From: Nannocystales bacterium
Lineage (GTDB): Bacteria; Myxococcota_A; Polyangia; Nannocystales; Nannocystaceae
Direction: 5' to 3'
NCBI GenBank assembly: GCA_050633305.1
Contig: JBOEGF010000005.1
Coordinates: 427,372 to 491,371 of the forward strand
Length of the DNA stretch: 64,000 nucleotides
The notes beneath the pieces were generated by a model that worked only from the letters and a program-made list of their open reading frames with translations, made no database searches and was not told the origin of the DNA. The position numbers and the translations under genes are program-made. Shown here piece by piece: positions 1 through 64,000 of this stretch (positions within the stretch are counted from its first letter, which is position 1; every line of letters starts with the position of its first letter).

Positions 1-507
1 ATCATCCTCGATGGCCGCGGCGGTGGGACCGGGGCCGCGCCAGAGGTGTTCAGGCAGAACATCTCGGTCCCCACAATGGTCGCGCTTGCTCGCGCGCGTC
101 GGCATCTCGACCGTCGTGGACGGGGGGATGTCACGCTGATCATCACCGGAGGATTGCGAACCGAGTCGGACTTCGTCAAAGCGCTGGCACTGGGGGCGGA
201 TGGGGTCGCGGTCTCCAACGCCGCCATGCAGGCGATCGGCTGCCTTGGCATGCGGGCCTGCCACACCAACAACTGTCCGGTTGGGATCGCGACCCAGAAA
301 TCCCACCTTCGGCGACGTTTGGAAATCGACAAGTCCGCAGCGCAGCTCACCAACTTCTTCGACACCACAGTCGGTTTGATGAAGGTGCTGGCCCGCGCGT
401 GTGGCCACGAGCACGTCTCGCAGTTCTGCCTCGACGACCTGACGACCTACGATCGCGACCTCGCCTACCTGACCGGCGTGCCCTATGCCGGCGTTGTGCC
501 GTTGTAG
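1..507 (+). CDS. FMN-binding glutamate synthase family protein, C-terminal part (5' end outside window)
   Basis: Open frame from base 1 (IILDGRGGGTGAAP); TGGLRT, KALALGAD and the 3Fe-4S motif GCLGMRACHTNNCPVGIATQ. Confidence 0.9.
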   Translation: MILDGRGGGTGAAPEVFRQNISVPTMVALARARRHLDRRGRGDVTLIITGGLRTESDFVKALALGADGVAVSNAAMQAIGCLGMRACHTNNCPVGIATQKSHLRRRLEIDKSAAQLTNFFDTTVGLMKVLARACGHEHVSQFCLDDLTTYDRDLAYLTGVPYAGVVPL

Positions 508-558
508 CGGGTCCTCCGACGCGGCCCGACCTCTTCCCCAACAAGACGACGTTCCATC

Positions 559-3375
559 ATGTGGACCACCCTCGGAACCATCTCACCTTCGAAACTCGCC
601 GATGCCCGGCTGTCCGTGCACTGGGCCTCCCAGCTCCCCGCTGCGGTGGCTGCGGCTGTGTTGCCCCACCGCGACGACTACGCGCACACCAACCTGGGTT
701 GGGACTCCGCAACCGGAGCGCTGTTGAGTCGAGCTCTCGGCGAGGAACGGGCGGTCTACGCTGGTTTACGCGTCCGAGACCTGAGCTGGGTCGTCGTGGA
801 GAACGGAGAGGTTGTCGCCTCGCTCGACGCCGACGGAAAAACACTGGCGCAAGGGCAAGCGTGGTTCGCGGAGTCGGTGGGGAAGGTCTCGGGAACCGGC
901 ATCCCCTCGTTCCCGCTGTTTGAGCACGACATGCCCGCGGCCGCTGTTGAGGGAGGCGGGGTCTTTGACGCCAAAGGCCAGGCCGCCGAACGTGCAGAAC
1001 TCGCGCTTTGGATCGCCAACGCGCACTTCGTCCTCGAACGATTCGTCCGGGACGACGGGGCTGCTTCGCAGGTGCGGTTGTGGCCTCACCATTTCGACCT
1101 CGCCAGCCTGATCACGCTCGTACAGCATGAGGACGCCGAGCAAGCCAAGTCGGTGAATGTCGGCTTCAGCTTCGGTGACGGGAGCTTTGACCAGCCCTAC
1201 GCATACGTCAGTCCTTGGCCGTACCCGACCGATCGCAACGAGACTCCTGCGCTCGTGCACGGCGCGTGGCAGACCGACGGCTTCTTCGCGGCCGTTGCAA
1301 CTGGGGAAGTGCTTGTCGAGGGGGGAGAAGGACAGAGTCAGCGCACCGAGCAGTTCCTCGCCCAGGCATCCAACCAGAGCCGAGCGATGCTGGGGCTGCC
1401 TTCCGCCCCTCGTCGTAGCGCCAAGCTCGTTTGGTACAAGGCCGCGGAGCCGGAGGAACTCGAAGAAGGACGGGTCAAGAGCGTCACCGCGGGCCACCGA
1501 GGCGTTTGTCTGACGCGGCACGAGGGCTGCTACTCCGCCTTGACCAACGCCTGTCCCCACCAGGGCGGACCGTTGGGAGAGGGGTCCATCGAGAAGGGCT
1601 GGCTTCGCTGCCCGTGGCACGGGTGGGACTTTGATCCGCACACCGGCCAGTCTCCGGGGGCGCTCGAGGATGGCCTCGAGACGTTTGCAGTCGAGGTCCG
1701 AGACGACGGTGTGTACGTCGGCGTGGAACCCGAGGACCCGCATGTGCGCGACGCGTCGGACGTCATGGCTGAGACCATGGTCGGTTGGGGGGTGAAGTGG
1801 GTGTTCGGCATGGTGGGGCACTCCAACCTTGGGCTCGCGGACGCGCTCCGTCGGCGCACCGAGGCGGGCGAGCTGGGGTACATCGGCATCCGTCACGAGG
1901 GCGCTGCATCGTTTGCCGTGTCTGCCTATGGCAAGCTCACCGGACGTCCCGCAGCTTGCCTCGCGATCGCGGGTCCGGGGGCGACGAACCTGCTCACCGG
2001 GTTGTGGGATGCGCATGTCGACCGGGCGCCCGCGCTTGCGTTGACCGGCCAGGTGCAGTCGCAGGTCCTCGGTCGGGGCGCGTTTCAGGAGATCGATCTC
2101 GAGGCCGCCTACGGAGGCGTTGCGCAGTTCCACGCGACGGTTCTGCACGACAGCCCGTTCGCAGAGCTGATGAACCTGGCGTGCAAGAAGTCGATCTTGG
2201 GCCGCGGGGTCTCACACTTGGTCTTCCCGGACGAGGTGCAGACGCTTCCGGTCGGGGACACCCCCGCGGGTGGCCCACAAGGGCGCATGCCCGACCTCCA
2301 TGTCGCTCCTGCTCCTGCTTCGCTCGATGCTGCCGAAGCGGCGCTGAAGGCCTGCAAACGCCCGGTCATCATCGTTGGGCACGGTGCGCGTTTCTCGATG
2401 GATGCCGTGCGGAGCTTCGCGGACGCCTTCGGCGTTCCGGTCGTCACCACGTTCAAAGCCAAAGGACAGATCTCCGACAGCCACCCCTTGGGCTGCGGCG
2501 TCTTGGGGCGCAGCGGCACCCCGGTTGCGAGCTGGTTCATGAACGAAGCGGATCTGTTGTTGGTTCTTGGCAGCAGCTTCAGCAATCACACGGGCATCAC
2601 GGACTACAAGACCATTGTGCAAGTGGACTTCGAAGCGGATGCGCTCGGTCGCAAGCACCCCGTCTCGGTCCCGGTGCTCGGAGAGATCGGTGTCACGCTC
2701 GAAGCGTTGGGCCAACGGATGAAGGGGCACGTTGGCTTCGAGGACCAGCGGACCGAAGTAGCCGAACGCTGGGTGCTTTGGCGGGCCGAAAAGCACAGCC
2801 GGCTCCGCGACGACATGGGCAAGGGGCTGAGCAGCGCCACCATCTTCGATGCGCTCACTCGCCTCGCGCCCAAGGACGCCATCATGGCCGTGGATGTTGG
2901 CAACAACACCTACTCGTTTGGCCGCTACTTCGAGGCCGACCAACACGCGGTGTTGATGTCGGGCTACCTGGGCTCGATCGGGTTTGCGCTTCCCGCCGCG
3001 ATGGGAGCGTGGGCGGCGACGCAAGAGGATGACCCGCGCTTCAACGGACGCAAGGTCATCTCGGTGTCCGGCGATGGGGGACTGGGGCAGTACCTCGCCG
3101 ACCTCACCACCTGGGCCAAGTACGGGATGAACATCACCCACGTCCTGCTCAACAACGGAGAGTTGGGGAAGATCAGCAAGGAGCAGCGAGTGGGGGGATG
3201 GGACGTTTGGGAAACCTCCCTGCACAACCCGAACTTCTCGGAGTTTGCCAACAACTGTGGCGTGCTGGGCATCCGGGTCACAGCAGCAGACGAACTCGAC
3301 ACGGCCCTGGAGGCGGCCCTGGCACACGATGGCCCCGCGCTGGTCGAGGTCATGGCAGACGCGCTGCTGTTCTAG
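559..3375 (+). CDS. Fusion: DUF5996-like N-terminal domain + Rieske [2Fe-2S] + thiamine-pyrophosphate enzyme (pyruvate oxidase/acetolactate synthase-like)
   Basis: LWPHHFDLA...GFSFGD...PYAYVSPWP; Rieske CPH...CPWH; TPP-family IRHEGAASF, GPGATNLLTGL, GDGG...LNN. Confidence 0.85.
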   Translation: MWTTLGTISPSKLADARLSVHWASQLPAAVAAAVLPHRDDYAHTNLGWDSATGALLSRALGEERAVYAGLRVRDLSWVVVENGEVVASLDADGKTLAQGQAWFAESVGKVSGTGIPSFPLFEHDMPAAAVEGGGVFDAKGQAAERAELALWIANAHFVLERFVRDDGAASQVRLWPHHFDLASLITLVQHEDAEQAKSVNVGFSFGDGSFDQPYAYVSPWPYPTDRNETPALVHGAWQTDGFFAAVATGEVLVEGGEGQSQRTEQFLAQASNQSRAMLGLPSAPRRSAKLVWYKAAEPEELEEGRVKSVTAGHRGVCLTRHEGCYSALTNACPHQGGPLGEGSIEKGWLRCPWHGWDFDPHTGQSPGALEDGLETFAVEVRDDGVYVGVEPEDPHVRDASDVMAETMVGWGVKWVFGMVGHSNLGLADALRRRTEAGELGYIGIRHEGAASFAVSAYGKLTGRPAACLAIAGPGATNLLTGLWDAHVDRAPALALTGQVQSQVLGRGAFQEIDLEAAYGGVAQFHATVLHDSPFAELMNLACKKSILGRGVSHLVFPDEVQTLPVGDTPAGGPQGRMPDLHVAPAPASLDAAEAALKACKRPVIIVGHGARFSMDAVRSFADAFGVPVVTTFKAKGQISDSHPLGCGVLGRSGTPVASWFMNEADLLLVLGSSFSNHTGITDYKTIVQVDFEADALGRKHPVSVPVLGEIGVTLEALGQRMKGHVGFEDQRTEVAERWVLWRAEKHSRLRDDMGKGLSSATIFDALTRLAPKDAIMAVDVGNNTYSFGRYFEADQHAVLMSGYLGSIGFALPAAMGAWAATQEDDPRFNGRKVISVSGDGGLGQYLADLTTWAKYGMNITHVLLNNGELGKISKEQRVGGWDVWETSLHNPNFSEFANNCGVLGIRVTAADELDTALEAALAHDGPALVEVMADALLF

Positions 3376-5267
3376 GGGGCTGCGTCTCCTCGCTGGGGTC
3401 TTTTCGCGTTGTCGCCCTCGGCGACGAGCTGGTGTAGGTGCCAGGCCCGTACTGCGTTCTCGCGTTGTGCGGCGTTCCAGGCGGCTCGCGCTCGTCCGAT
3501 GAGAACGACCGGCGTGATGATCAACCCCAGGCTACCGACCGCCAGCACGACAGGGGTAAACGTGGGGTGCAAGCCGGTGATCCCCGGTAGGATTTGGATC
3601 GAGTCCTGCGCAAAAACCGTCTGCGCCGGGATCCAGCCGAGCGCCTCGAGGACAACCGGCCCGAGAATCCCCAGAGCGCTCATCGCCGCGGCCACCAGAC
3701 GCTCACGGCGATAAGGGGACAGGCTGAATGCGACCGCCTGTCCCATGAGGATCGTGGGCAGCAGCAGGTACGGGCCGAAGAGTCGAGTCATGCTCGACAA
3801 GGCGAGCGTGCCCACCAGGATCACCAGCAACGAGTGCGAACGAACATAGCGGTCTTGTCGAGCCGCCCACCAACTGACCCCAGCGGCGGCGACCATCAGG
3901 ACCGTGGAGATGGCGAGCGACATACCGTCGCGAAGCCCCATGAGGAGCAGAAGGGGGACGTAGAACACCCAGGAGATGAAGCCGATCGCACCGTCGCGGG
4001 CGGCAAGGCGCATGTGCTCCTGGTGCAGGGCGTCGATTTCCGTGTCGGCTTCGGGGGGGAGTTCCTTCGGCGGGTGTTCGAGAAGGTCGACCATCGTTGC
4101 GATCGCGTCGCGATTGCTTGGGTCGAGTCCGAGTGCGCGGCCAATGGCTTGCAACGCCATCCCTCGAGCCTCCTCGTCCCCCTCGAGCGCACGCGCGCCG
4201 AGGCCTTGCGCGTGCTCTGCAAGCTCCGACGCGGCGACCCGTCTCAACTCGAGGTTCTGGTCACCGTCCAAGAACGCGGTCAAGGAGGCATGAAGTGCCC
4301 GGGCGCTATGGAAACGATCGCCGGGATCCGTCGCGGTCGCACGGAGACAGATCGCCTCGAGCTCTGGAGGCACGTCGAGGTCCGGGTACCTTCGGGAGAT
4401 TCTGGCGTCGGCACCGTCGATGGTCGCGGCGACGAGCGCTGCACCCGAGTCCCCGGCGTGGAGCTTCTCGAGGGTGAGGGCTTCGAACAGGACCGCGCCC
4501 AGCGCATACACATCGCTGGCACGGGTTGCCTGCTGCCGAAGCTGTTCGGGCGACGCGTAGCCCGGGGTTCCCAAGACCGCGCCGACTTGTGTCTCGTCAT
4601 CGCGACTGGACGGGAGCGAAAGCTCGTCCAGCTCTGGTGCGTCTTCGATCTTTGCGAGGCCCCAGTCGAGGACGTAGACCTCTCCGTACCCTCCGAGCAT
4701 GATGTTGGCGGGCTTGAGATCACGATGGATCACGCCACGCTCGTGCGCGAAGTCGACGGCCAAGCAGACCTGGGCGAACGCATTGAGCAGTCGCCTTCGG
4801 GTGTCGGCTGGCTTGGCCGTCCCCGAACGCATGCGCCGCAAGATCTGGAGCAGGGACTCTCCCTTGACCCGCTTCATCGTGAAGTACGTTCGGCCGTCGT
4901 GTGCGCGCGACAACTCGTACACCGGAACGATCGCCGGGTGCTCGAGTTGGCCTTGGACACGGGCTTCGCGAAGGAACCGTCGGCGTGCGGCGGCGTCGTG
5001 CTCGACTCCTTCGCGGATCTGCTTCATTGCGACCTCGCGGCCGATGACCGGGTCGGTGCACAGAAACACCTCGCCCATGCCCCCACGACCCAGCAGTTCC
5101 CGTCCCTCGTAACGGCCCCCGCGAACGGCGAGGGGCTCGTCGGCGTCCGGGTCGCTCACCGAAGTCGCGGGCGGTTGTGCCGAAAGCGCCCCGAGAGTGT
5201 CGGCTTCCGCCACGTCCGGCACAACCGTCGCGACGTCCGCGGGGGCATCCGGGGTGGGATCCTTCAC
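3372..5267 (-). CDS. Ser/Thr protein kinase with multi-pass C-terminal membrane domain
   Basis: Intact GRGGMG, VAMK, HRDLKPAN, DWG, GTPGYASPE; several hydrophobic helices at the C-terminus. GTG at 5267 preferred (TACGAT 6 nt upstream); ORF extends to 5339. Confidence 0.9.
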   Translation of the reverse strand: MKDPTPDAPADVATVVPDVAEADTLGALSAQPPATSVSDPDADEPLAVRGGRYEGRELLGRGGMGEVFLCTDPVIGREVAMKQIREGVEHDAAARRRFLREARVQGQLEHPAIVPVYELSRAHDGRTYFTMKRVKGESLLQILRRMRSGTAKPADTRRRLLNAFAQVCLAVDFAHERGVIHRDLKPANIMLGGYGEVYVLDWGLAKIEDAPELDELSLPSSRDDETQVGAVLGTPGYASPEQLRQQATRASDVYALGAVLFEALTLEKLHAGDSGAALVAATIDGADARISRRYPDLDVPPELEAICLRATATDPGDRFHSARALHASLTAFLDGDQNLELRRVAASELAEHAQGLGARALEGDEEARGMALQAIGRALGLDPSNRDAIATMVDLLEHPPKELPPEADTEIDALHQEHMRLAARDGAIGFISWVFYVPLLLLMGLRDGMSLAISTVLMVAAAGVSWWAARQDRYVRSHSLLVILVGTLALSSMTRLFGPYLLLPTILMGQAVAFSLSPYRRERLVAAAMSALGILGPVVLEALGWIPAQTVFAQDSIQILPGITGLHPTFTPVVLAVGSLGLIITPVVLIGRARAAWNAAQRENAVRAWHLHQLVAEGDNAKRPQRGDAAP

Positions 5268-5358
5268 CGACGCATCGTAGCGCGTTGGGGCAGCGGTCGA
5301 CTTCAGGTGCGGCCCATGCCCGGAAGCGGTCGATCTCATGCTAGGAATCGCTCACGCC

Positions 5359-7200
5359 ATGACCGATTCGAGCGAAGCCACCGAGCAGACTCCTTCCACA
5401 GGCGCCGAAGAGGTTCGTTGGGACCTTTCAGACCTCTACAAGGATCTGGACGACCCGCAGTTGGACGCGGACCTGGCCGAGTTGGTCTCGATGGCCGAGT
5501 CGTTCTCCACCGAGTACGAGGGCAAGCTCGCCACGAAGCTGGGGGCCTCGCTCGAGAGCCAGGCCGCAATGACCTGCCTCGCCGAGAAACTCATGGTCTA
5601 CCTGTTCCTGCGGCGCAGCACGGACGCGACCAACCCCAAGATTCAGCAGAAGCTCGGTGTTGTCCAGGAAACATGGAGCCGAACCGAGGCCAACCACCTC
5701 AACTTCTTCGAACACGAGCTGGTTGCGATGCCGGAGGAGACCTACCAGGGGTTGCTCTCGAGCGATGCGGTGGTCAAGCGCCACCAATCGATGATCGACA
5801 ACGTGCGCATCAACGGAAAGTACCTGCTCGAGGAAGGGGTCGAGCGTGCTCTGACGCTGCGCGGTCCGTTTGGGCCCTCAGAGTGGTCCGACTACATCGA
5901 CGAGTGGGAGGCTGAGCTGCGGTTCGAGTTCGAGGGGCAGTCGATGATGCTCCCTCAGATCTTGCATGTGATCAGCAATCACCCCGACGGCGACGTGCGT
6001 GACCAGGCTCTGGGTGTGTTCAGCAAGGGGCTGACGGAGCAGAAGTTTGACCGCCTGATGGCGCGCACGCTCAACGTGGTCATCGGGGCGAAGTCGGTGG
6101 AGGACGCCGAGCGGGGCTACGCGAGTCCCATGTCGGCCCGAAACCTCGGCAACAAGATCGACGATGCCACCGTAGAGGCCTTGCACGACGTGGTGGCACA
6201 GACGGGGGCCAAGCACGCCCGCCGCTACTACAACCTGCTTCGTAAGCATCTGGGCCGAGACACGCTGCGCTGGAGTGACCGCAACGCCAAGCTTCCTTTC
6301 GCAGACAACCGTGTCGTGCCTTGGGCAGAGTGTATGGACACGGTGCTCTCAGCCTACGGCTCGTTCAGCCCCACGCTGAAGGGACTCGTCTCCACGATGG
6401 TCGACCGGAAGTGGGTCGACGCGCCGCCCTACGAGGGAAAGACCGGCGGAGCGTTCAACTTCGCCGTGTGCCTGCCAGGAGAAGAGGCGCGGGCCTACAA
6501 CTTCCTCAACTACATGGGCTCGACCCGTGATGTGATGACGGTCGCCCACGAGGCGGGCCATGGTGTGCACGGGATGTTGGCTGCCAATGCTCAGGGCCCG
6601 CTGATGTTCCGTGCACCGATGGCCTACGCCGAAACAGCGTCGATCTTCGGCGAGATGACCACGTTCAAGTACCTGCTCGACCGGGCAGAAACCGACGAGC
6701 AGCGTTTGGTCATGCTCATGGACAAGTGCTCGGACCACATCAACACGGTGGTCCGCCAGATCTCGTTCTCCAACTTCGAGCGCCGTATCCACGACGCACG
6801 CAAGGCCGGCAAGCTGACCGCCGACGACTACGCCGGGCACTGGATGCACGTGACCTACGACTTCTACGGGAAGCCGGGCGACCTCTTCACGTACGACCAC
6901 ACCGAGAACCTGTGGTCGTATGTCAGCCACTTCTTGCGTCCGTTCTACGTCTACGCATACGCATTCGGAGAGCTGTTCACGCAGTCCCTGTTCGCGGTGC
7001 AGGACAAGTTTGGGGACGACTTCGAGGGCATGTACCTCGACCTCCTCAAGGCCGGGGGCAGCAAGGATGCAGTCCAGTTGATGGCACCGTTCGGGCTCGA
7101 CCCACGGGAGGCGTCGTTCTGGAGCGATGGCATCGAGGGCAGCCTCGCGAAGTGGCTCGATGAGGCCGAAACGATCAGCGCCAGGATGGGAGTCGAGTAG
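5359..7200 (+). CDS. pepF: M3B oligoendopeptidase F
   Basis: WDLSDLY N-terminal motif, GKTGGAF, zinc motif HEAGH, AETASIFGE, HF..PFYVYAYAFG. Confidence 0.9.
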   Translation: MTDSSEATEQTPSTGAEEVRWDLSDLYKDLDDPQLDADLAELVSMAESFSTEYEGKLATKLGASLESQAAMTCLAEKLMVYLFLRRSTDATNPKIQQKLGVVQETWSRTEANHLNFFEHELVAMPEETYQGLLSSDAVVKRHQSMIDNVRINGKYLLEEGVERALTLRGPFGPSEWSDYIDEWEAELRFEFEGQSMMLPQILHVISNHPDGDVRDQALGVFSKGLTEQKFDRLMARTLNVVIGAKSVEDAERGYASPMSARNLGNKIDDATVEALHDVVAQTGAKHARRYYNLLRKHLGRDTLRWSDRNAKLPFADNRVVPWAECMDTVLSAYGSFSPTLKGLVSTMVDRKWVDAPPYEGKTGGAFNFAVCLPGEEARAYNFLNYMGSTRDVMTVAHEAGHGVHGMLAANAQGPLMFRAPMAYAETASIFGEMTTFKYLLDRAETDEQRLVMLMDKCSDHINTVVRQISFSNFERRIHDARKAGKLTADDYAGHWMHVTYDFYGKPGDLFTYDHTENLWSYVSHFLRPFYVYAYAFGELFTQSLFAVQDKFGDDFEGMYLDLLKAGGSKDAVQLMAPFGLDPREASFWSDGIEGSLAKWLDEAETISARMGVE

Positions 7201-7359
7201 CTCCACACGAACCGCAACGGCGATCACGCTCTTCTTCGCGGTCTTTGCTCCCGCCATCGGAGCGTGCGGCGATCCACGCCCGCATGGCCCAAAACCCTGC
7301 CGAGTGAGCTTGGCGCATCATTGCGGGCGCGGCACGGGCCAGCCTGCTACGCTTGGGCC

Positions 7360-7527
7360 GTGGTTTCGAAGGTCCTTGCGGCGATCGCTATCTTCGCAGT
7401 CGCGGCGCGCGTGTTCGTGCGCCGCGACTCCGAGATCGCGCGACGCTTCCGGATCTTCGTCAACGTCAGCCTACTGGCCATCCTGGTCCTGTACGCGACC
7501 CGGCTCGTTCAGCTCTACGTGATCTAG
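7360..7527 (+). CDS. Small two-helix membrane protein
   Basis: 55 aa with two hydrophobic segments; TGcTACGCT -10-like element 6 nt before the GTG. Confidence 0.6.
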   Translation: MVSKVLAAIAIFAVAARVFVRRDSEIARRFRIFVNVSLLAILVLYATRLVQLYVI

Positions 7528-7581
7528 GCTCTCGGCGCTGTCGGCCGGGCATGTCTAGTGCTTCTTGGGGCACTCACGCGG

Positions 7582-8340
7582 CTACTCCGCGAACCGGTGT
7601 ACCGGGACCTCCCGATGTAGCCACGGTAGATACCCGTACCGCGCCTCGAGGTCCTCGCCCTCGGGCGGCATCCAGCTGGCCACGACGACTCCGCTGTCGA
7701 GCCCGAGTTGCTCCGCGGGGTCGGAGGGGTTGGAGCGAAACTGCGCGAACTCCAGGTCGCGAAGATGCGGAGAGGCTGCAAGCGCCTCCGCCGACGCTAT
7801 TGTCAGGTGGTTGTCCGCAACGGACAGCCAGCGAAGGTTCGCGGCGTGCGGCGAGTCGGCGACCAGCTGTAGGTGGAGGTCGTGCAGGCCGCAGCCGTCC
7901 ATCCGCAGGGTGCGAATCTTGGCCAGAGCGGCCGAATCGGCGAGGGCCTCATCGACATCTCGTACGGCGCTCAGATCCAGATGCTGCACGGGTGCGAGGG
8001 CGTGGATCTCATCGGCGTGGTTGACGAAGTTCGACGCACTCAGCCTGATGAGTCCGACGAACCCTCGCAAAAACAGAAAACCGTCGATCCAAGCGTCGAT
8101 CCCTTGCGTCCAGACGGAGCCATAGGTGTCCAAAAGCTCCTGGATGCGTTGCCGATTGCTGAGCGAGGCGGGGTTCCTTCGGTCCAGCCCGACTCCATCG
8201 AGCTGTAGGCGAATCAGCTCGCCCCGCGATGTCCAGCTCGGGTCGGTCAGCGCGTCGCACCAAGCCGCATAGTCGAGCCGGGGCGCGTCCTCATCCGGAG
8301 ACGCGAGGACCGCCGCGAGTAGTTCTGCCTCATCTGCCAT
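7582..8340 (-). CDS. TIGR02996 domain protein with LRR-like repeats (putative immunity protein)
   Basis: N-terminal LLAAVLASPDEDAPRLDYAAW...RGELIRLQ, FLRGFV, then LxxLxL repeats. Confidence 0.8.
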   Translation of the reverse strand: MADEAELLAAVLASPDEDAPRLDYAAWCDALTDPSWTSRGELIRLQLDGVGLDRRNPASLSNRQRIQELLDTYGSVWTQGIDAWIDGFLFLRGFVGLIRLSASNFVNHADEIHALAPVQHLDLSAVRDVDEALADSAALAKIRTLRMDGCGLHDLHLQLVADSPHAANLRWLSVADNHLTIASAEALAASPHLRDLEFAQFRSNPSDPAEQLGLDSGVVVASWMPPEGEDLEARYGYLPWLHREVPVHRFAE

Positions 8341-8395
8341 TCGTGGTCATCCTTTCCAAGTTCATCATCGACCCGTTTCGTCTGTCTTCCGCGCG

Positions 8396-10708
8396 TCACC
8401 GGTTCGGATAGGAGAACCGGACCTTTCCCTCTCGCACCAGCTTCGCGAGGAACCTCATCGAGTGCTGGGTGTCGCGGGTGTTGACCAGGGCTTGGTACCG
8501 AGCGCTCTCGCTGTACTCGCCAAACTCGGCATCGGGCATCATCGTCACCATCTCCTCCCGGTTGGCCCGAATGTCAGCTGCGAATGTTCCGAATCTCAGC
8601 GTTGCATCTGCAACCGCGCGGCGGCGTCGCCCGACGACCGCGTTGAATCGTCTCCGCCTGATGCCGCTGGCCGCGATGAACGCTTCGCTGGCCCCGCGAG
8701 GCGTCCTCTGTTCCGCTCTGAGCGCAGCGTCTTCCGCCCTGACCCGACCGCTCGCTTCCCTGAGCGCGGCTTCGGCGGCCCTGAGCTCTTCAAGCATGCC
8801 GCGAACGTCCCCGCCTGCGGTGGGAATGCAGACTGCGATCAGCTCGCGGAGGTTCTCGTAGCCATTGAGCTCTTTTCGGAAGAAGACGATGCGCTCAGCG
8901 TAGTCGGGCCGGATGAGGTATTGAACCTCTCGGAGGGTCATCGTGTTGATGTTCCTGTTGTATGTCTCGGGGATTGCTCTCCCTGGGAGGTGGCCAGGCG
9001 TCGGCGGACTCCTGAAGTACCCGTTCGCAACGGCTGTGTTGATCGCACAAATGATGAAGCCGTCCGGCACTGCGCACTTCGGCAACGTGTCGTGGTAGTC
9101 CCACATGGCGGCGGCATCGAGAGCCTCGCCGTTCTGCCAGTCTCCAATCCCCTGACCAGGGTAGTTGTTGCTTGCAGCGCCAAGGATCCGGACGCGGCCG
9201 TTGTCCGCTTGCAACCCGACCATCCGGTTTTCGAGTTGAAGTGGAGCGAAGTTTAGCTGCCTCGCAAATGACTTCGGTTGGCCGAGCGTGTTTGACTGCT
9301 GTCCATTGGGGATGACGAGTCGGCTGTAGAGCCTGGTGGGGTTGGGATCGCCAAGCCCATAGATCACGTTCATCTGGTACTCGCCGCCGTACATCCACCA
9401 TCCGTTCTCCTCGTCCAGGACTCTCTCCTGTTGAAAGAAGTCTCGAATGGTGCCCCGGGCGCCTCCCGAGCTCTGGAGCCGGACATCGACTTTGTTCGAC
9501 TCCTCGTCGAACTCAACCTCGTTGAGTGAGGCGTTCTTTCCCATCCTGCCCTTGACCCCCGCTGGGAAGATGTTGCTTTCTTGGTCAGTCTCCAGGATTC
9601 CTGTGCCGTCGTAGAGGTCGCCAAGTTCGAATCGTTTGCCCAACTCGAAGGGCGGCAGCACCAGTGGGGGATGCGGCGCCCAGTGGGGGTGGCTTTCTGG
9701 GTACTGGAGAAATGTCCTGTTTCGAGGGTTGAGGAGAATTGGCGTCAGACCTGAGCGCCCGAACCAGTCCGCCGGGCAGTCGGCGTCACGGGCCTTCTCT
9801 GCTGCGTTGAGGCCCACGCCCCCACCCGCAGTGACGCAGATTCGTTCGGTGAAGTGCCAACTCACTTCATCGCGAATCGCATCGACGCCGTTCATGACCT
9901 TGCGGTTCTTCTGCTCGTCGGTCCAGTTTTCCGGCGAGATCCATGGAGGGGTTCGTGCCGCGACAATGACGTCGCTTTCATTCGGGGCAGGCTGACCTGC
10001 CGTCGGGAAGACCTGAGGGCGCCCCGGCCCCGTGCAAATGTCGATCTTCGATGCGTAGACCAACTCCGCAGTGCCGGTCGAGGGGTCGTACAGGCACAAG
10101 CGATAGGGGGCCTCGCCCGGCGGGTGGGCGGGCCATGCTCGGTGCGCTTGGACGTTGACCAGGCCGACGACACCGTCCCCACCTTCTTCATTCGCGAAGT
10201 CGCCCTCCGGGAGACCGACCTGGCTCGGACGGCGCTGGATGAGGGCGACCCAGCGTTCTCGGGTTTGTCCCTCGGCGCCCTTGGCTCGCTCGGCCTCCGC
10301 GTCGATCCTGTCTCCAAAGTGCTGGGAGTCTAGGCCGGAGTCTTTCGTTGGCCCCGTCATCATTGCGTCGTTGTCGAAGCCTGGGAAACTCAAGAGGTGG
10401 TTCGGTTGCCCCAACCCGTGCTGGAAGTACTTGGGCCACGGGTTCGGAAACCCGATGTGCATGATCGTCTTGCCTTCGACGCGGTTGTCGTCCGAGCGAT
10501 CCGCCTGCAGTGTCGTGCTGTTGACAACAGCCATGGGTCCCCTTCCGATGATCACGTAATAGACCTCGGGCGGCTGCATGTTGATCGCGTTGACACCGCC
10601 TCCCAGCGCGGCGGCAGCCTGCACTGGAGGCGGGGCCGGCTGGACCGGCTGCGCTGCTTGGTTCCGCTGGAGCTGAGCGAAGATGTTCAGAGGATTAGCT
10701 TGACCCAT
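8396..10708 (-). CDS. 770-aa hypothetical protein with flavoprotein (two dinucleotide-binding folds)-like motifs and ComEA-like HhH region; putative secreted effector
   Basis: YYVIIGRGPMA, IDICTGPG, ICVTAGGGVGLNAAE, LVIPNGQ, VRILGAA; NINTMTLREVQYL...AERIVFFRKELNGYENLREL. Confidence 0.6.
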   Translation of the reverse strand: MGQANPLNIFAQLQRNQAAQPVQPAPPPVQAAAALGGGVNAINMQPPEVYYVIIGRGPMAVVNSTTLQADRSDDNRVEGKTIMHIGFPNPWPKYFQHGLGQPNHLLSFPGFDNDAMMTGPTKDSGLDSQHFGDRIDAEAERAKGAEGQTRERWVALIQRRPSQVGLPEGDFANEEGGDGVVGLVNVQAHRAWPAHPPGEAPYRLCLYDPSTGTAELVYASKIDICTGPGRPQVFPTAGQPAPNESDVIVAARTPPWISPENWTDEQKNRKVMNGVDAIRDEVSWHFTERICVTAGGGVGLNAAEKARDADCPADWFGRSGLTPILLNPRNRTFLQYPESHPHWAPHPPLVLPPFELGKRFELGDLYDGTGILETDQESNIFPAGVKGRMGKNASLNEVEFDEESNKVDVRLQSSGGARGTIRDFFQQERVLDEENGWWMYGGEYQMNVIYGLGDPNPTRLYSRLVIPNGQQSNTLGQPKSFARQLNFAPLQLENRMVGLQADNGRVRILGAASNNYPGQGIGDWQNGEALDAAAMWDYHDTLPKCAVPDGFIICAINTAVANGYFRSPPTPGHLPGRAIPETYNRNINTMTLREVQYLIRPDYAERIVFFRKELNGYENLRELIAVCIPTAGGDVRGMLEELRAAEAALREASGRVRAEDAALRAEQRTPRGASEAFIAASGIRRRRFNAVVGRRRRAVADATLRFGTFAADIRANREEMVTMMPDAEFGEYSESARYQALVNTRDTQHSMRFLAKLVREGKVRFSYPNR

Positions 10709-11492
10709 GTCTTCGAAGCCTTTCGTCGGCGCTGTTTCGCTGCACTCGAGTCAGCCTTGCGTACCGCCGGATCGCGAGCAGCCCGCTGGCGTGGAGGCGC
10801 CCCGCGTGGTCGGTCGGGTTCTCCGCCGTCCGACGCTGCACCGCGCGGGACGCCCAGGGGTGGAACGGGTCCTGGTCGAAGCCGCGACCCAGCAGAAACA
10901 TCAGCATCACCCAGACACCGACACCTGCGTTCGTGGTCAGCCCGTGTGCGTGTGTCAAGGAACGACCGTGTTCGATGAGCTGCTGAACTGCGGGCTCGCC
11001 GAGCAGTTCGTACTTGGGGCGGAACATTAGGCCGAGAAGTTGGTGAAGCCCTGGGTCGTCTTCGCTGTGTGCCGCAATCTCGTCGAAGTCATGGTGGAGC
11101 ACCCACGCCAGTGCCCGTCGGTACAGGGCTCCGTCGGGACCGATCATGGGCTCCATTCGGGCAGCCGAGGTCGCCAGCAGGGCGGCCATGGCGTCTCTGC
11201 GGTTGGCGGCGTTGTGCTTGCGCAGGCTCGCGCCGGCCCACGGTAGCTGCGGGTCTTCGTCGAAATGGACCCCCAGCAAGACCATCAGGCTCACGAAGGC
11301 CGATACGTCGGCCTGCGCGTGAAAACCATGTCTCTGTGCACGCGCAATCCCGATGTCGACGGCCGCACGCGCGCCCGGGTCGGTGAGCACCAAGCAGTGT
11401 TGTGGAAAGTGAACCCAAAGGTCCTCGAGGACCGCCTCGCGCGTCTGGATGTGCTTTGGGGTCCCCGATTGGAGTGCTTCGTGTTGGGTCAT
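10695..11492 (-). CDS. Hypothetical protein with internal duplication, putative effector adaptor/chaperone
   Basis: Two copies of HG..x..LM.LLG..FD.DP..PWA; overlaps the downstream start by 14 nt. Confidence 0.6.
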   Translation of the reverse strand: MTQHEALQSGTPKHIQTREAVLEDLWVHFPQHCLVLTDPGARAAVDIGIARAQRHGFHAQADVSAFVSLMVLLGVHFDEDPQLPWAGASLRKHNAANRRDAMAALLATSAARMEPMIGPDGALYRRALAWVLHHDFDEIAAHSEDDPGLHQLLGLMFRPKYELLGEPAVQQLIEHGRSLTHAHGLTTNAGVGVWVMLMFLLGRGFDQDPFHPWASRAVQRRTAENPTDHAGRLHASGLLAIRRYARLTRVQRNSADERLRRHGSS

Positions 11493-11506
11493 CGGCAGGC
11501 GCTCCG

Positions 11507-12193
11507 CTACGCGTTCCCGGCATGAACGGCCGACAGGGCGGCGACCGTGGCCTGGTCGAGCTCCCCGGTGGGGTCGAGTTCTTGGACCCGCTGAAACCGC
11601 CGCAACGCAGCGGCGGTTGCGTCGTCGAGTGTTCCGTGGGCCTGGCCCTCGTAGTAGCCGAGGTTTGCCAGGCGGGCCTGCGCACCGTCGACGTCTTCGG
11701 TCGGGTTGAGCGTTCGTGGTGAGATGTCGTAGACCCGCTCCTCGTCTCCCTCGCCGACCCGCAAGATGACCTTGGTCAGGTCCGGCGGGACATACACTTC
11801 AACAACTCCGTTCGCGTCTGTCGTCCCGGCAAACGTCTTCCCGCTGTGCTCGAGGGTGTAGTCGAGGTTGGCGAGCGGTTCGTCGCACTCGAGCAGCTGA
11901 AGACGCAGCATCTCCGGTACCCCTTTGAGCTCAAAGCGATGGAGCTTCCCCGTCGGGCAGGTTTCTTCGCGCGGCTTCAGGGGGGGGATCTGCACGATGT
12001 CCCCGGGCTTGAGGACGAAGGGGGTGTCACGCGTGGCCTTGAGTTCCGCGTTGGCGGGGTGGGACCACAGCGACTCCCAGAAAAAGCCGTGTTCGTAGGC
12101 GATGCTCGACATGCACTCGCCTTGTTGGACCGTGTGTTTCTTCGTGGAACTCATCGGGACAGACTTCGTTGGTGTTGCGAAACGACTCGTCAC
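11507..12193 (-). CDS. LysM + transthyretin-like + peptidoglycan-binding domain protein
   Basis: LysM HTVQQGECMSSIA...LKPGDIVQIP; EPLANLDYTL...GTTDANG; PG_binding_1 QARLANLGY...TAAALRRFQ...TGELDQAT; GTGA overlap with the upstream gene (alternative start 12154). Confidence 0.85.
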   Translation of the reverse strand: MTSRFATPTKSVPMSSTKKHTVQQGECMSSIAYEHGFFWESLWSHPANAELKATRDTPFVLKPGDIVQIPPLKPREETCPTGKLHRFELKGVPEMLRLQLLECDEPLANLDYTLEHSGKTFAGTTDANGVVEVYVPPDLTKVILRVGEGDEERVYDISPRTLNPTEDVDGAQARLANLGYYEGQAHGTLDDATAAALRRFQRVQELDPTGELDQATVAALSAVHAGNA

Positions 12194-12732
12194 AGGGGTT
12201 CGGCGTGGACGTAACTCCAGGCCTCGCTGTCGAATTCAGGGAACGACACTTTGCAGGTACCGGCCTTTCGGATTTCCCGAATCTCGGCCCGTCCGTCGTG
12301 GTCGAGGCTGCCGCTGTGGGTTCGGCCGGCGGGGTCCAGGAGGCGATACGCGGCTCCGGCGATGGGTTCGTCCAGGGCGTTGACGAGCTCGAGCACAACG
12401 GCGTGGAGCGGAACTTCGTCCTCGTTGTCGTCCTCGGGGAGCAGCGCGGTGAGGTCGGTCGGTGCGGATGACCCCTTGGCTGACCCCGCGGATGGATGCC
12501 AAGCGACGTACTCGAGCTCCCCGCAGGCGAGGGCTCGCATCGCCTTTTCCGCGATGCGATCACCGGATTCGACCCACGCGTTGAGGAGGTTTGCGAGCGC
12601 TCGGGCGCCCGAAACGGTACTCGCGAACTCGCGGACTTCGAGCTCAACCTGGCGTGGCACATCCACGAATCTCCGGAACGGACTTCCCGAGACTTGGAGG
12701 GCGCCGAACCCGAGTTGCAGGCGTCGAAACAT
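12190..12732 (-). CDS. Hypothetical protein with C-terminal transthyretin-like domain resembling VgrG/PAAR extensions
   Basis: LELVNALDEPIAGAAYRLLDPAG..HSGSLDHDGRAEI...GTCKVSFPEFDSEAW; GAGG upstream of the ATG. Confidence 0.6.
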   Translation of the reverse strand: MFRRLQLGFGALQVSGSPFRRFVDVPRQVELEVREFASTVSGARALANLLNAWVESGDRIAEKAMRALACGELEYVAWHPSAGSAKGSSAPTDLTALLPEDDNEDEVPLHAVVLELVNALDEPIAGAAYRLLDPAGRTHSGSLDHDGRAEIREIRKAGTCKVSFPEFDSEAWSYVHAEPL

Positions 12733-13131
12733 GGAGACCTCACGATGTTTTCGCGCCGCGGACCTCCCAATGTCGCCCCGGTTTCGCCGCGGGCTCGGGG
12801 GGGTCGAGCGGGGTCATAGAAGCGATCAATCGGTCGGATAGGGACGAAGTATTGGCAACGCTGCCGCCGTCATAGGCGACGAGCTCGGCGGCGAAAAGGG
12901 CCGCACGGGTCCATCGGCCTTCACGGCCGTGGGCGGCTTCTGCGGTCCTCGGTAGGAGGTGTCCTGCACATCGGGATTCCGTCTCGATCGAAGAACCCGG
13001 GGCCGGGCGCGCCACACCCTCCAACGGCACTGACCCGTCGCCGTCGCTCGTCCACAAGAGCCTCTCGCGGATGCTGACCTCGCGATGCGTGCCTCGCACC
13101 GTGTCGTGTGTAGAGCCGAAGGAGGCCTACA

Positions 13132-14403
13132 TTGAGCCTCGACCAGGAGAGGCCCCCGCCGCATGAGCTGCCTATGGGCGAGCCTGCCGTCGACCAATCC
13201 GAAGCGCTTCAGCGGCTCTACGAAACGTTCCCGTACCCAAGGGAGGTTTCCGGCCTCGACGACTTCAAGGCGGGCAAGCGGCAGCCGATCTGGAACCCCA
13301 AGACCAGCTACTCGGTGTTCTTTCCGGAATCGAAGCCCCGTGCGGACCTCGATATCCTCGTCGCCGGGTGTGGAACCAACCTCGTCCCCGTGTTCGGCGC
13401 CTTCATGCCCGAGGCGCGAATCGTTGGGGTCGACATCTCGACCGCCTCGCTGGAGATCAGCGCCGAACAGTGCGCCTCGAATGGCATCGCCAACGTCGAG
13501 CATCGAAGGCTCCGCCTCGAGGAGGTCGCATCGCTGGGAGAGAGCTTCGACTTCGTGTGTTGCACAGGCGTGCTTCACCACCTCGAGGACCCCGTCGCCG
13601 GGCTGCGGGCACTCGGCGACGTGACGCGGCCCGATGGCGCGATCATGGCGATGGTGTACGCCCGGTACGGTCGGCAGGGCATCTACATGCTTCAGGAGCT
13701 GGCGACGATGCTGGGCCTGCGTATCGACGAACTCAGCGCAGCCAAGACCCAGAAACTCCTCGCCTTGCTGCCTGCGACGCACCCCTTCCGGGCGGTCTAC
13801 CGTGAGGTCGGAGAGATGATCAGCATCGAGGAGGTGATGGACATGATCCTCAACCCCCGGGACCGAAGCTTTCGGGTTCACGATGTTCGGGACCTGGTGG
13901 ACGGCGCTGGGCTCCGCTTCCATCGCTGGCTCGGCAACGCGCCCTACTTGCCGGAGATGACGGCGCTGGGGCAGGCAGGTCTGCTACCCGAAGCCGACGC
14001 GCTTGGGCCTTGGGACCGGGCCGCCGCTGCCGAGCTGGCGTTTGGGAACATCATCAAGCACAGCTTTGTCGTCACCCATCCCGGACGAGAGAGCGCCGCG
14101 GAGCTGTTCGAGGGAGCCGCGCTCCTCGACGCGTATCCAGCGTTGTCGACTCACCTCAGGGTCGAGCATTCCGGAGCGAATCTGGTCGTCACCAACGAGG
14201 GCCATGCGGTGCCGATCCAGACGGCCGCGCCGGTTGCCGAGATGGCCGCGTTGCTCAAGGCGTGCGACGGCAGTCGGACCGTTGCCCAGTTGGCCTCTGC
14301 GCTCGGGGACACGGTGGTCTCCGCATACCGGCATCTGTACAACGCGGATGCGATCACGCTTTCGCGGGTCCCGTGCGTCACACCGACGTCTGCACCTCGC
14401 TGA
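13132..14403 (+). CDS. Class I SAM-dependent methyltransferase
   Basis: AAGGAGG 6 nt before the TTG; YETFPYP, ILVAGCGT, GVDIS, FDFVCCTGVLHHL. Confidence 0.85.
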   Translation: MSLDQERPPPHELPMGEPAVDQSEALQRLYETFPYPREVSGLDDFKAGKRQPIWNPKTSYSVFFPESKPRADLDILVAGCGTNLVPVFGAFMPEARIVGVDISTASLEISAEQCASNGIANVEHRRLRLEEVASLGESFDFVCCTGVLHHLEDPVAGLRALGDVTRPDGAIMAMVYARYGRQGIYMLQELATMLGLRIDELSAAKTQKLLALLPATHPFRAVYREVGEMISIEEVMDMILNPRDRSFRVHDVRDLVDGAGLRFHRWLGNAPYLPEMTALGQAGLLPEADALGPWDRAAAAELAFGNIIKHSFVVTHPGRESAAELFEGAALLDAYPALSTHLRVEHSGANLVVTNEGHAVPIQTAAPVAEMAALLKACDGSRTVAQLASALGDTVVSAYRHLYNADAITLSRVPCVTPTSAPR

Positions 14404-14540
14404 GTGCTTCGGAGCCGTCCCACAGCGCGTCTGGACCCGGTGCATCAGCGGCTGGGGCAGCGTGCGCTGTGGTCTCCGACTGCGGTCCGAGCATCGAGCG
14501 CTTGCGTGCCGTCGCCGCGCGACGCTACCGTCCGAGCGCC

Positions 14541-16508
14541 ATGCTGTCCCACGCTGCTCGTCTCTGTGTTGCCGCGCTGCTGGTCTCGACGACCGTCGGC
14601 GCCTGTGATTCGACCAAACCCGCCCCCAAGGCGACGAAGCCGGATGCGGAGGCAGCCGACAAGGCGGCCGCCGACGCGAAGGCCGTCAAAGATCAGGCGG
14701 CCAAGCGTGTCGCGATCGACCCCAACGGCAAGGCGGGGAAGAGCCCGTTCGAGAAGAAGTCGGACAAGACGCCCGAGCAAGCCAAGACGTTTGCGGAGAA
14801 AACCGACAAAGAACTCAAGGAGCTTTGGACGCGCTCGGCCAAGGCACAGTGGACCAAGGCCACGGACATCACCGACGAGCACGACAAGGCCGCCGCGCTG
14901 CTCACCGCAGAGGTGATGGCGTACGAGACCAAGGCGATCGCCGAAGCTGCGACGTTCGATGGCGTGAAGGCCGAGCCGGACGTTCGTCGGCAGATCGACC
15001 TCCTCAAAGTCTCGAGCACCGTCCCGGCTCCCGACGACGAGGTGAAGCGGAAGCAGCTCGCCGACATCACATCAAAGCTGGAGAGCACCTACGGCAAGGG
15101 GAAGTTCTGCACCAATCCCGACGACGACAAGACCTGCAAGGACCTGGGCGAGCTCTCCGACGTATTGGCGACCAGTCGGGACTACGACGAGCAGCTCGCG
15201 GCCTGGGAGGGCTGGCGCACGATCTCCGTGCCCATGAAGGAGGACTACACCAGGTTCGTCGAACTGGGGAACGAGGGTGCCAAGGCGATCGGATTCTCGG
15301 ACATGGGCGTGCTGTGGCGCAGCCGATACGACATGTCCCCAGAGGCGTTCGAGCAGGAGATGGACCGGTTGTGGGGGCAGGTCAAGCCGCTGTACGAGCA
15401 GCTGCACTGCCACATTCGCGCGTCACTGAGCGAGAAATACGGTGCCGACAAGGTCCCCGCCGACGGCATGATCCCCGCGCACCTCTCGGGCAACATGTGG
15501 ACGCAGGACTTCATCAACCTGTACCCGATGCTCGAGCCTCACAAGGGGCAGCCCAGCATCGACGTCACCAAGGCGCTCAAGAAGAAGAAGACCACCGAGG
15601 TCGAGATGGTGAAGATGGGCGAGGCCTTCTTCACATCGATGGGCCTCAACCCGCTGCCGGATACGTTCTGGGAGCGCTCGATGTTCGTCAAACCGAAGGA
15701 TCGTGACGCCGTCTGTCATGCCAGCGCGTGGGACGTGACCTCGAACAACGATCTGCGCATCAAGATGTGCATCAAGATCAACCACGAGGACCTCGTGACG
15801 ATCCACCACGAGCTTGGGCACAACTACTACTACAACAACTACTTCACGAAGCCGGTCCTGTTCCAACAGGGCGCGCACGACGGCTTTCACGAGGCGATCG
15901 GCGATGCCATCGCACTGTCGATCACACCGAAGTATCTCAACGAAATCGGCCTTCTCGGGAAGGTCTCCGAGAGCGATGAGGCGGTGGTCAACAAGCAGAT
16001 GCAGGACGCGTTGGCGAAGATCGCCTTCCTGCCGTTTGGCAAGATGATCGACCAGTGGCGCTGGGACGTGTTCTCCGGGAAGGTGAAACCCGAGCAGTAC
16101 AACGCGCACTGGTGGAAGCTTCGCGCCAAGTACCAGGGGGTCATGCCGCCGACGGCGCGCTCCGAAGAGCACTTCGATCCCGGCGCGAAGTACCACATCC
16201 CCGCCAACACCCCGTACGCCCGCTACTTCATGGCGCACATCCTTCAGTTCCAATTTCACAAGGCGATGTGCCAAGCCGCCGGGCACGAAGGGCCACTTCA
16301 CACCTGCTCGGTCTACGGCAGCAAGGAGGCCGGCGCGAAATTGGCCGCCATGCTGGAGATGGGCAGCAGCCAGCCGTGGCCTGATGCGCTCGAGAAGCTC
16401 ACGGGAACGCGCGAGATGGATGGCGCTGCGGTCGTCGAGTACTTCGCGCCACTCATGGGATACCTGAAGGAGCAGAACGAAGGTCGCAGCTGCGGCTGGG
16501 ATGGTTGA
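14541..16508 (+). CDS. M2 family metallopeptidase (peptidyl-dipeptidase A, ACE-like), lipoprotein
   Basis: Signal peptide ending VGAC; IPAHLSGNMW, CHASAWD, zinc motif HHELGH, GFHEAIGD, FDPGAKYH. Confidence 0.92.
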   Translation: MLSHAARLCVAALLVSTTVGACDSTKPAPKATKPDAEAADKAAADAKAVKDQAAKRVAIDPNGKAGKSPFEKKSDKTPEQAKTFAEKTDKELKELWTRSAKAQWTKATDITDEHDKAAALLTAEVMAYETKAIAEAATFDGVKAEPDVRRQIDLLKVSSTVPAPDDEVKRKQLADITSKLESTYGKGKFCTNPDDDKTCKDLGELSDVLATSRDYDEQLAAWEGWRTISVPMKEDYTRFVELGNEGAKAIGFSDMGVLWRSRYDMSPEAFEQEMDRLWGQVKPLYEQLHCHIRASLSEKYGADKVPADGMIPAHLSGNMWTQDFINLYPMLEPHKGQPSIDVTKALKKKKTTEVEMVKMGEAFFTSMGLNPLPDTFWERSMFVKPKDRDAVCHASAWDVTSNNDLRIKMCIKINHEDLVTIHHELGHNYYYNNYFTKPVLFQQGAHDGFHEAIGDAIALSITPKYLNEIGLLGKVSESDEAVVNKQMQDALAKIAFLPFGKMIDQWRWDVFSGKVKPEQYNAHWWKLRAKYQGVMPPTARSEEHFDPGAKYHIPANTPYARYFMAHILQFQFHKAMCQAAGHEGPLHTCSVYGSKEAGAKLAAMLEMGSSQPWPDALEKLTGTREMDGAAVVEYFAPLMGYLKEQNEGRSCGWDG

Positions 16509-16530
16509 GCGGGTCGGTGGGCTCCGAACG

Positions 16531-16585
16531 TCCTCGGGGGAAGGCAATCCGCGTTGCGAATCGCTTCCGGCCTCCCCGCGATTTC
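16531..16585 (-). repeat. ~55-bp intergenic repeat, copy 1 (inverted relative to copy 2)
   Basis: Reverse complement aatcgcggggaggccggaagcgattcgcaacgcggattgccttcccccgagga aligns with 19444-19498. Confidence 0.75.
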
Positions 16586-16665
16586 GCGTCGTGAATCACT
16601 TGGTGTGAGCCAGCCCTTTCTCGCGAACCCCGAACCCGGTTATGTTCCGGGGCTTCGGGGTTCTT

Positions 16666-17706
16666 ATGCGTCGCGTTTGTCTTGTCGTTTCTTGCATTGC
16701 TGTACTCGGGCTCGGGTGTAGCTCCGAGGTGATCAATCCGTTCTCCAGCGCCACGATGGGCGCGATGGAGAGCAGCTCGGGCGCAGCGCCCGACTCGACT
16801 TCGGGCCCGCGGACGACAGGGATCAGCGGGGCCAGCATCAGCGCGAGTGGTGGGTCGACGACAGACGACGCATCGTCGAGCACCGCGTCTTCAGGCCAGG
16901 TGGATTCAAGCTCGACCACCGTGGTCGAAACGACCACCGGAACTGTCGACGAAACAACCACTGGCGGTGTCGATGAGACGACCACCGGTGTGATCGACGA
17001 GTCGACATCGTCCTCGTCGAGTTCCAGTTCGTCGAGTTCCAGCTCGTCGAGCTCCAGTTCGTCGAGCTCGAGCTCCTCCACGGGGGACGCCTGCGACCAG
17101 CCTCCCACCGACTACGATGACTGCTTCAACTCGGGCAACGGGGTTTGTGATGAACCGAACTCCACATGCCTGCTCGACGACGTGATGGCCCCGACCCATG
17201 GCGCTTGTGCGGCGCTGGAGTGCGTCGAGGACTGCGACTGCCCTGCAGCTCCCGATACCGGGACGGCCGAGTCGGTCTGCGGGGACATTTTGTCCGGAGG
17301 CGGCACGGCTTGTATTCTCGATTGCTCGGGCGGTGCGACGTGTCCCGATGGCATGAACTGCATCGGCAACCAGGTGTGCATGTGGCCCGACTTGGTCTGC
17401 GACGACCCGCCGCCGGAGGGCGTCTATGGCGACTGCCTCACCGAGGGCAACGGCGTGTGCAACAACTTGTCTGCGACCTGCCTGCAAGACGACACGATGG
17501 CCCCGACCGTGGGCGTGTGCGCTCCGCAGGGGTGTGAGACGGACTGCGACTGTCCTGCGGCCCCCGCAACCGGAGACGCGACCGTATCGTGTGGGACGAT
17601 CGTGGATGGTGGCGGGAATGCCTGCTTCCTCAGCTGCTCCGCGGGCGAGACGTGCCCCGACAGCATGGTCTGCTTCGACGACTTCCTGTGCATGTGGATG
17701 CCGTAG
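16666..17706 (+). CDS. Lipoprotein with Ser/Thr stalk and two tandem 14-Cys domains
   Basis: LGLGC lipobox, poly-Ser linker, two ~100-aa repeats each containing CxxDCDCPAAP.TG.A...C...CPD.M.C. Confidence 0.8.
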   Translation: MRRVCLVVSCIAVLGLGCSSEVINPFSSATMGAMESSSGAAPDSTSGPRTTGISGASISASGGSTTDDASSSTASSGQVDSSSTTVVETTTGTVDETTTGGVDETTTGVIDESTSSSSSSSSSSSSSSSSSSSSSSSSTGDACDQPPTDYDDCFNSGNGVCDEPNSTCLLDDVMAPTHGACAALECVEDCDCPAAPDTGTAESVCGDILSGGGTACILDCSGGATCPDGMNCIGNQVCMWPDLVCDDPPPEGVYGDCLTEGNGVCNNLSATCLQDDTMAPTVGVCAPQGCETDCDCPAAPATGDATVSCGTIVDGGGNACFLSCSAGETCPDSMVCFDDFLCMWMP

Positions 17707-17828
17707 GCCGCCGCGAGATCGCGGGATAGGCGGTGCCCGCCCTCGCTTTGCTCCTGGGGGCGGGAGGCTCTGGGCTGTCGTGTTTTTCCTGCGTCCGAGA
17801 GGGGTTTGTATGCAACCGTCGTGGCGTC

Positions 17829-19408
17829 ATGCATGTCGCCCGGATCTCGCGTTCTCTGCTTGCCGCGCTGTCGCTTCTCGCCATCACCGGTTGTGACGAC
17901 CTTCTCGGAGGGTCGTCGGACGACCAGGCCGAGGCGACGAAGTCCGAGCCCTCGGAGACGGAGGAAAAGAAGGACGAGGCGGAGAAGGAGGCCGACGGCG
18001 AGCCCGAGCCCGTCGCGGTTGTGAAGCCGGACCTTCCTCCGGAAGCGCCGAAGGAGATCGCAGGGCTGCCGTGCTCCGATGGCACAGTTGCTCGAGGCGC
18101 CGCTCCCCCCGACGGACATGAAGCGTGGTGCGAGAAGCCTGCTGATGGGGATGGAGTCGGTGTGCGGCACGGACGGTTTATCCGGTGGCACGACGCTTCG
18201 GAGCAGAAGTGGCGCGAGGGCGACTACCGTGACGGCAAGCGGCACGGCTCATGGACGACCTGGCACGAGGGCGGTGAAAAGGCCGAGGAGGGGGAGTACG
18301 CGGACGACCTGAAGTCCGGTGCTTGGACCCACTACGGCGCGGACGGAAAGAAGACATCCGAGGCTCAGTTTCGGGATGGAAAACGTCAGGGCACCTCCAA
18401 GACGTTCTTTGCAGACGGGACACCGGAGACTCAGTCGGAGTTCAAGGATGACGTCGAGACCGGAACGTTCGTTCGCTTTCACACCAACGGAAAGAAGGCC
18501 GAGGAGGGCGCATACAAGGAGGGCCGGAAGGACGGGACGTGGCGTACGTTCGACGAGTCCGAGGCTTCGCTGACCGAGGAGGTTTGGAAGGATGGAGTGC
18601 TCGAGCCGAGTGACACGATCTGTGGCGAGGAACTCGTGGCTGGGGGCGCGGCCCCTCCAAAGGGGCTGGAGCAGTGGTGTGAAACCAAGGGCGGCAAGCG
18701 CCAGGGGCCCTACAACAAGTGGTTCGAGGCGAAGACCGAAGACACGCCCCAACTCGAACTCACCGGCTCCTACGACGACGGCCAGAAGACCGGCAAATGG
18801 AGCACGTACTACGAGGACGGCGACCTTCGCGAAGAGGTGACGTACCGAGAGAACCGCCGCGAGGGCGAGTTCCTGGGCTACTGGCAAAATGCGCAGAAGC
18901 GGGTCGAGGGCGAGTACTGGGACAACCGAAAGCAGGGGGCCTGGACGTACTGGTACGGCGGTGGCCAGAAGAACGAGGAGGGCGACTTCAAGCGCGGTCA
19001 GAAGCAGGGCGAGTGGCTAGGCTGGCACCCCGGCGGGGAGCGTCGTTACATCGAGAACTACAGCGACGGCAAGCGAGAGGGCCTGGCTGAGACCTTCCAC
19101 AAAAACGACAAGCTCGAGTCCAAGGGCAAGTACAAGGACGACAAGAAGCACGGCAAGTGGACGTTCTTCGACGACACCGGAAAGAAGACCGGGACCTCCA
19201 AGTTCATCGCCGGTGAAGAGACCGAGGCGGACGAGGTCCCCGTGAAGCCGGACCCCAAGCCAGATACAAAGCCGGACACCAAACCAGACACGAAGCCGGA
19301 CCCCAAACCAGATCCGAAGCCTCCCGTGCCGACGCCGGACGCGAAGAAGAAAAAGAAGAAGGGCAAGAAGGGGAAAAGAAGAAGGGCAAGAAGGGGAAGA
19401 AGAAGTAG
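17829..19408 (+). CDS. MORN-repeat (YwqK-like) lipoprotein; probable 1-nt indel near 19375, true stop probably TAG at 19406-19408
   Basis: AITGC lipobox; many EG.Y.DG.K.G.W..Y..NG repeats; KPDT/KPDP linker; poly-Lys tail continues in the -1 frame to TAG (uncorrected ORF runs to 19541). Confidence 0.8.
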
Positions 19409-19443
19409 GCCAAGCGATTCGCGGGCCAAGCGATTCGCAGTCC

Positions 19444-19498
19444 GAATCGCGGGGGAGGGCGGAAGCGATTCGCAAAGCGAATTGCGTGCCCTCGAGGA
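19444..19498 (+). repeat. ~55-bp intergenic repeat, copy 2, preceded by two extra AAGCGATTCGC motifs (19412-19438)
   Basis: gaatcgcgggggagggcggaagcgattcgcaaagcgaattgcgtgccctcgagga matches the reverse complement of 16531-16585. Confidence 0.75.
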
Positions 19499-19525
19499 CC
19501 TCCGCAGACCTCCTCCCCCGATCCC

Positions 19526-20113
19526 CTACGCCGGGATGTGAAAGCAGATCCCGCCGTCGCAGGTCATCCCGTCCGGACACGTCTGCCCTGCGTCGCACGC
19601 CAACACGCATGCCGTCCCACCACCCTTGAGCGTCTCGCGGCAGACCGACGGCGCGTCCCCGCTGGGCGGTGCGTTGAAGCAGTCGCAGTCGTCGACGCAG
19701 TCGCGGATCATGCAGACGTTCGAGCCCTCGGTGGGTCCGTTGAGACAGCCCACTGTGCCGACGGACGCTCCGGTGCCCATGTAGTTGCATTGCGTGTTGT
19801 CGGTGCCACCGTTCTCATCCACGCAGGCGTTGTACTCGCCGATGACCGGTGGGTCGCACGCGTTGGGGTTGCCCGTCGAGCTGCTGCCCTCTGCCACGCC
19901 GGTGGAGCTGCTTCCCTCTGCCACGCCGGTGGAGCTTCCTGAGCTGCTCCCGGATGTCGTCCCTGGATCCGTCGTGGTCCCCCCTGTGCCCGCGGAGTTC
20001 GTGGTCGTCCCGGACGCCATGCCCGTGCTTCCCGGGGCTCCGGTATCGTCCCCATCGCCGTCACAGGCCCCTAGAAGCAACACAGCGGCACATCCCAAGA
20101 CAAAACGCGTCAT
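19526..20113 (-). CDS. Lipoprotein with Ser/Thr/Gly stalk and one 14-Cys domain (paralog of the 16666 protein's domains)
   Basis: LLGAC lipobox; CVDDCDCFNAPPSGDAPSVC...CPDGMTC; 30-bp tandem repeat encoding SSTGVAEGSS. Confidence 0.8.
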   Translation of the reverse strand: MTRFVLGCAAVLLLGACDGDGDDTGAPGSTGMASGTTTNSAGTGGTTTDPGTTSGSSSGSSTGVAEGSSSTGVAEGSSSTGNPNACDPPVIGEYNACVDENGGTDNTQCNYMGTGASVGTVGCLNGPTEGSNVCMIRDCVDDCDCFNAPPSGDAPSVCRETLKGGGTACVLACDAGQTCPDGMTCDGGICFHIPA

Positions 20114-20178
20114 TCCCCGAGTATCTCGCACGCACGGCGCGCCCCACAACTCCCGTGCGGAACGTATGCTCCGCGCCG

Positions 20179-20892
20179 ATGCGACGCCTTTCGCTCCTGC
20201 TCCTGCACATGGTCATTGCAGGCGGCTGTGCCCACGAGGCAGCCTCGAAGGTTGTGGACCCTTTGCTGCTGGCCGAGGGGACGATGCTCGAACGAAGCTC
20301 GGGGTCTCGAGGAGGCTTCGTGCTCGGCGACTTCACCTTCGAGCGGACGAACCTCGATCGGACACCCGCGCCCAACGCCAGCACCGGGCTCTCGCCGGAC
20401 GGTCTCAGCCGGCCGGCGGAGCGGCTCGATTTGCAGATGACGATGTTGGCTGAGGACCGCCGGTGGACGGGGGTATGCAAGGCGTTGCGGGAACCAACCG
20501 GGCGCCAGGACTACGCCGCGGTGACCGAAGAATTCCACGACATGGTGCAGATCGACTGCACCTTCGAGAGCGGCGCCAGCACTTGGAGCTTCGCGATGAA
20601 GGGATCGCTCGCGACGAACCTAGGCGGCATCCTCAGCCCCAAGCACCGAGCCGTCGAGGGCGGTGGCCTCGAGGTCGAGGTGCTGATGTGGCGCGACGTG
20701 TGGGGTCGAGTCCGCCGCCAGATCCCCGAACCCGTGGGCCAGGTTCGGCTCAAGCGGTCAACGTCGGCGGCCATGATTCTGGCGCGGCCGGAAAAAGCGT
20801 GGTTCGCCCCGAGCACGCCGCAGGAGCTCCTCGACGCGGCGATGGTCACACTGGGAGCCCTTCGCATGCTCCCGCTGGGGTTCGAGGGCTGA
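20179..20892 (+). CDS. Hypothetical lipoprotein
   Basis: MRRLSLLLLHMVIAGGC signal/lipobox; typical codon usage; TATGCT 8 nt upstream. Confidence 0.7.
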   Translation: MRRLSLLLLHMVIAGGCAHEAASKVVDPLLLAEGTMLERSSGSRGGFVLGDFTFERTNLDRTPAPNASTGLSPDGLSRPAERLDLQMTMLAEDRRWTGVCKALREPTGRQDYAAVTEEFHDMVQIDCTFESGASTWSFAMKGSLATNLGGILSPKHRAVEGGGLEVEVLMWRDVWGRVRRQIPEPVGQVRLKRSTSAAMILARPEKAWFAPSTPQELLDAAMVTLGALRMLPLGFEG

Positions 20893-20899
20893 GGGCCGT

Positions 20900-21607
20900 T
20901 CAGGTTTTGGCGTCGGTCACGACGGGTTCGACCGCGGCGGGCGCGGGCAGGGACGGCTCGTAGCTTGGCTCGGTGGACATCCACCAATCGAGCTCGAGGT
21001 TGCCAGCGATTCCGTCCGCGGCTTCGAGTTCCTGGAACAGTCGTGCGTAGCGGCGCATGACATCCTCGTCGGAGCGCTTGACGTAGTCCACCGCCTCGCC
21101 AAGCGCGACGATTCGGGGCCGGGATGGCTGGAGCTTGTCCGTGGTTCCCAGATCGTCCTTGCCGGCCTCGCGCCATGCGACGAGCTCCGGCCTCCCGAAG
21201 GCGTCTTTCTCGTCCAGAAGCCGGGAGGCCCAAGCCTCGAGTTTGAACGCATAGTGCTCGAACGTGCCGCGTTCGGGATCGAAGCGCACGATGGCGTCCC
21301 GGTACATGGCGAACCCGTGTCCGAATACGTCGTCCGCGAAGAACAAGAGCTCGCTCGATCTCGAGTACGGTTTGCGCCACCCAGTGAGGCGGTTCCAGGC
21401 CTGGATGCCGGCTGTCGTGGCGACCGTCACGGAAGGCCGGATCAGCAACGCCCCGTCGAGGGCTCGAAATCCGTCGCGCAGGTGGAGGACCGTTTCGAGT
21501 TCCAGGCGGCGCTCCTTGGCGAGGGTGACTGGGAGATCCCGTAGCCGCTGCGGTGTGCGGCTGACCGGAACCCCCGCCGACTTGATCAGCTGTGCGAGGG
21601 CCGACAT
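20900..21607 (-). CDS. SMI1/KNR4-like (immunity-type) protein
   Basis: RDGFRALDGALLIRP, WN...WR..Y, LLFFADDVFG..F, VRFDPERG, LEAWA. Confidence 0.65.
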   Translation of the reverse strand: MSALAQLIKSAGVPVSRTPQRLRDLPVTLAKERRLELETVLHLRDGFRALDGALLIRPSVTVATTAGIQAWNRLTGWRKPYSRSSELLFFADDVFGHGFAMYRDAIVRFDPERGTFEHYAFKLEAWASRLLDEKDAFGRPELVAWREAGKDDLGTTDKLQPSRPRIVALGEAVDYVKRSDEDVMRRYARLFQELEAADGIAGNLELDWWMSTEPSYEPSLPAPAAVEPVVTDAKT

Positions 21608-21764
21608 GGCGGGAGGATAACAACGCCCATCGGTCCTGCATTTCAGGGGTGCGCAAGTCGGGCAAGCGGTTGCACAACTCGAGCAACTTCAGCTTCCGAA
21701 GCCGCGCAAGTCCGTGAAAACCCGTCCCGTTCCGCCGGCATGGTCGGTGCTTTACCTACCTCCC

Positions 21765-23090
21765 GTGAACGCGCATCGGACCCTCTCGCTCCTGCTCGCG
21801 ACGCTTGCCTCCTGCTCGCATCGACCCGCACCGACGGAGGCTGCCCCCGATGAAGCCCGAAGTTCACCCGCTCTGGAGCTGGCGCCGGCACCGGTCGGGA
21901 CCCGTCGCGCGCCGCGGGAAGTCTCGCGCGGGGAGGACGAGGAGGTCATCGTGGTGGAGGACATTCCCGACGGCTCGTACATCCTGCGCGCACCCTCGGT
22001 CATTCGTGCCGCCCCGCAAGCGGATGCCGTCGCGCTGGGTGTCCTCGCAGTTGGAACTCGGCTGCCACGTCTCGAGCCCATCGACGCGCCCGGGTGCAAG
22101 GGCGGCTGGGTTCCGGTGGAACCTCGAGGTTTCGCCTGTGTCGCGTTGGACGTTGTGGAGCACGAGCCTCGCGCACTGGTCCAGCCGGTCATGCGTGGAA
22201 CCGCGATGCTGCCGACGGTCTACGGTCGGGTGCGACGCGATGCGAAGGTGTATGCGGACGCAGATGCAGTGCGGGCCGGCCTTGGCGCGCTGCCGACGGT
22301 CTCTTTGACCGTCGAATGTCGAGGGTCGGTGAAGATCGCAGGGGTTACGTACTGGCGCACGCGTCATGGGTTGATCGCCCGCGGCGACGTTCGACGCCTG
22401 CGGGGCTCACGGTTCGAGGGGGTGGCGCTGGACGGGGGCGTGAGCCTCCCGGTCGCCTGGACGCTCCCGGGCGAGCGTCGCTCGGTGCCGGTCCGCTCCA
22501 AGCCGTCGAAGCGCGCACGAACGATAGGACGGCTGCCGGCCCACACCGCATTGACCGAACCCGATTTGGCTTTGGACGCCGACTTCGTCGAGGTTCCAGG
22601 CGAGGGGTGGGTCGCTCGCAAAGACATGCGTGTCGCGCTGCCGGCCGAGGTTCCCACGGACCTTCAGCCTGACGAGTTGTGGCTCGATGTGAACCTGCCC
22701 GAGCAAACCCTGGTGGCCTATCGCGGCGAGACGCCGGTCTACGCCACGTTGGTCTCCACCGGGAAGGCCCGCTACGAGACGCCCGTGGGCGAGTTCCGGA
22801 TCGAGCGCAAGGTGTCGATGCGAACGATGAACAGCCGCCAGGGCGCGAAGGAAACCTATGCCGTCGACAAGGTTCCATGGACCGCCTATTTCAAGGACAG
22901 CTACGCGCTCCACACCGCGTACTGGCACTCGGGCTTCGGTCGCGTTCGTTCCCACGGGTGCATCAACCTCGCGCCCGCCGACGCACAACGCATCTATGGG
23001 TGGATGGGACCGCACGCCGCGCCCGGGTGGCGAGAGGTGTACGCGACCGACGAACAGCCCGGCACGCGTGTCGTGATTCGAAACGGCTGA
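21765..23090 (+). CDS. L,D-transpeptidase (YkuD family) lipoprotein
   Basis: LASC lipobox; WLDVNLPEQTLVAY, VSTGK, TPVGEF, catalytic ALHTAYWH...SHGCINL. Confidence 0.9.
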   Translation: MNAHRTLSLLLATLASCSHRPAPTEAAPDEARSSPALELAPAPVGTRRAPREVSRGEDEEVIVVEDIPDGSYILRAPSVIRAAPQADAVALGVLAVGTRLPRLEPIDAPGCKGGWVPVEPRGFACVALDVVEHEPRALVQPVMRGTAMLPTVYGRVRRDAKVYADADAVRAGLGALPTVSLTVECRGSVKIAGVTYWRTRHGLIARGDVRRLRGSRFEGVALDGGVSLPVAWTLPGERRSVPVRSKPSKRARTIGRLPAHTALTEPDLALDADFVEVPGEGWVARKDMRVALPAEVPTDLQPDELWLDVNLPEQTLVAYRGETPVYATLVSTGKARYETPVGEFRIERKVSMRTMNSRQGAKETYAVDKVPWTAYFKDSYALHTAYWHSGFGRVRSHGCINLAPADAQRIYGWMGPHAAPGWREVYATDEQPGTRVVIRNG

Positions 23091-23112
23091 GGCCCGAGGT
23101 TCTGAACCAAAG

Positions 23113-23150
23113 GAAAAGGCGCGGCGCCCAGGTGGACGTCACGCCTTTTC
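23113..23150. terminator. Probable bidirectional intrinsic terminator between convergent genes
   Basis: gaaaaggcg...cgccttttc inverted repeat with A/T tracts on both sides. Confidence 0.65.
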
Positions 23151-23168
23151 TACGACAAGAGCGTCTTC

Positions 23169-24746
23169 CTACCAGCGGTAGGTGAACAGCAGTCTTGCTT
23201 CTTGTGAGTCGGCGAAGGTGCCCTCGGCGAACCCCGTTTCTTCGCGCCGGTTCTGGTAGACGGCCGATGCGAAGAAGACGTTGCGCCACAGGTACACGTG
23301 GGCGGCGGTGCGCCATTGGGTGGACTGAAGCTGGCGACGGAGGTCGGCTTGCACGTCGTCGGCATCGGGCGGCGAGTCGAAGTCGGAAGCGAGGAACTGA
23401 CCGAAGTCGGCCGCGAGCAGGATGCGCTTCTCCCATGCGAGGAAGCCGAGCTGCGCATTGTAGGCGTTCTGGAAGTTCCCGAATTCGAGTTCGCGCTTGC
23501 CGTAGTACTCGCCCTGCAGGTGGAAGCGCCAGTAGCGGAAGATCGTCTGAGCGTTCCAGGCGGGGTAGCGCTCTTGAGCCCTCTGATCGTACTTCACGCC
23601 GCCGACCAGGGCGAGCGTCATGGGCGACTTCGTGTACAGGAACGGAGTATCCCAGCGGTTGTAGTAGCCGATGATGTTGGACCAGACCTGACCACCGACG
23701 GACCACGTGTAGCGCGTGTTGCCGTCAGGGAAGAAGGTTCCGCCAAGGTTGCCGTTGAAGCGGCCTGAACCACCGGCTGCGAAGGCGCGGTAGAGGAACC
23801 GGCTCTTCTTGTCGATGGGTCCACCGAACTCGAGCGCGGCGCCGTTGCCCTGCTCGAAGCCGTTGTAGAGGTAAAACGCTTGGTCGACGAGCAGTCGCTT
23901 GTGTACGGAGCGAACGGGCTCGAGCGCCAGACCGCCCCCACCGCTGTTGATGTTGAAGTAGTGGCCCTTCTTGCCGATCGGAACCTGGAACAGGGCGAAC
24001 GTGACTCGGGGGGTCTTCTCGACGCGGGAGCTGATCAGGAAGAACGAGTTCTGGATGAACGGCATCTGGCCGAGTACCCGGAGCTGGAGGCTCTCGAACT
24101 CGGTGGTGAACTGTTCGTCTTCGGTGTTGTAGCCGAGCGCTTCAATGCGGCCCACGAGCGAGAGCCGGAAGTCGCCCGAGGGCTGGCAGATCGTGACCTG
24201 TGTATCGAGCCGACATCCAATGTCTTCGCAGTCGATACGGCCGTCGTCATCGTTGTCGATGCCGTCCGAGCACAGGACGTTGGAGTTCTCGCCGAAGTTG
24301 TCGTCTTCGGCGACAACCGTGGGGGCTCCGGTCACGACGTTGCCCGAGGACCCGCCGACCGTTGTGTTTCCAGAGCCGGCAGAACCCGACTCTGGGACGG
24401 CGCCTCCGGCCATCTCGGTGTCCCAAGATCCGTAGCAAGCCGTGCTGCCGTTGCAGTCATCGTCATCGCAGTCGACGTAGCCGTCGGCGTCGTTGTCGAT
24501 CCAGTCCTCGCAACGTTCGGGCGTGTTCTCGGGTTCGCCGTCGGAGGCGCAGGCCGGGTCCTTCTTGCAGTCGTTGTCCCCGCAATCGAAGACGAGGTCG
24601 CCGTCGTTGTCCTGACCATCGTCGCAGACCGTCTCTTTGGCGGTCCCGTCCGGAGCGGCCATCGCAGTCGCACCCGTCAGGAACGTGAAGACGAATGCAA
24701 CCGGCCCGAGTAGGCGCAGCAGGTTGGTGGAAGTGCAGAGCGTCAT
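23169..24746 (-). CDS. Outer-membrane beta-barrel/porin-like protein with three N-terminal Cys/Asp (CxDGxDNDxDGxxDCxDxxC) repeats
   Basis: Signal peptide ending AMA-A; three acidic repeats; amphipathic beta-strands ending LLFTYRW (aromatic C-terminus). Confidence 0.7.
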   Translation of the reverse strand: MTLCTSTNLLRLLGPVAFVFTFLTGATAMAAPDGTAKETVCDDGQDNDGDLVFDCGDNDCKKDPACASDGEPENTPERCEDWIDNDADGYVDCDDDDCNGSTACYGSWDTEMAGGAVPESGSAGSGNTTVGGSSGNVVTGAPTVVAEDDNFGENSNVLCSDGIDNDDDGRIDCEDIGCRLDTQVTICQPSGDFRLSLVGRIEALGYNTEDEQFTTEFESLQLRVLGQMPFIQNSFFLISSRVEKTPRVTFALFQVPIGKKGHYFNINSGGGGLALEPVRSVHKRLLVDQAFYLYNGFEQGNGAALEFGGPIDKKSRFLYRAFAAGGSGRFNGNLGGTFFPDGNTRYTWSVGGQVWSNIIGYYNRWDTPFLYTKSPMTLALVGGVKYDQRAQERYPAWNAQTIFRYWRFHLQGEYYGKRELEFGNFQNAYNAQLGFLAWEKRILLAADFGQFLASDFDSPPDADDVQADLRRQLQSTQWRTAAHVYLWRNVFFASAVYQNRREETGFAEGTFADSQEARLLFTYRW

Positions 24747-24750
24747 CGGA

Positions 24751-26190
24751 TTACTCGGTGTCGGATTCGGATTCGGAGTCATCTGCACTCGGGCGGGTCG
24801 GGCCCATCCATTCGCAGACACGGGGGCCGTCGTTGCAGACGGTGACCAGGGGGTCGTACGCGCAGTCGAAGTCTTCACAGTCGACGAATCCGTCGAGGTC
24901 TTCGTCCTCGCCATTGGTGCAGCGCTCGTTGGCAGCGTCGCGTTGAGCGTCGCCGGGGTCATCCTGCGCATCGATGACGCCATCGAAGTTCATGTCGAAA
25001 GCGTTGGTACCGCTCTCCTTACAGGCGATGACGACCAGCGCGTCGTCGGCCTGCGCGCACCCAAAATCGGCACAGTCGATGAAGCCGTTGCCGTCGTTGT
25101 CGATGCCGTCCGTGCATCGCTCGAAGGTGTTCTCGAGCGACTCAGCGCAAAACTCGACGGCTTCCATGGACGCTCCGGACATGGCGTCCTGGCAGCTGAA
25201 GTCTTCGCAGTCGGTGAAACCGTCGGCATCGTTGTCCTCGCCGTCCGTGCACTCCTCGACGCTTGTCTCCTCGAACTGAGCGCAGGCCTCGACGACCGCC
25301 TGGTTTTCGCTCATCGAACAGCTGAAGTCGCTGCAATCGGCAAAGCCGTTGCCGTCGTTGTCTTCGCCGTCGGTACACTTCTCGATCGTGTCTTCGGCGC
25401 TCTCGCGGCAGAACAGTACAATCTGCTGGTTCGGGTTCATCGAGCAGCTGAAGTCACCGCAGTCGGTGAACATGTTGCCGTCGTTGTCGACGCCATCGGA
25501 GCACTTCTCCAGCGTGTCCTCCGGCTCCGGGTCGTTGCCGCAGACGGGGTCCGCGAAGCAGCCGGCGAGGTCTTCGCAGTCGGTCAGACCGTTCTGGTCG
25601 TTGTCGATTTCGTCGTCACAGTTGCCGACCTCGGCGCAGGGCCCGATCCCCGCGCAGTCCTCGTCGGCGCAATCGATGCCTTCGCCAAACCGGTCATCGT
25701 TGTCATTGTCGATGCCGTCGGAGCAGCGCTCGGGCGTGTTCTCGGCGCAAACGGTGACGAATTTGGCGTTGCGGCACCCGAAGTCCTCGCAGTCGGCGAA
25801 GCCGTTCTGGTCGTTGTCGAGGCCGTCTGTGCACAACTCGTTGGTGAACTCGCGTAGACAGCAGGTCTCGGCGATCGCTTGGCATTTGCGATCGCCACAG
25901 TCGAACTGACCGTTGTGGTCGTTGTCGATCCGGTCGAAGCAATCGTTGAACGAGTCCTCGGGCTGGACAGTGCCGTCGTCGGGGATGACTTCACCGCAGA
26001 GCACGGAGAACACGAGGCACTCGGGATCGCGGCAATCGATCAGGCCGTCGAAGTCGTTATCCTGGCCGTCTTGGCAGGCAAACTCGTCGATCTCGTAGCC
26101 GTACACGGGCAACGCGGGCGCCTGCCCGCACGAAGCGAGACCGAGCGCGGCCAGCCCGGCCAGCGTCAGGAATCGGGCTACTTGAGACAC
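24751..26190 (-). CDS. Lipoprotein with ten CxDGxDNDxNGFxDCxDFxC repeats (putative Ca-binding)
   Basis: LGLASC lipobox; ten repeats counted; start overlaps the nuclease stop. Confidence 0.85.
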   Translation of the reverse strand: MSQVARFLTLAGLAALGLASCGQAPALPVYGYEIDEFACQDGQDNDFDGLIDCRDPECLVFSVLCGEVIPDDGTVQPEDSFNDCFDRIDNDHNGQFDCGDRKCQAIAETCCLREFTNELCTDGLDNDQNGFADCEDFGCRNAKFVTVCAENTPERCSDGIDNDNDDRFGEGIDCADEDCAGIGPCAEVGNCDDEIDNDQNGLTDCEDLAGCFADPVCGNDPEPEDTLEKCSDGVDNDGNMFTDCGDFSCSMNPNQQIVLFCRESAEDTIEKCTDGEDNDGNGFADCSDFSCSMSENQAVVEACAQFEETSVEECTDGEDNDADGFTDCEDFSCQDAMSGASMEAVEFCAESLENTFERCTDGIDNDGNGFIDCADFGCAQADDALVVIACKESGTNAFDMNFDGVIDAQDDPGDAQRDAANERCTNGEDEDLDGFVDCEDFDCAYDPLVTVCNDGPRVCEWMGPTRPSADDSESESDTE

Positions 26191-27140
26191 GCTGCCCGCC
26201 CTTCACCGAATCGACGCTTGAAGTCGATGTGGAGCATACAGGCGCCGTCGCTGCGCTGCTGGTCGCCGAACTTTCCGGCGTTGGCGTAGTTGGCGAGCAG
26301 GTGCTGCTTGAACGCCTCGCGGTCGTCCTTCTTGACCGAGCGGTTGATGTGCCGGAACTCCGCGAACTCTTCGACCATGGCCCGCAGGTCGGCGTCGGAA
26401 AGGCCTGCGATCCAGCCTGCAGCGGCGGTGTCGGACTTGAGGGCGAGGGTCACCGCATCCACCGCATCGTCATCGATGTCGTAGACGCTGTGACAGACCT
26501 TGTCGCACTCCTTGTAGCGGGTGGTGTGTTTCCACTTCACCGAGTGCGCGTCCTCGGAGGACACCAGGCGGTTGTAGGTGCCCTTGCCGTTGACGTCTTC
26601 CTCGACGCTGTGCAGCGACGTGAGGATGAACTTCGGAACGCCGTGCGCCCACATGCCGCGCTTGTTCTCGATGGCTTCCTTCTGCGCCTCGAGCAGCACC
26701 GGTTTGGCCGGGTCGTCGTTGATGCTCATGGCGTGCGCGTAGCCGCCCCGAACCAACTCGACCGCCAGATCCTCGCACCACAGCAGTGTTCGTCCGTAGG
26801 TGTCAGTCTCGCCCGCGGTTTCGCAGTGCCAGACACCCTTGCGAGCCAGCAGCGTCGCCATCTTGGCGAGCACGTACATCTCTTTCTCGGTCCAGTCGCC
26901 CCAGCTGTGTACGGGGCCGTAGGACTCGAGCGTGTTGTAGCCCGCGAGTCGTGCCTTGGTGCCTTGGTATCCGCCACCCATGCCACGGAAGCTGTCTCCG
27001 TCGTTGAAGAAGACCGGCGTGGGCTTCCCGTTGATGAAGACCTTGGTCTGCGGTTCCTTCGCGCCGGCGGTCGGTGTGACGAGCGCGCCAACAGTGACGG
27101 CGACCAAAGCGGAGGCGAGTTTCCAGTTGCGGTACGACAT
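26178..27140 (-). CDS. Secreted thermonuclease (SNase family)
   Basis: Signal peptide; NDGDSF, RLAGYNTLE, DTYGRTL, LVRGGYA, AQKEAIENKRGMW. Confidence 0.85.
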   Translation of the reverse strand: MSYRNWKLASALVAVTVGALVTPTAGAKEPQTKVFINGKPTPVFFNDGDSFRGMGGGYQGTKARLAGYNTLESYGPVHSWGDWTEKEMYVLAKMATLLARKGVWHCETAGETDTYGRTLLWCEDLAVELVRGGYAHAMSINDDPAKPVLLEAQKEAIENKRGMWAHGVPKFILTSLHSVEEDVNGKGTYNRLVSSEDAHSVKWKHTTRYKECDKVCHSVYDIDDDAVDAVTLALKSDTAAAGWIAGLSDADLRAMVEEFAEFRHINRSVKKDDREAFKQHLLANYANAGKFGDQQRSDGACMLHIDFKRRFGEGRAACLK

Positions 27141-27262
27141 GGCGCGAACGGGCTCCGGGCCGCGGAGCCGGGCGCATCATGCGGGAAGGTGGGCTGCAGA
27201 AACAACCGAAACCCCCCGGCCCGCGGCGTGTGGCAGCCCCGGAGTCTGGGTCGTGGCGGTCC

Positions 27263-28144
27263 TCACCGCAGGGGCACGGCGCGAAGTTCGTCTGCAAGGC
27301 CCCGCAGTTGCGGTTCTAGCGGCGAGTCGGCTTCGTAAAGTAGCCGAAATGTGTCCTCCAGGAATGGGAGAGCCGGGAACAGCTCGATGAGCAGGCCGCC
27401 GAGCTTGTCTTGCACCGTGTGCCGCGGGAGCACCGCGACACCGAGACCTCGCGTCACCATGGCCTCGACGGCCGCCGAGCTCCCGCAGGGCCAAACCTCT
27501 GCGAACCGCATCGAGGGCGACGCCGAGAGCATGTATCGAGCCAAGGGTAGCTCGGCGCTGATGTCGATCAGCACGTGCTTCGCGAGGTCACCGGGCGTCT
27601 CGATCTCCGCGGCGACACTCTGACTCGCGACCAAGACGTACACCTCGGGGTGTAGGACCTCGGCGAGCCAACGCGCGTCCGCGACCGGAGCGCTCGTGAC
27701 AATGGCGTCGAGCTTTTGCGCGCGGAGCTGTCCCAGCAAGTCCGCGCCAGAGCCGAAGTAGAGCTCGATGGTCCACAGCGGCCGACGTTGGCGGAGGTCG
27801 GCGACGATGGGGACGATCCAGGAGATCCCCAGCTCGAACCGCGTGCCCAGTCGAATGGTCACCGGGCTCTCGTCTCCAGACTCGCCGCGCGTGACGGGCC
27901 CGACTCGCGCCGCGTCCTTGAGGAGGGCCTCAGCGTGTGGGAACAGGCGGCGACCGGCGGCGGTGAGGTGCACGCTGCGAGAGGTTCGGTCGAACACGCG
28001 CTCCCCGAGTTGGTCCTCCAGCTGTCGGATCCGCTGGCTCAGGGCGGTGGGAGTGAGCCCGACGTGTTCGGCCGCCCTCCGGAAGCTCGAACGGTGTGCA
28101 ATCGCGACGAAGCATCGAAGGCTCTCCAAGGAGGGCAGGGACAT
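27263..28144 (-). CDS. LysR family transcriptional regulator
   Basis: LRCFVAIA..SSFRRAAEHVGLTPTALSQRIRQLEDQLG..VFDRTSR. Confidence 0.92.
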   Translation of the reverse strand: MSLPSLESLRCFVAIAHRSSFRRAAEHVGLTPTALSQRIRQLEDQLGERVFDRTSRSVHLTAAGRRLFPHAEALLKDAARVGPVTRGESGDESPVTIRLGTRFELGISWIVPIVADLRQRRPLWTIELYFGSGADLLGQLRAQKLDAIVTSAPVADARWLAEVLHPEVYVLVASQSVAAEIETPGDLAKHVLIDISAELPLARYMLSASPSMRFAEVWPCGSSAAVEAMVTRGLGVAVLPRHTVQDKLGGLLIELFPALPFLEDTFRLLYEADSPLEPQLRGLADELRAVPLR

Positions 28145-28280
28145 ACGTGCAGAGTACCCGGGGGCTCCGTTCTGATGCCGCGCGCACCGCGGTCCCGAAC
28201 CGTCCTGACAGCCTGGTGAGCCATGTCGAGCTCCCTTGCGATGGCCGAGCGTTGCCCGGACCCGCGGTATTGTCCCGGGC

Positions 28281-29153
28281 ATGGACCAGCTCGCAGGCAA
28301 GGTAGCAGTCATCACGGGAGCGGGCAGCGGCCTGGGCCGTGCCCTCGCGCATCGGCTTGGGTCCGCCGGCATGCGGTTGGTGCTCGCAGACATCGATTCG
28401 AGTCGGCTCAACGACGTCGGTGGCGAACTCGATGACAAGGGGGCGAAGGTTGCAACGCTGGTGACCGACGTCTCCAAGCGCAGTCAGGTGGAAGGGTTGG
28501 CGGATCTCGCCTACGAGCAGTTCGGTGCCGTCAACGTGCTGTGCAACAACGCCGGGGTCGCCGTGGTCGGGTCGGCGTGGGAGTGCACCGATGCCGACTG
28601 GGCGTGGGCCATGGGGGTGAACCTGTGGGGGGTGATCCATGGACTACAGGCGTTTGTGCCTCGCATGCTCAAGGCGGGGGAGCCTGGTCACATCGTCAAC
28701 ACCGCCTCTGCTGCCGGCATCTTGGCGCCTCCGCTGAGCAGTCCGTATGTCGCAACCAAACACGCGGTCGTGGGGATGACCGAGAGCTTGTTTCACGACC
28801 TGGCGCTACGCGAGTCGAAGATCGGGTGCTCCGTGCTGGCGCCGGGATTCGTGAAGACACAGATCGCGACGTCGGAGGCGTTCCGACCTGAGGAACTCAA
28901 GAACCCGGTCCCATCCTCCGACCCCCTGATGGCGGAGGTCGGCAAGTACTACGCGCACGAGGTCGCGCGAGGCATCCCGGCGGAGGCCGTTGCCGACGCT
29001 GTTCATGAGGCGATCGTCGAAGGTCGCTTCTACATCTTCACGCATCCCGAGATGACCCCCGCGTTCGAGGACCGGTTTTCGCGGATGGTCGCGGGCAAGA
29101 ACCCGAAGACCCGGCCTCTTGCGGCATCGCGGGACGACGATCCGACCTCGTGA
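28281..29153 (+). CDS. SDR family oxidoreductase
   Basis: TGAGSGLG, CNNAGV, NTAS, catalytic YVATK. Confidence 0.92.
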   Translation: MDQLAGKVAVITGAGSGLGRALAHRLGSAGMRLVLADIDSSRLNDVGGELDDKGAKVATLVTDVSKRSQVEGLADLAYEQFGAVNVLCNNAGVAVVGSAWECTDADWAWAMGVNLWGVIHGLQAFVPRMLKAGEPGHIVNTASAAGILAPPLSSPYVATKHAVVGMTESLFHDLALRESKIGCSVLAPGFVKTQIATSEAFRPEELKNPVPSSDPLMAEVGKYYAHEVARGIPAEAVADAVHEAIVEGRFYIFTHPEMTPAFEDRFSRMVAGKNPKTRPLAASRDDDPTS

Positions 29154-29208
29154 CCCCGCAGGCTGAGGGCGGGGCGGCGAGGATTCGAGAGCGGGGCTGA
29201 GATGAGCG

Positions 29209-32200
29209 CTAGCCGCCGAGCTTCGCGTCGACCTTGTCGATGCGTCGCGCGGCGGACGCTACGCCAAGCTCGTCCGCCTCGACGTAGTGCTTGCGTGCCT
29301 TCGAAAAACGGCCGAGCTTGAAGTAGGTGTCCCCTAGGAGCAGGCGGTACTTCGCGTTGCCGGGGACCTTGCGTACCGCTTTCTCCAAGTAGGAGGCGGC
29401 CTTCTTGTATTCGCCGCGGTTGAAGGCTCCGTTGCCCAACTCCGCGAGCTCGGATGCCGGGGCGCCTCGGGTACTCGGGGATGGCGTGGAGTCACCGCCC
29501 GTGGGCTTACGCGGTGACGCGGGCTTCTTCGGCTTCGCGGGCTTGGGGGCTTGTTTCGCGGCGGTGGACTTCTTCGCCTGAGGTCTCTTGGTCTCTGGCT
29601 CTGGCTCTGGCTCTGGCTCGACAGGCTCTGGCTCTGCTGCGGGCTCCGGTTCCGGGGTCGCAGGCTTCGGATCGACGACGGGCGGAGGCTCTGCGGCGGG
29701 GGGGGGTGAAGAGGACGCGAGTTTTTCCGGGTCGTCGTCCGAGGGGCCGAGCAACACGACGCCGAGGGCGAGAACGCCGACGCCTGCGGCAATGCCGAGC
29801 CACAGCGCCCAAGGCTTCCGCGGGGAGTCGAACTCGTCGTCGAAGTCCTCCGTTGTTCCGCCGAAGTCGGCCGCGGCGGGAACGGGCTGAGGCTGAGCGC
29901 CCGGCGTTGAGACTTGGGTTCGGTCGACAACGGGCTGAGGGGCGAAGGGGTCGTCCGCCCGGGCGTCGAGCGGAGCTCCTTGGGCTTGGGCCGCTGGCGG
30001 AGTGACCAGGATCGGCGCGGGGGCGGGGGCGGGCGCCGGAGCAACGGGCCCCAGCACGGGATTCGGCTCAGATGCGGGGAGGGGGTCTTCTGCGGGAGCG
30101 GCGACGGGAGCAGGGATAGGGGCGGCGACGGGAGCAGGGATAGGGGCGGCGACCGGGGGCGCGGGGATGGGGGCCGCGGGCGCTGGCGCGGGTTCTGGTT
30201 GCGGGTCCGAGCGGGGCTCGGGTGGCGCGGCCGGAGCCTCAGCCTCAGGTGCCGACAACGGCGGCTGCGAGGGGGCGGGCGCTGTTCGGGCAGGCTCCCG
30301 AGCTTCGGGCTCGGAGTCGGCGAACGGGGACACCCGAGGCGCGGACATGTCTTCCGGCGCAGGGTTCTGTTCCCGCTCTACGGGGCCGACAAACGGGATT
30401 TTGCGGGGGACCGAGACGGCCTCGGGCGCCTCGTCTTCAGCCCCGGTCCACGTCGTGAGCAGGTCGCTGTTCTTGAGCCCGTCTTCCGCAGCGGGCAACG
30501 AGACCGGGGGGGGAGGTGGCAATCCTTGGGCGCCGAGTGGCGGCGGCGCGGGCATCGGGACCGAGCCTGGGGCGATCGGAGCCCGCCGCGGAGCCGGCTT
30601 GGGAACCGAAGTCGACGCGGCAGGGGGTGGCGGGGCCGGTGCCCGCGCGGCAAATGGCGGCACCTTCGGTGCAGCACCCGGTCCAGGGTACCGAACCGGT
30701 GGTTTCGGCTTCGCAGCGGGCGGTGGGACGAAGCTCGAACCCTTCACCACGCCGCGTTTCATGGTCTGGGCGGTCGTCGCGGGGGCGACCGGGGTGGGGA
30801 TCCCCGTCCCTGACTCCATCATGTGCGCGGGCTTTGGGAATGCCTTGGCGTTGGGTCGGGTGGCAAGGTTGTCGAGGTCCTCGCGCTCGTCCGTCGAAGC
30901 GGGCGGGCGCTGCGGAATGGTGACGCGACTGACCGCGGTCACTGCACCATCGAACTCGTCGGAGTCTTTCCTGGCTCCCTTGACGACGGGGGACGATTGA
31001 CCGAGGGACGGAGGAGCCCGGTGAACATGCAGGGGCGCCGTCCCTTTCTTCGGTGCCGCCTTGGGGATGCCCGTGAACTTTGGCGCACCGAGGTTGGAGT
31101 TGGACGACGGGCCCTTCGGTCGCGGAATCGAGAGTGGACGGGTGCTCGACTTGGGAACAGGTGCAGGCATTCCCGGAGCCGGACGTGCTCCTGCCCGCTT
31201 CACATGTTCTTTGCGCTTGGCCTCGACCTTGGCCGCGAGTGCTTCGGCTTCGTCCACGGTGATCGGTCTGGACTCGGCGACGTCCACGACAGACGGTGCG
31301 CCCAGACCCGACTCGTCCGGCCTCTGACCTTGAAGCCCTTGAAGGATCGCGCGCCGACGAACTTCGTCCACGCGCGGGATGGGAAGGTCGTCCCAAGGGG
31401 TGTGAATGTCTGCGTCGATCTGGGCGAGGCAGAGCTCGGCCTCCAGGTCGGCCATGTCCTCGAACCGGTCCTCGGCGTCCTTGGCGAGGCAGCGATGGAT
31501 CACATCGATGAGGCCTTGCGGGGGCAAGCCTGTGGACCGAAGTCGAGCCGCGATTGGCATCGGGTCTTCGATCGCGTGACGTCGAGAGACGGCGACGGCG
31601 TTCCCGGTTCGGAACGGAGGCGAGCCCGTGAGCATCGTGTAGCCGATGCAGCCGACCAGGTAGAGGTCTTCGCGCTCGGTCCGCGAGAGCCCGAGGATTC
31701 GCTCGGGGGTGACGGGGTGGCTGCCAGCGTTGCTGTCGGGGATCTGCAGGTCGGCATTCATCAGCCCCTGCAGCGCGAAGTCGGTGAGCACGACGCTGTC
31801 GGGTCGACCCTGGGCGCTGGTCAGGAGCACGCTGCCGACGCTCAGCGCTCCGTGTGCGACGCCGGCGCGGTGGGCCAGGCCGAGCGCCCGAACGATTTGC
31901 CGCAGGATGGCGACCACCCGCGGCGCGGGGAGTGCCTTGCGTCCGAGTTGCTGGCTGAGGGCGCTGGCGTTGAGGAACTCGGTGACGACAGCGACACGGT
32001 CATCCGGGTAGGGGACGACGTCGATGACGCCGTTGATCGACGCATCGATGACCCCGCCCAGGACGTTGGCCGTCGCGCGTGCTGCATCGAGGTGTCCTGC
32101 TGTGAGTTGTCGAGCCGGATGCAGGAGGGTCAGGACGACCCGATCTCCGGTGGCCGAGTCGACCGCCGTGAACACGTCGCCGAGCGGGTGTGTCCATCGT

Positions 32201-32442
32201 CGCCCTCGGGTTCGGTACCGTGAACTTGCTTCCGAGGCTTGGTCGGGCGTCGAACGACGGACCGTGCGCTGGTCATCCCCGGAACCCGGTGGGCTCGGCG
32301 GGCTGCGATGTACACGCGTCGCGTCGCCATCCACGGGCGAGAGCGCGGGAGGCTGGATTCGAGGCGCTCCCCCACGCTTCCGGAGTCCTCCCGATGGAGG
32401 TGGTGGTGGTGGGGCTTTGCGGCCGGGGCGGTCCGACGACAA
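29209..32442 (-). CDS. Ser/Thr kinase-like pseudokinase with Pro-rich linker, TM helix and C-terminal TPR
   Basis: Kinase fold (DFA, TPE, DLYLVGCIGYTMLTGSPPF, CLAKDAEDRF) but VAIK to VVLT and HRDLK to HGALS; TM segment WALWLGIAAGVGVLALGVVLL; TPR at the end. Confidence 0.85.
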   Translation of the reverse strand: MSSDRPGRKAPPPPPPSGGLRKRGGAPRIQPPALSPVDGDATRVHRSPPSPPGSGDDQRTVRRSTPDQASEASSRYRTRGRRWTHPLGDVFTAVDSATGDRVVLTLLHPARQLTAGHLDAARATANVLGGVIDASINGVIDVVPYPDDRVAVVTEFLNASALSQQLGRKALPAPRVVAILRQIVRALGLAHRAGVAHGALSVGSVLLTSAQGRPDSVVLTDFALQGLMNADLQIPDSNAGSHPVTPERILGLSRTEREDLYLVGCIGYTMLTGSPPFRTGNAVAVSRRHAIEDPMPIAARLRSTGLPPQGLIDVIHRCLAKDAEDRFEDMADLEAELCLAQIDADIHTPWDDLPIPRVDEVRRRAILQGLQGQRPDESGLGAPSVVDVAESRPITVDEAEALAAKVEAKRKEHVKRAGARPAPGMPAPVPKSSTRPLSIPRPKGPSSNSNLGAPKFTGIPKAAPKKGTAPLHVHRAPPSLGQSSPVVKGARKDSDEFDGAVTAVSRVTIPQRPPASTDEREDLDNLATRPNAKAFPKPAHMMESGTGIPTPVAPATTAQTMKRGVVKGSSFVPPPAAKPKPPVRYPGPGAAPKVPPFAARAPAPPPPAASTSVPKPAPRRAPIAPGSVPMPAPPPLGAQGLPPPPPVSLPAAEDGLKNSDLLTTWTGAEDEAPEAVSVPRKIPFVGPVEREQNPAPEDMSAPRVSPFADSEPEAREPARTAPAPSQPPLSAPEAEAPAAPPEPRSDPQPEPAPAPAAPIPAPPVAAPIPAPVAAPIPAPVAAPAEDPLPASEPNPVLGPVAPAPAPAPAPILVTPPAAQAQGAPLDARADDPFAPQPVVDRTQVSTPGAQPQPVPAAADFGGTTEDFDDEFDSPRKPWALWLGIAAGVGVLALGVVLLGPSDDDPEKLASSSPPPAAEPPPVVDPKPATPEPEPAAEPEPVEPEPEPEPETKRPQAKKSTAAKQAPKPAKPKKPASPRKPTGGDSTPSPSTRGAPASELAELGNGAFNRGEYKKAASYLEKAVRKVPGNAKYRLLLGDTYFKLGRFSKARKHYVEADELGVASAARRIDKVDAKLGG

Positions 32443-32525
32443 GACCCCTCTAGGGTCTCACAGTCCACGGTGGGCGTCGCAGCAATTTCGTGGAGACCCC
32501 CATTGTTGCTACGCTCGGACCTGGA

Positions 32526-33638
32526 ATGCTGCGGATCGGAACGTGTGGGGGGACCCCCGGCCTAGGAAGTGCCGCGCTGGTCGCGGCCTTTTTTGTGGCT
32601 GTGAGCCCGTTGACCGCCCTTGGGGCGAAGCCAAAGGCCAAGACCCGGGTCGCGGTGATGCCCTTGTTGACGGAGGGGGACGTGCCGAGCGAGGTACGCT
32701 CGGAAGCTCGCGAAGAGGTCAAGGCCGCGCTCGAAAACAAGAACGTCGAGCTCGTCGACGGACGGCCGACCGGCGCAAACTGTACGGATTTTGAGTGCAT
32801 CCACTCGGTTGCCGAGGACGCGGATGCGCAATGGGTGGTTCAGCCCGCGCTTTCGACCATCGACCACGACTACGGCATCGCGGTCCGACTGTTCGACGCA
32901 GCGGGCAACCTCAAGGCGGACGAAGCTTCAACCTGCGAGATCTGCAGCTATCCCGACGCGGTCGAGGCCCTTGTGACCGGCGCGAAGCAACTCAAGGTCC
33001 CGTTGCTGGAGTTGGTCGAGAATCCCTACGGCGACCGCGAGCAGGAGACGCACGAAGCCGAGGCCATCTCCCGCTTTGCGATTCGTACCGAGCCCGAGGG
33101 CGCGTTGGTCAAAATCGATGGAGAGCGGGTTGGAAAGACGCCGCTCGAACTCGAGGTTGAGCCCGGCCTACGCGACATCGAGATCACACTGCGAAACCAC
33201 AACGACGTGGTCGAGACGGTCCGCGCCCCGCGGGGGGGCTCGGAGATGCTCAACTACACGCTGACCAAGAACAACGAGAAGCAGACCCGGGCGTTGCGTA
33301 TCACGGGTTGGACGTTCTCGATGTTGGGAGTCGGGCTGCTCGGCGCGGGCGTTCCGCTGCTCGCCCTCGAGGAGGAGCCGGTCAAGCGTCAGTGCTCGGG
33401 CAACGACGTCGACTTCGAAGGTCGCTGCCGATATCGCTACGACACCCTTCTGCCCGGTGCTCTGCTGACTGGCTTTGGGATCGCGTCCTTGTTGACCGGC
33501 ATCACCACCGGGGTGATCGCTGCGTCCCGTCGCGACAAAGGCCCAAGCAACGGGACGCTTGATTCGATGGACGAGGACACGATTTCCGTGCGCCCGATCA
33601 TCGGGCCGACCAGCGCTGGCGTGAGAGTGAGATTCTGA
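32526..33638 (+). CDS. PEGA domain-containing exported/membrane protein
   Basis: PEGA motif IRTEPEGALVKIDGERVGKTPLELEVEPG; signal peptide and C-terminal hydrophobic segments. Confidence 0.85.
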   Translation: MLRIGTCGGTPGLGSAALVAAFFVAVSPLTALGAKPKAKTRVAVMPLLTEGDVPSEVRSEAREEVKAALENKNVELVDGRPTGANCTDFECIHSVAEDADAQWVVQPALSTIDHDYGIAVRLFDAAGNLKADEASTCEICSYPDAVEALVTGAKQLKVPLLELVENPYGDREQETHEAEAISRFAIRTEPEGALVKIDGERVGKTPLELEVEPGLRDIEITLRNHNDVVETVRAPRGGSEMLNYTLTKNNEKQTRALRITGWTFSMLGVGLLGAGVPLLALEEEPVKRQCSGNDVDFEGRCRYRYDTLLPGALLTGFGIASLLTGITTGVIAASRRDKGPSNGTLDSMDEDTISVRPIIGPTSAGVRVRF

Positions 33639-33949
33639 TGAAGCGACTGATCTTCGGCCTTGTGCTTCTTCCTGCGTGCATCGAGGACAATCCGTTCTTC
33701 GTTGAGACAGACGGCCCAACGACCGGGTTCGTGGCACCTGACCAGACCATGGGCGACACGTCGTCGACCGGCACGACGGGCGCCATGACGTCGTCGGGCT
33801 CGTCGTCGGGCTCCAGCTCGTCGAGTGACGCGTCGTCGAGCGGCTCGTCGTCGAGTTCCAGCTCGTCGAGTTCTACGGAAGACGACTCAGGTGACTCGAG
33901 CGACTCGGCTTCATCGACGAGCAGCTCGAGCACCACCTCGACTACGTGA
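33638..33949 (+). CDS. Short lipoprotein consisting only of a Ser/Thr stalk (possibly truncated)
   Basis: TGATG coupling to the PEGA gene; LLPAC lipobox; poly-Ser/Thr up to the stop. Confidence 0.6.
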   Translation: MKRLIFGLVLLPACIEDNPFFVETDGPTTGFVAPDQTMGDTSSTGTTGAMTSSGSSSGSSSSSDASSSGSSSSSSSSSSTEDDSGDSSDSASSTSSSSTTSTT

Positions 33950-35048
33950 GACCGAGTCGATGGCTCCGGTCGCGGATCTCCGCGTCCGCGCCAAAGACCG
34001 ACGCAAACACGGCCGCTCGGATCCACATCCCGTTGCGGACCTGTCGCCAGACGACGAATCCGGGGTGGTCTTCCCACGCGTCGGGGAGCTCGTTGACCCG
34101 AGGCAGCGGGTGCATCAACACGCAGTCCGGCCGGATAAGCTTGCGGTACTCGTGGTGAAGGATGAACTCGTCGGGCGCACCGAGTTTTTTGTTCGCGTCG
34201 GGCTGACCTGCGGTGCTGCCCTTGTCCCACTCCTGCTGGAGGCGAGTCATGTACATCGCATCGATGCCCTCGCCGTGGTCTCGCAACACGGGCTCGATCG
34301 CGTTGTGGACCTGTACCTCGATGTCATGGCCGCGGATGTACGCCAGGAGTTCGTCGTCCGGCGCATGGGCTTCAGGCGAGACGAAGTGGATCTTCGGCTT
34401 GTCGAACTTGGTCAACAGGTACGCAAGCGACCGCGCGGCTCGGTTGCGGGCGATGTCGCCGACGATCATCACGGTCTTGCCGTCGACGCCGCCCCGCTCG
34501 GCAAGCGAGTAGCGAAGCGTGTAGAAGTCGAGCAACGATTGGGTGACGTGCTGACTCTTGCCGCTGCCAGCGGAGATGACGGGAATCGTCCGTTGTGTTG
34601 TGGACAGCGCCCACGATGCTCGCGCTCCGAAGTCGTCGTCCGGGTGGCGGGCAACAATGGCGTCGAAGAAGCTCGACAGGGTTCGCACACTGTCTTCGAC
34701 GGACTCGCCCTTCGAGAATGAGCTGGTCCGGATGTCCGAAACCAGCCGGCTGGTCGCCCCGAGCTTGTCGGCTGCGGCGACGAACGACTCGGCTGTCCTG
34801 GTGCTCGGCTGCGCGAACAGGTTCATGATGCGGGCACCTCGCAGTAGGTTGCGCAGGTACTCGCGTCCCTCGACGTGTCGGTCCAGGCGCCGAATTGCCG
34901 TAGCCGTGTCGCAGAGGTTGCCGAGCTCCTCCTTGCTGAACTGTTGCGAGATCAGCACAAAAAAGTGCCGACCATCACGTTTGAGAACTTTTGCTCGCCG
35001 GCTGCGGCTGGCGAGACTGTCGCGAAACTCTTCGAACGTCAGATCCAT
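33942..35048 (-). CDS. pyrB: Aspartate carbamoyltransferase catalytic subunit
   Basis: PSTRT, SSFSKGES, HVTQSLLD, VGD, YMTRLQ, HPLPR. Confidence 0.85.
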   Translation of the reverse strand: MDLTFEEFRDSLASRSRRAKVLKRDGRHFFVLISQQFSKEELGNLCDTATAIRRLDRHVEGREYLRNLLRGARIMNLFAQPSTRTAESFVAAADKLGATSRLVSDIRTSSFSKGESVEDSVRTLSSFFDAIVARHPDDDFGARASWALSTTQRTIPVISAGSGKSQHVTQSLLDFYTLRYSLAERGGVDGKTVMIVGDIARNRAARSLAYLLTKFDKPKIHFVSPEAHAPDDELLAYIRGHDIEVQVHNAIEPVLRDHGEGIDAMYMTRLQQEWDKGSTAGQPDANKKLGAPDEFILHHEYRKLIRPDCVLMHPLPRVNELPDAWEDHPGFVVWRQVRNGMWIRAAVFASVFGADAEIRDRSHRLGLT

Positions 35049-35189
35049 GGCGATCTCCGGGGTGTGGGCCGCCGCGGAATTTACCTCAGCCGTGTGACAG
35101 GACGGCTGCAGGAATTGCGAAGCCCCGCGCCTGACCCACCAAAGAGGGGGCAGGGACGGGGCCTTCCGAGTGAGTTCGCGCGCGCGATC

Positions 35190-36617
<1,428 letters not shown>

Positions 36618-36663
36618 GGCGCGCACTGTAGCAGGCTCACGCACCTGGGGGGAGCCGGCGCGT

Positions 36664-36867
36664 TCAGCCCTTGTCTGCGGGTTCGGCTTGAAGCGTTTCC
36701 AGGGTCGCAGCGAGCTTCAGCAGCCGTTCTGCAAGCTTTCGCGTCTGTTCCGCATCGAGCTCGACCGGCATCCCCTTCGCGGTGACGGCTTTGAGTTGGA
36801 CGCAACGAGGCGCATCCACCCAGGCGAGGGCTTCTTTGACCCGGACCATTTCCGCCGTCGTGTTCAT
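36664..36867 (-). CDS. Small hypothetical protein
   Basis: 67-aa ORF with plausible composition (VQLKAVTAKGMPVELD..Q.RKLA); TGgTATCGT upstream. Confidence 0.55.
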   Translation of the reverse strand: MNTTAEMVRVKEALAWVDAPRCVQLKAVTAKGMPVELDAEQTRKLAERLLKLAATLETLQAEPADKG

Positions 36868-36938
36868 CCGGCGCGGACGATACCAGAAGCAGAGGACCAG
36901 CGTCATGCACGCCCGGATGTCGCGGTACGGTACCGAGG

Positions 36939-37391
36939 ATGGGTCGGTTTCTTTCCGCGGTGTTGCTGGGTGGGTTGATCGGGTGCTCCTCAGAGCCCGA
37001 CTCGTTGCGGGAGGCGGCGCGGTCCGTTCAGGACGAGGCCGAACTCTCCTCGCCACGCCCGATTCTCAACGTCCACGATCTGCAGGCCAGCTTTCGGTAC
37101 TACCGAGACGAACTCGGCTTCGCGGTGGACTGGGAGCACGGTGACCCGCCGGACTTTGGCTCGGTGAGCCGCGGCGACGCCGTGGTCTTCTTGTGCGAAG
37201 GCTGCCAAGGAACGCCGGGGGCGTGGATGATGGTGTTCGCACGGGACGTGGACGCCCTACATGCGGAGTACGCTGAGACCGACGCGAAGATTCGACTGGC
37301 TCCCAAGGACATGCCATGGGGCATCCGAGAAATGCATGTCTCGGACCTGGACGGCAACGTGATCCGCTTCGGGACCGGCGAGGACGAGTAG
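36939..37391 (+). CDS. VOC/glyoxalase-bleomycin resistance family protein with lipoprotein signal
   Basis: PILNVHDLQASFRYYRDELGF, MPWGIREMHVSDLDGNVIRFG; LIGC lipobox. Confidence 0.85.
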   Translation: MGRFLSAVLLGGLIGCSSEPDSLREAARSVQDEAELSSPRPILNVHDLQASFRYYRDELGFAVDWEHGDPPDFGSVSRGDAVVFLCEGCQGTPGAWMMVFARDVDALHAEYAETDAKIRLAPKDMPWGIREMHVSDLDGNVIRFGTGEDE

Positions 37392-37438
37392 GTCTCCCTT
37401 GGGCCGTGCTCGGGATCGTCTGCAGCGCGCGTAGCCGG

Positions 37439-40400
37439 TTATCGCGGCTGGACGACAACAAACCTGTCTCGGAGACCTTCCGGGCCGGCGAGGTACTGCA
37501 TGGCGGTCTCGCTCTCGGTCGCGTTGACGTAGTCGCGCAGCAACCCGAGGAGGCGAGACTGGCTGTCTTCGTCCAGCGCGGCGGACTGAACGTAGTCGGT
37601 GTTGATCCGGTGCTCCTGATCCCGGGGGAGGAACAAGAGACCGCCGGTCATTCCGGCGCCGGCGTTGGCGGCGATGGGCCCGAGGACAGCGACCTCGCCC
37701 CCCGTCATGTACTCGCAAGCATGCAGACCGGTGCCTTCGACGACGGCCCGGGCTCCACTGTTGCGAACCGCGAACCGGTCCCCTGCGCGCCCGTAGATCC
37801 AGACCTCCCCTCCCGTGGCTCCGTACAGCGCACCGTTTCCGATGATTGCGTTGTGGGCGGGGTCGAACGGGGCTTCGGGCGCCGGACGGACGACGAGGGT
37901 GCCGCCCGCCATCGACTTCGCGACGGAGTCGTTGGCTTCGCCGTGCAGGACGACGTGCATCCCAGCGACCGCAAATGCGGCGAGACCCTGGCCGGCGCTT
38001 CCGGACAACTCGAGTGTGATGGCGCCGCGCTTGGGCCACAGCGCAACGCTCTTGTTGTCGACCCGATTCGATGTTCGGACCTCGGCGGCCCGCCGGGCGA
38101 GCGCGCCTGCCAACCCTGCCCCCACGGCGCGGTCGAGGTTCGTGATGGCTCGAGACACGAGGGCCGCTCCGTTGTCGTCGAGCTGGCGTAGGGCTTCGGT
38201 GGTCAAGGCAACCTCGCGAGAACGATCGGGCATTGACGGTTCGGGCACATCCCGCGGCGCGCGCCAAGCGATAGGCTCGAGCATCGGGCCGATGTCCAGC
38301 CCTCGTTCGACGATGAAGCGGTCGTGACGCGTCGCGGCACACAGCCACTGGCGCGCGCCGATGATGTCTTGCAGGGTCCGAACTCCGAGCGCTGCGAGAT
38401 GGGCTCGGACTCCTTCGGCGAGTCGAGTCACAAATGCCACGACGTGTTCTGGGGTCCCGGCGTACTTCGCCTTGAACTTCGGGTCGTGGGTCGCGATGCC
38501 GGTCGGGCAGCTGTTCTTCTCGCAGATGCGCGCCATGATGCACCCCTGTGCGATCAGCAGGCCCTTGCCAAACCCGAACTCCTCCGCGCCCAACGTCGCA
38601 GCCTTGATGATGTCGTCGGGGGTGCTCAGTCCTCCATCGACCCTGAGTCGCACCCGCGACCGCAAGCCGGTCTCGACAAGCCGCGCGTGCGCGTCGAGTA
38701 GGCCGAACTCCCAAGGCAGGCCGGCGTGGCGCATCGACGAGATCGAGGCCGCACCGGTTCCGCCGTCGCCTCCCGAGATCTGGATGACGTCGGCGCCGGC
38801 TTTCGCCACGCCGCAGGCGATCGTGCCGACGTTGGAACCGGAGACCAGCTTCACGCAGACGGCGGTTCCGGCACTGAGCTGCTTGAGCTCGTAGATCAAC
38901 TCGGCCAGGTCTTCGATGCTGTAGATGTCGTGCATCGGGGGGGGCGAGATCAGGCTGACGCCGGCGGTCGCGAACCGGGCCCGCGCGATTTGTGCATCCA
39001 CCTTCACTCCCATCAGCTGGCCGCCTTCGCCAGGTTTGGCCCCTTGGGCGATCTTGATCTCGATCTCATCACCTGTGACGAGGTACTCCGCCGTCACACC
39101 GAAGCGGCCAGAGGCGATCTGCTTGGTCACGGCCGTGATGCCGTGGCTGAAGTAGTACGGGTTCTCGCCGCCTTCTCCGCTGTTGCAGCGGGCGCCTACG
39201 GATCGCATCGCGATGAAAATGTCGCGCTGGGACTCGGCATTGATCGCGCCGAAGGACATCGCACCGGAGCCGAATCGTCGCAGGATGTCAGGGGCTGGCT
39301 CGACCTCGTCCAAGGGAACGGCGGGGTTCCCTTCACGCAGGGCGAGGAGGTCGCGCGGGTTCACGGGCGCGACGGCGTCGCCGTGGTGCAGATAGCGCTC
39401 CCAAATCTCGGACTCGGTCCGACCCCGGAGCCGACCGCGAACGAGGTCGTGCACGAGCCGGCTTCGTTGGGCGGTCATGACGTGTCGCTCTCCGAAGGTG
39501 GGGTCGTCGGTTTGCCAGGCGCCTTTGCGCTCTTTGAGCTGGTAGGTCGAAGGCTGCGGTGCCGAGAGTTCGCCGCGTTCTGCCCAAGACCAGGCGCGCT
39601 CGAGGGCCGCCGCCAGTTGGTGGAGTTCCAGACCTCCGATGGGGCTGCAGGTGGTGCCGAAGTAGTCCTCGACCAGGGCATGTCCGAGGCCGACGGGCGT
39701 GAAGAGTTTGCTGCTCTGGTAGCTCCGGACGACGGAGATCCCCATCTTGGCCATGACCTTCAGCAGACCGCCCAACAGCGCGTCGATCAGCTGTTTCTCC
39801 CGGGCCTCGGCGGCTTCGGGGCCATCCGCTTCGAAGCGCGCGATCTCCAGCGCAAGGCGAGGGCAGACCGCCGTCGCGCCGAACCCGATCGTGCACGCGA
39901 GCGCGTGGGTCGTGCGGACATCGCCAGCCTCCACGACCACGCTCGCCTCGAGGCGGTGCCCGTGTCGGTTGAGCGTGGTGACCACCGAGCGCAAGGCCAG
40001 GAGGCTCGGGACGGGTGGGTTGTCTGCCGAGGCTGTTCGGTCAGAGAGCAGCAGCACCGAGGTTCCTGAGCGGACGGCCTCGAGCGCGGACTGCCCGATC
40101 CGCCACAGCGCCTCCTGCAGAGCCTCGCCGCCGCCCTCTCGTGCATAGGTGGTCGCAATCTCGGTCGAGAGGGTGCGAAGCCCGGTCGGCAGCCGGATGC
40201 TCATCGCCCGCAACACCTCGATCTGCTCGAGCCGCAGGATCGGGTCGGCCAGCTCCAGCGCTGGCGTTGGAGGGATGAGTTCGGCCGGCGAGAAGATGTT
40301 CGGTCGCCTTCCGAGGTGCGTCGCGAGGTTCGTGACCATCGCCTCCCGCAAGTAGTCGAGCGGGGGGTTGGTGACCTGTGCGAAATCCTGGACGAAGAAG

Positions 40401-41845
40401 TCGAAGAACGAGCGCGGTTGGTCGGAGAAGATCGCGGGGCGTGCCGTGTTCCCCATCGAGCCAATCGGTTCCTTTCCGGTCGCCATCATCGGCGCCAGAA
40501 TTCGCGCGCGCTCCTCGGTGGTGACGCCAAACAGCGCCTGTCGGTCGAGCAGCTCGCAGACCGGGGCTTGGATCGAGGCCTGGGCCTCGGGGTGGAGCTG
40601 GGCTGGTGCATCCGCGATCGGCACCAAACGTGCGTCGAAGCTCGCCCCTGCGTTGCGCCGCGTCACGCTGGCTTCGCGCATGTGTACCTTGCCGGATGCG
40701 AGTCGGACGGTGACTCCAGAACCGGCGTGCAAGGTGCCTTTGGCTTCGACTGCGGACTCGTCGACTTCGAACGCACCGGCCTCCGAGGCGAGGTAGAACG
40801 CATCGGCGGTCATGCACCATCGTGCTGGGCGGAAACCGTTGCGATCGAGGCGTGCTCCGACGCTTTGCCCGTCGCTGAAGGCGAGCAGAGCCGGCCCATC
40901 CCAGGGTTCCATCGCGCGGCCCCAGAAACGATAGTAGCCCGCAGTTGCGTCGGCCGCGGGCATCATGATCGCGAGGATGTCGTCGATATGCGGGAGGCTG
41001 GAGCGGTACTTCAGCGCTTCGACCATTTCCCCGAGGCTGCCCGAGTCGCTGATCTCGGTGCGCGTGAGGAGTTCGTCTCGACCGAGCCCCGATGCGCGCT
41101 CGCGCGAGTGCGCCCAAGAGCGATTCCCCGCGACGGTGTTGATCTCACCGTTGTGCGCAATGAGCCGGAACGGTTGGGCCTTGTCCCAGGAACTGCGGGT
41201 GTTGGTGGAGAAGCGGCGGTGAAACAGTCCGAAGCGGCTGACAAAGCGAGGGTTGGCCAGGTCGGGGAAGAACTGGTCGAGATCAACGCCTCGGCACAGG
41301 GCCTTGTAGACCACGGTCGTGGTGGATAGGGAGGCGAAGAAGAGGTCTTTCCAGGCGTCGGCGCGTTTGAGCTTGTTGCGGGTGGTCTGTTTCGCTCGGT
41401 AGAGCTTCGCGTTGAATGATGCGTCGTTGCGGGCCGACTCGGGTCGCTGCAACGTCGCTTGCACGATGACCGGACAGCTTGCGCGGGCCTCGGGGCCCAG
41501 GACATCGAGGTTCCGCGGGACGTCGCGGTACTCCAGTACCGGCATCCCGAGGAACTCGAACGTCGACTCGAAGACGGCGAGTGCGCGTTCGCGCCTCACA
41601 GCATCGGGGTTGAGGAAGAGGGTTGCGAGGGCGATGGTACCGGGTTCGTGTCCGAGCACGGCGAAGGGGATGTCGGTCATGACACCCGCGCCGTCGCTGC
41701 TTCGTCCATCGTGGCCCACAGCGCCGCGGTGCTCGACCCTTCGCAACGCGTGCAGAGTCGAGCGGACGATGGCGTGCGAGCGAACGCGATTGCGGGCAGC
41801 GACGAACCCTACGCCGCACGCGGCGTACTCGGACTTCGGCTCCAT
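37439..41845 (-). CDS. gltB: Glutamate synthase large subunit
   Basis: N-terminal nucleophile CGVGF, HRRFSTNT, HNGEINT, EPWDGPA, AQGAKPGEGGQL, CIMARICEKNSCPTG, GERF-like GDRFAVRNSG; alternative start 41857. Confidence 0.95.
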   Translation of the reverse strand: MEPKSEYAACGVGFVAARNRVRSHAIVRSTLHALRRVEHRGAVGHDGRSSDGAGVMTDIPFAVLGHEPGTIALATLFLNPDAVRRERALAVFESTFEFLGMPVLEYRDVPRNLDVLGPEARASCPVIVQATLQRPESARNDASFNAKLYRAKQTTRNKLKRADAWKDLFFASLSTTTVVYKALCRGVDLDQFFPDLANPRFVSRFGLFHRRFSTNTRSSWDKAQPFRLIAHNGEINTVAGNRSWAHSRERASGLGRDELLTRTEISDSGSLGEMVEALKYRSSLPHIDDILAIMMPAADATAGYYRFWGRAMEPWDGPALLAFSDGQSVGARLDRNGFRPARWCMTADAFYLASEAGAFEVDESAVEAKGTLHAGSGVTVRLASGKVHMREASVTRRNAGASFDARLVPIADAPAQLHPEAQASIQAPVCELLDRQALFGVTTEERARILAPMMATGKEPIGSMGNTARPAIFSDQPRSFFDFFVQDFAQVTNPPLDYLREAMVTNLATHLGRRPNIFSPAELIPPTPALELADPILRLEQIEVLRAMSIRLPTGLRTLSTEIATTYAREGGGEALQEALWRIGQSALEAVRSGTSVLLLSDRTASADNPPVPSLLALRSVVTTLNRHGHRLEASVVVEAGDVRTTHALACTIGFGATAVCPRLALEIARFEADGPEAAEAREKQLIDALLGGLLKVMAKMGISVVRSYQSSKLFTPVGLGHALVEDYFGTTCSPIGGLELHQLAAALERAWSWAERGELSAPQPSTYQLKERKGAWQTDDPTFGERHVMTAQRSRLVHDLVRGRLRGRTESEIWERYLHHGDAVAPVNPRDLLALREGNPAVPLDEVEPAPDILRRFGSGAMSFGAINAESQRDIFIAMRSVGARCNSGEGGENPYYFSHGITAVTKQIASGRFGVTAEYLVTGDEIEIKIAQGAKPGEGGQLMGVKVDAQIARARFATAGVSLISPPPMHDIYSIEDLAELIYELKQLSAGTAVCVKLVSGSNVGTIACGVAKAGADVIQISGGDGGTGAASISSMRHAGLPWEFGLLDAHARLVETGLRSRVRLRVDGGLSTPDDIIKAATLGAEEFGFGKGLLIAQGCIMARICEKNSCPTGIATHDPKFKAKYAGTPEHVVAFVTRLAEGVRAHLAALGVRTLQDIIGARQWLCAATRHDRFIVERGLDIGPMLEPIAWRAPRDVPEPSMPDRSREVALTTEALRQLDDNGAALVSRAITNLDRAVGAGLAGALARRAAEVRTSNRVDNKSVALWPKRGAITLELSGSAGQGLAAFAVAGMHVVLHGEANDSVAKSMAGGTLVVRPAPEAPFDPAHNAIIGNGALYGATGGEVWIYGRAGDRFAVRNSGARAVVEGTGLHACEYMTGGEVAVLGPIAANAGAGMTGGLLFLPRDQEHRINTDYVQSAALDEDSQSRLLGLLRDYVNATESETAMQYLAGPEGLRDRFVVVQPR

Positions 41846-41943
41846 GGCGTCGATCATGCGGGGAGCCTGAGCCCACGTCGAGGGGGGAAACATCGGGATC
41901 GAAGGCCGACGATTACAATTTTACGAACACACCGTGCCTACGT

Positions 41944-41957
41944 GTAAATGCATTTAC
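41944..41957. promoter_or_regulatory. Perfect 14-bp palindrome GTAAATGCATTTAC in the divergent gltB/amtB promoter (putative nitrogen-regulator site)
   Basis: AT-rich palindrome in a high-GC genome, next to overlapping -10-like hexamers TACAAT (+, 41914-41919) and TAAAAT (-, 41918-41923). Confidence 0.6.
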
Positions 41958-42046
41958 CACGGTGCGATGGCAGAGCTTTTCCTCCGGATGGCCTCGACTC
42001 CGGGGAGCTGAGGCCGCCTTGCGTTCGATGAACGCCTGCTGAAGCA

Positions 42047-43318
42047 TTGATGCCCATGCAAGCGCCGACGACCGTCGACTCGGGGACGACCGCATGGATG
42101 CTGACCTCAACCGCGCTCGTGCTCCTGATGGTGCCCGGACTCGCGATGTTCTACGGCGGACTCGTCCGCACGAAGAACGTCCTGGGCACGATGCTCCATA
42201 GCTTCGCTGCAATGGCGATCATCGGTGTGTTCTGGGTGGTCGCCGGCTACGCGATGGCGTTTGGCCCGAATGCGCTCGGTGGCTGGATCGGGTGGGACCC
42301 GGACCTGTTGTTCCTCGAGGCCGCAGACACGAGGATCATGGATGAGGGCGTCCCGGAGTACGTCTTCGCCATGTTCCAGGGCAAGTTCGCGATCATCACA
42401 CCTGCGATTATCGCCGGAGCATTTGCCGAGCGGGTTCGGTTTCGTGGCTACTGCGTCTTCATTCTGCTGTGGGCGGTGTTGGTCTACACACCGTTGTGCC
42501 ATTGGGTCTGGGCCTCGGACGGGTTCTTGTTCAATCTCGGCGCTCGCGGTGCCGTGGACTTCGCAGGGGGAACGGTTGTGCATATTTCTGCAGGGGTCGC
42601 TGGCCTCGTGGCGGCGCTGTACCTTGGGGCGCGGCGGGGCTATCCGGGGACCACAATGCCGCCCAACAACCTCGTCATGACCTTGATCGGTGCGGGTCTG
42701 CTCTGGGTTGGGTGGTTCGGGTTCAATGCTGGTAGTGCGATCGCCTCTGACCTTCAGACCGCGCAGGCCCTGACGGCGACGCAGGTTGCGGCGGCGGCTG
42801 GTGCGCTCGCATGGATGCTGATCGAAGCGGCTCATCATGGTCGGGCCACAAGCTTGGGCGTGGCCTCAGGCATCCTGGCCGGTCTCGTGGTGATCACACC
42901 GGCCGCTGGGGTGGTCCAGCCCAAGGGCGCGATTGCGTTGGCGACCCTCGCCTCGGCGGTCAGCTACGGGGCAATCCTGGTGAAGAACCGGTTGCGCTAC
43001 GACGATACGCTCGACGTTTTTGGGATTCACGGCATCTCAGGCATCGTTGGGGCGTTGTTTCTCAGCTTCTTCATCCGCGATTCGTGGATGCTCGAGGCGG
43101 CGAGTGCGGCGGGGGGCTCTTGGAGTACCTTCGAGCAGTTCCTCGTCCAGTTGGCCGGCGTAGGGATGACGCTCGTGTACGCCGGTTTACTCACCTGGGG
43201 ACTGCTCGCTCTCGTGGAGAAGACCTTCGGCCTGCGGTTGGACGAGACGTCCGAGATGGCGGGCATGGACCATACGGAACACGGCGAACACGGCTACGGG
43301 ATGGTCAACGTAGGTTGA
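42047..43318 (+). CDS. amtB: Ammonium transporter
   Basis: AWMLTSTALVLLMVPGLAMFYGG, FQGKFAIITPA, DFAGGTVVH, LLWVGWFGFNAGS, DDTLDVFGIHG. Confidence 0.96.
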   Translation: MMPMQAPTTVDSGTTAWMLTSTALVLLMVPGLAMFYGGLVRTKNVLGTMLHSFAAMAIIGVFWVVAGYAMAFGPNALGGWIGWDPDLLFLEAADTRIMDEGVPEYVFAMFQGKFAIITPAIIAGAFAERVRFRGYCVFILLWAVLVYTPLCHWVWASDGFLFNLGARGAVDFAGGTVVHISAGVAGLVAALYLGARRGYPGTTMPPNNLVMTLIGAGLLWVGWFGFNAGSAIASDLQTAQALTATQVAAAAGALAWMLIEAAHHGRATSLGVASGILAGLVVITPAAGVVQPKGAIALATLASAVSYGAILVKNRLRYDDTLDVFGIHGISGIVGALFLSFFIRDSWMLEAASAAGGSWSTFEQFLVQLAGVGMTLVYAGLLTWGLLALVEKTFGLRLDETSEMAGMDHTEHGEHGYGMVNVG

Positions 43319-43328
43319 GGGCCGACCC

Positions 43329-43673
43329 ATGAAACTCGTGATCGCAGTGTTTCCACCCGATCGCCTCGACGAGGTGCGCGAGTCTCTTCTCGCGGCGGGC
43401 ATCGCCCGAATCACCGTGATGCGGTGTTCCGGCCGAGCCCGTCCCGATGCGTCACCGAAGCTGTTTCGAGGACGCGCCGTGGCGCCGTCGTTGGTGAGCC
43501 ACGTTCGAGTCGAGGTGGCGTGCAACGACGAGTTCGTCGACCCTGCGATCGAAGCGATTGTCAGCGGTGTTCGTCGCGGGGAGGGCCAGGTGGGGGACGG
43601 CAAGGTCTTCGTCGTCCCGCTCGAACGGTGCATCCGGATTCGAACGGGCGAGACGGGACCTGAGGCGGTGTAG
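43329..43673 (+). CDS. glnK: P-II family nitrogen regulator with atypical T-loop
   Basis: Directly downstream of amtB; GDGKVFV, IRIRTGE. Confidence 0.85.
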   Translation: MKLVIAVFPPDRLDEVRESLLAAGIARITVMRCSGRARPDASPKLFRGRAVAPSLVSHVRVEVACNDEFVDPAIEAIVSGVRRGEGQVGDGKVFVVPLERCIRIRTGETGPEAV

Positions 43674-43681
43674 ACTCGGGC

Positions 43682-44704
43682 ATGGCTTCGAAGTGGACCC
43701 TGGTCGGAGTCTCCGTCCTCCTGGCCGCATGCGGTGTCGAGGATGAGGGGACGGGGGCGGCGTTCGAGCCCGACAGTCTGGGTGGGATGAGTACGGGAGA
43801 GGTCGGCGAGGCCGGGACTGCAGGACCGGGGTCGTCGAGCGGGGGAGTGACCTCCGTTGGTGTGACGTCCTCTGCGTCCTCTGCGTCCTCCGCTGAGGGC
43901 ACGAGCCTGGGCACGGCTACGGAGACGGGCGAGCTTGGGAGCAGTTCAACGGGCGTGGACGTGTGTCCGCGGGTACGGGTCGATGTTGGGATGGGGCTGA
44001 CCCTCAACGTTCGACCGGATCCTTCGACGATCAACGCCCCGGTGGGCTCGTTGGCCAACGGAGCGCTCGTCGATGTCCTCGGCGAGGCCACCGGCGAGTC
44101 GATCGACGGCGTGGACCTCTGGTACGAGATCGAAAACCCGGTCGTTCACGGGTTCGTGTTGTCCTCGCTCGTGGAGTGCACGATGGACGAGCCTCCAGCG
44201 CTCGATGGCTTCTATCTTCCGTTGCTCTGTGGAACGACCGCCGAGGTCACGCAGGGCAACAATGGAGCGCTTAGCCACAATGGAACGTCCGCCTACGCGT
44301 TCGACTTTGGGCTCCCCTTGGGCTCCCCTCTCGTTGCGATTGCGGACGGCGTCGTCACCCATGTGTTTGACGAAACCGGTCCCGGCGACCCTTGTTACAA
44401 CGGCGGCGGCATGGGCTGCTCGGACTTTGCCAACTACGTCACCCTGCTCCATGCCGATGGAACCAAGTCGGTCTACATGCACCTGCAGGAGGTCTCGGTG
44501 GGCGTTGGGCAGGACGTACCCATTGGGTCACAAGTCGGCCTCTCGGGCTCGACGGGGTGGTCGACGGGCCGACACGCACACGTCATGCGCATGGAAGACT
44601 GCGGCGGGTACTATTGTCAGTCGGTCCCGCTCGCGTTCTCGGATGTGGCCGGGGACGGCGTCCCGCTCAGCGACGATATCGTGACCTCGGGCAACTGCCC
44701 CTAG
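43682..44704 (+). CDS. M23 family peptidase with SH3-like domain, stalked lipoprotein
   Basis: LAAC lipobox; SH3b-like LNVRPDPST...WYEI; H...AFD, YMHL, STGWSTGRHAH. Confidence 0.85.
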   Translation: MASKWTLVGVSVLLAACGVEDEGTGAAFEPDSLGGMSTGEVGEAGTAGPGSSSGGVTSVGVTSSASSASSAEGTSLGTATETGELGSSSTGVDVCPRVRVDVGMGLTLNVRPDPSTINAPVGSLANGALVDVLGEATGESIDGVDLWYEIENPVVHGFVLSSLVECTMDEPPALDGFYLPLLCGTTAEVTQGNNGALSHNGTSAYAFDFGLPLGSPLVAIADGVVTHVFDETGPGDPCYNGGGMGCSDFANYVTLLHADGTKSVYMHLQEVSVGVGQDVPIGSQVGLSGSTGWSTGRHAHVMRMEDCGGYYCQSVPLAFSDVAGDGVPLSDDIVTSGNCP

Positions 44705-44731
44705 GGCGGTCGGCCCTCTCTCGCAGCCGGG

Positions 44732-45526
44732 CTACGCGCCACCTGCCGGGATGAACTTGCGCCGGAACACAAGGCGCGTGGGAGTCGAGGCTGCCGCGGC
44801 GAAACGGTAGCGGTCGACACGAAAGTCCTGAAGCCCTTCGACGCGGTCGACCCGCTCGGTGATCAGGTAGCGGGCCATCGCACCGCGGGCGACCTTGGCC
44901 ATGAAGCTGATCACCTTTCCGTCGTCGGGAGTGTTCTTCCAGTCCTCGAAGACACACTCCACGATGGGGCGCGAGAAGTGTCGCGGACGGACGACCTTGA
45001 AGTACTCGCCCGAGGCGAGGTTCACGAGCGTGTCGTCTTGGTGCCCCTCGAGGGCGGTGTCGAGCTGTTGCGCAACACGGTCGCCCCAGAACTCGTAGAG
45101 GTTCTTGCCGCGTCGTGTTGGTAGGCGTGTTCCCATCTCGAGCCGATACGCCTGCATCAGGTCGAGGGGTCGCAGCAATCCATATAGCCCCGACAAGATC
45201 CCGAGGTGGCTCTGGGCGTAGTCGAGGTCCTCTGCGGAGAACTCGCGGGCCCGCAGCCCACGGTAGACGTCTCCGTTGAAAATCAATGCGGCCGGTTGCG
45301 CGTTATCGTCCGTGAACGGGAGCTCGAACGCCCGGTAGCGATCGTAGTTGAGCTTGGCCAGGTTCGCGGACAGGTTCATGAGCTCGCGAATCTTGGTCTG
45401 GCTCAGCCCGCGCGTCGTCTTCATGAGCGACTCGGCGTCGGTCATGAGTGCGGGCTGCGTGGTGTCGAGCTTGCGCCCGACGGGAGACAGATCCAGGTTC
45501 TTGGCGGGGGAGATGACGGCGAGCAT
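44732..45526 (-). CDS. yaaA: Peroxide stress protein YaaA
   Basis: ISPAKNLD, FNGDVYRGL, ILSGLYGLLRPLD, YRLEMGT, VNLASGEY, AKVARGAM. Confidence 0.93.
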   Translation of the reverse strand: MLAVISPAKNLDLSPVGRKLDTTQPALMTDAESLMKTTRGLSQTKIRELMNLSANLAKLNYDRYRAFELPFTDDNAQPAALIFNGDVYRGLRAREFSAEDLDYAQSHLGILSGLYGLLRPLDLMQAYRLEMGTRLPTRRGKNLYEFWGDRVAQQLDTALEGHQDDTLVNLASGEYFKVVRPRHFSRPIVECVFEDWKNTPDDGKVISFMAKVARGAMARYLITERVDRVEGLQDFRVDRYRFAAAASTPTRLVFRRKFIPAGGA

Positions 45527-45668
45527 GACGACCGGGTCTCGGACTTGTATCCGGTCTGCGCGCGGCTGTGAACAGTTGTCGTCAGGGCTGTCGCCGGGTG
45601 ACGAGGTTCCTGTTCCACGACCTGGTCGTTCCCGCGTACGACAGGCGGCCGCCGCCGCTCTGCGCGGG

Positions 45669-46655
45669 TCAGGCGGGGAGTTCGTCTCGAAGCTCGGCGA
45701 GCAACTCAAACGAGCGTAGGCGCGCGGAGTGGTCGTAGAGCATGGATGTCACGATCAGCTCATCTGCGCCGGTCTTCGTGGCAAACGACTGAAGCGCATC
45801 GCGTACGGTGGCGGGCGAGCCGATGGCGGCGGCCGAGAGTACCGAGCTGAGCACGGCATGGGCCTGCGGTGGCAGTTGTTCGTCGAACGTGGGGTTGGGT
45901 GCGGGAAGCGTGCTCGGACGACCCAGCCTGAGGTTGACGAAGGCCTGCTTGAGTGAGGTCGCGAGGAGTCGAGCCTCGTCATCCGTGTCGGCAGCGATGA
46001 CGTTGTAGCCGAGCATGACGTAGGGCTTGGCCAGCTGTTTGGAGGGGCGAAACGATTCCCGGTAGACGGTGATCGCCTCCATCATCTGCCCCGGAGCAAA
46101 GTGGGAGGCGAACGCGTAGGGCAGGCCGAGCGCGGCTGCGGTCTGGGCACCGAACAGGCTCGAACCGAGGATCCAGACCGGGACGTCGGCCCCTTTGCCG
46201 GGGACGGCTAGGATCGGGCCGCTGCCTTCGAAGTAGGAGAGGAGCTCCTTGACGTCCTGGGGGAACGCATCGGGATCCGAATGCATGGTCCGACGCAGCG
46301 CGCGAGCGGTCGCCCCATCGGATCCCGGGGCGCGGCCTAGGCCGAGGTCGATACGGCCGGGGTACAACGTCTCGAGCGTGCCAAACTGTTCGGCGACCAT
46401 CAGCGGCGCGTGGTTGGGGAGCATGATGCCGCCAGCCCCGACCCGTAACGTCGAGGTGGAGCCGGCGACGTGCCCGATGAGGACGGCCGTCGCAGCGCTG
46501 GCAATGCCCGGCATGCCGTGGTGCTCCGCGAGCCACATGCGGCGGTATCCCAAGCGCTCGACGTGCTGCGCCAACTCCACGGTGTTTTGCAGCGTCGTGG
46601 CCACGGAGCCTCCGCGGGTGATGGGGGCCAAGTCGAGGACGGAGAGCTGCACCAT
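45669..46655 (-). CDS. LLM class (luciferase-like) flavin-dependent oxidoreductase
   Basis: [45 protein letters not shown]. Confidence 0.92.
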
Positions 46656-46717
46656 GACGACCGAAGGACGATACCGCGGGGGCGCCCGTTACGGCCCGCC
46701 GTGCCCGCTTGGCCCGT

Positions 46718-47356
46718 TCAGCCCGCGTTCGCGGCGTCCATGAGGACGGCCCGCAGTGACTCGGGTTCCGCCGGTCGCTCCCCGCCCAACCCATCGAGGA
46801 TCGCGCTACGCGTGATCGCGGGCGCTTCGGTCAGGGCTCGGATGAACTCGGCTCGGTGCGCCTGCCGCTGTGGAGCGTCGAGAGGTTCGAGGAACTCGAG
46901 CACGGACTCCGGGGACAGTCGCTCGAGCAGGTCGGGAAGCGAGGCTACAACCCAATCTCCGAAGTTTTCGGGGCCCACATCCCACAGCGTCGTGGCAGGC
47001 GGCCCGTCGGGCGTTCCAAAGGTGTCGAGCCGCGCCTCGAAGTGCTCGCGGTCGGATGGACCGTCGGTCTCCCGCTCGCCAGAGCGCAGGCTTTGGAGGA
47101 GCGCCTCGGCCTCCGCGACCACGGAACGCGGCACCAGCAGTTGCGAGGTCCGAAGCTCGTCCCCCGCGAAGGTCGGCTCCATGTAGCGCACCTTGTAGCG
47201 GATCACGTAGGGGATCCCGTGGGCGCGAAATGCCGTTTCGGCCAACTCCACCTCGATGAAGGTCAGGGCCGAGTAGACCACGACCATCTCCACTTCGCGC
47301 TTGACCGGTTGGTTGTCGGGCACCACGAAGGCGTACCCGCGCGACACCGTCGGCAT
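46718..47356 (-). CDS. Hypothetical protein with DUF2007-like N-terminus (start uncertain, possibly 47287)
   Basis: VVVYSA..FIEVELAE..F.AHGIP...LLVP....EAEALL. Confidence 0.55.
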   Translation of the reverse strand: MPTVSRGYAFVVPDNQPVKREVEMVVVYSALTFIEVELAETAFRAHGIPYVIRYKVRYMEPTFAGDELRTSQLLVPRSVVAEAEALLQSLRSGERETDGPSDREHFEARLDTFGTPDGPPATTLWDVGPENFGDWVVASLPDLLERLSPESVLEFLEPLDAPQRQAHRAEFIRALTEAPAITRSAILDGLGGERPAEPESLRAVLMDAANAG

Positions 47357-47411
47357 TCCCCCTCGATTGCGGCGGGGGCGCTGTTGCCGACGATACGTGC
47401 GGGATGAACGG

Positions 47412-48047
47412 CTACTTATTCGGTTGCGGGGTCGTCCGCAGGTACGGCTTGACCTCGGTCACGCCCTTGGGGAACTGCTTCTTCGCGTCTTCGGTGGTGA
47501 TCGATGGCACCACGATGCAGTCGTCGCCGTCCTTCCAGTTCACCGGCGTCGCCACTTTGTGGTCGGCGGTGAGCTGGAGGGAGTCGATCACCCGAAGGAT
47601 CTCGTCGAAGTTACGACCGGTGCTGGCGGGATAGGTCAGCGTCAGTTTGACCTTCTTGTCGGGCCCGATGATGAACACAGACCGCACCGTGAGGGTGTTG
47701 TCCGCGTTGGGGTGAATCATGTCGTACAGGTTGGCGACGGTGCGCTCGGGGTCGGCGAGCAACGGGTAGTTGAGGGCTGCGCCTTGCGTCTCCTCGATGT
47801 CGCTCTTCCACTTGTTGTGGTCTTCGACGGTGTCGACGGAAAGCCCGACCGCCTTCACGTTGCGTTTGTCGAACTCAGGCTTGAGCTTGGCCACCATGCC
47901 CAGCTCGGTCGTGCACACGGGCGTGAAGTCTTTCGGGTGCGAGAAGAGAATCCCCCACGAGTTACCGAGCCATTCGTGGAACTTGATCGTGCCCTCCGTG
48001 CTGGGGGCTTCGAAATCGGGTGCGGTGTCTCCGAGACGGACTGCCAT
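47412..48047 (-). CDS. 1-Cys peroxiredoxin (Prx6 family)
   Basis: LFSHPKDFTPVCTTE, YPASTGRNFDEILR, ATPVNWK. Confidence 0.95.
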   Translation of the reverse strand: MAVRLGDTAPDFEAPSTEGTIKFHEWLGNSWGILFSHPKDFTPVCTTELGMVAKLKPEFDKRNVKAVGLSVDTVEDHNKWKSDIEETQGAALNYPLLADPERTVANLYDMIHPNADNTLTVRSVFIIGPDKKVKLTLTYPASTGRNFDEILRVIDSLQLTADHKVATPVNWKDGDDCIVVPSITTEDAKKQFPKGVTEVKPYLRTTPQPNK

Positions 48048-48130
48048 GGTCCGGAAACTACCGCTTTTCGCTGCGGGGCTGACCGTGGGTGGCGCCCAAA
48101 GATCAACACGGCCCCGGGCCGGACAAAGTC

Positions 48131-48595
48131 TCAGGGGCCGATCGGCAACAAGACTTGTGTTTTCCAGTCGGCCCGGTCGGGAACCTCTCCCGGATCGGTC
48201 AAGTAGACCTCCCATGGGGGTCCGCTGGCGCTCGTGCCGTGCTCGCCGACCCAAGCCTGCAGAGCCGCGTGCGCCGCACCAAGGCCATCGTAGGGGCCGG
48301 TGTGGATCGTGGAGGCCGCTGGACCGGCAGGGAGCTCGCCGAGCTGGATGTCGCCCTTGGCCGCGGCGCCCGGGGCGACTGGAAGGCCTGCTTCGAGCGC
48401 GATCTCGTCCGCGGTGAACTCCAGGTAGCGGACGAAGGGAGGACCGACGAGTGTGGCGCCGGACTCCGTGGCATAGCCGAAGACCTTGGGCAACAGCTGG
48501 CCGAGCAGCGCTGCGATCTCGGTCTTCGAGACGCGGCCGCTGCAGAACAGGATGGGTTGGGCGTCGAGGGTGGTGCGGACGATGTCGTAGCTCAT
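48131..48595 (-). CDS. GyrI-like small-molecule-binding protein
   Basis: GPPFVRY, HTGPYDGL..AH, WEVYLTDP; ATGA overlap with the upstream AraC gene. Confidence 0.88.
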   Translation of the reverse strand: MSYDIVRTTLDAQPILFCSGRVSKTEIAALLGQLLPKVFGYATESGATLVGPPFVRYLEFTADEIALEAGLPVAPGAAAKGDIQLGELPAGPAASTIHTGPYDGLGAAHAALQAWVGEHGTSASGPPWEVYLTDPGEVPDRADWKTQVLLPIGP

Positions 48596-49029
48596 GAGTG
48601 GTCTTCGGAGGTGTCGGGGGTGGACATGCGATACAGGCCGATGCACGGCCCAACGTGGCGGACGACGCTCGCGTGACGGTCGAGCGCGGCCGGAGAGAGG
48701 TGCGCATGTATGCGTCGAAAATCGCGAGGAGAGACGCCCATCAGTGAGCGAAACGCACGGGTGAACCCTTCGTGGCTTTCGAACCCGGCTCCGAGCGCGA
48801 TGTCCAAGACGGTTGTGTCACCACACTCGAGCAGCATGGCGGCCGCTTCGAGTCGAAGTCGTGTGTCGTAGCGCTTGGGGGACTCACCGACCAGCTTGGC
48901 GAACGTTCTCTGGAAGTGGGTCGGGGAGCGCTCGGCGCTTTCGGCGAGTTCGGCGAGCGACGTCGGACGGCCGCGGTCGGAGGCGATGGCGTGGATCATG
49001 GGGAGCAACCCCTCGAGCGTCACGGCCAC
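48592..49029 (-). CDS. AraC family helix-turn-helix regulator (DNA-binding domain only)
   Basis: SLAELA....SPTHFQRTF...GESP, RLE.AA, IALGAGFESHEGFTRAFR...GVSPRDFR. Confidence 0.88.
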   Translation of the reverse strand: MAVTLEGLLPMIHAIASDRGRPTSLAELAESAERSPTHFQRTFAKLVGESPKRYDTRLRLEAAAMLLECGDTTVLDIALGAGFESHEGFTRAFRSLMGVSPRDFRRIHAHLSPAALDRHASVVRHVGPCIGLYRMSTPDTSEDHS

Positions 49030-49127
49030 GGAGCGACCCTACCAGCCGTGCATCGGCGGTTCTTGACCAAACTTGCGATCTCGGCGGACAGCAGACCGCA
49101 ACAGCCTTCCGCGATACTCTCAGCCTC

Positions 49128-50582
49128 GTGCGACCCGTCGCTTTGCTGTCTGTGTTGTTTAGCCTTGGCTGTTTTACGGAACCCACGAACACGCACGGGG
49201 AGGACGAGGGGTCCACGGGTGCTGCGAGCAGCAGTTCGACCCGGGGCGGTGGGACATCCACTGGAGATGCCAACTCGAGCACCACGGCTGGGTCGAGCGA
49301 CGGGTCGGTCGGCACAACGGAGACGACGGTCGCGGACGGGAGCACTGGCGTGGCCGAGCCGATCTGCGGAGACGGGTCTGCGGATCCCGGCGAGGAGTGC
49401 GACGATGCGAACGACATCGACGGTGATGGGTGCAACCGCGACTGCCTGGAGTCGGGTGGTGTCGTCTGGCTACGGACGCTCCCGACGATTCGAGGCGCCG
49501 ATCGAGACACTCTGAACGCGGTTGTCACGTTGGACGAAGGCTCCATTGTCGCCGGTGGGAGCAAACTCGTGGGTGCCCCTGGTGCGCTCCAGAGCGAGGC
49601 GAACCTGGTTCGGCTCTCACCGGAGGATGGACGCATTGTGTTTGAGACCGACCTCGTCCTCACCGAGCGGGACGACACGGTGCGCGGCCTGAGCATCGGC
49701 AACGAGGGAAACATCTACGCGGTTGGGGAGCAGGACATGGTCGCCGGTTCTCAGTCCAGTGGCTGGGTGGTCGCCCTCGACGTCACGGGGCTCCCCTTGG
49801 AAGACATCGTGACCTCGTCGGTCGGGGCGCGCAGTGGGTTTCTTGCCGTCGCGAGCGGGCCGGGGCTGGTGAGGGTGGGCGGGTACCAGGGAGATGGTGA
49901 GGGGATCAGCACACATGTCCTGAGTTACTCCCCAATGCTCGCGCTGACCGATACGGACGAAAGTGTCGGAAGCAACCCACCCGAGACGCAATCCACCGTT
50001 CATGCCGTCGCGATGGATCAGCACGGCGCCTACGTCGCAGGGACCCGGCGAGATGGTCCGAGGCTCCGCGGATTCACCACGACATCACCCGCGATGGGAG
50101 TCGCCTCGACCCCACCTGATGCCGAGCACAACCGGTACATCTGGGGTCTCGCGATCGCCGAACGCGGGAATCCTGAGTCGGTGCTGTGGTCCGCTGGGTG
50201 GACCGAGGCCGATGGTGTGCCGTTGCTCGCCCAGCTGCATCGAGTCAGTCGAGGCGGCAACCCCGAGGAGACCCTGCCCGACTACGACGGCGCCGAGTCC
50301 GAAGGGGCGTTTTACAGCGCGATCGTGGTTGATCCTGCCGGAGACCTCATCGTCGCGGGCGGGAGTCTCATCGGGAACGGTCCCAACCAGTTCCGCCCCC
50401 TGGTCCGCAGGCTCGACCCCTCGGGCGCGGAGCGGTGGACGCGGGTGCTGGACGGGGGGGAGCTGACGCGAGGGGCAATCTCAGGCCTTGCGTTGGACGG
50501 GGATGGGATGATCGCAGCGTGCGGCCACGCGTGGGATGCCGCAGGCGACCGACGGCGGATGGTCGTGAAACTGCGCCCGTAG
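49128..50582 (+). CDS. Stalked lipoprotein with myxobacterial Cys-rich repeat and beta-propeller-like domain
   Basis: SLGC lipobox; CGDG..DPGEECDD.N..DGDGC..DC; repeated .avd..G.i.vaG blades. Confidence 0.8.
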   Translation: MRPVALLSVLFSLGCFTEPTNTHGEDEGSTGAASSSSTRGGGTSTGDANSSTTAGSSDGSVGTTETTVADGSTGVAEPICGDGSADPGEECDDANDIDGDGCNRDCLESGGVVWLRTLPTIRGADRDTLNAVVTLDEGSIVAGGSKLVGAPGALQSEANLVRLSPEDGRIVFETDLVLTERDDTVRGLSIGNEGNIYAVGEQDMVAGSQSSGWVVALDVTGLPLEDIVTSSVGARSGFLAVASGPGLVRVGGYQGDGEGISTHVLSYSPMLALTDTDESVGSNPPETQSTVHAVAMDQHGAYVAGTRRDGPRLRGFTTTSPAMGVASTPPDAEHNRYIWGLAIAERGNPESVLWSAGWTEADGVPLLAQLHRVSRGGNPEETLPDYDGAESEGAFYSAIVVDPAGDLIVAGGSLIGNGPNQFRPLVRRLDPSGAERWTRVLDGGELTRGAISGLALDGDGMIAACGHAWDAAGDRRRMVVKLRP

Positions 50583-50636
50583 GTCTCCTTCCGACTCGAG
50601 CGTCGATCCGGGTCCTGCTTCGATACACTTTCCACT

Positions 50637-51749
50637 ATGCGAGGGGGTTGGTTGTTGTGTGCGGTTGTTGTGGGCGGGTGCAGCGGAGACGGGGAGGGTG
50701 GTGGCACCGATGATGGCTCCTCGGGCTCGGGCGGCGCAGTGACCTCGCCGGGCACGACGGGGCAGTCCGCGACCAGCGGCGGACCGACGAGCACCGCCGC
50801 GATGTCGAGTAGCGGGGAGACAACCGCGACCGAACCCACCGGTCCGACCACGTCCCAGCCGACTGGCGATGGCAGCAGCGGCAGCAGTGGCGGTGAATCC
50901 GACTTCCCCGATGTCGACCTCACCGATCCCCAGTTGTACGAGTTCGAACTCGATCCCGTCGAACTCGATCCCACCGTCGAAGACGCGATCGCGTTGCAGT
51001 ACGCGCATCTCGATACCCGCGCCGAGCCTCAGGGCAAACTGGTCTTCTTCCTGTCCGGCTTCACCAACACGCCCGCGGCGTGGCGCAACTTCGGCGCTCA
51101 CCTTGCTGGGTACGGGTTCCACGTGGTCGAGCCACACTATGCCAACGACTGGAGCTGCGACGGCAGTCCCGACTGCAACAGCAACACCCGGTGGGAGGCG
51201 CTCATCGGTGAGGACCACTCGCCGGTGATCGACATCAGTCGGGCTGATAGTGCCGAGGGCCGGGTTGTGACGATCCTCGAGCACCTCGACGAGGTCCACC
51301 CTGGTGGAGACTGGGCGTTCTATCTCGACGGCGCGGGCGGTCTCCGCTACGAGCACGTCATCATCGCCGGGATCTCCCACGGCGCGTCGAGCAGCGGGCT
51401 GTATGCGACCCGTCGACCCTTCCACCGGGCCGTCATGCACTCGGGCGGCTGGGGAAATGTCGACGCGTCGACGATGACTCCGGTCGACGTGATGTTCGGG
51501 CTGTCCCATGTCGCCGATGAGCAACACGCCGGGCACCTCAACGCGTGGGAGTCCGCCGGACTCCCCGGGGCTCCGGTCGTCGCCGACACGATGAAGCCTC
51601 CGTACGGGGACTCGCATCGCCTCATCGTGCAGACCCCCAATGGCTACCCGCACTGTTCGGTCGTCGTCTCGGGGGACTCACCCGTCGTGGATGATGAGTA
51701 CGTATTCGACCCGGCTTGGCGCACGATGTACGGCGCCCCCCAGTTGTAG
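50637..51749 (+). CDS. Stalked lipoprotein, alpha/beta-hydrolase (BPSS1187-like)
   Basis: VGGC lipobox; LVFFLSG, nucleophile elbow AGISHGA, C-terminal HCSVV. Confidence 0.7.
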   Translation: MRGGWLLCAVVVGGCSGDGEGGGTDDGSSGSGGAVTSPGTTGQSATSGGPTSTAAMSSSGETTATEPTGPTTSQPTGDGSSGSSGGESDFPDVDLTDPQLYEFELDPVELDPTVEDAIALQYAHLDTRAEPQGKLVFFLSGFTNTPAAWRNFGAHLAGYGFHVVEPHYANDWSCDGSPDCNSNTRWEALIGEDHSPVIDISRADSAEGRVVTILEHLDEVHPGGDWAFYLDGAGGLRYEHVIIAGISHGASSSGLYATRRPFHRAVMHSGGWGNVDASTMTPVDVMFGLSHVADEQHAGHLNAWESAGLPGAPVVADTMKPPYGDSHRLIVQTPNGYPHCSVVVSGDSPVVDDEYVFDPAWRTMYGAPQL

Positions 51750-51889
51750 GGCGGCGCCGATGCGGTGGGTCGCGCCCCGCAAGTTCGACGGCGGAATGCG
51801 CTCGTTGCCAGGTTCGGCCGCAACGTTTGCAGGCGATGGGCCTGCGTACGTGACTACCGTCGTGGTGCTGCATTCACGGCCGCACACGC

Positions 51890-52326
51890 ATGAAGAACCT
51901 CGTGATCCTCTGGTGCCGGAACCGGCGGCACTCTCATGGCGAACAAGCTTCGGGCGCGGGTCCCAGACTCGTGGCGTATCACGGTCGTCGACCGCGACAA
52001 CGAGCATGTCTACCAGCCGGGGCTGCTGTTCCTCCCCTTCGGGCTCTATCGCCCGGCGGACCTCGTGCGACCCCGAGATGCGTTCCTTCCCAGCGGTGTG
52101 GACTTCCGCATCGCGGAGGTTGAAGCCGTCGACGCGGCGGCCAAGCGAGTCCTGTTCCGTGACGGCACTCGGCTGGCCTACGACGTGCTCGTGGTGGCGA
52201 GCGGAGCCAAGACCGCGCCTGAAGAGACCGAGGGGATGTGTGGCTGCGGATGGAACGAGCGCGTCTTTGACTTCTACACGCTTGAAGGCGCGACGGCGTT
52301 GGGTCGCGCCCCGGAGCGGTTGAAGG
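51890..52326 (+). pseudogene. sqr: Sulfide:quinone oxidoreductase-like pseudogene (frameshifted and 3'-truncated)
   Basis: MKNLVIL + extra T at 51911 + GAGTGGTLMANKL...HVYQPGLLF.PFG...YDVLVVASG...FYTLEGA; similarity ends near 52326. Confidence 0.8.
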
Positions 52327-52434
52327 GAGATGTTCGGGTTCGCCAAGGACGACCTCGTGCCCCAGATCCGCAGCGTGCTCACCGTCGGAGAGTTCTACGA
52401 TGTCTCAGCCGGCGGCCAGGTGATCTTCACGTAG
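52327..52434 (+). pseudogene. 3' remnant of a DsrE/DsrF/DrsH-like sulfur-relay gene
   Basis: EMFGFAKDDLVPQIRSVLTVGEFYDVSAGGQVIFT*, fused out of frame to the sqr fragment. Confidence 0.6.
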
Positions 52435-52526
52435 CCGGGGCGCGGGCCAGAAACGTTCAGCGCCGGTTCGCGTGGAGCGGTGCGCGTGTCTCGGGTCGCT
52501 GTGGCCCGTGAAAAAGCGGCTCGCGC

Positions 52527-53966
52527 ATGCCACAATCCTCGACCGTGAGTGGCCCGAGCAACCCCGTAGGACTCCAGGCGCTCGAGACGGCGCTCGAGCG
52601 AGACTTCGACCTGTTGCAGTATCCCAAGGGGGAGTGGCTCAAGCCACGTCGGAGTACGACCGGAGACACGGTGCTCGATGTCCTTGTCGTGGGAGCGGGA
52701 CAAGGGGGTCTGGCGATCGCCAGTGCCCTTCGGCGTGAGCGTGTCGAATCAGTCCTGCTCGTCGATCGCAATCCGCTGGACCGTGCGGGCCCTTGGCTGA
52801 GTTTCGCGAGAATGCGGACCCTGCGGACCCCCAAACACGTGACCGGGCCCGACCTTGGGCTTCCCAACCTCACGATCCAGTCTTGGTACGAGGCGCAGCA
52901 CGGGGCAGGGGCCTGGGAAGAGCTTGGGCTCATTCCCAAAGAAACCTGGGCCGAGTACCTCAGCTGGTACCGGCGGTTCCTGAAGCTTCCGGTGCTTCCC
53001 GAGACCACCGTGGAAGCCCTACGATGGAACGAGCTGGAGGCCGCGTTTGAAGTCGAGCTGCGTGGGGCCGATGGCGCCGCCCAAACCCGGCTGGCTCGGC
53101 GTGTGGTGCTGGCGACAGGCATCGAAGGGTCGGGCGATTGGAAGGTTCCCTCGTTCATCGAGGATGCTCTGCCCCGAAGCTGCTACGCCCACACCCGCTG
53201 GGATATCGACTTTGACGCACTCGTGGGCAAGCGAGTGGCTGTGCTCGGTGCGGGTGCATCCGCGTTCGACAACGCTTCGGTCGCGCTGGAACACGGCGCT
53301 GCATCCGTCGACCTGTTTTTTCGGCGACCGAAGCTGGTCGACATCAACCCGTATCGATGGGCGGAGTTCGTGGGCTTCTTGAAGCATCACGGAGACCTCC
53401 CCGACGCGGACCGCTGGAAGTTCATCCACAAGATCGTCGAGATGGGACAATTGCCGCCCGCGGATACCTTGGCGCGGGCGCGGGACAACCCCGGTTTCAC
53501 CCTTCATCCGGGGTCTCCTTGGACCGGTGTACAGCCGGCGGGCGGGGGGCTCTGTGTCACCACGCCACACGGAACCTCGGAGTTCGACTTCGCGATCATC
53601 GGCACCGGATTTGTGACCAACCTTGCGCTTCGCCCCGAGTTGGCTGGTGTCGCCGAGCACATCGCCACGTGGGCGGATCGTTTCACGCCGCCGACGGAGC
53701 AGTCACACGCGGACCTCCTGCGTCACCCCTACCTGGGGCCTGGATTTCAGTTCACCGAGCGAGAGCCGGGTGCCGCACCTTACCTTCGGCATCTGTACAA
53801 CTTCACGTTCGGCGGGCTGGTCTCCATGGGGATGGGGGGCTCCTCGATCTCGGGCATGAAGTATGCGGTCCCGCGGATCGTCGCTGGCATCACGGCATCG
53901 CTGTTCCTCGAAGACAAGGACACCCACTTCAAGACCCTACAGTCCTTCGAGACGAAGGAATTCTGA
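52527..53966 (+). CDS. hpyO: FAD/NAD(P)-dependent monooxygenase, HpyO-like urate hydroxylase
   Basis: GAGQGG, ARMRTLRTPK..TGPDLG.PNLT..SWYEAQ.G, ATG, GAGASAFD; first gene of a purine catabolic cluster. Confidence 0.75.
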   Translation: MPQSSTVSGPSNPVGLQALETALERDFDLLQYPKGEWLKPRRSTTGDTVLDVLVVGAGQGGLAIASALRRERVESVLLVDRNPLDRAGPWLSFARMRTLRTPKHVTGPDLGLPNLTIQSWYEAQHGAGAWEELGLIPKETWAEYLSWYRRFLKLPVLPETTVEALRWNELEAAFEVELRGADGAAQTRLARRVVLATGIEGSGDWKVPSFIEDALPRSCYAHTRWDIDFDALVGKRVAVLGAGASAFDNASVALEHGAASVDLFFRRPKLVDINPYRWAEFVGFLKHHGDLPDADRWKFIHKIVEMGQLPPADTLARARDNPGFTLHPGSPWTGVQPAGGGLCVTTPHGTSEFDFAIIGTGFVTNLALRPELAGVAEHIATWADRFTPPTEQSHADLLRHPYLGPGFQFTEREPGAAPYLRHLYNFTFGGLVSMGMGGSSISGMKYAVPRIVAGITASLFLEDKDTHFKTLQSFETKEF

Positions 53967-53968
53967 AG

Positions 53969-54343
53969 GTGCGAACGATTCGAGGCACACGCGTGACATC
54001 CCCGGACGGTGATTCCGACGGGTTGCACGTCGAAGACGTCGGAGATGCCGTCGTCATGCCGCGAATCGTCGACCCCCACGTCCGCGCGGCCTGGGGCCGC
54101 ATCGCGTCGCTTCGGCTGGGCCTGCCGAGCGCGTGGCCGCAAGCCCGCGCTCGCGGGCCCTCGTTCGCGGGCCTTGGTCGGCGTAAAGGCCAGCTGGCGC
54201 CATATGTCGGCGAGGGGTTGTTTGGTCGCGTGCTTCAAACGATCCTGCGCGGCGCCACCATCTCCTCGGATAGCGAGCCCGCCGGTTCGGGCCCGAAGTC
54301 GGCACCTCGCAGCCGAACGCTACTCGGATGTGACTCCGCATGA
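53969..54343 (+). pseudogene. allB: Internally deleted allantoinase remnant (in-frame, 124 aa)
   Basis: Ordered fragments IRGTRVTSPDG / DVGDAVVMPRIVDPHV / AWGRIASLRLGL / GLGRRKGQLAP / PYVG..LFGRVLQTILRG; ATGA overlap with alc. Confidence 0.75.
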
Positions 54344-55368
54344 AACACAACGCCACCGCGCACTTCGCCCATCTCATCAACCTCGCCGACGAAGCCCTGG
54401 GTGCACAGGCCCTCGCGTGCAGCGACGACTTCTTCGCGTCGATGCACCACTTGGTGAAGCCGGGTCGGGGGGAGTTCGATCCCGACGCATACGGGGAGCG
54501 CGGCAAGATCATGGACGGCTGGGAGAGTCGCCGGAAGCGCGTGGAGGGCTACGACTGGTGCGTCCTCAAGCTCGGTGCTCCAGGGGTCGTGCGTCTGCTC
54601 GACATCGACACGAATCACTTCTTGGGTAACCACCCGCCGTACGCGTCGGTCGAGGGCACCCACGCGCCGCTGGATGCCACCCCCGAGCAGCTTGCCTCGG
54701 CCACGTGGTCGTCGGTTCTCCAACAAGTTCCGCTGCGGGCAGGGTCTCAGAACATCTTCGCATCCCACAGCTCCGACACGTTCACGCACTTGCGGCTCAA
54801 CATCTTCCCGGATGGAGGGGTCGCACGCTTCCGTGCCTACGGCGATGTTTCGGCGCAGTGGGACGTGCCCAGGGATCCGGAGCTCGCCAAGCACGCCCAG
54901 GAGAACGAGCTCGACCTCGCCGCCGTGCGCAACGGAGGACTCGCGCTGGCCTGCTCGGACAGCTTCTTCGGCCCGATGAACAACCTGCTGCTGCCAGGTC
55001 GGTCGGTCAACATGGGGGGCGGTTGGGAAACTCGGCGTCGCCGGAGCCCCGGGAGCGACTGGATCATCGTACGACTTGGGGCTCCGGGGCTCCCCGCGGC
55101 GCTGGAGCTGGACACCAATCACTTCAAGGGCAACTTCCCCGCCCGTGCGTCTGTCGAGGTCGCGCACGCACCGGATGCTTCGCTCACCGAACTCGTCGCC
55201 CCGGAGTTCGACTGGACACCGCTGCTGGGAGAAACCGCTCTCACGGCGCACACCCGCCACTTCTTCCGCGACGAACTCGCTTCGGTAAGTCTTGCGACCC
55301 ATGTGCGGCTGAGCATCTATCCCGATGGGGGGATCAGCCGAATGCGGGTGCTTGGAGCACGCGGATGA
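54340..55368 (+). CDS. alc: Allantoicase
   Basis: Two repeats: SDDFFA..DGWESRRKR..DTNHF.GN..PDGGVAR and SDSFFG..GWETRRRR..DTNHFKGN..PDGGISR. Confidence 0.95.
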   Translation: MKHNATAHFAHLINLADEALGAQALACSDDFFASMHHLVKPGRGEFDPDAYGERGKIMDGWESRRKRVEGYDWCVLKLGAPGVVRLLDIDTNHFLGNHPPYASVEGTHAPLDATPEQLASATWSSVLQQVPLRAGSQNIFASHSSDTFTHLRLNIFPDGGVARFRAYGDVSAQWDVPRDPELAKHAQENELDLAAVRNGGLALACSDSFFGPMNNLLLPGRSVNMGGGWETRRRRSPGSDWIIVRLGAPGLPAALELDTNHFKGNFPARASVEVAHAPDASLTELVAPEFDWTPLLGETALTAHTRHFFRDELASVSLATHVRLSIYPDGGISRMRVLGARG

Positions 55369-55886
55369 CCGCGGCTGAATTCCTCAACACGCTCGCCGAA
55401 GACGCTGCGCACGCCGCCCTCATGCGTTGTTGTGGGGCGACGAATTGGGTCGCAGGCATGCTCGCGGCGCGGCCGTTTGTCGATGATGCCAATCTGTTCC
55501 AAACCGCAGATCGCGTCTGGCGAGGGGCAAGTCCGGCGGACGTCCGGGAGGCGTTGACCCACCATCCCGAGATCGGTGCCGGCATCGAGGCGTTGCGGGC
55601 CAAGTTTCACAGCACCGCGAGTTGGTCCGAGGGCGAACAAGCGGGCGTCGGGGCTGCGGACGAAGCCACGCTTCTGGCCCTTCGCGACGGCAACGTCGAG
55701 TACCACGCGAGATTTGGCCACATCTTCGTGGTGTGTGCGACGGGAAAAACCGCCGCGCAGATGCTGGACTTGTTGCGTGCTCGGCTGCCGAACGAACCCG
55801 AGCAGGAACTTCTCAACGCGGCAGCCGAGCAGGGCAAGATCACCAGGCTGCGTCTCGCCAAGCTGGCGAGCGACGTCGCCTCTTGA
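55365..55886 (+). CDS. uraD: OHCU decarboxylase
   Basis: CCG...WV.GMLAARPF, HHPEIG, EQAGV, Y.ARFGHIFVVCATGK, EQGKITRLRL. Confidence 0.92.
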   Translation: MTAAEFLNTLAEDAAHAALMRCCGATNWVAGMLAARPFVDDANLFQTADRVWRGASPADVREALTHHPEIGAGIEALRAKFHSTASWSEGEQAGVGAADEATLLALRDGNVEYHARFGHIFVVCATGKTAAQMLDLLRARLPNEPEQELLNAAAEQGKITRLRLAKLASDVAS

Positions 55887-55938
55887 GTTCGAGAGACGAC
55901 CATCAGTTCTCACCGTCACCTGTGCCGAAAGCCATCTC

Positions 55939-56280
55939 ATGAGCCCTGTTACGACCCATGTTCTCGACACTGCAAAAGGTTGCCCCGCGGGAGGACTCCC
56001 GATCCGTTTGGAGCGGCGCAACGACGACGACACGTTCACAGTCCTTGCTGAGAAGACCACGGACGCCGACGGCCGCATCAAAGACCTGATGGAACCGGGA
56101 AGCCTCGAGGCCAAGACGTATCGGCTCACCTTCGACACCGGCGCGTACTACCGGTCGGCGGGAGAGAAGACCTTCTACCCGTCGGTCACCGTGATGTTCG
56201 AGATCACGGCGCCGACTGAGCACCACCACGTACCGCTCTTGCTGAGCCCGTTCGGGTACTCGACCTACCGCGGGTCCTGA
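55939..56280 (+). CDS. uraH: 5-hydroxyisourate hydrolase
   Basis: TTHVLDT..G.PA, DADGR, HHHVPLLLSPFGYSTYRGS. Confidence 0.96.
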   Translation: MSPVTTHVLDTAKGCPAGGLPIRLERRNDDDTFTVLAEKTTDADGRIKDLMEPGSLEAKTYRLTFDTGAYYRSAGEKTFYPSVTVMFEITAPTEHHHVPLLLSPFGYSTYRGS

Positions 56281-57608
56281 TGGCGTTGGTCGACCACGCC
56301 CAGGAGTGGCTGACGAAGGTGGCGGCGGACTGTGCCGCCCAAGAGCAACCGTTTGCCTGCGCGTCGCGCCCCGCCGACCCGGTGCAGACGCTGTATTGGG
56401 GCGCACACCGCTTCGGGCCCGACACGTTGGCATCGATGCACGCTGAGGCTCGCTCCGCGTTCAAACGGTATGCCGCTGACCCCAGCGACCTTGCCGAAGC
56501 GTTGGACATCGCCGAGCCCGCTTTGGCCGCCCGCGTGCATCGTCGCGTGGCACAGAAGCTGGACCGTGAGCCGATCGAGGACATCCGTCTGGACTTCGAG
56601 GACGGCTACGGCAAGCGTGAAGACCCCGAAGAAGATGCCCACGCCGACGCTTGCGGACGTGCGGTGCTGGCCGCCCACGTGGCAGGGACGTTGCCTCGCC
56701 GATACGGCATCCGCATCAAGGCTCTGACCGCGGAACTCGGGACCCGCAGTCTCCGAACGCTGGAGCGCTTCGTTCTTGCGGCAGGCGGCCGCGAGATGCC
56801 GCCGGGTTTCGTGGTCACGCTGCCCAAGGTCACGGTCGTGGCTCAGGTGGAGGCGATCACGGACCTGCTCGGGGCACTCGAGACCGACGTTGGCCTACCG
56901 CCGGGAAGCATCGGGTTGGAGTTCATGCTCGAGGTGCCGCAGGCGGTGTTCGACGGACAAGGGCGCCTGCTCCTGCCGCGGCTCCTCGCGGCAGGTGGGG
57001 AGCGTCTGCTCGGCATTCATCTCGGTGTCTACGACTACACGGCGGCGCACGAGATCGTCGCGCTGCATCAGGCGATGGACCACCCCGCCTGCGATCTGAT
57101 CCGCGGACTGATGCGCATGGCATACAGCGGGTCGGGGCGAACGCTCTCCGCGGGCTCAACCAATGTCTTGCCGCGGGAGCCCCACCCGATCGCGGCGACC
57201 CAGGCGCATGTCGAGGAAAACCGAGCTGCTGTCCATGGCGGTTGGAGACTGGCCCATGATCAGATTCGCCACACGCTCGTGCGCGGCTACTACCACGGGT
57301 GGGACCTGGACCCGTTGCAGCTCCCCGCACGCTACGCGGCGTGTTACCGCTTCTACCTTGAGGGGCATGCTGCAGCTGCCGGACGATTGAGCAGCTACAT
57401 CGCGCAAGCCACGGCGGCGACCGAAGGGGCGGGTGTTCTCGATGATGTGGCGACCGGGCAGGCGTTGCTCAACATCTTCGTTCGGGGCCGGGCCTGCGGG
57501 GCGTTCGACGCACAAGAAGTCGCGGCTGCTGGTGTCAGCGATGCGGACCTCGACGATGGTTCGTTCGCCCGCCTCCTTGCGCGCCGGTCGGCCGCCGGGG
57601 GTGCGTGA
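56280..57608 (+). CDS. HpcH/HpaI aldolase-citrate lyase-like TIM-barrel protein (DUF6986-like)
   Basis: IEDIRLDFEDGYG, GIRIK, VTLPKV, LEVPQ, HLGVYDYTA, GSTNVLP, GWDL; TGATG coupling to uraH. Confidence 0.75.
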   Translation: MALVDHAQEWLTKVAADCAAQEQPFACASRPADPVQTLYWGAHRFGPDTLASMHAEARSAFKRYAADPSDLAEALDIAEPALAARVHRRVAQKLDREPIEDIRLDFEDGYGKREDPEEDAHADACGRAVLAAHVAGTLPRRYGIRIKALTAELGTRSLRTLERFVLAAGGREMPPGFVVTLPKVTVVAQVEAITDLLGALETDVGLPPGSIGLEFMLEVPQAVFDGQGRLLLPRLLAAGGERLLGIHLGVYDYTAAHEIVALHQAMDHPACDLIRGLMRMAYSGSGRTLSAGSTNVLPREPHPIAATQAHVEENRAAVHGGWRLAHDQIRHTLVRGYYHGWDLDPLQLPARYAACYRFYLEGHAAAAGRLSSYIAQATAATEGAGVLDDVATGQALLNIFVRGRACGAFDAQEVAAAGVSDADLDDGSFARLLARRSAAGGA

Positions 57609-57680
57609 GTCGGCACGTGGGAGGTCGCAGCCGTAAAAACAAGAGTCCCCGCGGTTGTGCGCCATACTGCGGGGGCGAAC

Positions 57681-57914
57681 ATGGAGCGAGAACATCCCAA
57701 CGACCCGCTGCATGGCGTCACGCTCAAGACGCTCCTCGAGAAGCTCGTGGCGCGCCACGGTTGGCCGGGGCTTGCGGCCCGGGTTGAGATTCGCTGCTTC
57801 AGCAGCAACCCCAGCATCAAGTCGAGCCTCATCTTCTTGCGGCGCAACCGTTGGGCTCGGGACCTGGTCGAGCAACTCTATCTCGAGGATATCTCCAAGC
57901 CTGCCGAGGCGTAG
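57681..57914 (+). CDS. VF530/DUF2132 family DNA-binding protein
   Basis: PNDPLHGVTL, GW..L...V.IRCF..NPSIKSSL.FLR...WAR..VE.LY. Confidence 0.9.
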   Translation: MEREHPNDPLHGVTLKTLLEKLVARHGWPGLAARVEIRCFSSNPSIKSSLIFLRRNRWARDLVEQLYLEDISKPAEA

Positions 57915-57986
57915 GCCGCGACCGGCGGGCCGTACCATCCGAGCCTGTCCTGCCGGACTTTCGAGTCGCCATGATATGACGATCGC

Positions 57987-59633
57987 ATGGCGAGGTCTGT
58001 GGCTCCCGTTTCGCTCTTCTCCGGCCTTCTAGCGTTCGCATTCGCGGCCTCGGGTTGCTACGAGGAATCGCCTGCGGGGGTCGGGACTGACGGCTTGGAT
58101 ACCGATGGGGCCACGACGGGCGGCGGGACGGGAACGACAACAGCCTCCTCAGAGACCGATGCCACAGACGCGGTCGACAGCAGCGGAACGGAATCGGGGG
58201 CGTCTCCTGTGGGTGCCGAGGCAGCGCGAATGCTGCTCGAGCCGCTGGTCGCCGCGCAGTGTGAGAGCACGTTCTCGTGCTGTGATGCGGACGAGATCGC
58301 ATATCGGCTTGGGTCCGCAGTGGTGGATGCCGCAGACTGCACCGAGCGCACCCTGGATATCCTGGAGGCGGGCGGGAACCCCCCGTACCTTCAGTCCGGG
58401 TCGCTCTATCTCGGAGGCCTCCTCGGTTTCTTCGCCTACGGGATCGACCCTTCGGTCGTGGAGGTCGACGAAGAGGCGATCGCGAGTTGCGTCGCTGCAC
58501 TGGCCGCGAAACCATGTGCTCCCTCGACCGCAGCGGGACAGAGCTGCACGCCTGTCGAGGACCCGTATCTCGACCAGTGCGACCTCAGAACGCTCTTCAT
58601 CGGGACGAAGGCGGTCGGGGAGAGCTGCGCGAGCTACAGCGGGCTGGAGTGTGCGCCGGGGCTTCAGTGCGACTTTTTTGGGGGTACCGGTGGCGTCTGC
58701 GTTCAAACGCTGAGCGAGGGCGACAGCTGCTTCGCGGACCACCACTGTTCGGCGAACCTGATCTGTGACTACGCGAGCGGGCAGTGCAGCGTCCCCGCCG
58801 AGGCGGGGGAGGACTGCGCATTCGCGAACCCCGAAAACCCGGTGGCCGGGACCGAGACGACGCGCTGTCGATCGGGCTTGGCATGCAATCCTCTGTCGGG
58901 GACGTGCGGCGCCCCTGAATGCAACTTTGGCGACTACTGCAGCGACGACGACACGGCCTGCCCCCAGGGGTTGGCGTGTGTCGCGGGACGGTGTGACCTG
59001 CTAGGGGTTGAAGGGGACCGTTGCTACGAAGACGAGGACTGTGCCCAAGGACGCTGCGCCTACCTGGAAGGGACGTCGTTGTGTCAGAATCTCATCCCCG
59101 TGGGGGGCGGCTGCGTCGACGACTCGGACTGTACGTCAAGCTTCTGCGACCCCACAGGCTCGGAGTGCGCCCCTCAGGTTGCAATCGGAGCACCTTGCGA
59201 CGGGGGACTTCCCGACGACCAATGCGATGGTGGGTATTGCGATGGCGTGAGCTGCGTTGCGTTCACCCCTGTCGGAGGCGACTGTAGTGTGTCGGTGTGC
59301 AACCACATCGCTGGAGAGCAGTGTTGGGAAGACACGTGTCAGCCGTTCCCGCTTCCCGAGGGACAAACGTGCACCGGTGATTTCCAGTGCGAGAGCGACT
59401 CTTGTGATGTGACCTGTCAGCCCCCGCCGGGGATCGGCGACGACTGCCTGCCCGACGGATGTGTGGAGGGGGCGTTCTGCAACGCCGTCACCGACGGCGT
59501 GTGCGAAGCGAAGCGGGGCTGGGGAGCCCTGTGTTCAACCAGTATCCAGTGTTGGGGAAACTGTGACAGCGTCTTCGGTGAGCTCCGCTGTGAGGGGCAT
59601 GCCCCCGGCGAAGCTCTGTGCGACGGGGCCTGA
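57987..59633 (+). CDS. Cys-rich stalked lipoprotein with many Dickkopf-like G..C....C..GL.C repeats
   Basis: ASGC lipobox, Thr/Gly stalk, repeated Cys modules. Confidence 0.8.
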   Translation: MARSVAPVSLFSGLLAFAFAASGCYEESPAGVGTDGLDTDGATTGGGTGTTTASSETDATDAVDSSGTESGASPVGAEAARMLLEPLVAAQCESTFSCCDADEIAYRLGSAVVDAADCTERTLDILEAGGNPPYLQSGSLYLGGLLGFFAYGIDPSVVEVDEEAIASCVAALAAKPCAPSTAAGQSCTPVEDPYLDQCDLRTLFIGTKAVGESCASYSGLECAPGLQCDFFGGTGGVCVQTLSEGDSCFADHHCSANLICDYASGQCSVPAEAGEDCAFANPENPVAGTETTRCRSGLACNPLSGTCGAPECNFGDYCSDDDTACPQGLACVAGRCDLLGVEGDRCYEDEDCAQGRCAYLEGTSLCQNLIPVGGGCVDDSDCTSSFCDPTGSECAPQVAIGAPCDGGLPDDQCDGGYCDGVSCVAFTPVGGDCSVSVCNHIAGEQCWEDTCQPFPLPEGQTCTGDFQCESDSCDVTCQPPPGIGDDCLPDGCVEGAFCNAVTDGVCEAKRGWGALCSTSIQCWGNCDSVFGELRCEGHAPGEALCDGA

Positions 59634-59722
59634 GCCTGTCGACGGGCTCGTCCCCAAGCCGTGGCACACGAGTTGTCCGGACCCCGGGCGCCCGCCTCGG
59701 CGGGGCACTTGGGAACACGACC

Positions 59723-60901
59723 TCAGCCTCGCGGCGTTCCGAGGATGCCGATGGCGTCGATGTACCAACCCCCCGACGCGTCCTGGTTGTCGCTGCCGAA
59801 GACGAACCGGATGTAGAAGGTGTCCTCGCCCGCGTAGTCGGTGATGTCGAACACGGCATCGACCCAGGTTTGCTCCGCCGGGTCGAAGGTCGAGAACGCA
59901 GGGTTGCCTGCGATGGGAGGATGGCTGGCAGCGACAGTTGCGCTGTAGAAGGAACCGGATACGGGCTCAATCGTGGTCCAGGACGACTCTTCGTCGGGGC
60001 TGGCGGTCGCGATCTGCACGATGCCCCCGTCGCCGACCCCGAAGCTGAACCAGTGGGTCAACGTCATCATGACGTCCTGGTCCGTGCATCCGCCCAGGTC
60101 GATTGCCGGTGATGCGAAGTACCCACTTTCGTTGCCCGGGTAGGGCCCCGAGAGGCTGGTGGCCCATTTGCGACTCGGTCCGAAACCGGGCCCGCCTTCG
60201 TAACCGTTGGGTGCGCCGCACTCCCAGCTCGTCGCCGCGGCAGCGTCTGTGGTGCGCCCTGTGCTCCAGCCCCCGGGACAGTCTGCGGTGGCGAAATCGA
60301 AGTTGTAGCCACACTCGTTGCAGTCGCTGGTGTCGAGCTGGCAGTCGTTTCCGCAGCTGACCTCGCCCAGACCCAGGCCGAGTTCGGGGCACGAGGTCTC
60401 GATGTCGAATCCGTCCTCACAGGTCTCGTTGCCGTTGAGATACCCGTCTCCACAGTAGAAACACGATGACGTGTCGTATCTGCATGAGCTTCCGTTACAC
60501 AGCAGAACGCCGCCGGTCACCACGCCGGGGAGGTCCGGGTTGAGCGCGACACAGCCGATGCCACCGAGTTCTTTTTCGGCGCAGACGTTGCCTTCTCCGC
60601 AGTCACAGTCTTCCTGGCCTTGGATGACGCCGTCGCCACACAGTGCGCCGCCATTGCCCGTGCTCTCCTGGCCATCACTGGTGTCGTCCCCTGCCACCGA
60701 CGTGCTTCCCGTGTCATCGCTGAGGGGGGTGGTGTCGTCCTCAGGAACCTCGGGTCCCGAGGTTGGCGGGCTGGTCGTCATGCCTTGGGTGACGGCCTGC
60801 TCGTCGTCTCCCTCGACACGAAGCGTTTGCGTGCAGCCGGCCGACGCACCGGACACCAAGAGCGCGACGCTGAGGACGAGACCTTGTCTGGGGTCCAACA
60901 T
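59723..60901 (-). CDS. Stalked lipoprotein with Cys-rich repeats and C-terminal jelly-roll (MAM/immune-inhibitor-like) domain
   Basis: SAGC lipobox; CGDG....E.CD; WECGAP, SPAIDL, DGGIVQI, IRFVFGSD...GWYID. Confidence 0.75.
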   Translation of the reverse strand: MLDPRQGLVLSVALLVSGASAGCTQTLRVEGDDEQAVTQGMTTSPPTSGPEVPEDDTTPLSDDTGSTSVAGDDTSDGQESTGNGGALCGDGVIQGQEDCDCGEGNVCAEKELGGIGCVALNPDLPGVVTGGVLLCNGSSCRYDTSSCFYCGDGYLNGNETCEDGFDIETSCPELGLGLGEVSCGNDCQLDTSDCNECGYNFDFATADCPGGWSTGRTTDAAAATSWECGAPNGYEGGPGFGPSRKWATSLSGPYPGNESGYFASPAIDLGGCTDQDVMMTLTHWFSFGVGDGGIVQIATASPDEESSWTTIEPVSGSFYSATVAASHPPIAGNPAFSTFDPAEQTWVDAVFDITDYAGEDTFYIRFVFGSDNQDASGGWYIDAIGILGTPRG

Positions 60902-60954
60902 CGGCGGAAGGTAACACCGGTGCTGCCCGGTGGCGGGGCAGCTGCCTCACGCGC

Positions 60955-60985
60955 AAAAAAACGGGCGCCCAGAATGGGGCGCCCG
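60955..60985 (-). terminator. Rho-independent terminator of the VWA gene
   Basis: On the minus strand cgggcgccc-cattct-gggcgcccg followed by T7. Confidence 0.85.
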
Positions 60986-61018
60986 CACAGGTGACGGACA
61001 ACGAATGGAAGCTGTGAG

Positions 61019-62953
61019 CTACTGCCGTTTGGCCAGTGTGGGATTGCTCTTGTCGATGTTCTTGGCCTTCTTGACCAGGGCGAGGAACGCTTTGCGGTGA
61101 CCGTGGGGGTCGGCGCCCAGGGACTCGCCAGCGAGCTTGAGAACCTCGTCGTAGCTGGCGGACCCCTTGTGCTTGCTGTGGCGGAGGATCATTCCGAACT
61201 GCGCCACAGCGGCCGCGAAGCGATAGTCCTTGGTCGTATTGCGAAGGCCCCGATCGTCGCCGGAGACGGGCAGGCTGATGAGCTTGCTCTTGTCGCCGTC
61301 CGGCTTCTTGTAGCGGACCTTCACGGTGAGCAACTCGCCGGACTTCGCCGCGGCGGAGAGCTCGGACTTGTCCTGATATTTGAGTTTGTCGGTGGTGCTC
61401 TTGGACTTGGCGCCCTTGGGCGTGACCTCGTACAGCGCCGTCACGGAGTGGCCAGCACCGATCTCGCCCGCATCCTTGGTGTCGTCGTTGAAGTCGGCGT
61501 GCGCGAGTTTCCGGTTCTCGTAGCCGATCAGGCGATAGTCCTCGACCTCGGCCGGGTTGAACTCGACTTGAATCTTCACATCCTTGGCGATGGTGACGAG
61601 CGTGCCGCCGGCCTCCTCGACCAGGACTTTGCGGGCCTCCGCCTTGTTGTCGATGTAGGCGTAGTTGCCGTTGCCTTTGTCGGCCAGCATCTCCATCGTG
61701 GAGTCCTGCATGTTGCCGGTCCCGAACCCGAGCACCGACAAGAAGACGCCGCTCTTGCGCTTGTCCTCGATGAGCTCGACCAGTTCGGTGCGGTTGGTGA
61801 CGCCCACGTTGAAGTCGCCGTCGGTCGCGAGAATGACGCGGTTGATGCCACCCTTCTCGAAGTTCTTGCTCGCCATCTTATAGGCGAGCTTGATGCCGTC
61901 GCCGCCGTTGGTGGAGCCACCGGCCTCGAGCCGTTGGAGCGCCTCCATGATCCGGGGCTTGTCGCTCCCCATCGTGGGCTGCAGGACAACGCCGGAGGCG
62001 CCCGCGTAAACGACGATCGAGACGCGGTCGTTGTCGCGGAGGTTGTTGACCAACATGCCCAGGCCCTGCTTGAGCAGCGGCAGCTTGTCTGGGTCGTTCA
62101 TCGAGCCGGAGACATCGAGCAAGAAGACGAGGTTGCGAGCACCGACCTCGCTCATGTCGATACGCTGTCCTTGAAGACCGACCGAGACGAGCAAGGAGTC
62201 CTCGTTCCAGGGGGTTCCGCTGACCTCGGTGTTGATCGAGAAGGGGCCGGTGCCGATCGGACTCTCGTAGTTGTACGAGAAGTAGTTGATCATCTCCTCG
62301 ACCCGGACCGCTTCGGGTGGGGGCATGGAGCCGCCTTCGAGGTGCCGACGGATGTTCGAGTAGCTGGCGGTGTCGACGTCGATCGAGAACGTCGAGCGTG
62401 GATCATCGGCGACCGCGATGAAGTCGTTCTCCTGGACGAGGTCGTACTCCTCGCCGGAGGTTTCCGTTGGCTTAGCTTCGGTTTTGGATTTCGGTCTGGG
62501 TTTCGCGGGGGGAGGAGGTGGCTCGGCCCGCCGACCAGGCGCTCGGCGACTGGCCGGCGCGGCTCGCTTACGCGCGGACTTCTTGCCAAGGGTCACTCCC
62601 GCACTTCCCGAGGCGATCAGCCCCTTCGACTTCTCCGCGGGCGGGGCTGCGCTCGGTAGTTCGGGCTCTGGCATCGCGACCTCGTCAGCAGCAGGCACTT
62701 CCTCCTCTTCCATGAGCCGTTCGCCCGGATCTCCGCCGTAGCGGCCATCGCCGTCCGCCGCGTCGGCTGTCTTGACCGCGGCCGCGTACTTGTCGTCGTC
62801 CGCCTCGCCGGACTGGGCGGCTCCGTCTTTCGCCATCTGCTCGAGGGGTGCAGGCGCGGACTCTTCGGCCGGGCTGTCACAGGCTCCGAGCGCCGTTGTG
62901 CCGCAAAGAAGGACCATCACGCTCACCTTGGAAATACCGTTGATTCGTCGCAT
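61019..62953 (-). CDS. VWA domain lipoprotein (YfbK-like: vWF_A + VWA + DUF3520)
   Basis: STFSIDVDTASY, VRVEEMINYF, MIDAS DVSGS, ATDGDFNVG, YRLIGYENR, DAGEIGAGH. Confidence 0.92.
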   Translation of the reverse strand: MRRINGISKVSVMVLLCGTTALGACDSPAEESAPAPLEQMAKDGAAQSGEADDDKYAAAVKTADAADGDGRYGGDPGERLMEEEEVPAADEVAMPEPELPSAAPPAEKSKGLIASGSAGVTLGKKSARKRAAPASRRAPGRRAEPPPPPAKPRPKSKTEAKPTETSGEEYDLVQENDFIAVADDPRSTFSIDVDTASYSNIRRHLEGGSMPPPEAVRVEEMINYFSYNYESPIGTGPFSINTEVSGTPWNEDSLLVSVGLQGQRIDMSEVGARNLVFLLDVSGSMNDPDKLPLLKQGLGMLVNNLRDNDRVSIVVYAGASGVVLQPTMGSDKPRIMEALQRLEAGGSTNGGDGIKLAYKMASKNFEKGGINRVILATDGDFNVGVTNRTELVELIEDKRKSGVFLSVLGFGTGNMQDSTMEMLADKGNGNYAYIDNKAEARKVLVEEAGGTLVTIAKDVKIQVEFNPAEVEDYRLIGYENRKLAHADFNDDTKDAGEIGAGHSVTALYEVTPKGAKSKSTTDKLKYQDKSELSAAAKSGELLTVKVRYKKPDGDKSKLISLPVSGDDRGLRNTTKDYRFAAAVAQFGMILRHSKHKGSASYDEVLKLAGESLGADPHGHRKAFLALVKKAKNIDKSNPTLAKRQ

Positions 62954-63188
62954 CGTCTTTTTCCCCGTTCGCCGTTTCGCGGCTCGGGAACTGGCAACGC
63001 GAACCTCTGGTCATGGGTCTACGCCGGTGCGAAAAAAACTACAGATGCTCGTTCCATGACAATCGTCGTCGCGGGACTCGCGCGACTCGTGAGGACGTCC
63101 GTCGGCTCCGGTGGGAACCAACAAGAGCGCCCGGAGCAGGGCTCCGGGCGCGCTGGCCGCGATCTCCTCGCGGCTCACTCAGGCCTGC

Positions 63189-64000
63189 CTAGTCGGCAAC
63201 CCAAGTGAGTGCCGCGTCGAACAACGTCTGTCCGTCAGCGAGGATCGACACCGCTCCCGCGGCCTGGTCGGCATCGAATCCGAGACCCACGCGGCGCCGC
63301 GGAGCCGGGAACCCGCCCAGCATCGCCGCACCTTGTTCGAACGTGAAGTAGACGACGTCGTCGGACTCGCCCTCCACACTTGCGATGGAGTCAGCCGCTG
63401 CGGGCGGCTGTGTGAAGAACAACCCTGAGCCACCGCCGCTGATCACGGAGTGCGTTGCGGCAAGGCCTCCTGCCCTCGGATCACCCACCGCGAGAATGTC
63501 GACGTTGCCGTCGACAGTTGTCGCTCCCGCGTTCGACATGCTCATGTCGTCCCAGATGAATCCCTCCAAGACGATGGCCGGCACGAGTGCATTCTCGAAC
63601 GTTCCGGCGATGTCGTTGGATTGAGCGGTCTCCGAGATCACGATGACCGTGAACCCGTTGGCGTCCGAGAGCTCGGCAGCCGTGTCGGACACGTACGTGA
63701 TGTCGTAGCCCTGGTTGTCGAGGACGGAGGCCAGGCTCTGGTCATACGAGTCGTTTCCAGTCCCGTCTTGGGTGACGACCAGTGCGCAAGGAGGTTCGCC
63801 GTCCTCGTCACAGTCGCTCCCCGGTGTGACGCCCCCCGGTGGGGTGTCGTCACCCCAGCCATCGTCATCCGCATCCTTCATGCACGCGTCGGCGGGGTCT
63901 TCGTTCTCTGCAGCACCCGGGTATGCACTGGCCGCATCCGCGGAGTCGTCGTCACAGTCTGAGCCCGCGACCACACCTGGATCGGAGGGGTCGTCGTCGC
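63189..64000 (-). CDS. Partial exported protein with DCDD/DADxDGWGD acidic Cys repeats (5' end outside window)
   Basis: GSDCDDD...YPGAAE...CMKDADDDGWGD...GSDCDED; frame open to the window edge. Confidence 0.7.
   Translation of the reverse strand, partial: DDDPSDPGVVAGSDCDDDSADAASAYPGAAENEDPADACMKDADDDGWGDDTPPGGVTPGSDCDEDGEPPCALVVTQDGTGNDSYDQSLASVLDNQGYDITYVSDTAAELSDANGFTVIVISETAQSNDIAGTFENALVPAIVLEGFIWDDMSMSNAGATTVDGNVDILAVGDPRAGGLAATHSVISGGGSGLFFTQPPAAADSIASVEGESDDVVYFTFEQGAAMLGGFPAPRRRVGLGFDADQAAGAVSILADGQTLFDAALTWVAD

Follow-up and report, generated by a model that had tools for sequence, protein, structure and literature searches.

The toxins known to be delivered by type VI secretion systems (T6SS) are mostly hydrolases, transferases and pore-formers; searches of the open-access literature for a flavoenzyme among them found none. 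Wang et al. (2023, PMC10673891) have described LysM and PG_binding_1 as T6SS domains that stand alone or are fused to VgrG or to a toxin, and show a LysM protein that acts as a bridge from VgrG to the toxin. In the accessible parts of that paper PG_binding_1 is limited to gamma-proteobacteria and the main text does not contain the word 'myxo'; its supplements may include the carrier architecture that is described below. DUF4123 adaptors bind their effector through a C-terminal helical lobe, which can also be encoded as a separate gene (PMC11582642, in the sections available). Leucine-rich-repeat immunity proteins (Imm-LRR) are listed beside T5SS toxins by Zhang et al. (2012, PMC3482391), and 'FAD', 'flavin' and 'oxidase' are absent from the 300,000 of its 357,715 characters that the word search covered. 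No paper naming the TIGR02996 family was found by full-text search of the open-access literature. Since LysM carriers and LRR immunity proteins are already published, as far as the available text of these papers goes, the loading logic of the cassette presented here is a variant of known systems, and the original prediction's stand-alone LysM/PG-binding carrier loses its claim to novelty. The new part of the cassette is its predicted flavoenzyme cargo, whose chemistry one would not expect in T6SS payloads.

The cassette lies in a window of 64,000 nucleotides (the whole stretch of DNA that was analysed) from a member of the Nannocystales, and its features are collected in Table 1. The ORF coordinates agree with the original description of five co-oriented, tightly coupled genes (a GTGA overlap at 12190-12193, followed by a 14-nt gap, a 14-nt overlap and a 55-nt gap) set between unrelated genes: pepF, encoding an M3 oligopeptidase F, together with a 55-aa gene on one side, and a methyltransferase gene on the other. 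Genes 1, 3 and 4 match no Pfam or NCBIfam family above cut-off; searches for a promoter consensus of the cassette and for a viral relative found neither. The visibly more A/T-rich DNA ascribed to gene 4 is a mild effect (62.3% GC, the 5.7th percentile among 7,540 crudely called genes), but it is nothing special, pepF standing at 62.1% and the GC3 of gene 4 (0.756) being the same as that of genes 1 and 3; the candidate reading of gene 4 as an A/T-rich foreign gene was dropped on these grounds.

Table 1. Features of the cassette, in positions of the window, with putative roles
Feature	Position	Strand	Description
Gene 1	12190-12732	-	180 aa; variable N-terminal part and C-terminal TTR beta-sandwich (~residues 108-175); separately encoded counterpart of a VgrG/PAAR tail
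Gene 2	11507-12193	-	228 aa from GTG, 215 aa from ATG 12154; LysM-TTR-PG_binding_1 carrier, putative co-effector
Gene 3	10695-11492	-	265 aa; ~125-aa helical domain in tandem duplicate (FD.DP..PW); putative adaptor that would bind the effector, resembling the C-terminal lobe of DUF4123 on its own
Gene 4	8396-10708	-	770 aa; ~45-aa disordered leader, predicted two-dinucleotide-binding flavoprotein 47-563, ComEA-like helix-hairpin-helix 586-626, lineage-specific helical hairpin 635-723; putative effector
Gene 5	7582-8340	-	252 aa; TIGR02996 domain, short LRR and family-specific C-terminal motif; putative immunity protein/inhibitor
Inserted segment, approximate extent	7528-13114		judged by comparison with congener G558, where the site is empty

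The five genes are an inserted, variable cassette. Six congeners were compared at this site, two of them uninformative; in three (G558, G957, G544) the site is empty, pepF and the methyltransferase gene lying less than 750 bases apart, and the G558 sequence aligns with the window up to 7527 and resumes at 13115. At the same site congener G958 has, in opposite orientation, an unrelated cargo together with a gene 1 of 54% identity and a gene 2 without its PG-binding part. Conservation of the cargo at this position had been named as evidence against an effector locus; it is polymorphic, absent from three congeners and replaced in a fourth. Elsewhere in the same genome, genes 2-5 occur once more on contig C38 (37-51% identity), and there are four further gene 2 paralogs: one precedes an S8 peptidase, one an amidase and one a cluster with a C39 peptidase at its end, and the fourth adjoins an 830-aa gene that has no label. 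The gene 4 family is patchy: it is present in 6 of the 72 genomes of the taxonomic family and in none of the six congeners, and absent from 400 other genomes sampled from the phylum as well as from 350 others sampled from the phylum of G602.

What follows gene 2 was surveyed in 40 further loci, taken from the best profile matches. A co-oriented ORF of at least 400 aa lies directly behind gene 2 in 25 of them, and in the other 15 what comes next is a short gene, a distant one or one of opposite orientation; the cargo that could be labelled includes phospholipase D, pesticin together with C39, an amidase, and PAD together with UCH. Because vgrG is close to gene 2 in just 4 of these 40 loci, orphan placement is the rule. 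Taken with the paralogs in the same genome and with G958, these loci bear out the expectation of variable cargo behind a loader, but the 'variable gene 4/5 pair' of the original wording is inexact: genes 3, 4 and 5 travel together as a fixed unit, and what varies is the unit behind gene 2.

The link of the cassette to a T6SS is well supported, and fusions are the strongest evidence for it. Three VgrG proteins (P0203, P0211, P0213), out of 13 long hits, carry at their C-terminus the TTR domain of gene 1 and then the complete gene 2 module, so that the domain order of the fusion is the gene order of the window; in three other proteins (L104, L133, P0134) gene 2 is fused N-terminally to relatives of gene 4. 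The T6SS that was expected elsewhere in the genome (11.0 Mb, 92% complete) is represented by matches over cut-off to TssC (at C18:771k and C26:79k, with a weak third), by nine VgrG and by four PAAR-like proteins, other core genes being recognised by eye. A T4 gp19-like tube gene of an extracellular contractile injection system (eCIS; Afp/PVC) was not matched in this 92%-complete genome, the control genomes being blank likewise. The gene 2 profile matches 42 of the 72 family genomes, that is 42 of the 62 that are TssC-positive and 0 of the 10 that are TssC-negative; these genomes are kin rather than independent samples, and most of those lacking TssC are small.

Relatives of gene 4 were followed in 18 loci (10 of 142 and 8 of 144 pattern matches), whose hosts, where named, are Sorangium, Myxococcota and Acidobacteriota. 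Co-occurrence of homologous cassettes with injection-system genes, a central expectation for this locus, is seen in half of them: vgrG, PAAR, DUF2169 or DUF4123 lies inside the fetched stretch in 9 of the 18, several of the nine being near-duplicates, so that they represent about five or six lineages. The other nine lack a T6SS marker, several of them being short contigs, and one carrier genome of gene 4 (G605) has no TssC match. Gene 2 is present in 14 of the 18 and a full-length gene 3 in 10. On this evidence we regard it as very probable that gene 4 is T6SS cargo.

Transthyretin (TTR)-like domains in genes 1 and 2 were part of the original prediction and are upheld by profile matches to VgrG tails, by mutual alignment (the C-terminus of gene 1 with the middle of gene 2; hhalign 95%, E 4e-8) and by the VgrG fusions. 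The gene 1 family profile matches residues 783-816 of an E. coli VgrG (6SJL; E 0.025) and VgrG2b (6H56; E 0.13), matches to solved tails that are weak; CarboxypepD_reg is detected in 5 and the SpaA prealbumin-like domain in 4 of 23 family members, and a gene 1-type domain stands behind PAAR in locus L032. The resemblance to the TTR internal adaptors of VgrG and PAAR proteins (E. coli VgrG 6SJL/6SK0, P. aeruginosa VgrG2b 6H56) extends to the beta-sandwich motif and, in fused relatives, to its position at the VgrG end; the domains differ in being encoded here by separate genes and in their weak matches to the solved chains. For gene 2, the PG-binding domain read from the letters is confirmed (PG_binding_1, E 4.8e-15), with a weak LysM match (E 0.049). 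Compared by description with the LysM/PG_binding_1 co-effectors, as the available text presents them (Kalk_10460 of Ketobacter alkanivorans), gene 2 likewise occurs in stand-alone, VgrG-fused and toxin-fused forms and takes the same place directly before variable cargo; unlike them, it is a fixed LysM-TTR-PG-binding module, mostly orphan, with up to 13 copies in a genome.

Gene 3 had been called adaptor-like, and what was found favours that description: a helical domain in tandem, a structural likeness in the Atlas to a DUF4123 protein, and a DUF4123 neighbour in a related locus. Both halves match the profile of single-domain relatives (a profile that itself included the halves), and the domain also occurs singly, directly before large genes and, in L027, behind a short DUF4123 gene. 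The look-alike is the part other than DUF4123 of a 282-aa DUF4123 protein, a lead only at TM 0.35. Gene 3 has no Pfam match, the N-terminal lobe of DUF4123 (PF13503) included; a profile search of the PDB with its halves returned nothing, and fused forms of greater length were sought as well and none came up, a negative of little weight. Like the split DUF4123 adaptors TecT/co-TecT, judged from their description in the accessible sections of PMC11582642, gene 3 would be a lone helical domain placed before a large cargo; it differs from them as a tandem double, in a cassette that has no DUF4123 N-terminal lobe.

Gene 4 was taken at first for a member of an unrecognised class, but its AlphaFold2 model, built with 48 relatives (pLDDT 83.7, pTM 0.85), has a recognisable FAD/NAD(P)H flavoprotein fold. 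Residues 47-563 superimpose on the structure of the bacillithiol disulfide reductase Bdr (7A7B) over 300 residues (Z 17.5, rmsd 2.9), followed by thioredoxin reductase (TrxR; Z 16.9), a type II flavin monooxygenase (15.8) and PvdA (14.4, over 324 residues). Gene 4 itself matches no Pfam or NCBIfam family, those of class B flavin monooxygenases and N-hydroxylases included, and a single-sequence search of the PDB gave nothing significant; a profile of distant relatives reaches NfnI and the EEPD1 helix-hairpin-helix (each E 2.9e-5), one distant relative matches Pyr_redox_2 (E 2.4e-5), and 1 of 50 distant members matches ArsO (E 0.006). The family numbers 340 clusters at 50% identity. Among 139 aligned long relatives G55, G57, W91, Q101, D223 and G227 are invariant, and C225, G229, E304, R329, R507, N562, N588 and R611 are conserved to at least 96%; W91 and Q101 we take to resemble FAD-site residues of N-hydroxylases. 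Arg318, behind the second Rossmann strand, is present in 73 of 139 and, by an analogy with class B monooxygenases that we assume to hold, suggests the use of NADPH. The helix-hairpin-helix is matched by HHH_3 in 22 of 48 members, under the Pfam cut-off, and seems to have a shortened hairpin. Set against Bdr/YpdA, TrxR, the type II flavin monooxygenases and the N-hydroxylases PvdA/SidA, gene 4 shares the predicted fold over ~300-330 residues (Z 14-17.5), both Rossmann glycine motifs, the D-x-C-T-G linker and the Trp-Gly-Arg behind the second strand; it departs from these flavoproteins in its low identity (11-14%), its ~200 extra residues and its want of a CxxC, as well as in the C-terminal helix-hairpin-helix, the variable leader, the T6SS context and the dedicated LRR partner. 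That gene 4 encodes a flavoenzyme is highly probable.

Gene 5 is, as first read, a TIGR02996/LRR protein (37.7 bits against a cut-off of 29.05), modeled as a helical TIGR02996 domain followed by an LRR fold (pLDDT 92; best Z 11.2), and has no evident signal peptide. It flanks gene 4 in 17 of the 18 related loci, the exception being a 1.9-kb contig, and the genome's two TIGR02996 matches each lie beside a gene 4. Its supposedly usual immunity position is in fact exceptional, since gene 5 is convergent with gene 4 in 16 of the 17; in L035, which has the same flanks as the window, gene 5 is inverted. A 2,114-nt contig from another run (~95% identity) covers 7507-9617 without a joint, which supports the co-orientation of genes 4 and 5 here. 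Phase-variable inversion of gene 5 was also considered and rejected as unsupported, there being no inverted repeats at its flanks and no inversion joint in four contig sets. The gene 5 profile has 26 matches in the taxonomic family, of which the 10 that reach the family-specific C-terminus were examined: for 8 a gene 4 relative is adjacent or at most 4.5 kb away, and for the other 2 there is none nearby. Pairwise identities of gene 4 and gene 5 rise together (Spearman 0.93 over 20 pairs, excluding the partial L024, L031, L037, L134 and L136), and over 16 loci gene 4 correlates at 0.94 with gene 5 and at 0.58 with gene 2; as a comparison of identities, this co-divergence shows tight linkage, not binding. 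To the Imm-LRR proteins, in the available part of PMC3482391, and to the TIGR02996 repeat-companion proteins gene 5 is alike in being an LRR protein beside a putative toxin with TIGR02996 above cut-off; it differs from Imm-LRR in that its partner is a predicted flavoprotein and the gene is usually convergent.

These observations suggest an orphan T6SS cargo cassette. Genes 1 and 2 would act as a detached C-terminal extension of VgrG, tethering cargo to the spike, and gene 3 as an effector-binding adaptor presenting gene 4 to a VgrG or PAAR spike. Gene 4 would be an FAD/NAD(P)H-dependent cargo with the fold of thioredoxin reductases and class B flavin monooxygenases but no redox CxxC, which, once inside the target cytoplasm, would reduce its flavin with the target's NADPH and react with oxygen; reductant would be drained and H2O2 released, and/or a cellular target would be oxygenated. 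Release of H2O2 has a precedent in uncoupled N-hydroxylases (PMC6151521, as far as the text seen extends). The helix-hairpin-helix possibly keeps the enzyme near nucleic acid. Gene 5, as a cytoplasmic LRR protein, would bind and silence gene 4 in the producer. Toxicity of gene 4 appears likely, protection of the producer by gene 5 slightly less so, and the reading as a whole, with genes 1-3 loading, gene 4 toxic and gene 5 silencing jointly, has somewhat better than an even chance.

The variable leader of gene 4 bears on a different, unlikely reading, in which fungi or protists receive gene 4 by injection and acylate its N-terminus, and the enzyme oxidises a membrane-proximal target, gene 5 being a second injected LRR effector or a regulator. 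A start of MG followed by Cys within three residues, often MGCCCG, is found in 31 of 157 long relatives of gene 4, as against 3 of the genome's 4,274 Met-starting crude gene calls, a count in which starts are called differently; these starts presumably resemble eukaryotic myristoylation and palmitoylation signals. UCH and OTU domains occur among the other neighbors of gene 2, gene 5 has weak matches to the LRRs of GALA and XopAC, and it stands behind a TTR gene, a place that cargo could equally occupy, in four loci (L029, L030, L032, L109). However, 126 of the 157 relatives do not have the motif, the gene 4 copy in the window retains Gly2 and lacks the Cys, the tight pairing of genes 4 and 5 suits an inhibitor better than an independent effector, and an NADPH oxidase aimed at eukaryotes would still require self-protection.

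One point against the toxic-cargo reading is that the nearest structural matches of the gene 4 model, Bdr and TrxR, are protective reductases. With disulfide reductases at the top of the list, and a T6SS-secreted catalase reported (PMC5363993, in the part available), gene 4 might be a non-toxic T6SS cargo, a secreted reductase or detoxifying enzyme serving redox defence or prey digestion, with gene 5 as its chaperone. This we consider more doubtful still: any CxxC is found in only 5 of 139 relatives, so that the candidate assignment to thioredoxin reductase, which calls for a redox-active CxxC, was rejected; the enzyme requires cytoplasmic NAD(P)H; and gene 4 is patchy and inserted, in a slot that elsewhere holds amidases, phospholipases and peptidases. 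Least probable of all is that genes 4 and 5 are a toxin-antitoxin or defence pair acting inside the producer and merely hitch-hiking with T6SS accessory genes, as convergent pairs in L028, L038, L135 and L136 (the last two being distant flavoprotein-LRR pairs) with no loader genes beside them and the many distant gene 4 relatives almost devoid of an N-terminal extension might suggest, for three fusions join gene 2 to gene 4, 10 of 18 loci have gene 4 coupled in an operon with genes 2-3, and PADLOC matches none of the five proteins.

On the preferred reading of the locus as an injected toxin cassette, a flavin-dependent oxidase or monooxygenase would, if real, be an added killing chemistry for the T6SS, carried by a family that annotation has overlooked because it has no Pfam or NCBIfam model. 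Its pairing with gene 5 gives the TIGR02996-LRR proteins a testable function, which, should they prove to be inhibitors of gene 4, would be the first for the TIGR02996 family. As a marker of orphan effectors in predatory and social bacteria alike, the gene 2 module could be mined directly. The broadest proposal, to which we give rather less than an even chance, is that gene 4 is the first of a widespread class of flavoenzyme toxins, delivered by injection (340 clusters), whose redox chemistry kills by burning the target's NADPH to H2O2 near nucleic acid or by oxygenating a macromolecule, with one branch bearing eukaryotic acylation signals that acts across kingdoms, the TIGR02996-LRR proteins as their inhibitors, and gene 2 as the marker for hundreds of uncharacterised myxobacterial effectors.

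Genes 2 to 5 of the cassette are present again in the window's own genome, on contig C38, with gene 5 convergent and with a gene 4 that is 37% identical to its counterpart in the window. The chromosomal site of the window's cassette, whose left edge is marked by a short gene, can also be located in the congener G958; gene 1 is present there, gene 2 is without its PG-binding domain, the unlabelled cargo differs from that of the window, and the whole set has the opposite orientation. At one related locus, a TIR-domain gene lies 0.6 kb from gene 5.

Coordinates of cassette-related features (L-numbers, fetched loci)
Feature	Coordinates	Remarks
55-aa hydrophobic gene	window:7360-7527	after pepF; conserved, found in congeners
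Genes 2-5, second copy	G000:C38:151234-155663 (L001:8235-12664)	
Window's site in congener	L137:1-1841 (G958:C593)	
TIR-domain gene	L034:13010-14212	
Single-domain gene 3 relatives	G000:C40:57493-60242; C19:56927-59982; L007:7463-11140	
Gene 2 neighbour	L079:3171-6725	protein-arginine deiminase + ubiquitin hydrolase
Gene 2 neighbour	L108:7333-10959	OTU protease
Lipase-like proteins	L069:6128-7459; L070:5956-7353	443-465 aa
Distant flavoproteins	L135:6775-9194; L136:2708-5173	no helix-hairpin-helix

Each single-domain relative of gene 3 adjoins or immediately precedes a different unlabelled 786-898-aa gene. The two tabulated neighbours of gene 2 are candidate anti-eukaryote effectors. Elsewhere (L077, L078, L080, L083, L088, L089, L098) a three-gene set recurs in which a protein of ~290 aa is accompanied by an alpha/beta hydrolase of ~460 aa and by gene 2, usually the last of the three; the gene 2 relatives closest to the window's are followed by lipase-like proteins with an acidic, Cys-containing N-terminus. 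The distant flavoproteins are convergent with an LRR gene devoid of TIGR02996, and no loader genes lie near these pairs.

Orphan vgrG or PAAR-like clusters are found on contigs C46, C48, C60 and C68 of the source genome; the small size of these contigs, the accompanying kinases and the partitioning- or transposase-like genes recognised there by eye suggest that these spike clusters are carried on mobile elements.

Follow-up and report, generated by a model that had tools for sequence, protein, structure and literature searches.

The locus considered here raises the question of what a 770-residue protein, P0001, does, when its sequence reads as a flavoenzyme and no known family describes it. 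The protein is encoded in the window (the whole 64,000-nucleotide stretch of Nannocystales DNA that was analysed), and the first-pass annotation took it for a horizontally exchanged effector combining a degenerate FAD/NAD(P) flavoprotein fold with a DNA-targeting ComEA-like helix-hairpin-helix (HhH). The open reading frame is real. Because a flavin fold, a near-constant leucine-rich repeat (LRR) partner and a setting of injection genes and giant toxins are found together, a redox-type toxin with its own antidote is probable. P0001 is thus likely to be an injected flavoenzyme toxin, probably one that drains NAD(P)H and makes peroxide, with the LRR protein as its cognate inhibitor. Contractile-injection (T6SS/eCIS-type) conflict systems would then have a toxin domain not described so far, of which P0001 is probably a version that stands alone.

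P0001 and four neighbours form a five-gene cassette (Table 1). The start of the predicted toxin gene is overlapped by 14 nt by the gene for the 265-aa helical protein, and the gene for the 180-aa protein overlaps the next gene by 4 nt. The flavoprotein core and the 265-aa and 180-aa proteins could be placed in no family by searches of Pfam, NCBIfam and PADLOC, none of the five cassette proteins matched a PADLOC anti-phage defence profile at E 0.01, and promoter and terminator scans of the cassette gave nothing above chance. The 265-aa protein has a weak structural resemblance, below threshold at TM 0.35, to a segment of DUF4123 proteins that itself belongs to no named family. The 180-aa protein has weak matches to CnaB-type repeats (E 0.003) and a non-significant one to the T6SS protein chain 6sjl (E 0.88). 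In some relatives (L052 and P0129, and P0171 as judged by its N-terminal sequence only) the LysM/PG-binding protein is fused to the flavoprotein.

Table 1. Positions of the cassette genes and of the parts of P0001 in the window
Feature	Position	Strand	Basis or remark
180-aa protein with small C-terminal beta domain, first cassette gene	12190..12732	-	family recurs in loci
228-aa LysM-like and PG_binding_1 protein	11507..12193	-	PG_binding_1 E 4.8e-15, LysM E 0.049
265-aa helical protein, candidate loading chaperone or adaptor	10695..11492	-	recurs upstream in many loci
770-aa flavoprotein-HhH protein (P0001), predicted toxin	8396..10708	-	ORF and translation, family, model
Variable N-terminal leader of P0001, residues 1-45	10574..10708	-	starts Met-Gly
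Two-dinucleotide-binding flavoprotein core	9017..10570	-	residues 47-564
FAD beta-alpha-beta motif (G55, G57, A60)	10529..10561	-	conservation
Loop with invariant G100-Q101, candidate flavin-side catalytic residue	10403..10420	-	
NAD(P)H site: glycine loop 294-299, E304, W315, R318, R329-N330	9719..9841	-	
ComEA/EEPD1-like HhH_3 module without Gly-h-Gly hairpin	8828..8959	-	residues 584-627
Arg/Ala-rich helical hairpin inserted in HhH module, lineage-specific	8540..8812	-	models, insertion length
252-aa TIGR02996 and ribonuclease-inhibitor-type LRR protein, predicted cognate inhibitor/immunity protein	7582..8340	-	

The core of P0001 is folded like a flavoprotein, and its sites for FAD and NAD(P)H are conserved. 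The AlphaFold2 model (pLDDT 86, pTM 0.87) is confident over the core and aligns there to two-Rossmann flavoproteins, the fold that the first-pass annotation had read from five motifs. All seven motifs that it quoted, the two of the HhH included (residues 50-60, 222-229, 290-304, 464-470, 506-512, 586-598 and 604-623) are present in the order it gave and are the most conserved columns of the family, and not chance; the family sets comprised 46 near homologs and 179 representatives at E<=0.001. Among 111 members, G55 and G57 are each kept in 98% and A60 in 91%, and G55 is kept in 43/43 of the broad family. G100 and Q101 are likewise kept in 43/43, giant-protein versions included. At 17-20% identity it is mostly cofactor-binding positions that survive, among them the two dinucleotide sites and the ATG-like stretch; H97, lost in the giant-protein versions, and the VPDG stretch do not.

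The VIA structural Z scores of the core are highest for the bacillithiol disulfide reductase YpdA/Bdr (17.2; 300 residues aligned, rmsd 3.0) and for low-Mr thioredoxin reductase (16.6), which share its two-Rossmann layout (PDB 7a7b, 5vt3; rmsd about 3 over 295-300 residues). Unlike these enzymes, to which it is 11-13% identical and compared with which it has about 200 extra residues in insertions, P0001 contains no redox-active CxxC (the core of only 4/111 members has any CxxC), and it ends in an HhH module and sits in a toxin-type context. Though YpdA/Bdr is the best structural match, P0001 matches no NCBIfam or Pfam family of that type. Class B monooxygenases, represented by SidA/PvdA and bacterial FMOs (PDB 4b63, 3s61, 4a9w), have the same motif order at Z 14-15.6 (FMO 15.5, PvdA 14.3), are the top Foldseek matches of the core (E 2.7e-10) and have in common with it an Arg that follows strand two of the NADPH domain, in a weak profile alignment (probability 37%). 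The FMO/Baeyer-Villiger monooxygenase fingerprint FxGxxxHxxxY/F/W is, unlike in class B, present in 0/111 members; the Gly-rich loop of the family lacks the Gln-Ser of the GxGQS NADPH motif, PF13434 matched none of the 46 + 74 members scanned, and siderophore genes are missing. A broad-family profile reaches NfnI/GltD-type NADPH domains (E 1.2e-10) and the YpdA structure 7a76 (E 0.0036). An attempt to map the G100-Q101 pair onto an N-hydroxylase active-site residue gave no assignment, the profile alignment, which covered 3/8 N-hydroxylase loci, being too weak (probability 4% and 37%).

The next gene downstream, which the first-pass annotation did not notice, encodes the 252-aa LRR protein. Its TIGR02996 match scores 37.7 bits against a cut-off of 29, and it resembles GALA-type LRR proteins (1e-22) and ribonuclease inhibitor (1e-16) in profile matches; it differs from both in having about three repeats and a family-specific C-terminal hairpin. 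The flavoprotein and LRR genes show near-obligate linkage and co-divergence. In 36 of the 43 loci with downstream DNA the partner lies at most 250 bp downstream, and in the other seven it lies 0.8-4.4 kb downstream (five), upstream (one) or about 4 kb further on (one); the partner profile was iterated on these same loci, so only held-out sets are free of circularity. Starting from the flavoprotein, the partner was found within 1.5 kb in 7/9 new genomes, and two carriers had none within at least 10 kb. Starting from the partner, 3/11 picks made blind had a new flavoprotein domain close by; near two full-length partners with high scores there was none. The two TIGR02996 matches of the 11-Mb genome each adjoin one of its two flavoprotein genes. 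The trees of the two proteins mirror each other (Spearman 0.75 over 38 pairs, 0/2000 permutations), a pattern that can arise from linkage alone and in which related loci are not independent. It was also considered that TIGR02996-LRR proteins are generic neighbours of any giant toxin. Six weaker TIGR02996-LRR matches have no flavoprotein; against such a generic role, in TIGR02996-rich genomes (62 matches in one, G229) it is mainly beside flavoprotein genes that the full-length subtype with the highest scores occurs.

Modelling supports binding of the LRR protein to the flavoprotein through an interface that would take in the NAD(P)H-binding loops. The complex model scores 0.77, where the best control scores 0.00, and is supported by two of three runs, the remaining run scoring 0.00 and the minimum between-run agreement being 0%; the mark used for this score is reached by 116/157 solved pairs and 2/215 mismatched pairs. 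Ligands were included in the model, outside the score, and the pLDDT of the partner is at least 82. The predicted interface comprises residues 294-297 and 317-324 (the NAD(P)H loops) and HhH residues 592-612 on the flavoprotein side, and on the partner side includes the C-terminal hairpin (residues 211-223).

The surroundings of the family also point to a toxin. VgrG, DUF4123, DUF2169 or PAAR genes occur in 10/31 stand-alone loci, and in 9/18 loci of at least 10 kb, compared with 14 of the same spike/adaptor markers in the whole 11-Mb genome; the other 21 of the 31 carry none. The contigs of P0001 and its paralog have no VgrG or adaptor, and two full-length VipB and nine VgrG-type matches lie elsewhere in the genome. 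Besides the stand-alone and LysM/PG-fused forms, the domain is deployed inside giant proteins of 1,700-8,000 aa together with an eCIS core (8/22 giant carriers scanned) and other toxin domains (ART, calpain-like peptidase C2, methyltransferase and transglutaminase-like), where it is often internal and not last. The effector reading of the first-pass annotation thus gains support from the LRR partner, the T6SS/eCIS contexts and the giant multi-toxin proteins. As described in the main texts of the polymorphic toxin surveys compared (Zhang et al. 2012, PMC3482391; Geller et al. 2021, PMC8213781; PMC11297309), T6SS/eCIS toxin-immunity systems likewise have one domain both stand-alone beside VgrG/DUF4123/DUF2169 and fused behind DUF4157 (the eCIS core), long linkers in the fused form and an adjacent immunity-type gene, and the immunity list in the main text of Zhang et al. 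includes Imm-LRR proteins. They differ from the present family, in which the catalytic domain is a flavoprotein and the partner gene is mostly convergent.

If P0001 is such a toxin, the LRR protein would cap the NAD(P)H entry in the producer cell, the upstream LysM/PG-binding and helical proteins could mount it on a spike whose gene lies elsewhere, and in the target cell the freed enzyme would move hydride from NAD(P)H through FAD to O2; the HhH and coiled hairpin would be accessory. Among the chemistries open to a toxin of this kind, a futile NAD(P)H-oxidase cycle with cofactor drain and peroxide is somewhat favoured, the conservation at 17-20% identity being centred on cofactor-binding positions; related enzymes release peroxide when uncoupled, according to part of the text of PMC7347517. 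Oxygenation of one specific target has a substantial, smaller chance, and some other chemistry a slight one. Against a substrate-free oxidase, the invariance of G100-Q101 and R329 may point to a site for one particular substrate.

The N-terminal leader bears on where such an enzyme might act. It is 53% Q/P/A in P0001, in keeping with the low-complexity N-terminus noted earlier, and is without the Cys cluster and acidic dileucine motif found in many relatives. Gly2 is present in 43/103 family members (7.5% in the background) and Gly2 with a nearby Cys in 30/103 (0.24% of 844 background N-termini; 10/61 representatives below 50% identity), and [DE]xxxL[LI] occurs in 11 of these 30 leaders compared with 1.7 by shuffling, counts that overstate significance because the members are related. 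The paralog in the same genome has Gly2 and a nearby Cys, and the window copy Gly2 only. Many relatives' N-termini therefore resemble eukaryote-type lipidation leaders, with AvrRpm1 and AvrB, host-acylated type III effectors of plant pathogens according to part of PMC4951486, as the nearest likeness; unlike in those effectors, acylation here is a resemblance in sequence. Some relatives carry basic leaders, which could act as nuclear signals. It is possible, if on the whole unlikely, that the family is an injected NADPH oxidase directed against eukaryotes, such as fungi and protists, that are prey or predators of the producer. Host enzymes would then acylate the Met-Gly-Cys leader, the acidic dileucine would route the enzyme to vacuolar or endosomal membranes, NADPH would be burned to peroxide there, and the RNase-inhibitor-like LRR protein would shut the enzyme in the producer.

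A different, quite unlikely account makes P0001 an enzyme that assists the injection system without being toxic, active in cargo or sheath modification or maturation or in protection from oxidative counter-attack, with the LRR protein as a regulator or substrate adaptor. It would fit the LysM/PG-binding fusions, the internal rather than tip position in many giant proteins, the want of a toxin family match in Pfam, NCBIfam and PADLOC, and the partner gene being convergent in 35/42 loci. Most immunity genes are co-transcribed with the toxin gene, and convergent colicin immunity genes are a precedent for the other arrangement. An accessory role is harder to reconcile with how few T6SS/eCIS-core carriers have the flavoprotein (G259 has 40 eCIS_core matches and one detected flavoprotein locus), with the domain being concatenated with differing toxin domains in different proteins, and with a dedicated RNase-inhibitor-type partner that, in the model, touches the cofactor loop and fits inhibition.

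That the HhH binds DNA while the flavin oxidises or modifies bases locally is improbable. The ComEA-like HhH read by the first-pass annotation is real and weak: it scores 18.5 bits against the Pfam HHH_3 cut-off of 27, 24/46 near homologs match HHH_3 (best member E 1e-4), and the family profile reaches EEPD1 at E 8.5e-8 and ComEA at 0.098. Stand-alone members retain the module (N586 93%, N588 96%, R611 97%), which together with the EEPD1 and ComEA matches would suit a DNA-directed toxin, as would nuclear signals in basic leaders. The module shares with ComEA/EEPD1 the N-x-N-T start, the helix spacing and the R...NG-Y/F motif. The Gly-hydrophobic-Gly hairpin of HhH_3 is the DNA-contacting element, and it is absent in P0001 and present in 3/110 members; in this loss, the sub-threshold score and a long helical insertion the module differs from ComEA/EEPD1, and DNA binding is doubtful. 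The same Pfam scan also matches T2SSK in 6/46, a family that is not known to bind DNA, and residues 592-612 fall within the modelled partner interface. In the giant proteins the domain has no HhH at its end, and the partner is still present. Since the hairpin motif is missing and the module is absent from the giant-toxin versions, the DNA targeting proposed earlier is poorly supported. The Arg/Ala coiled region was seen correctly: it is a helical hairpin, 42% R/A, inserted in this lineage, the stretch from residue 588 to 767 being 180 residues long where the family median is 74. Generic coiled-coil matches took up the results of both structure searches made with the C-terminal model.

Returning to the flavoenzyme toxin, the question is whether its core turns over at all. 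A catalytically inactive flavin- or nucleotide-binding scaffold, poisoning by sequestering a cofactor or protein or serving as a mere interaction module, would account for A294 in the second glycine loop, for Gly-Ala-Ala at the expected GD motif, for Arg in 62/111 members at position 318 (the 2'-phosphate position) and for the 8-14% identity to solved flavoproteins. It is nevertheless very improbable, the retention of the nucleotide sites and ATG-like motif across 17-20% identity being hard to explain without turnover; with cofactor-binding glycines conserved at 98-100%, the word degenerate in the first-pass annotation was an overstatement. That P0001 is a flavoenzyme of ordinary metabolism or biosynthesis (N-hydroxylase, FMO or thiol-disulfide reductase) lying by chance in a variable region is barely credible and largely refuted by context: such enzymes are its closest neighbours in structure and by language model, and against this stand the missing CxxC and FMO/BVMO fingerprint, the absence of any Pfam flavoprotein match for P0001 or the scanned members, a cassette free of biosynthetic genes, the embedding in giant eCIS-core proteins and a set of examined loci that contained no homologs in metabolic operons.

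The proposed horizontal exchange is favoured by a patchy distribution (17/300 genomes of the class, and not found in three same-genus genomes). It draws no support from base composition, which was rejected as transfer evidence: the line at 9241-9300 has 55% GC as reported, and of the 1066 60-nt lines of the window 40 have 55% or less, so the low line is unremarkable and due to chance. Long ORFs of the genome (4232 of them) have 66.0+/-2.0% GC; the P0001 gene, with 62.3%, is at the 3rd percentile, and its GC3 is at the 15th.

Known injected bacterial toxins are mostly hydrolases, nucleases, transferases and pore formers. The searched text of the surveys describes no flavin redox enzyme as a toxin domain; the words 'flavin' and 'FAD' are absent from that of PMC3482391, PMC8213781 and PMC11297309, whose supplementary toxin-domain tables could list the domain, and aldo-keto reductase is the only oxidoreductase toxin in the searched text of Zhang et al. 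(PMC3482391). Literature searches for flavoenzymes among T6SS effectors, and for FAD domains in DUF4157 toxin-immunity systems, likewise gave no paper. For TIGR02996 there was no full-text match, and no described function, in the literature searched, which mostly excludes subscription journals. If the present interpretation is true, it would add a killing chemistry, possibly the direct weaponised production of peroxide, define a flavoenzyme class of injected toxin and give a first function to a subset of TIGR02996 proteins, namely the testable one of inhibiting an enzyme, as ribonuclease inhibitor does, for those TIGR02996-LRR proteins. Leaders that look lipidated may hint at how fungi or protists could be attacked by predatory and soil bacteria. 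The pair of genes is small and present in cultured Sorangium, which makes assays of toxicity, rescue and NAD(P)H-oxidase activity direct.

The flavoprotein is predicted, with fair probability, to be an injected flavoenzyme toxin that is kept inactive in the producing cell by the neighboring LRR protein. Its 770-residue ORF was confirmed, and all of the motifs quoted in the first-pass annotation are present in the order described there. The gene comes fourth in a co-oriented five-gene cassette, in which the 180-aa and 228-aa genes share a 4-nt overlap, the 265-aa and flavoprotein genes overlap by 14 nt, and the partner gene, with a purine-rich ribosome-binding stretch, starts 55 nt past the flavoprotein gene. 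The low-GC line that had accompanied the suggestion of horizontal exchange was counted correctly, but is attributable to chance, as 40 of the 1066 lines in the window are equally low; in GC content the gene itself ranks at the 3rd percentile of 4232 long ORFs from the same genome, and in GC3 at the 15th.

Genes of the flavoprotein cassette (window positions)
Gene	Position	Strand	Order in cassette
180-aa gene	12190-12732	-	first
228-aa LysM/PG-binding gene	11507-12193	-	second
265-aa helical-protein gene	10695-11492	-	third
770-aa flavoprotein gene	8396-10708	-	fourth
252-aa TIGR02996-LRR partner gene	7582-8340	-	fifth

The partner scores above the TIGR02996 cut-off and also carries ribonuclease-inhibitor/GALA-type LRRs. 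The source genome contains exactly two TIGR02996 matches, each adjoining one of its flavoprotein genes. Fifty loci were gathered, and after removal of two duplicates, 43 of the remaining 48 include downstream DNA. The partner lies at most 250 bp downstream of the flavoprotein gene in 36 of the 43, 0.8-4.4 kb downstream in five and upstream in one; for the one remaining locus, it was detected about 4 kb farther along. The two genes converge in 35 loci, whereas in seven, including the window, they are co-oriented. Because the partner profile in this count was iterated on the same loci, two held-out tests were then run with a fixed alignment. In a phylum-wide search starting from the flavoprotein, seven of nine new loci have a partner within 1.5 kb, and in the other two none was found within at least 10 kb. 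Starting from 11 partner-like genes chosen blind to their neighbors, three new flavoprotein domains were detected; two strong full-length matches and six weaker LRR matches have no flavoprotein. The trees of 38 flavoprotein-partner pairs, omitting split or truncated ones, mirror each other (Spearman 0.75, nearest neighbors agreeing in 34), as linkage alone could also yield.

Two full-length partner genes without a nearby flavoprotein (L078:3662-4504 and L079:9195-9980) are possible orphan immunity genes, and another locus contains the partner as a tandem duplicate (L050:15958-17698). One other genome (G229) has 62 partner-profile matches, mostly partial, representing an expansion of TIGR02996-LRR-like genes. 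In L012:858-2248, a relative is divided between two overlapping frames by a frameshift or assembly error, with the partner upstream and not downstream.

The AlphaFold2 model of the flavoprotein (111 sequences; pLDDT 86, pTM 0.87) places residues 47-564 among the two-dinucleotide-binding flavoproteins. SidA and PvdA lead the Foldseek matches (E 2.7e-10), and VIA-align gives YpdA as the best match (Z 17.2, rmsd 3.0, 300 residues aligned), followed by thioredoxin reductases (16.6), FMOs (15.5) and PvdA (14.3), with identities of 8-14% throughout. Language-model atlas neighbors are consistent with this assignment, and at the sequence level a profile from 43 diverse members matches NADPH domains of the NfnI/GltD type (E 1.2e-10). 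Since the sequence has no CxxC and no FMO fingerprint, the protein is a superfamily member in type, but appears to fall outside the named families. In the diverse set, G55, G100, Q101, G227, G229 and G510 are preserved in all 43 members, and G57, D223, R507 and N562 in 42. A weak alignment places Arg318, an arginine in the window copy and 62 of 111 members, at the position of SidA R279, described as conferring NADPH preference (PMC7347517).

A word-indexed search restricted to lengths of 423-1348 (8000 candidates scored) detected 46 related proteins, and an exhaustive search 179 representatives at E<=0.001. Members with a named source belong to Myxococcota (Sorangium, Nannocystaceae, Pseudenhygromyxa) and Acidobacteriota; wherever a product name is given, it is "hypothetical". 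Occurrence is patchy: of 300 genomes from the class, 17 carry the family; it was not found in three genomes of the same genus, and with a broader profile (E<=1e-12) it appears in 12 of 401 genomes of the phylum. A branch of 440-500 aa (P0117, P0128, P0133, P0137, P0147, P0155 and similar proteins) lacks the long leader and ends in a shortened HhH-like tail; for two of its members, the named source is Bryobacteraceae.

Genes for VgrG, DUF4123, DUF2169 or PAAR occur in 10 of 31 stand-alone loci, and in nine of the 18 loci of at least 10 kb. The 11-Mb source genome contains 14 such markers, none of them on the contig of the window locus or on that of its paralog (37% identity, contig C38); elsewhere in it, VipB is matched twice at full length and VgrG-type proteins nine times. 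The LysM/PG-binding, helical and 180-aa genes are found repeatedly upstream of flavoprotein genes, and in some relatives the LysM/PG-binding protein is fused to the flavoprotein. Distant homologs are domains within open frames of 1,700-8,000 residues. The scan covered 22 of these frames, some of them truncated at contig ends, and eight contain eCIS_core (DUF4157), which is reported to mark eCIS toxins that have long linkers (PMC8213781 and PMC11297309). Co-domains include ADP-ribosyltransferase, annexin repeats, calpain-like peptidase and BMT5-like methyltransferase, with a transglutaminase-like domain in one further partial frame. Whatever the co-domains, the next gene is usually the same LRR partner, and one domain with several delivery modules and one dedicated neighbor is the standard polymorphic toxin/immunity argument (PMC3482391). 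An accessory enzyme of an injection system, the strongest of the rival readings, is unlikely.

The paralog lies in a second cassette copy (G000:C38:151195-155921; L013:9196-13922) with LysM/PG-binding, helical, flavoprotein and convergent TIGR02996-LRR genes. Contigs C2, C6, C14 and C20 carry four further LysM/PG-binding paralogs, along with several paralogs of the short helical or 180-aa type, none adjoining a flavoprotein or VgrG gene; these may mark other orphan cargo cassettes. Ahead of the flavoprotein in L006:650-7371 come two LysM/PG-binding genes with a different large ORF of no assigned function after each (800 and 530 aa), in what looks like serial cargo cassettes. The giant proteins (1,700-8,000 aa; L042-L051, L058, L059, L080-L082, L090, L105-L113) have tandem toxin-like domains, many without Pfam names; judged by motifs only, some segments look RelA/SpoT-like in L045 and L055, PIN-like and kinase-like in L049, and zeta-toxin-like in L108.

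Met-Gly starts occur in 43 of 103 members with a usable N-terminus and in 7.5% of 844 background starts, and Gly2 with a cysteine at positions 3-6 in 30 of 103 and 0.24%, respectively; this background is only approximate, and the members are not independent of each other, being related. Dileucine motifs have a sorting role, and an acidic one is present in 11 of the 30 Gly2-Cys leaders (1.7 expected from shuffling), with no enrichment in the other 67 non-Cys leaders. The paralog, starting Met-Gly-Cys-Cys-Cys, has both signals, and the window copy only Gly2. Gly2 with a proximal cysteine is described as directing host acylation of plant-pathogen effectors (PMC4951486). Given these statistical limits, and some Cys-rich leaders without Gly2, the lipidation-like signals are only a lead.

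The DNA-targeted toxin initially proposed, a flavoprotein acting through its HhH, is now quite improbable. Residues 584-627 do resemble ComEA/EEPD1 modules, but their score does not reach the Pfam threshold; 107 of 110 members, including the window copy, lack the hairpin glycines, and distant versions of the domain stop short of the HhH. These points leave DNA targeting as a minor alternative. Structure searches with the C-terminal part were filled with coiled-coil matches, and the Arg/Ala hairpin is an insertion specific to the lineage of the window copy.

Flavoprotein residues 44-632 were modelled with the partner, FAD and NADP. The complex scored 0.77 (runs 0.77, 0.00, 0.78) versus 0.00 for the best control. 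The mark for this score was reached by 116 of 157 solved pairs versus two of 215 mismatched ones, counts that hold only roughly for this pair. The minimum between-run agreement is 0%, and partner pLDDT is at least 82. The model supports binding of the partner to the flavoprotein, with a predicted interface comprising the NAD(P)H glycine loop (294-297), 317-324, 468-473, 517-530 and HhH residues on one side and the conserved partner hairpin 211-223 on the other; this hairpin may cap cofactor entry.

If the flavoprotein is a toxin, a futile NAD(P)H-oxidase cycle would be slightly favored, because mostly cofactor-binding positions survive at 17-20% identity and related flavoenzymes leak peroxide when uncoupled (PMC7347517). 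A target-specific monooxygenase would be a less probable alternative, retained because G100-Q101 never varies and, within the stand-alone family, R329 hardly does. An inactive scaffold is very doubtful, and ordinary metabolism is scarcely credible. The toxin-immunity kind of system is already known; neither a flavoprotein toxin domain nor a function for TIGR02996 proteins was found in the literature searched or in term look-ups in main-text passages of four toxin surveys.

Elsewhere in the window, two proteins with many Asp/Cys-rich repeats of the D-G-x-D-N-D type (23169-26190, minus strand) are probably calcium-binding surface proteins. The translation of 16642-20149 contains predicted lipoproteins that are rich in Ser/Thr and in Cys, as well as a protein of MORN-like repeats in which short Asp-Thr-Lys-Pro repeats occur.
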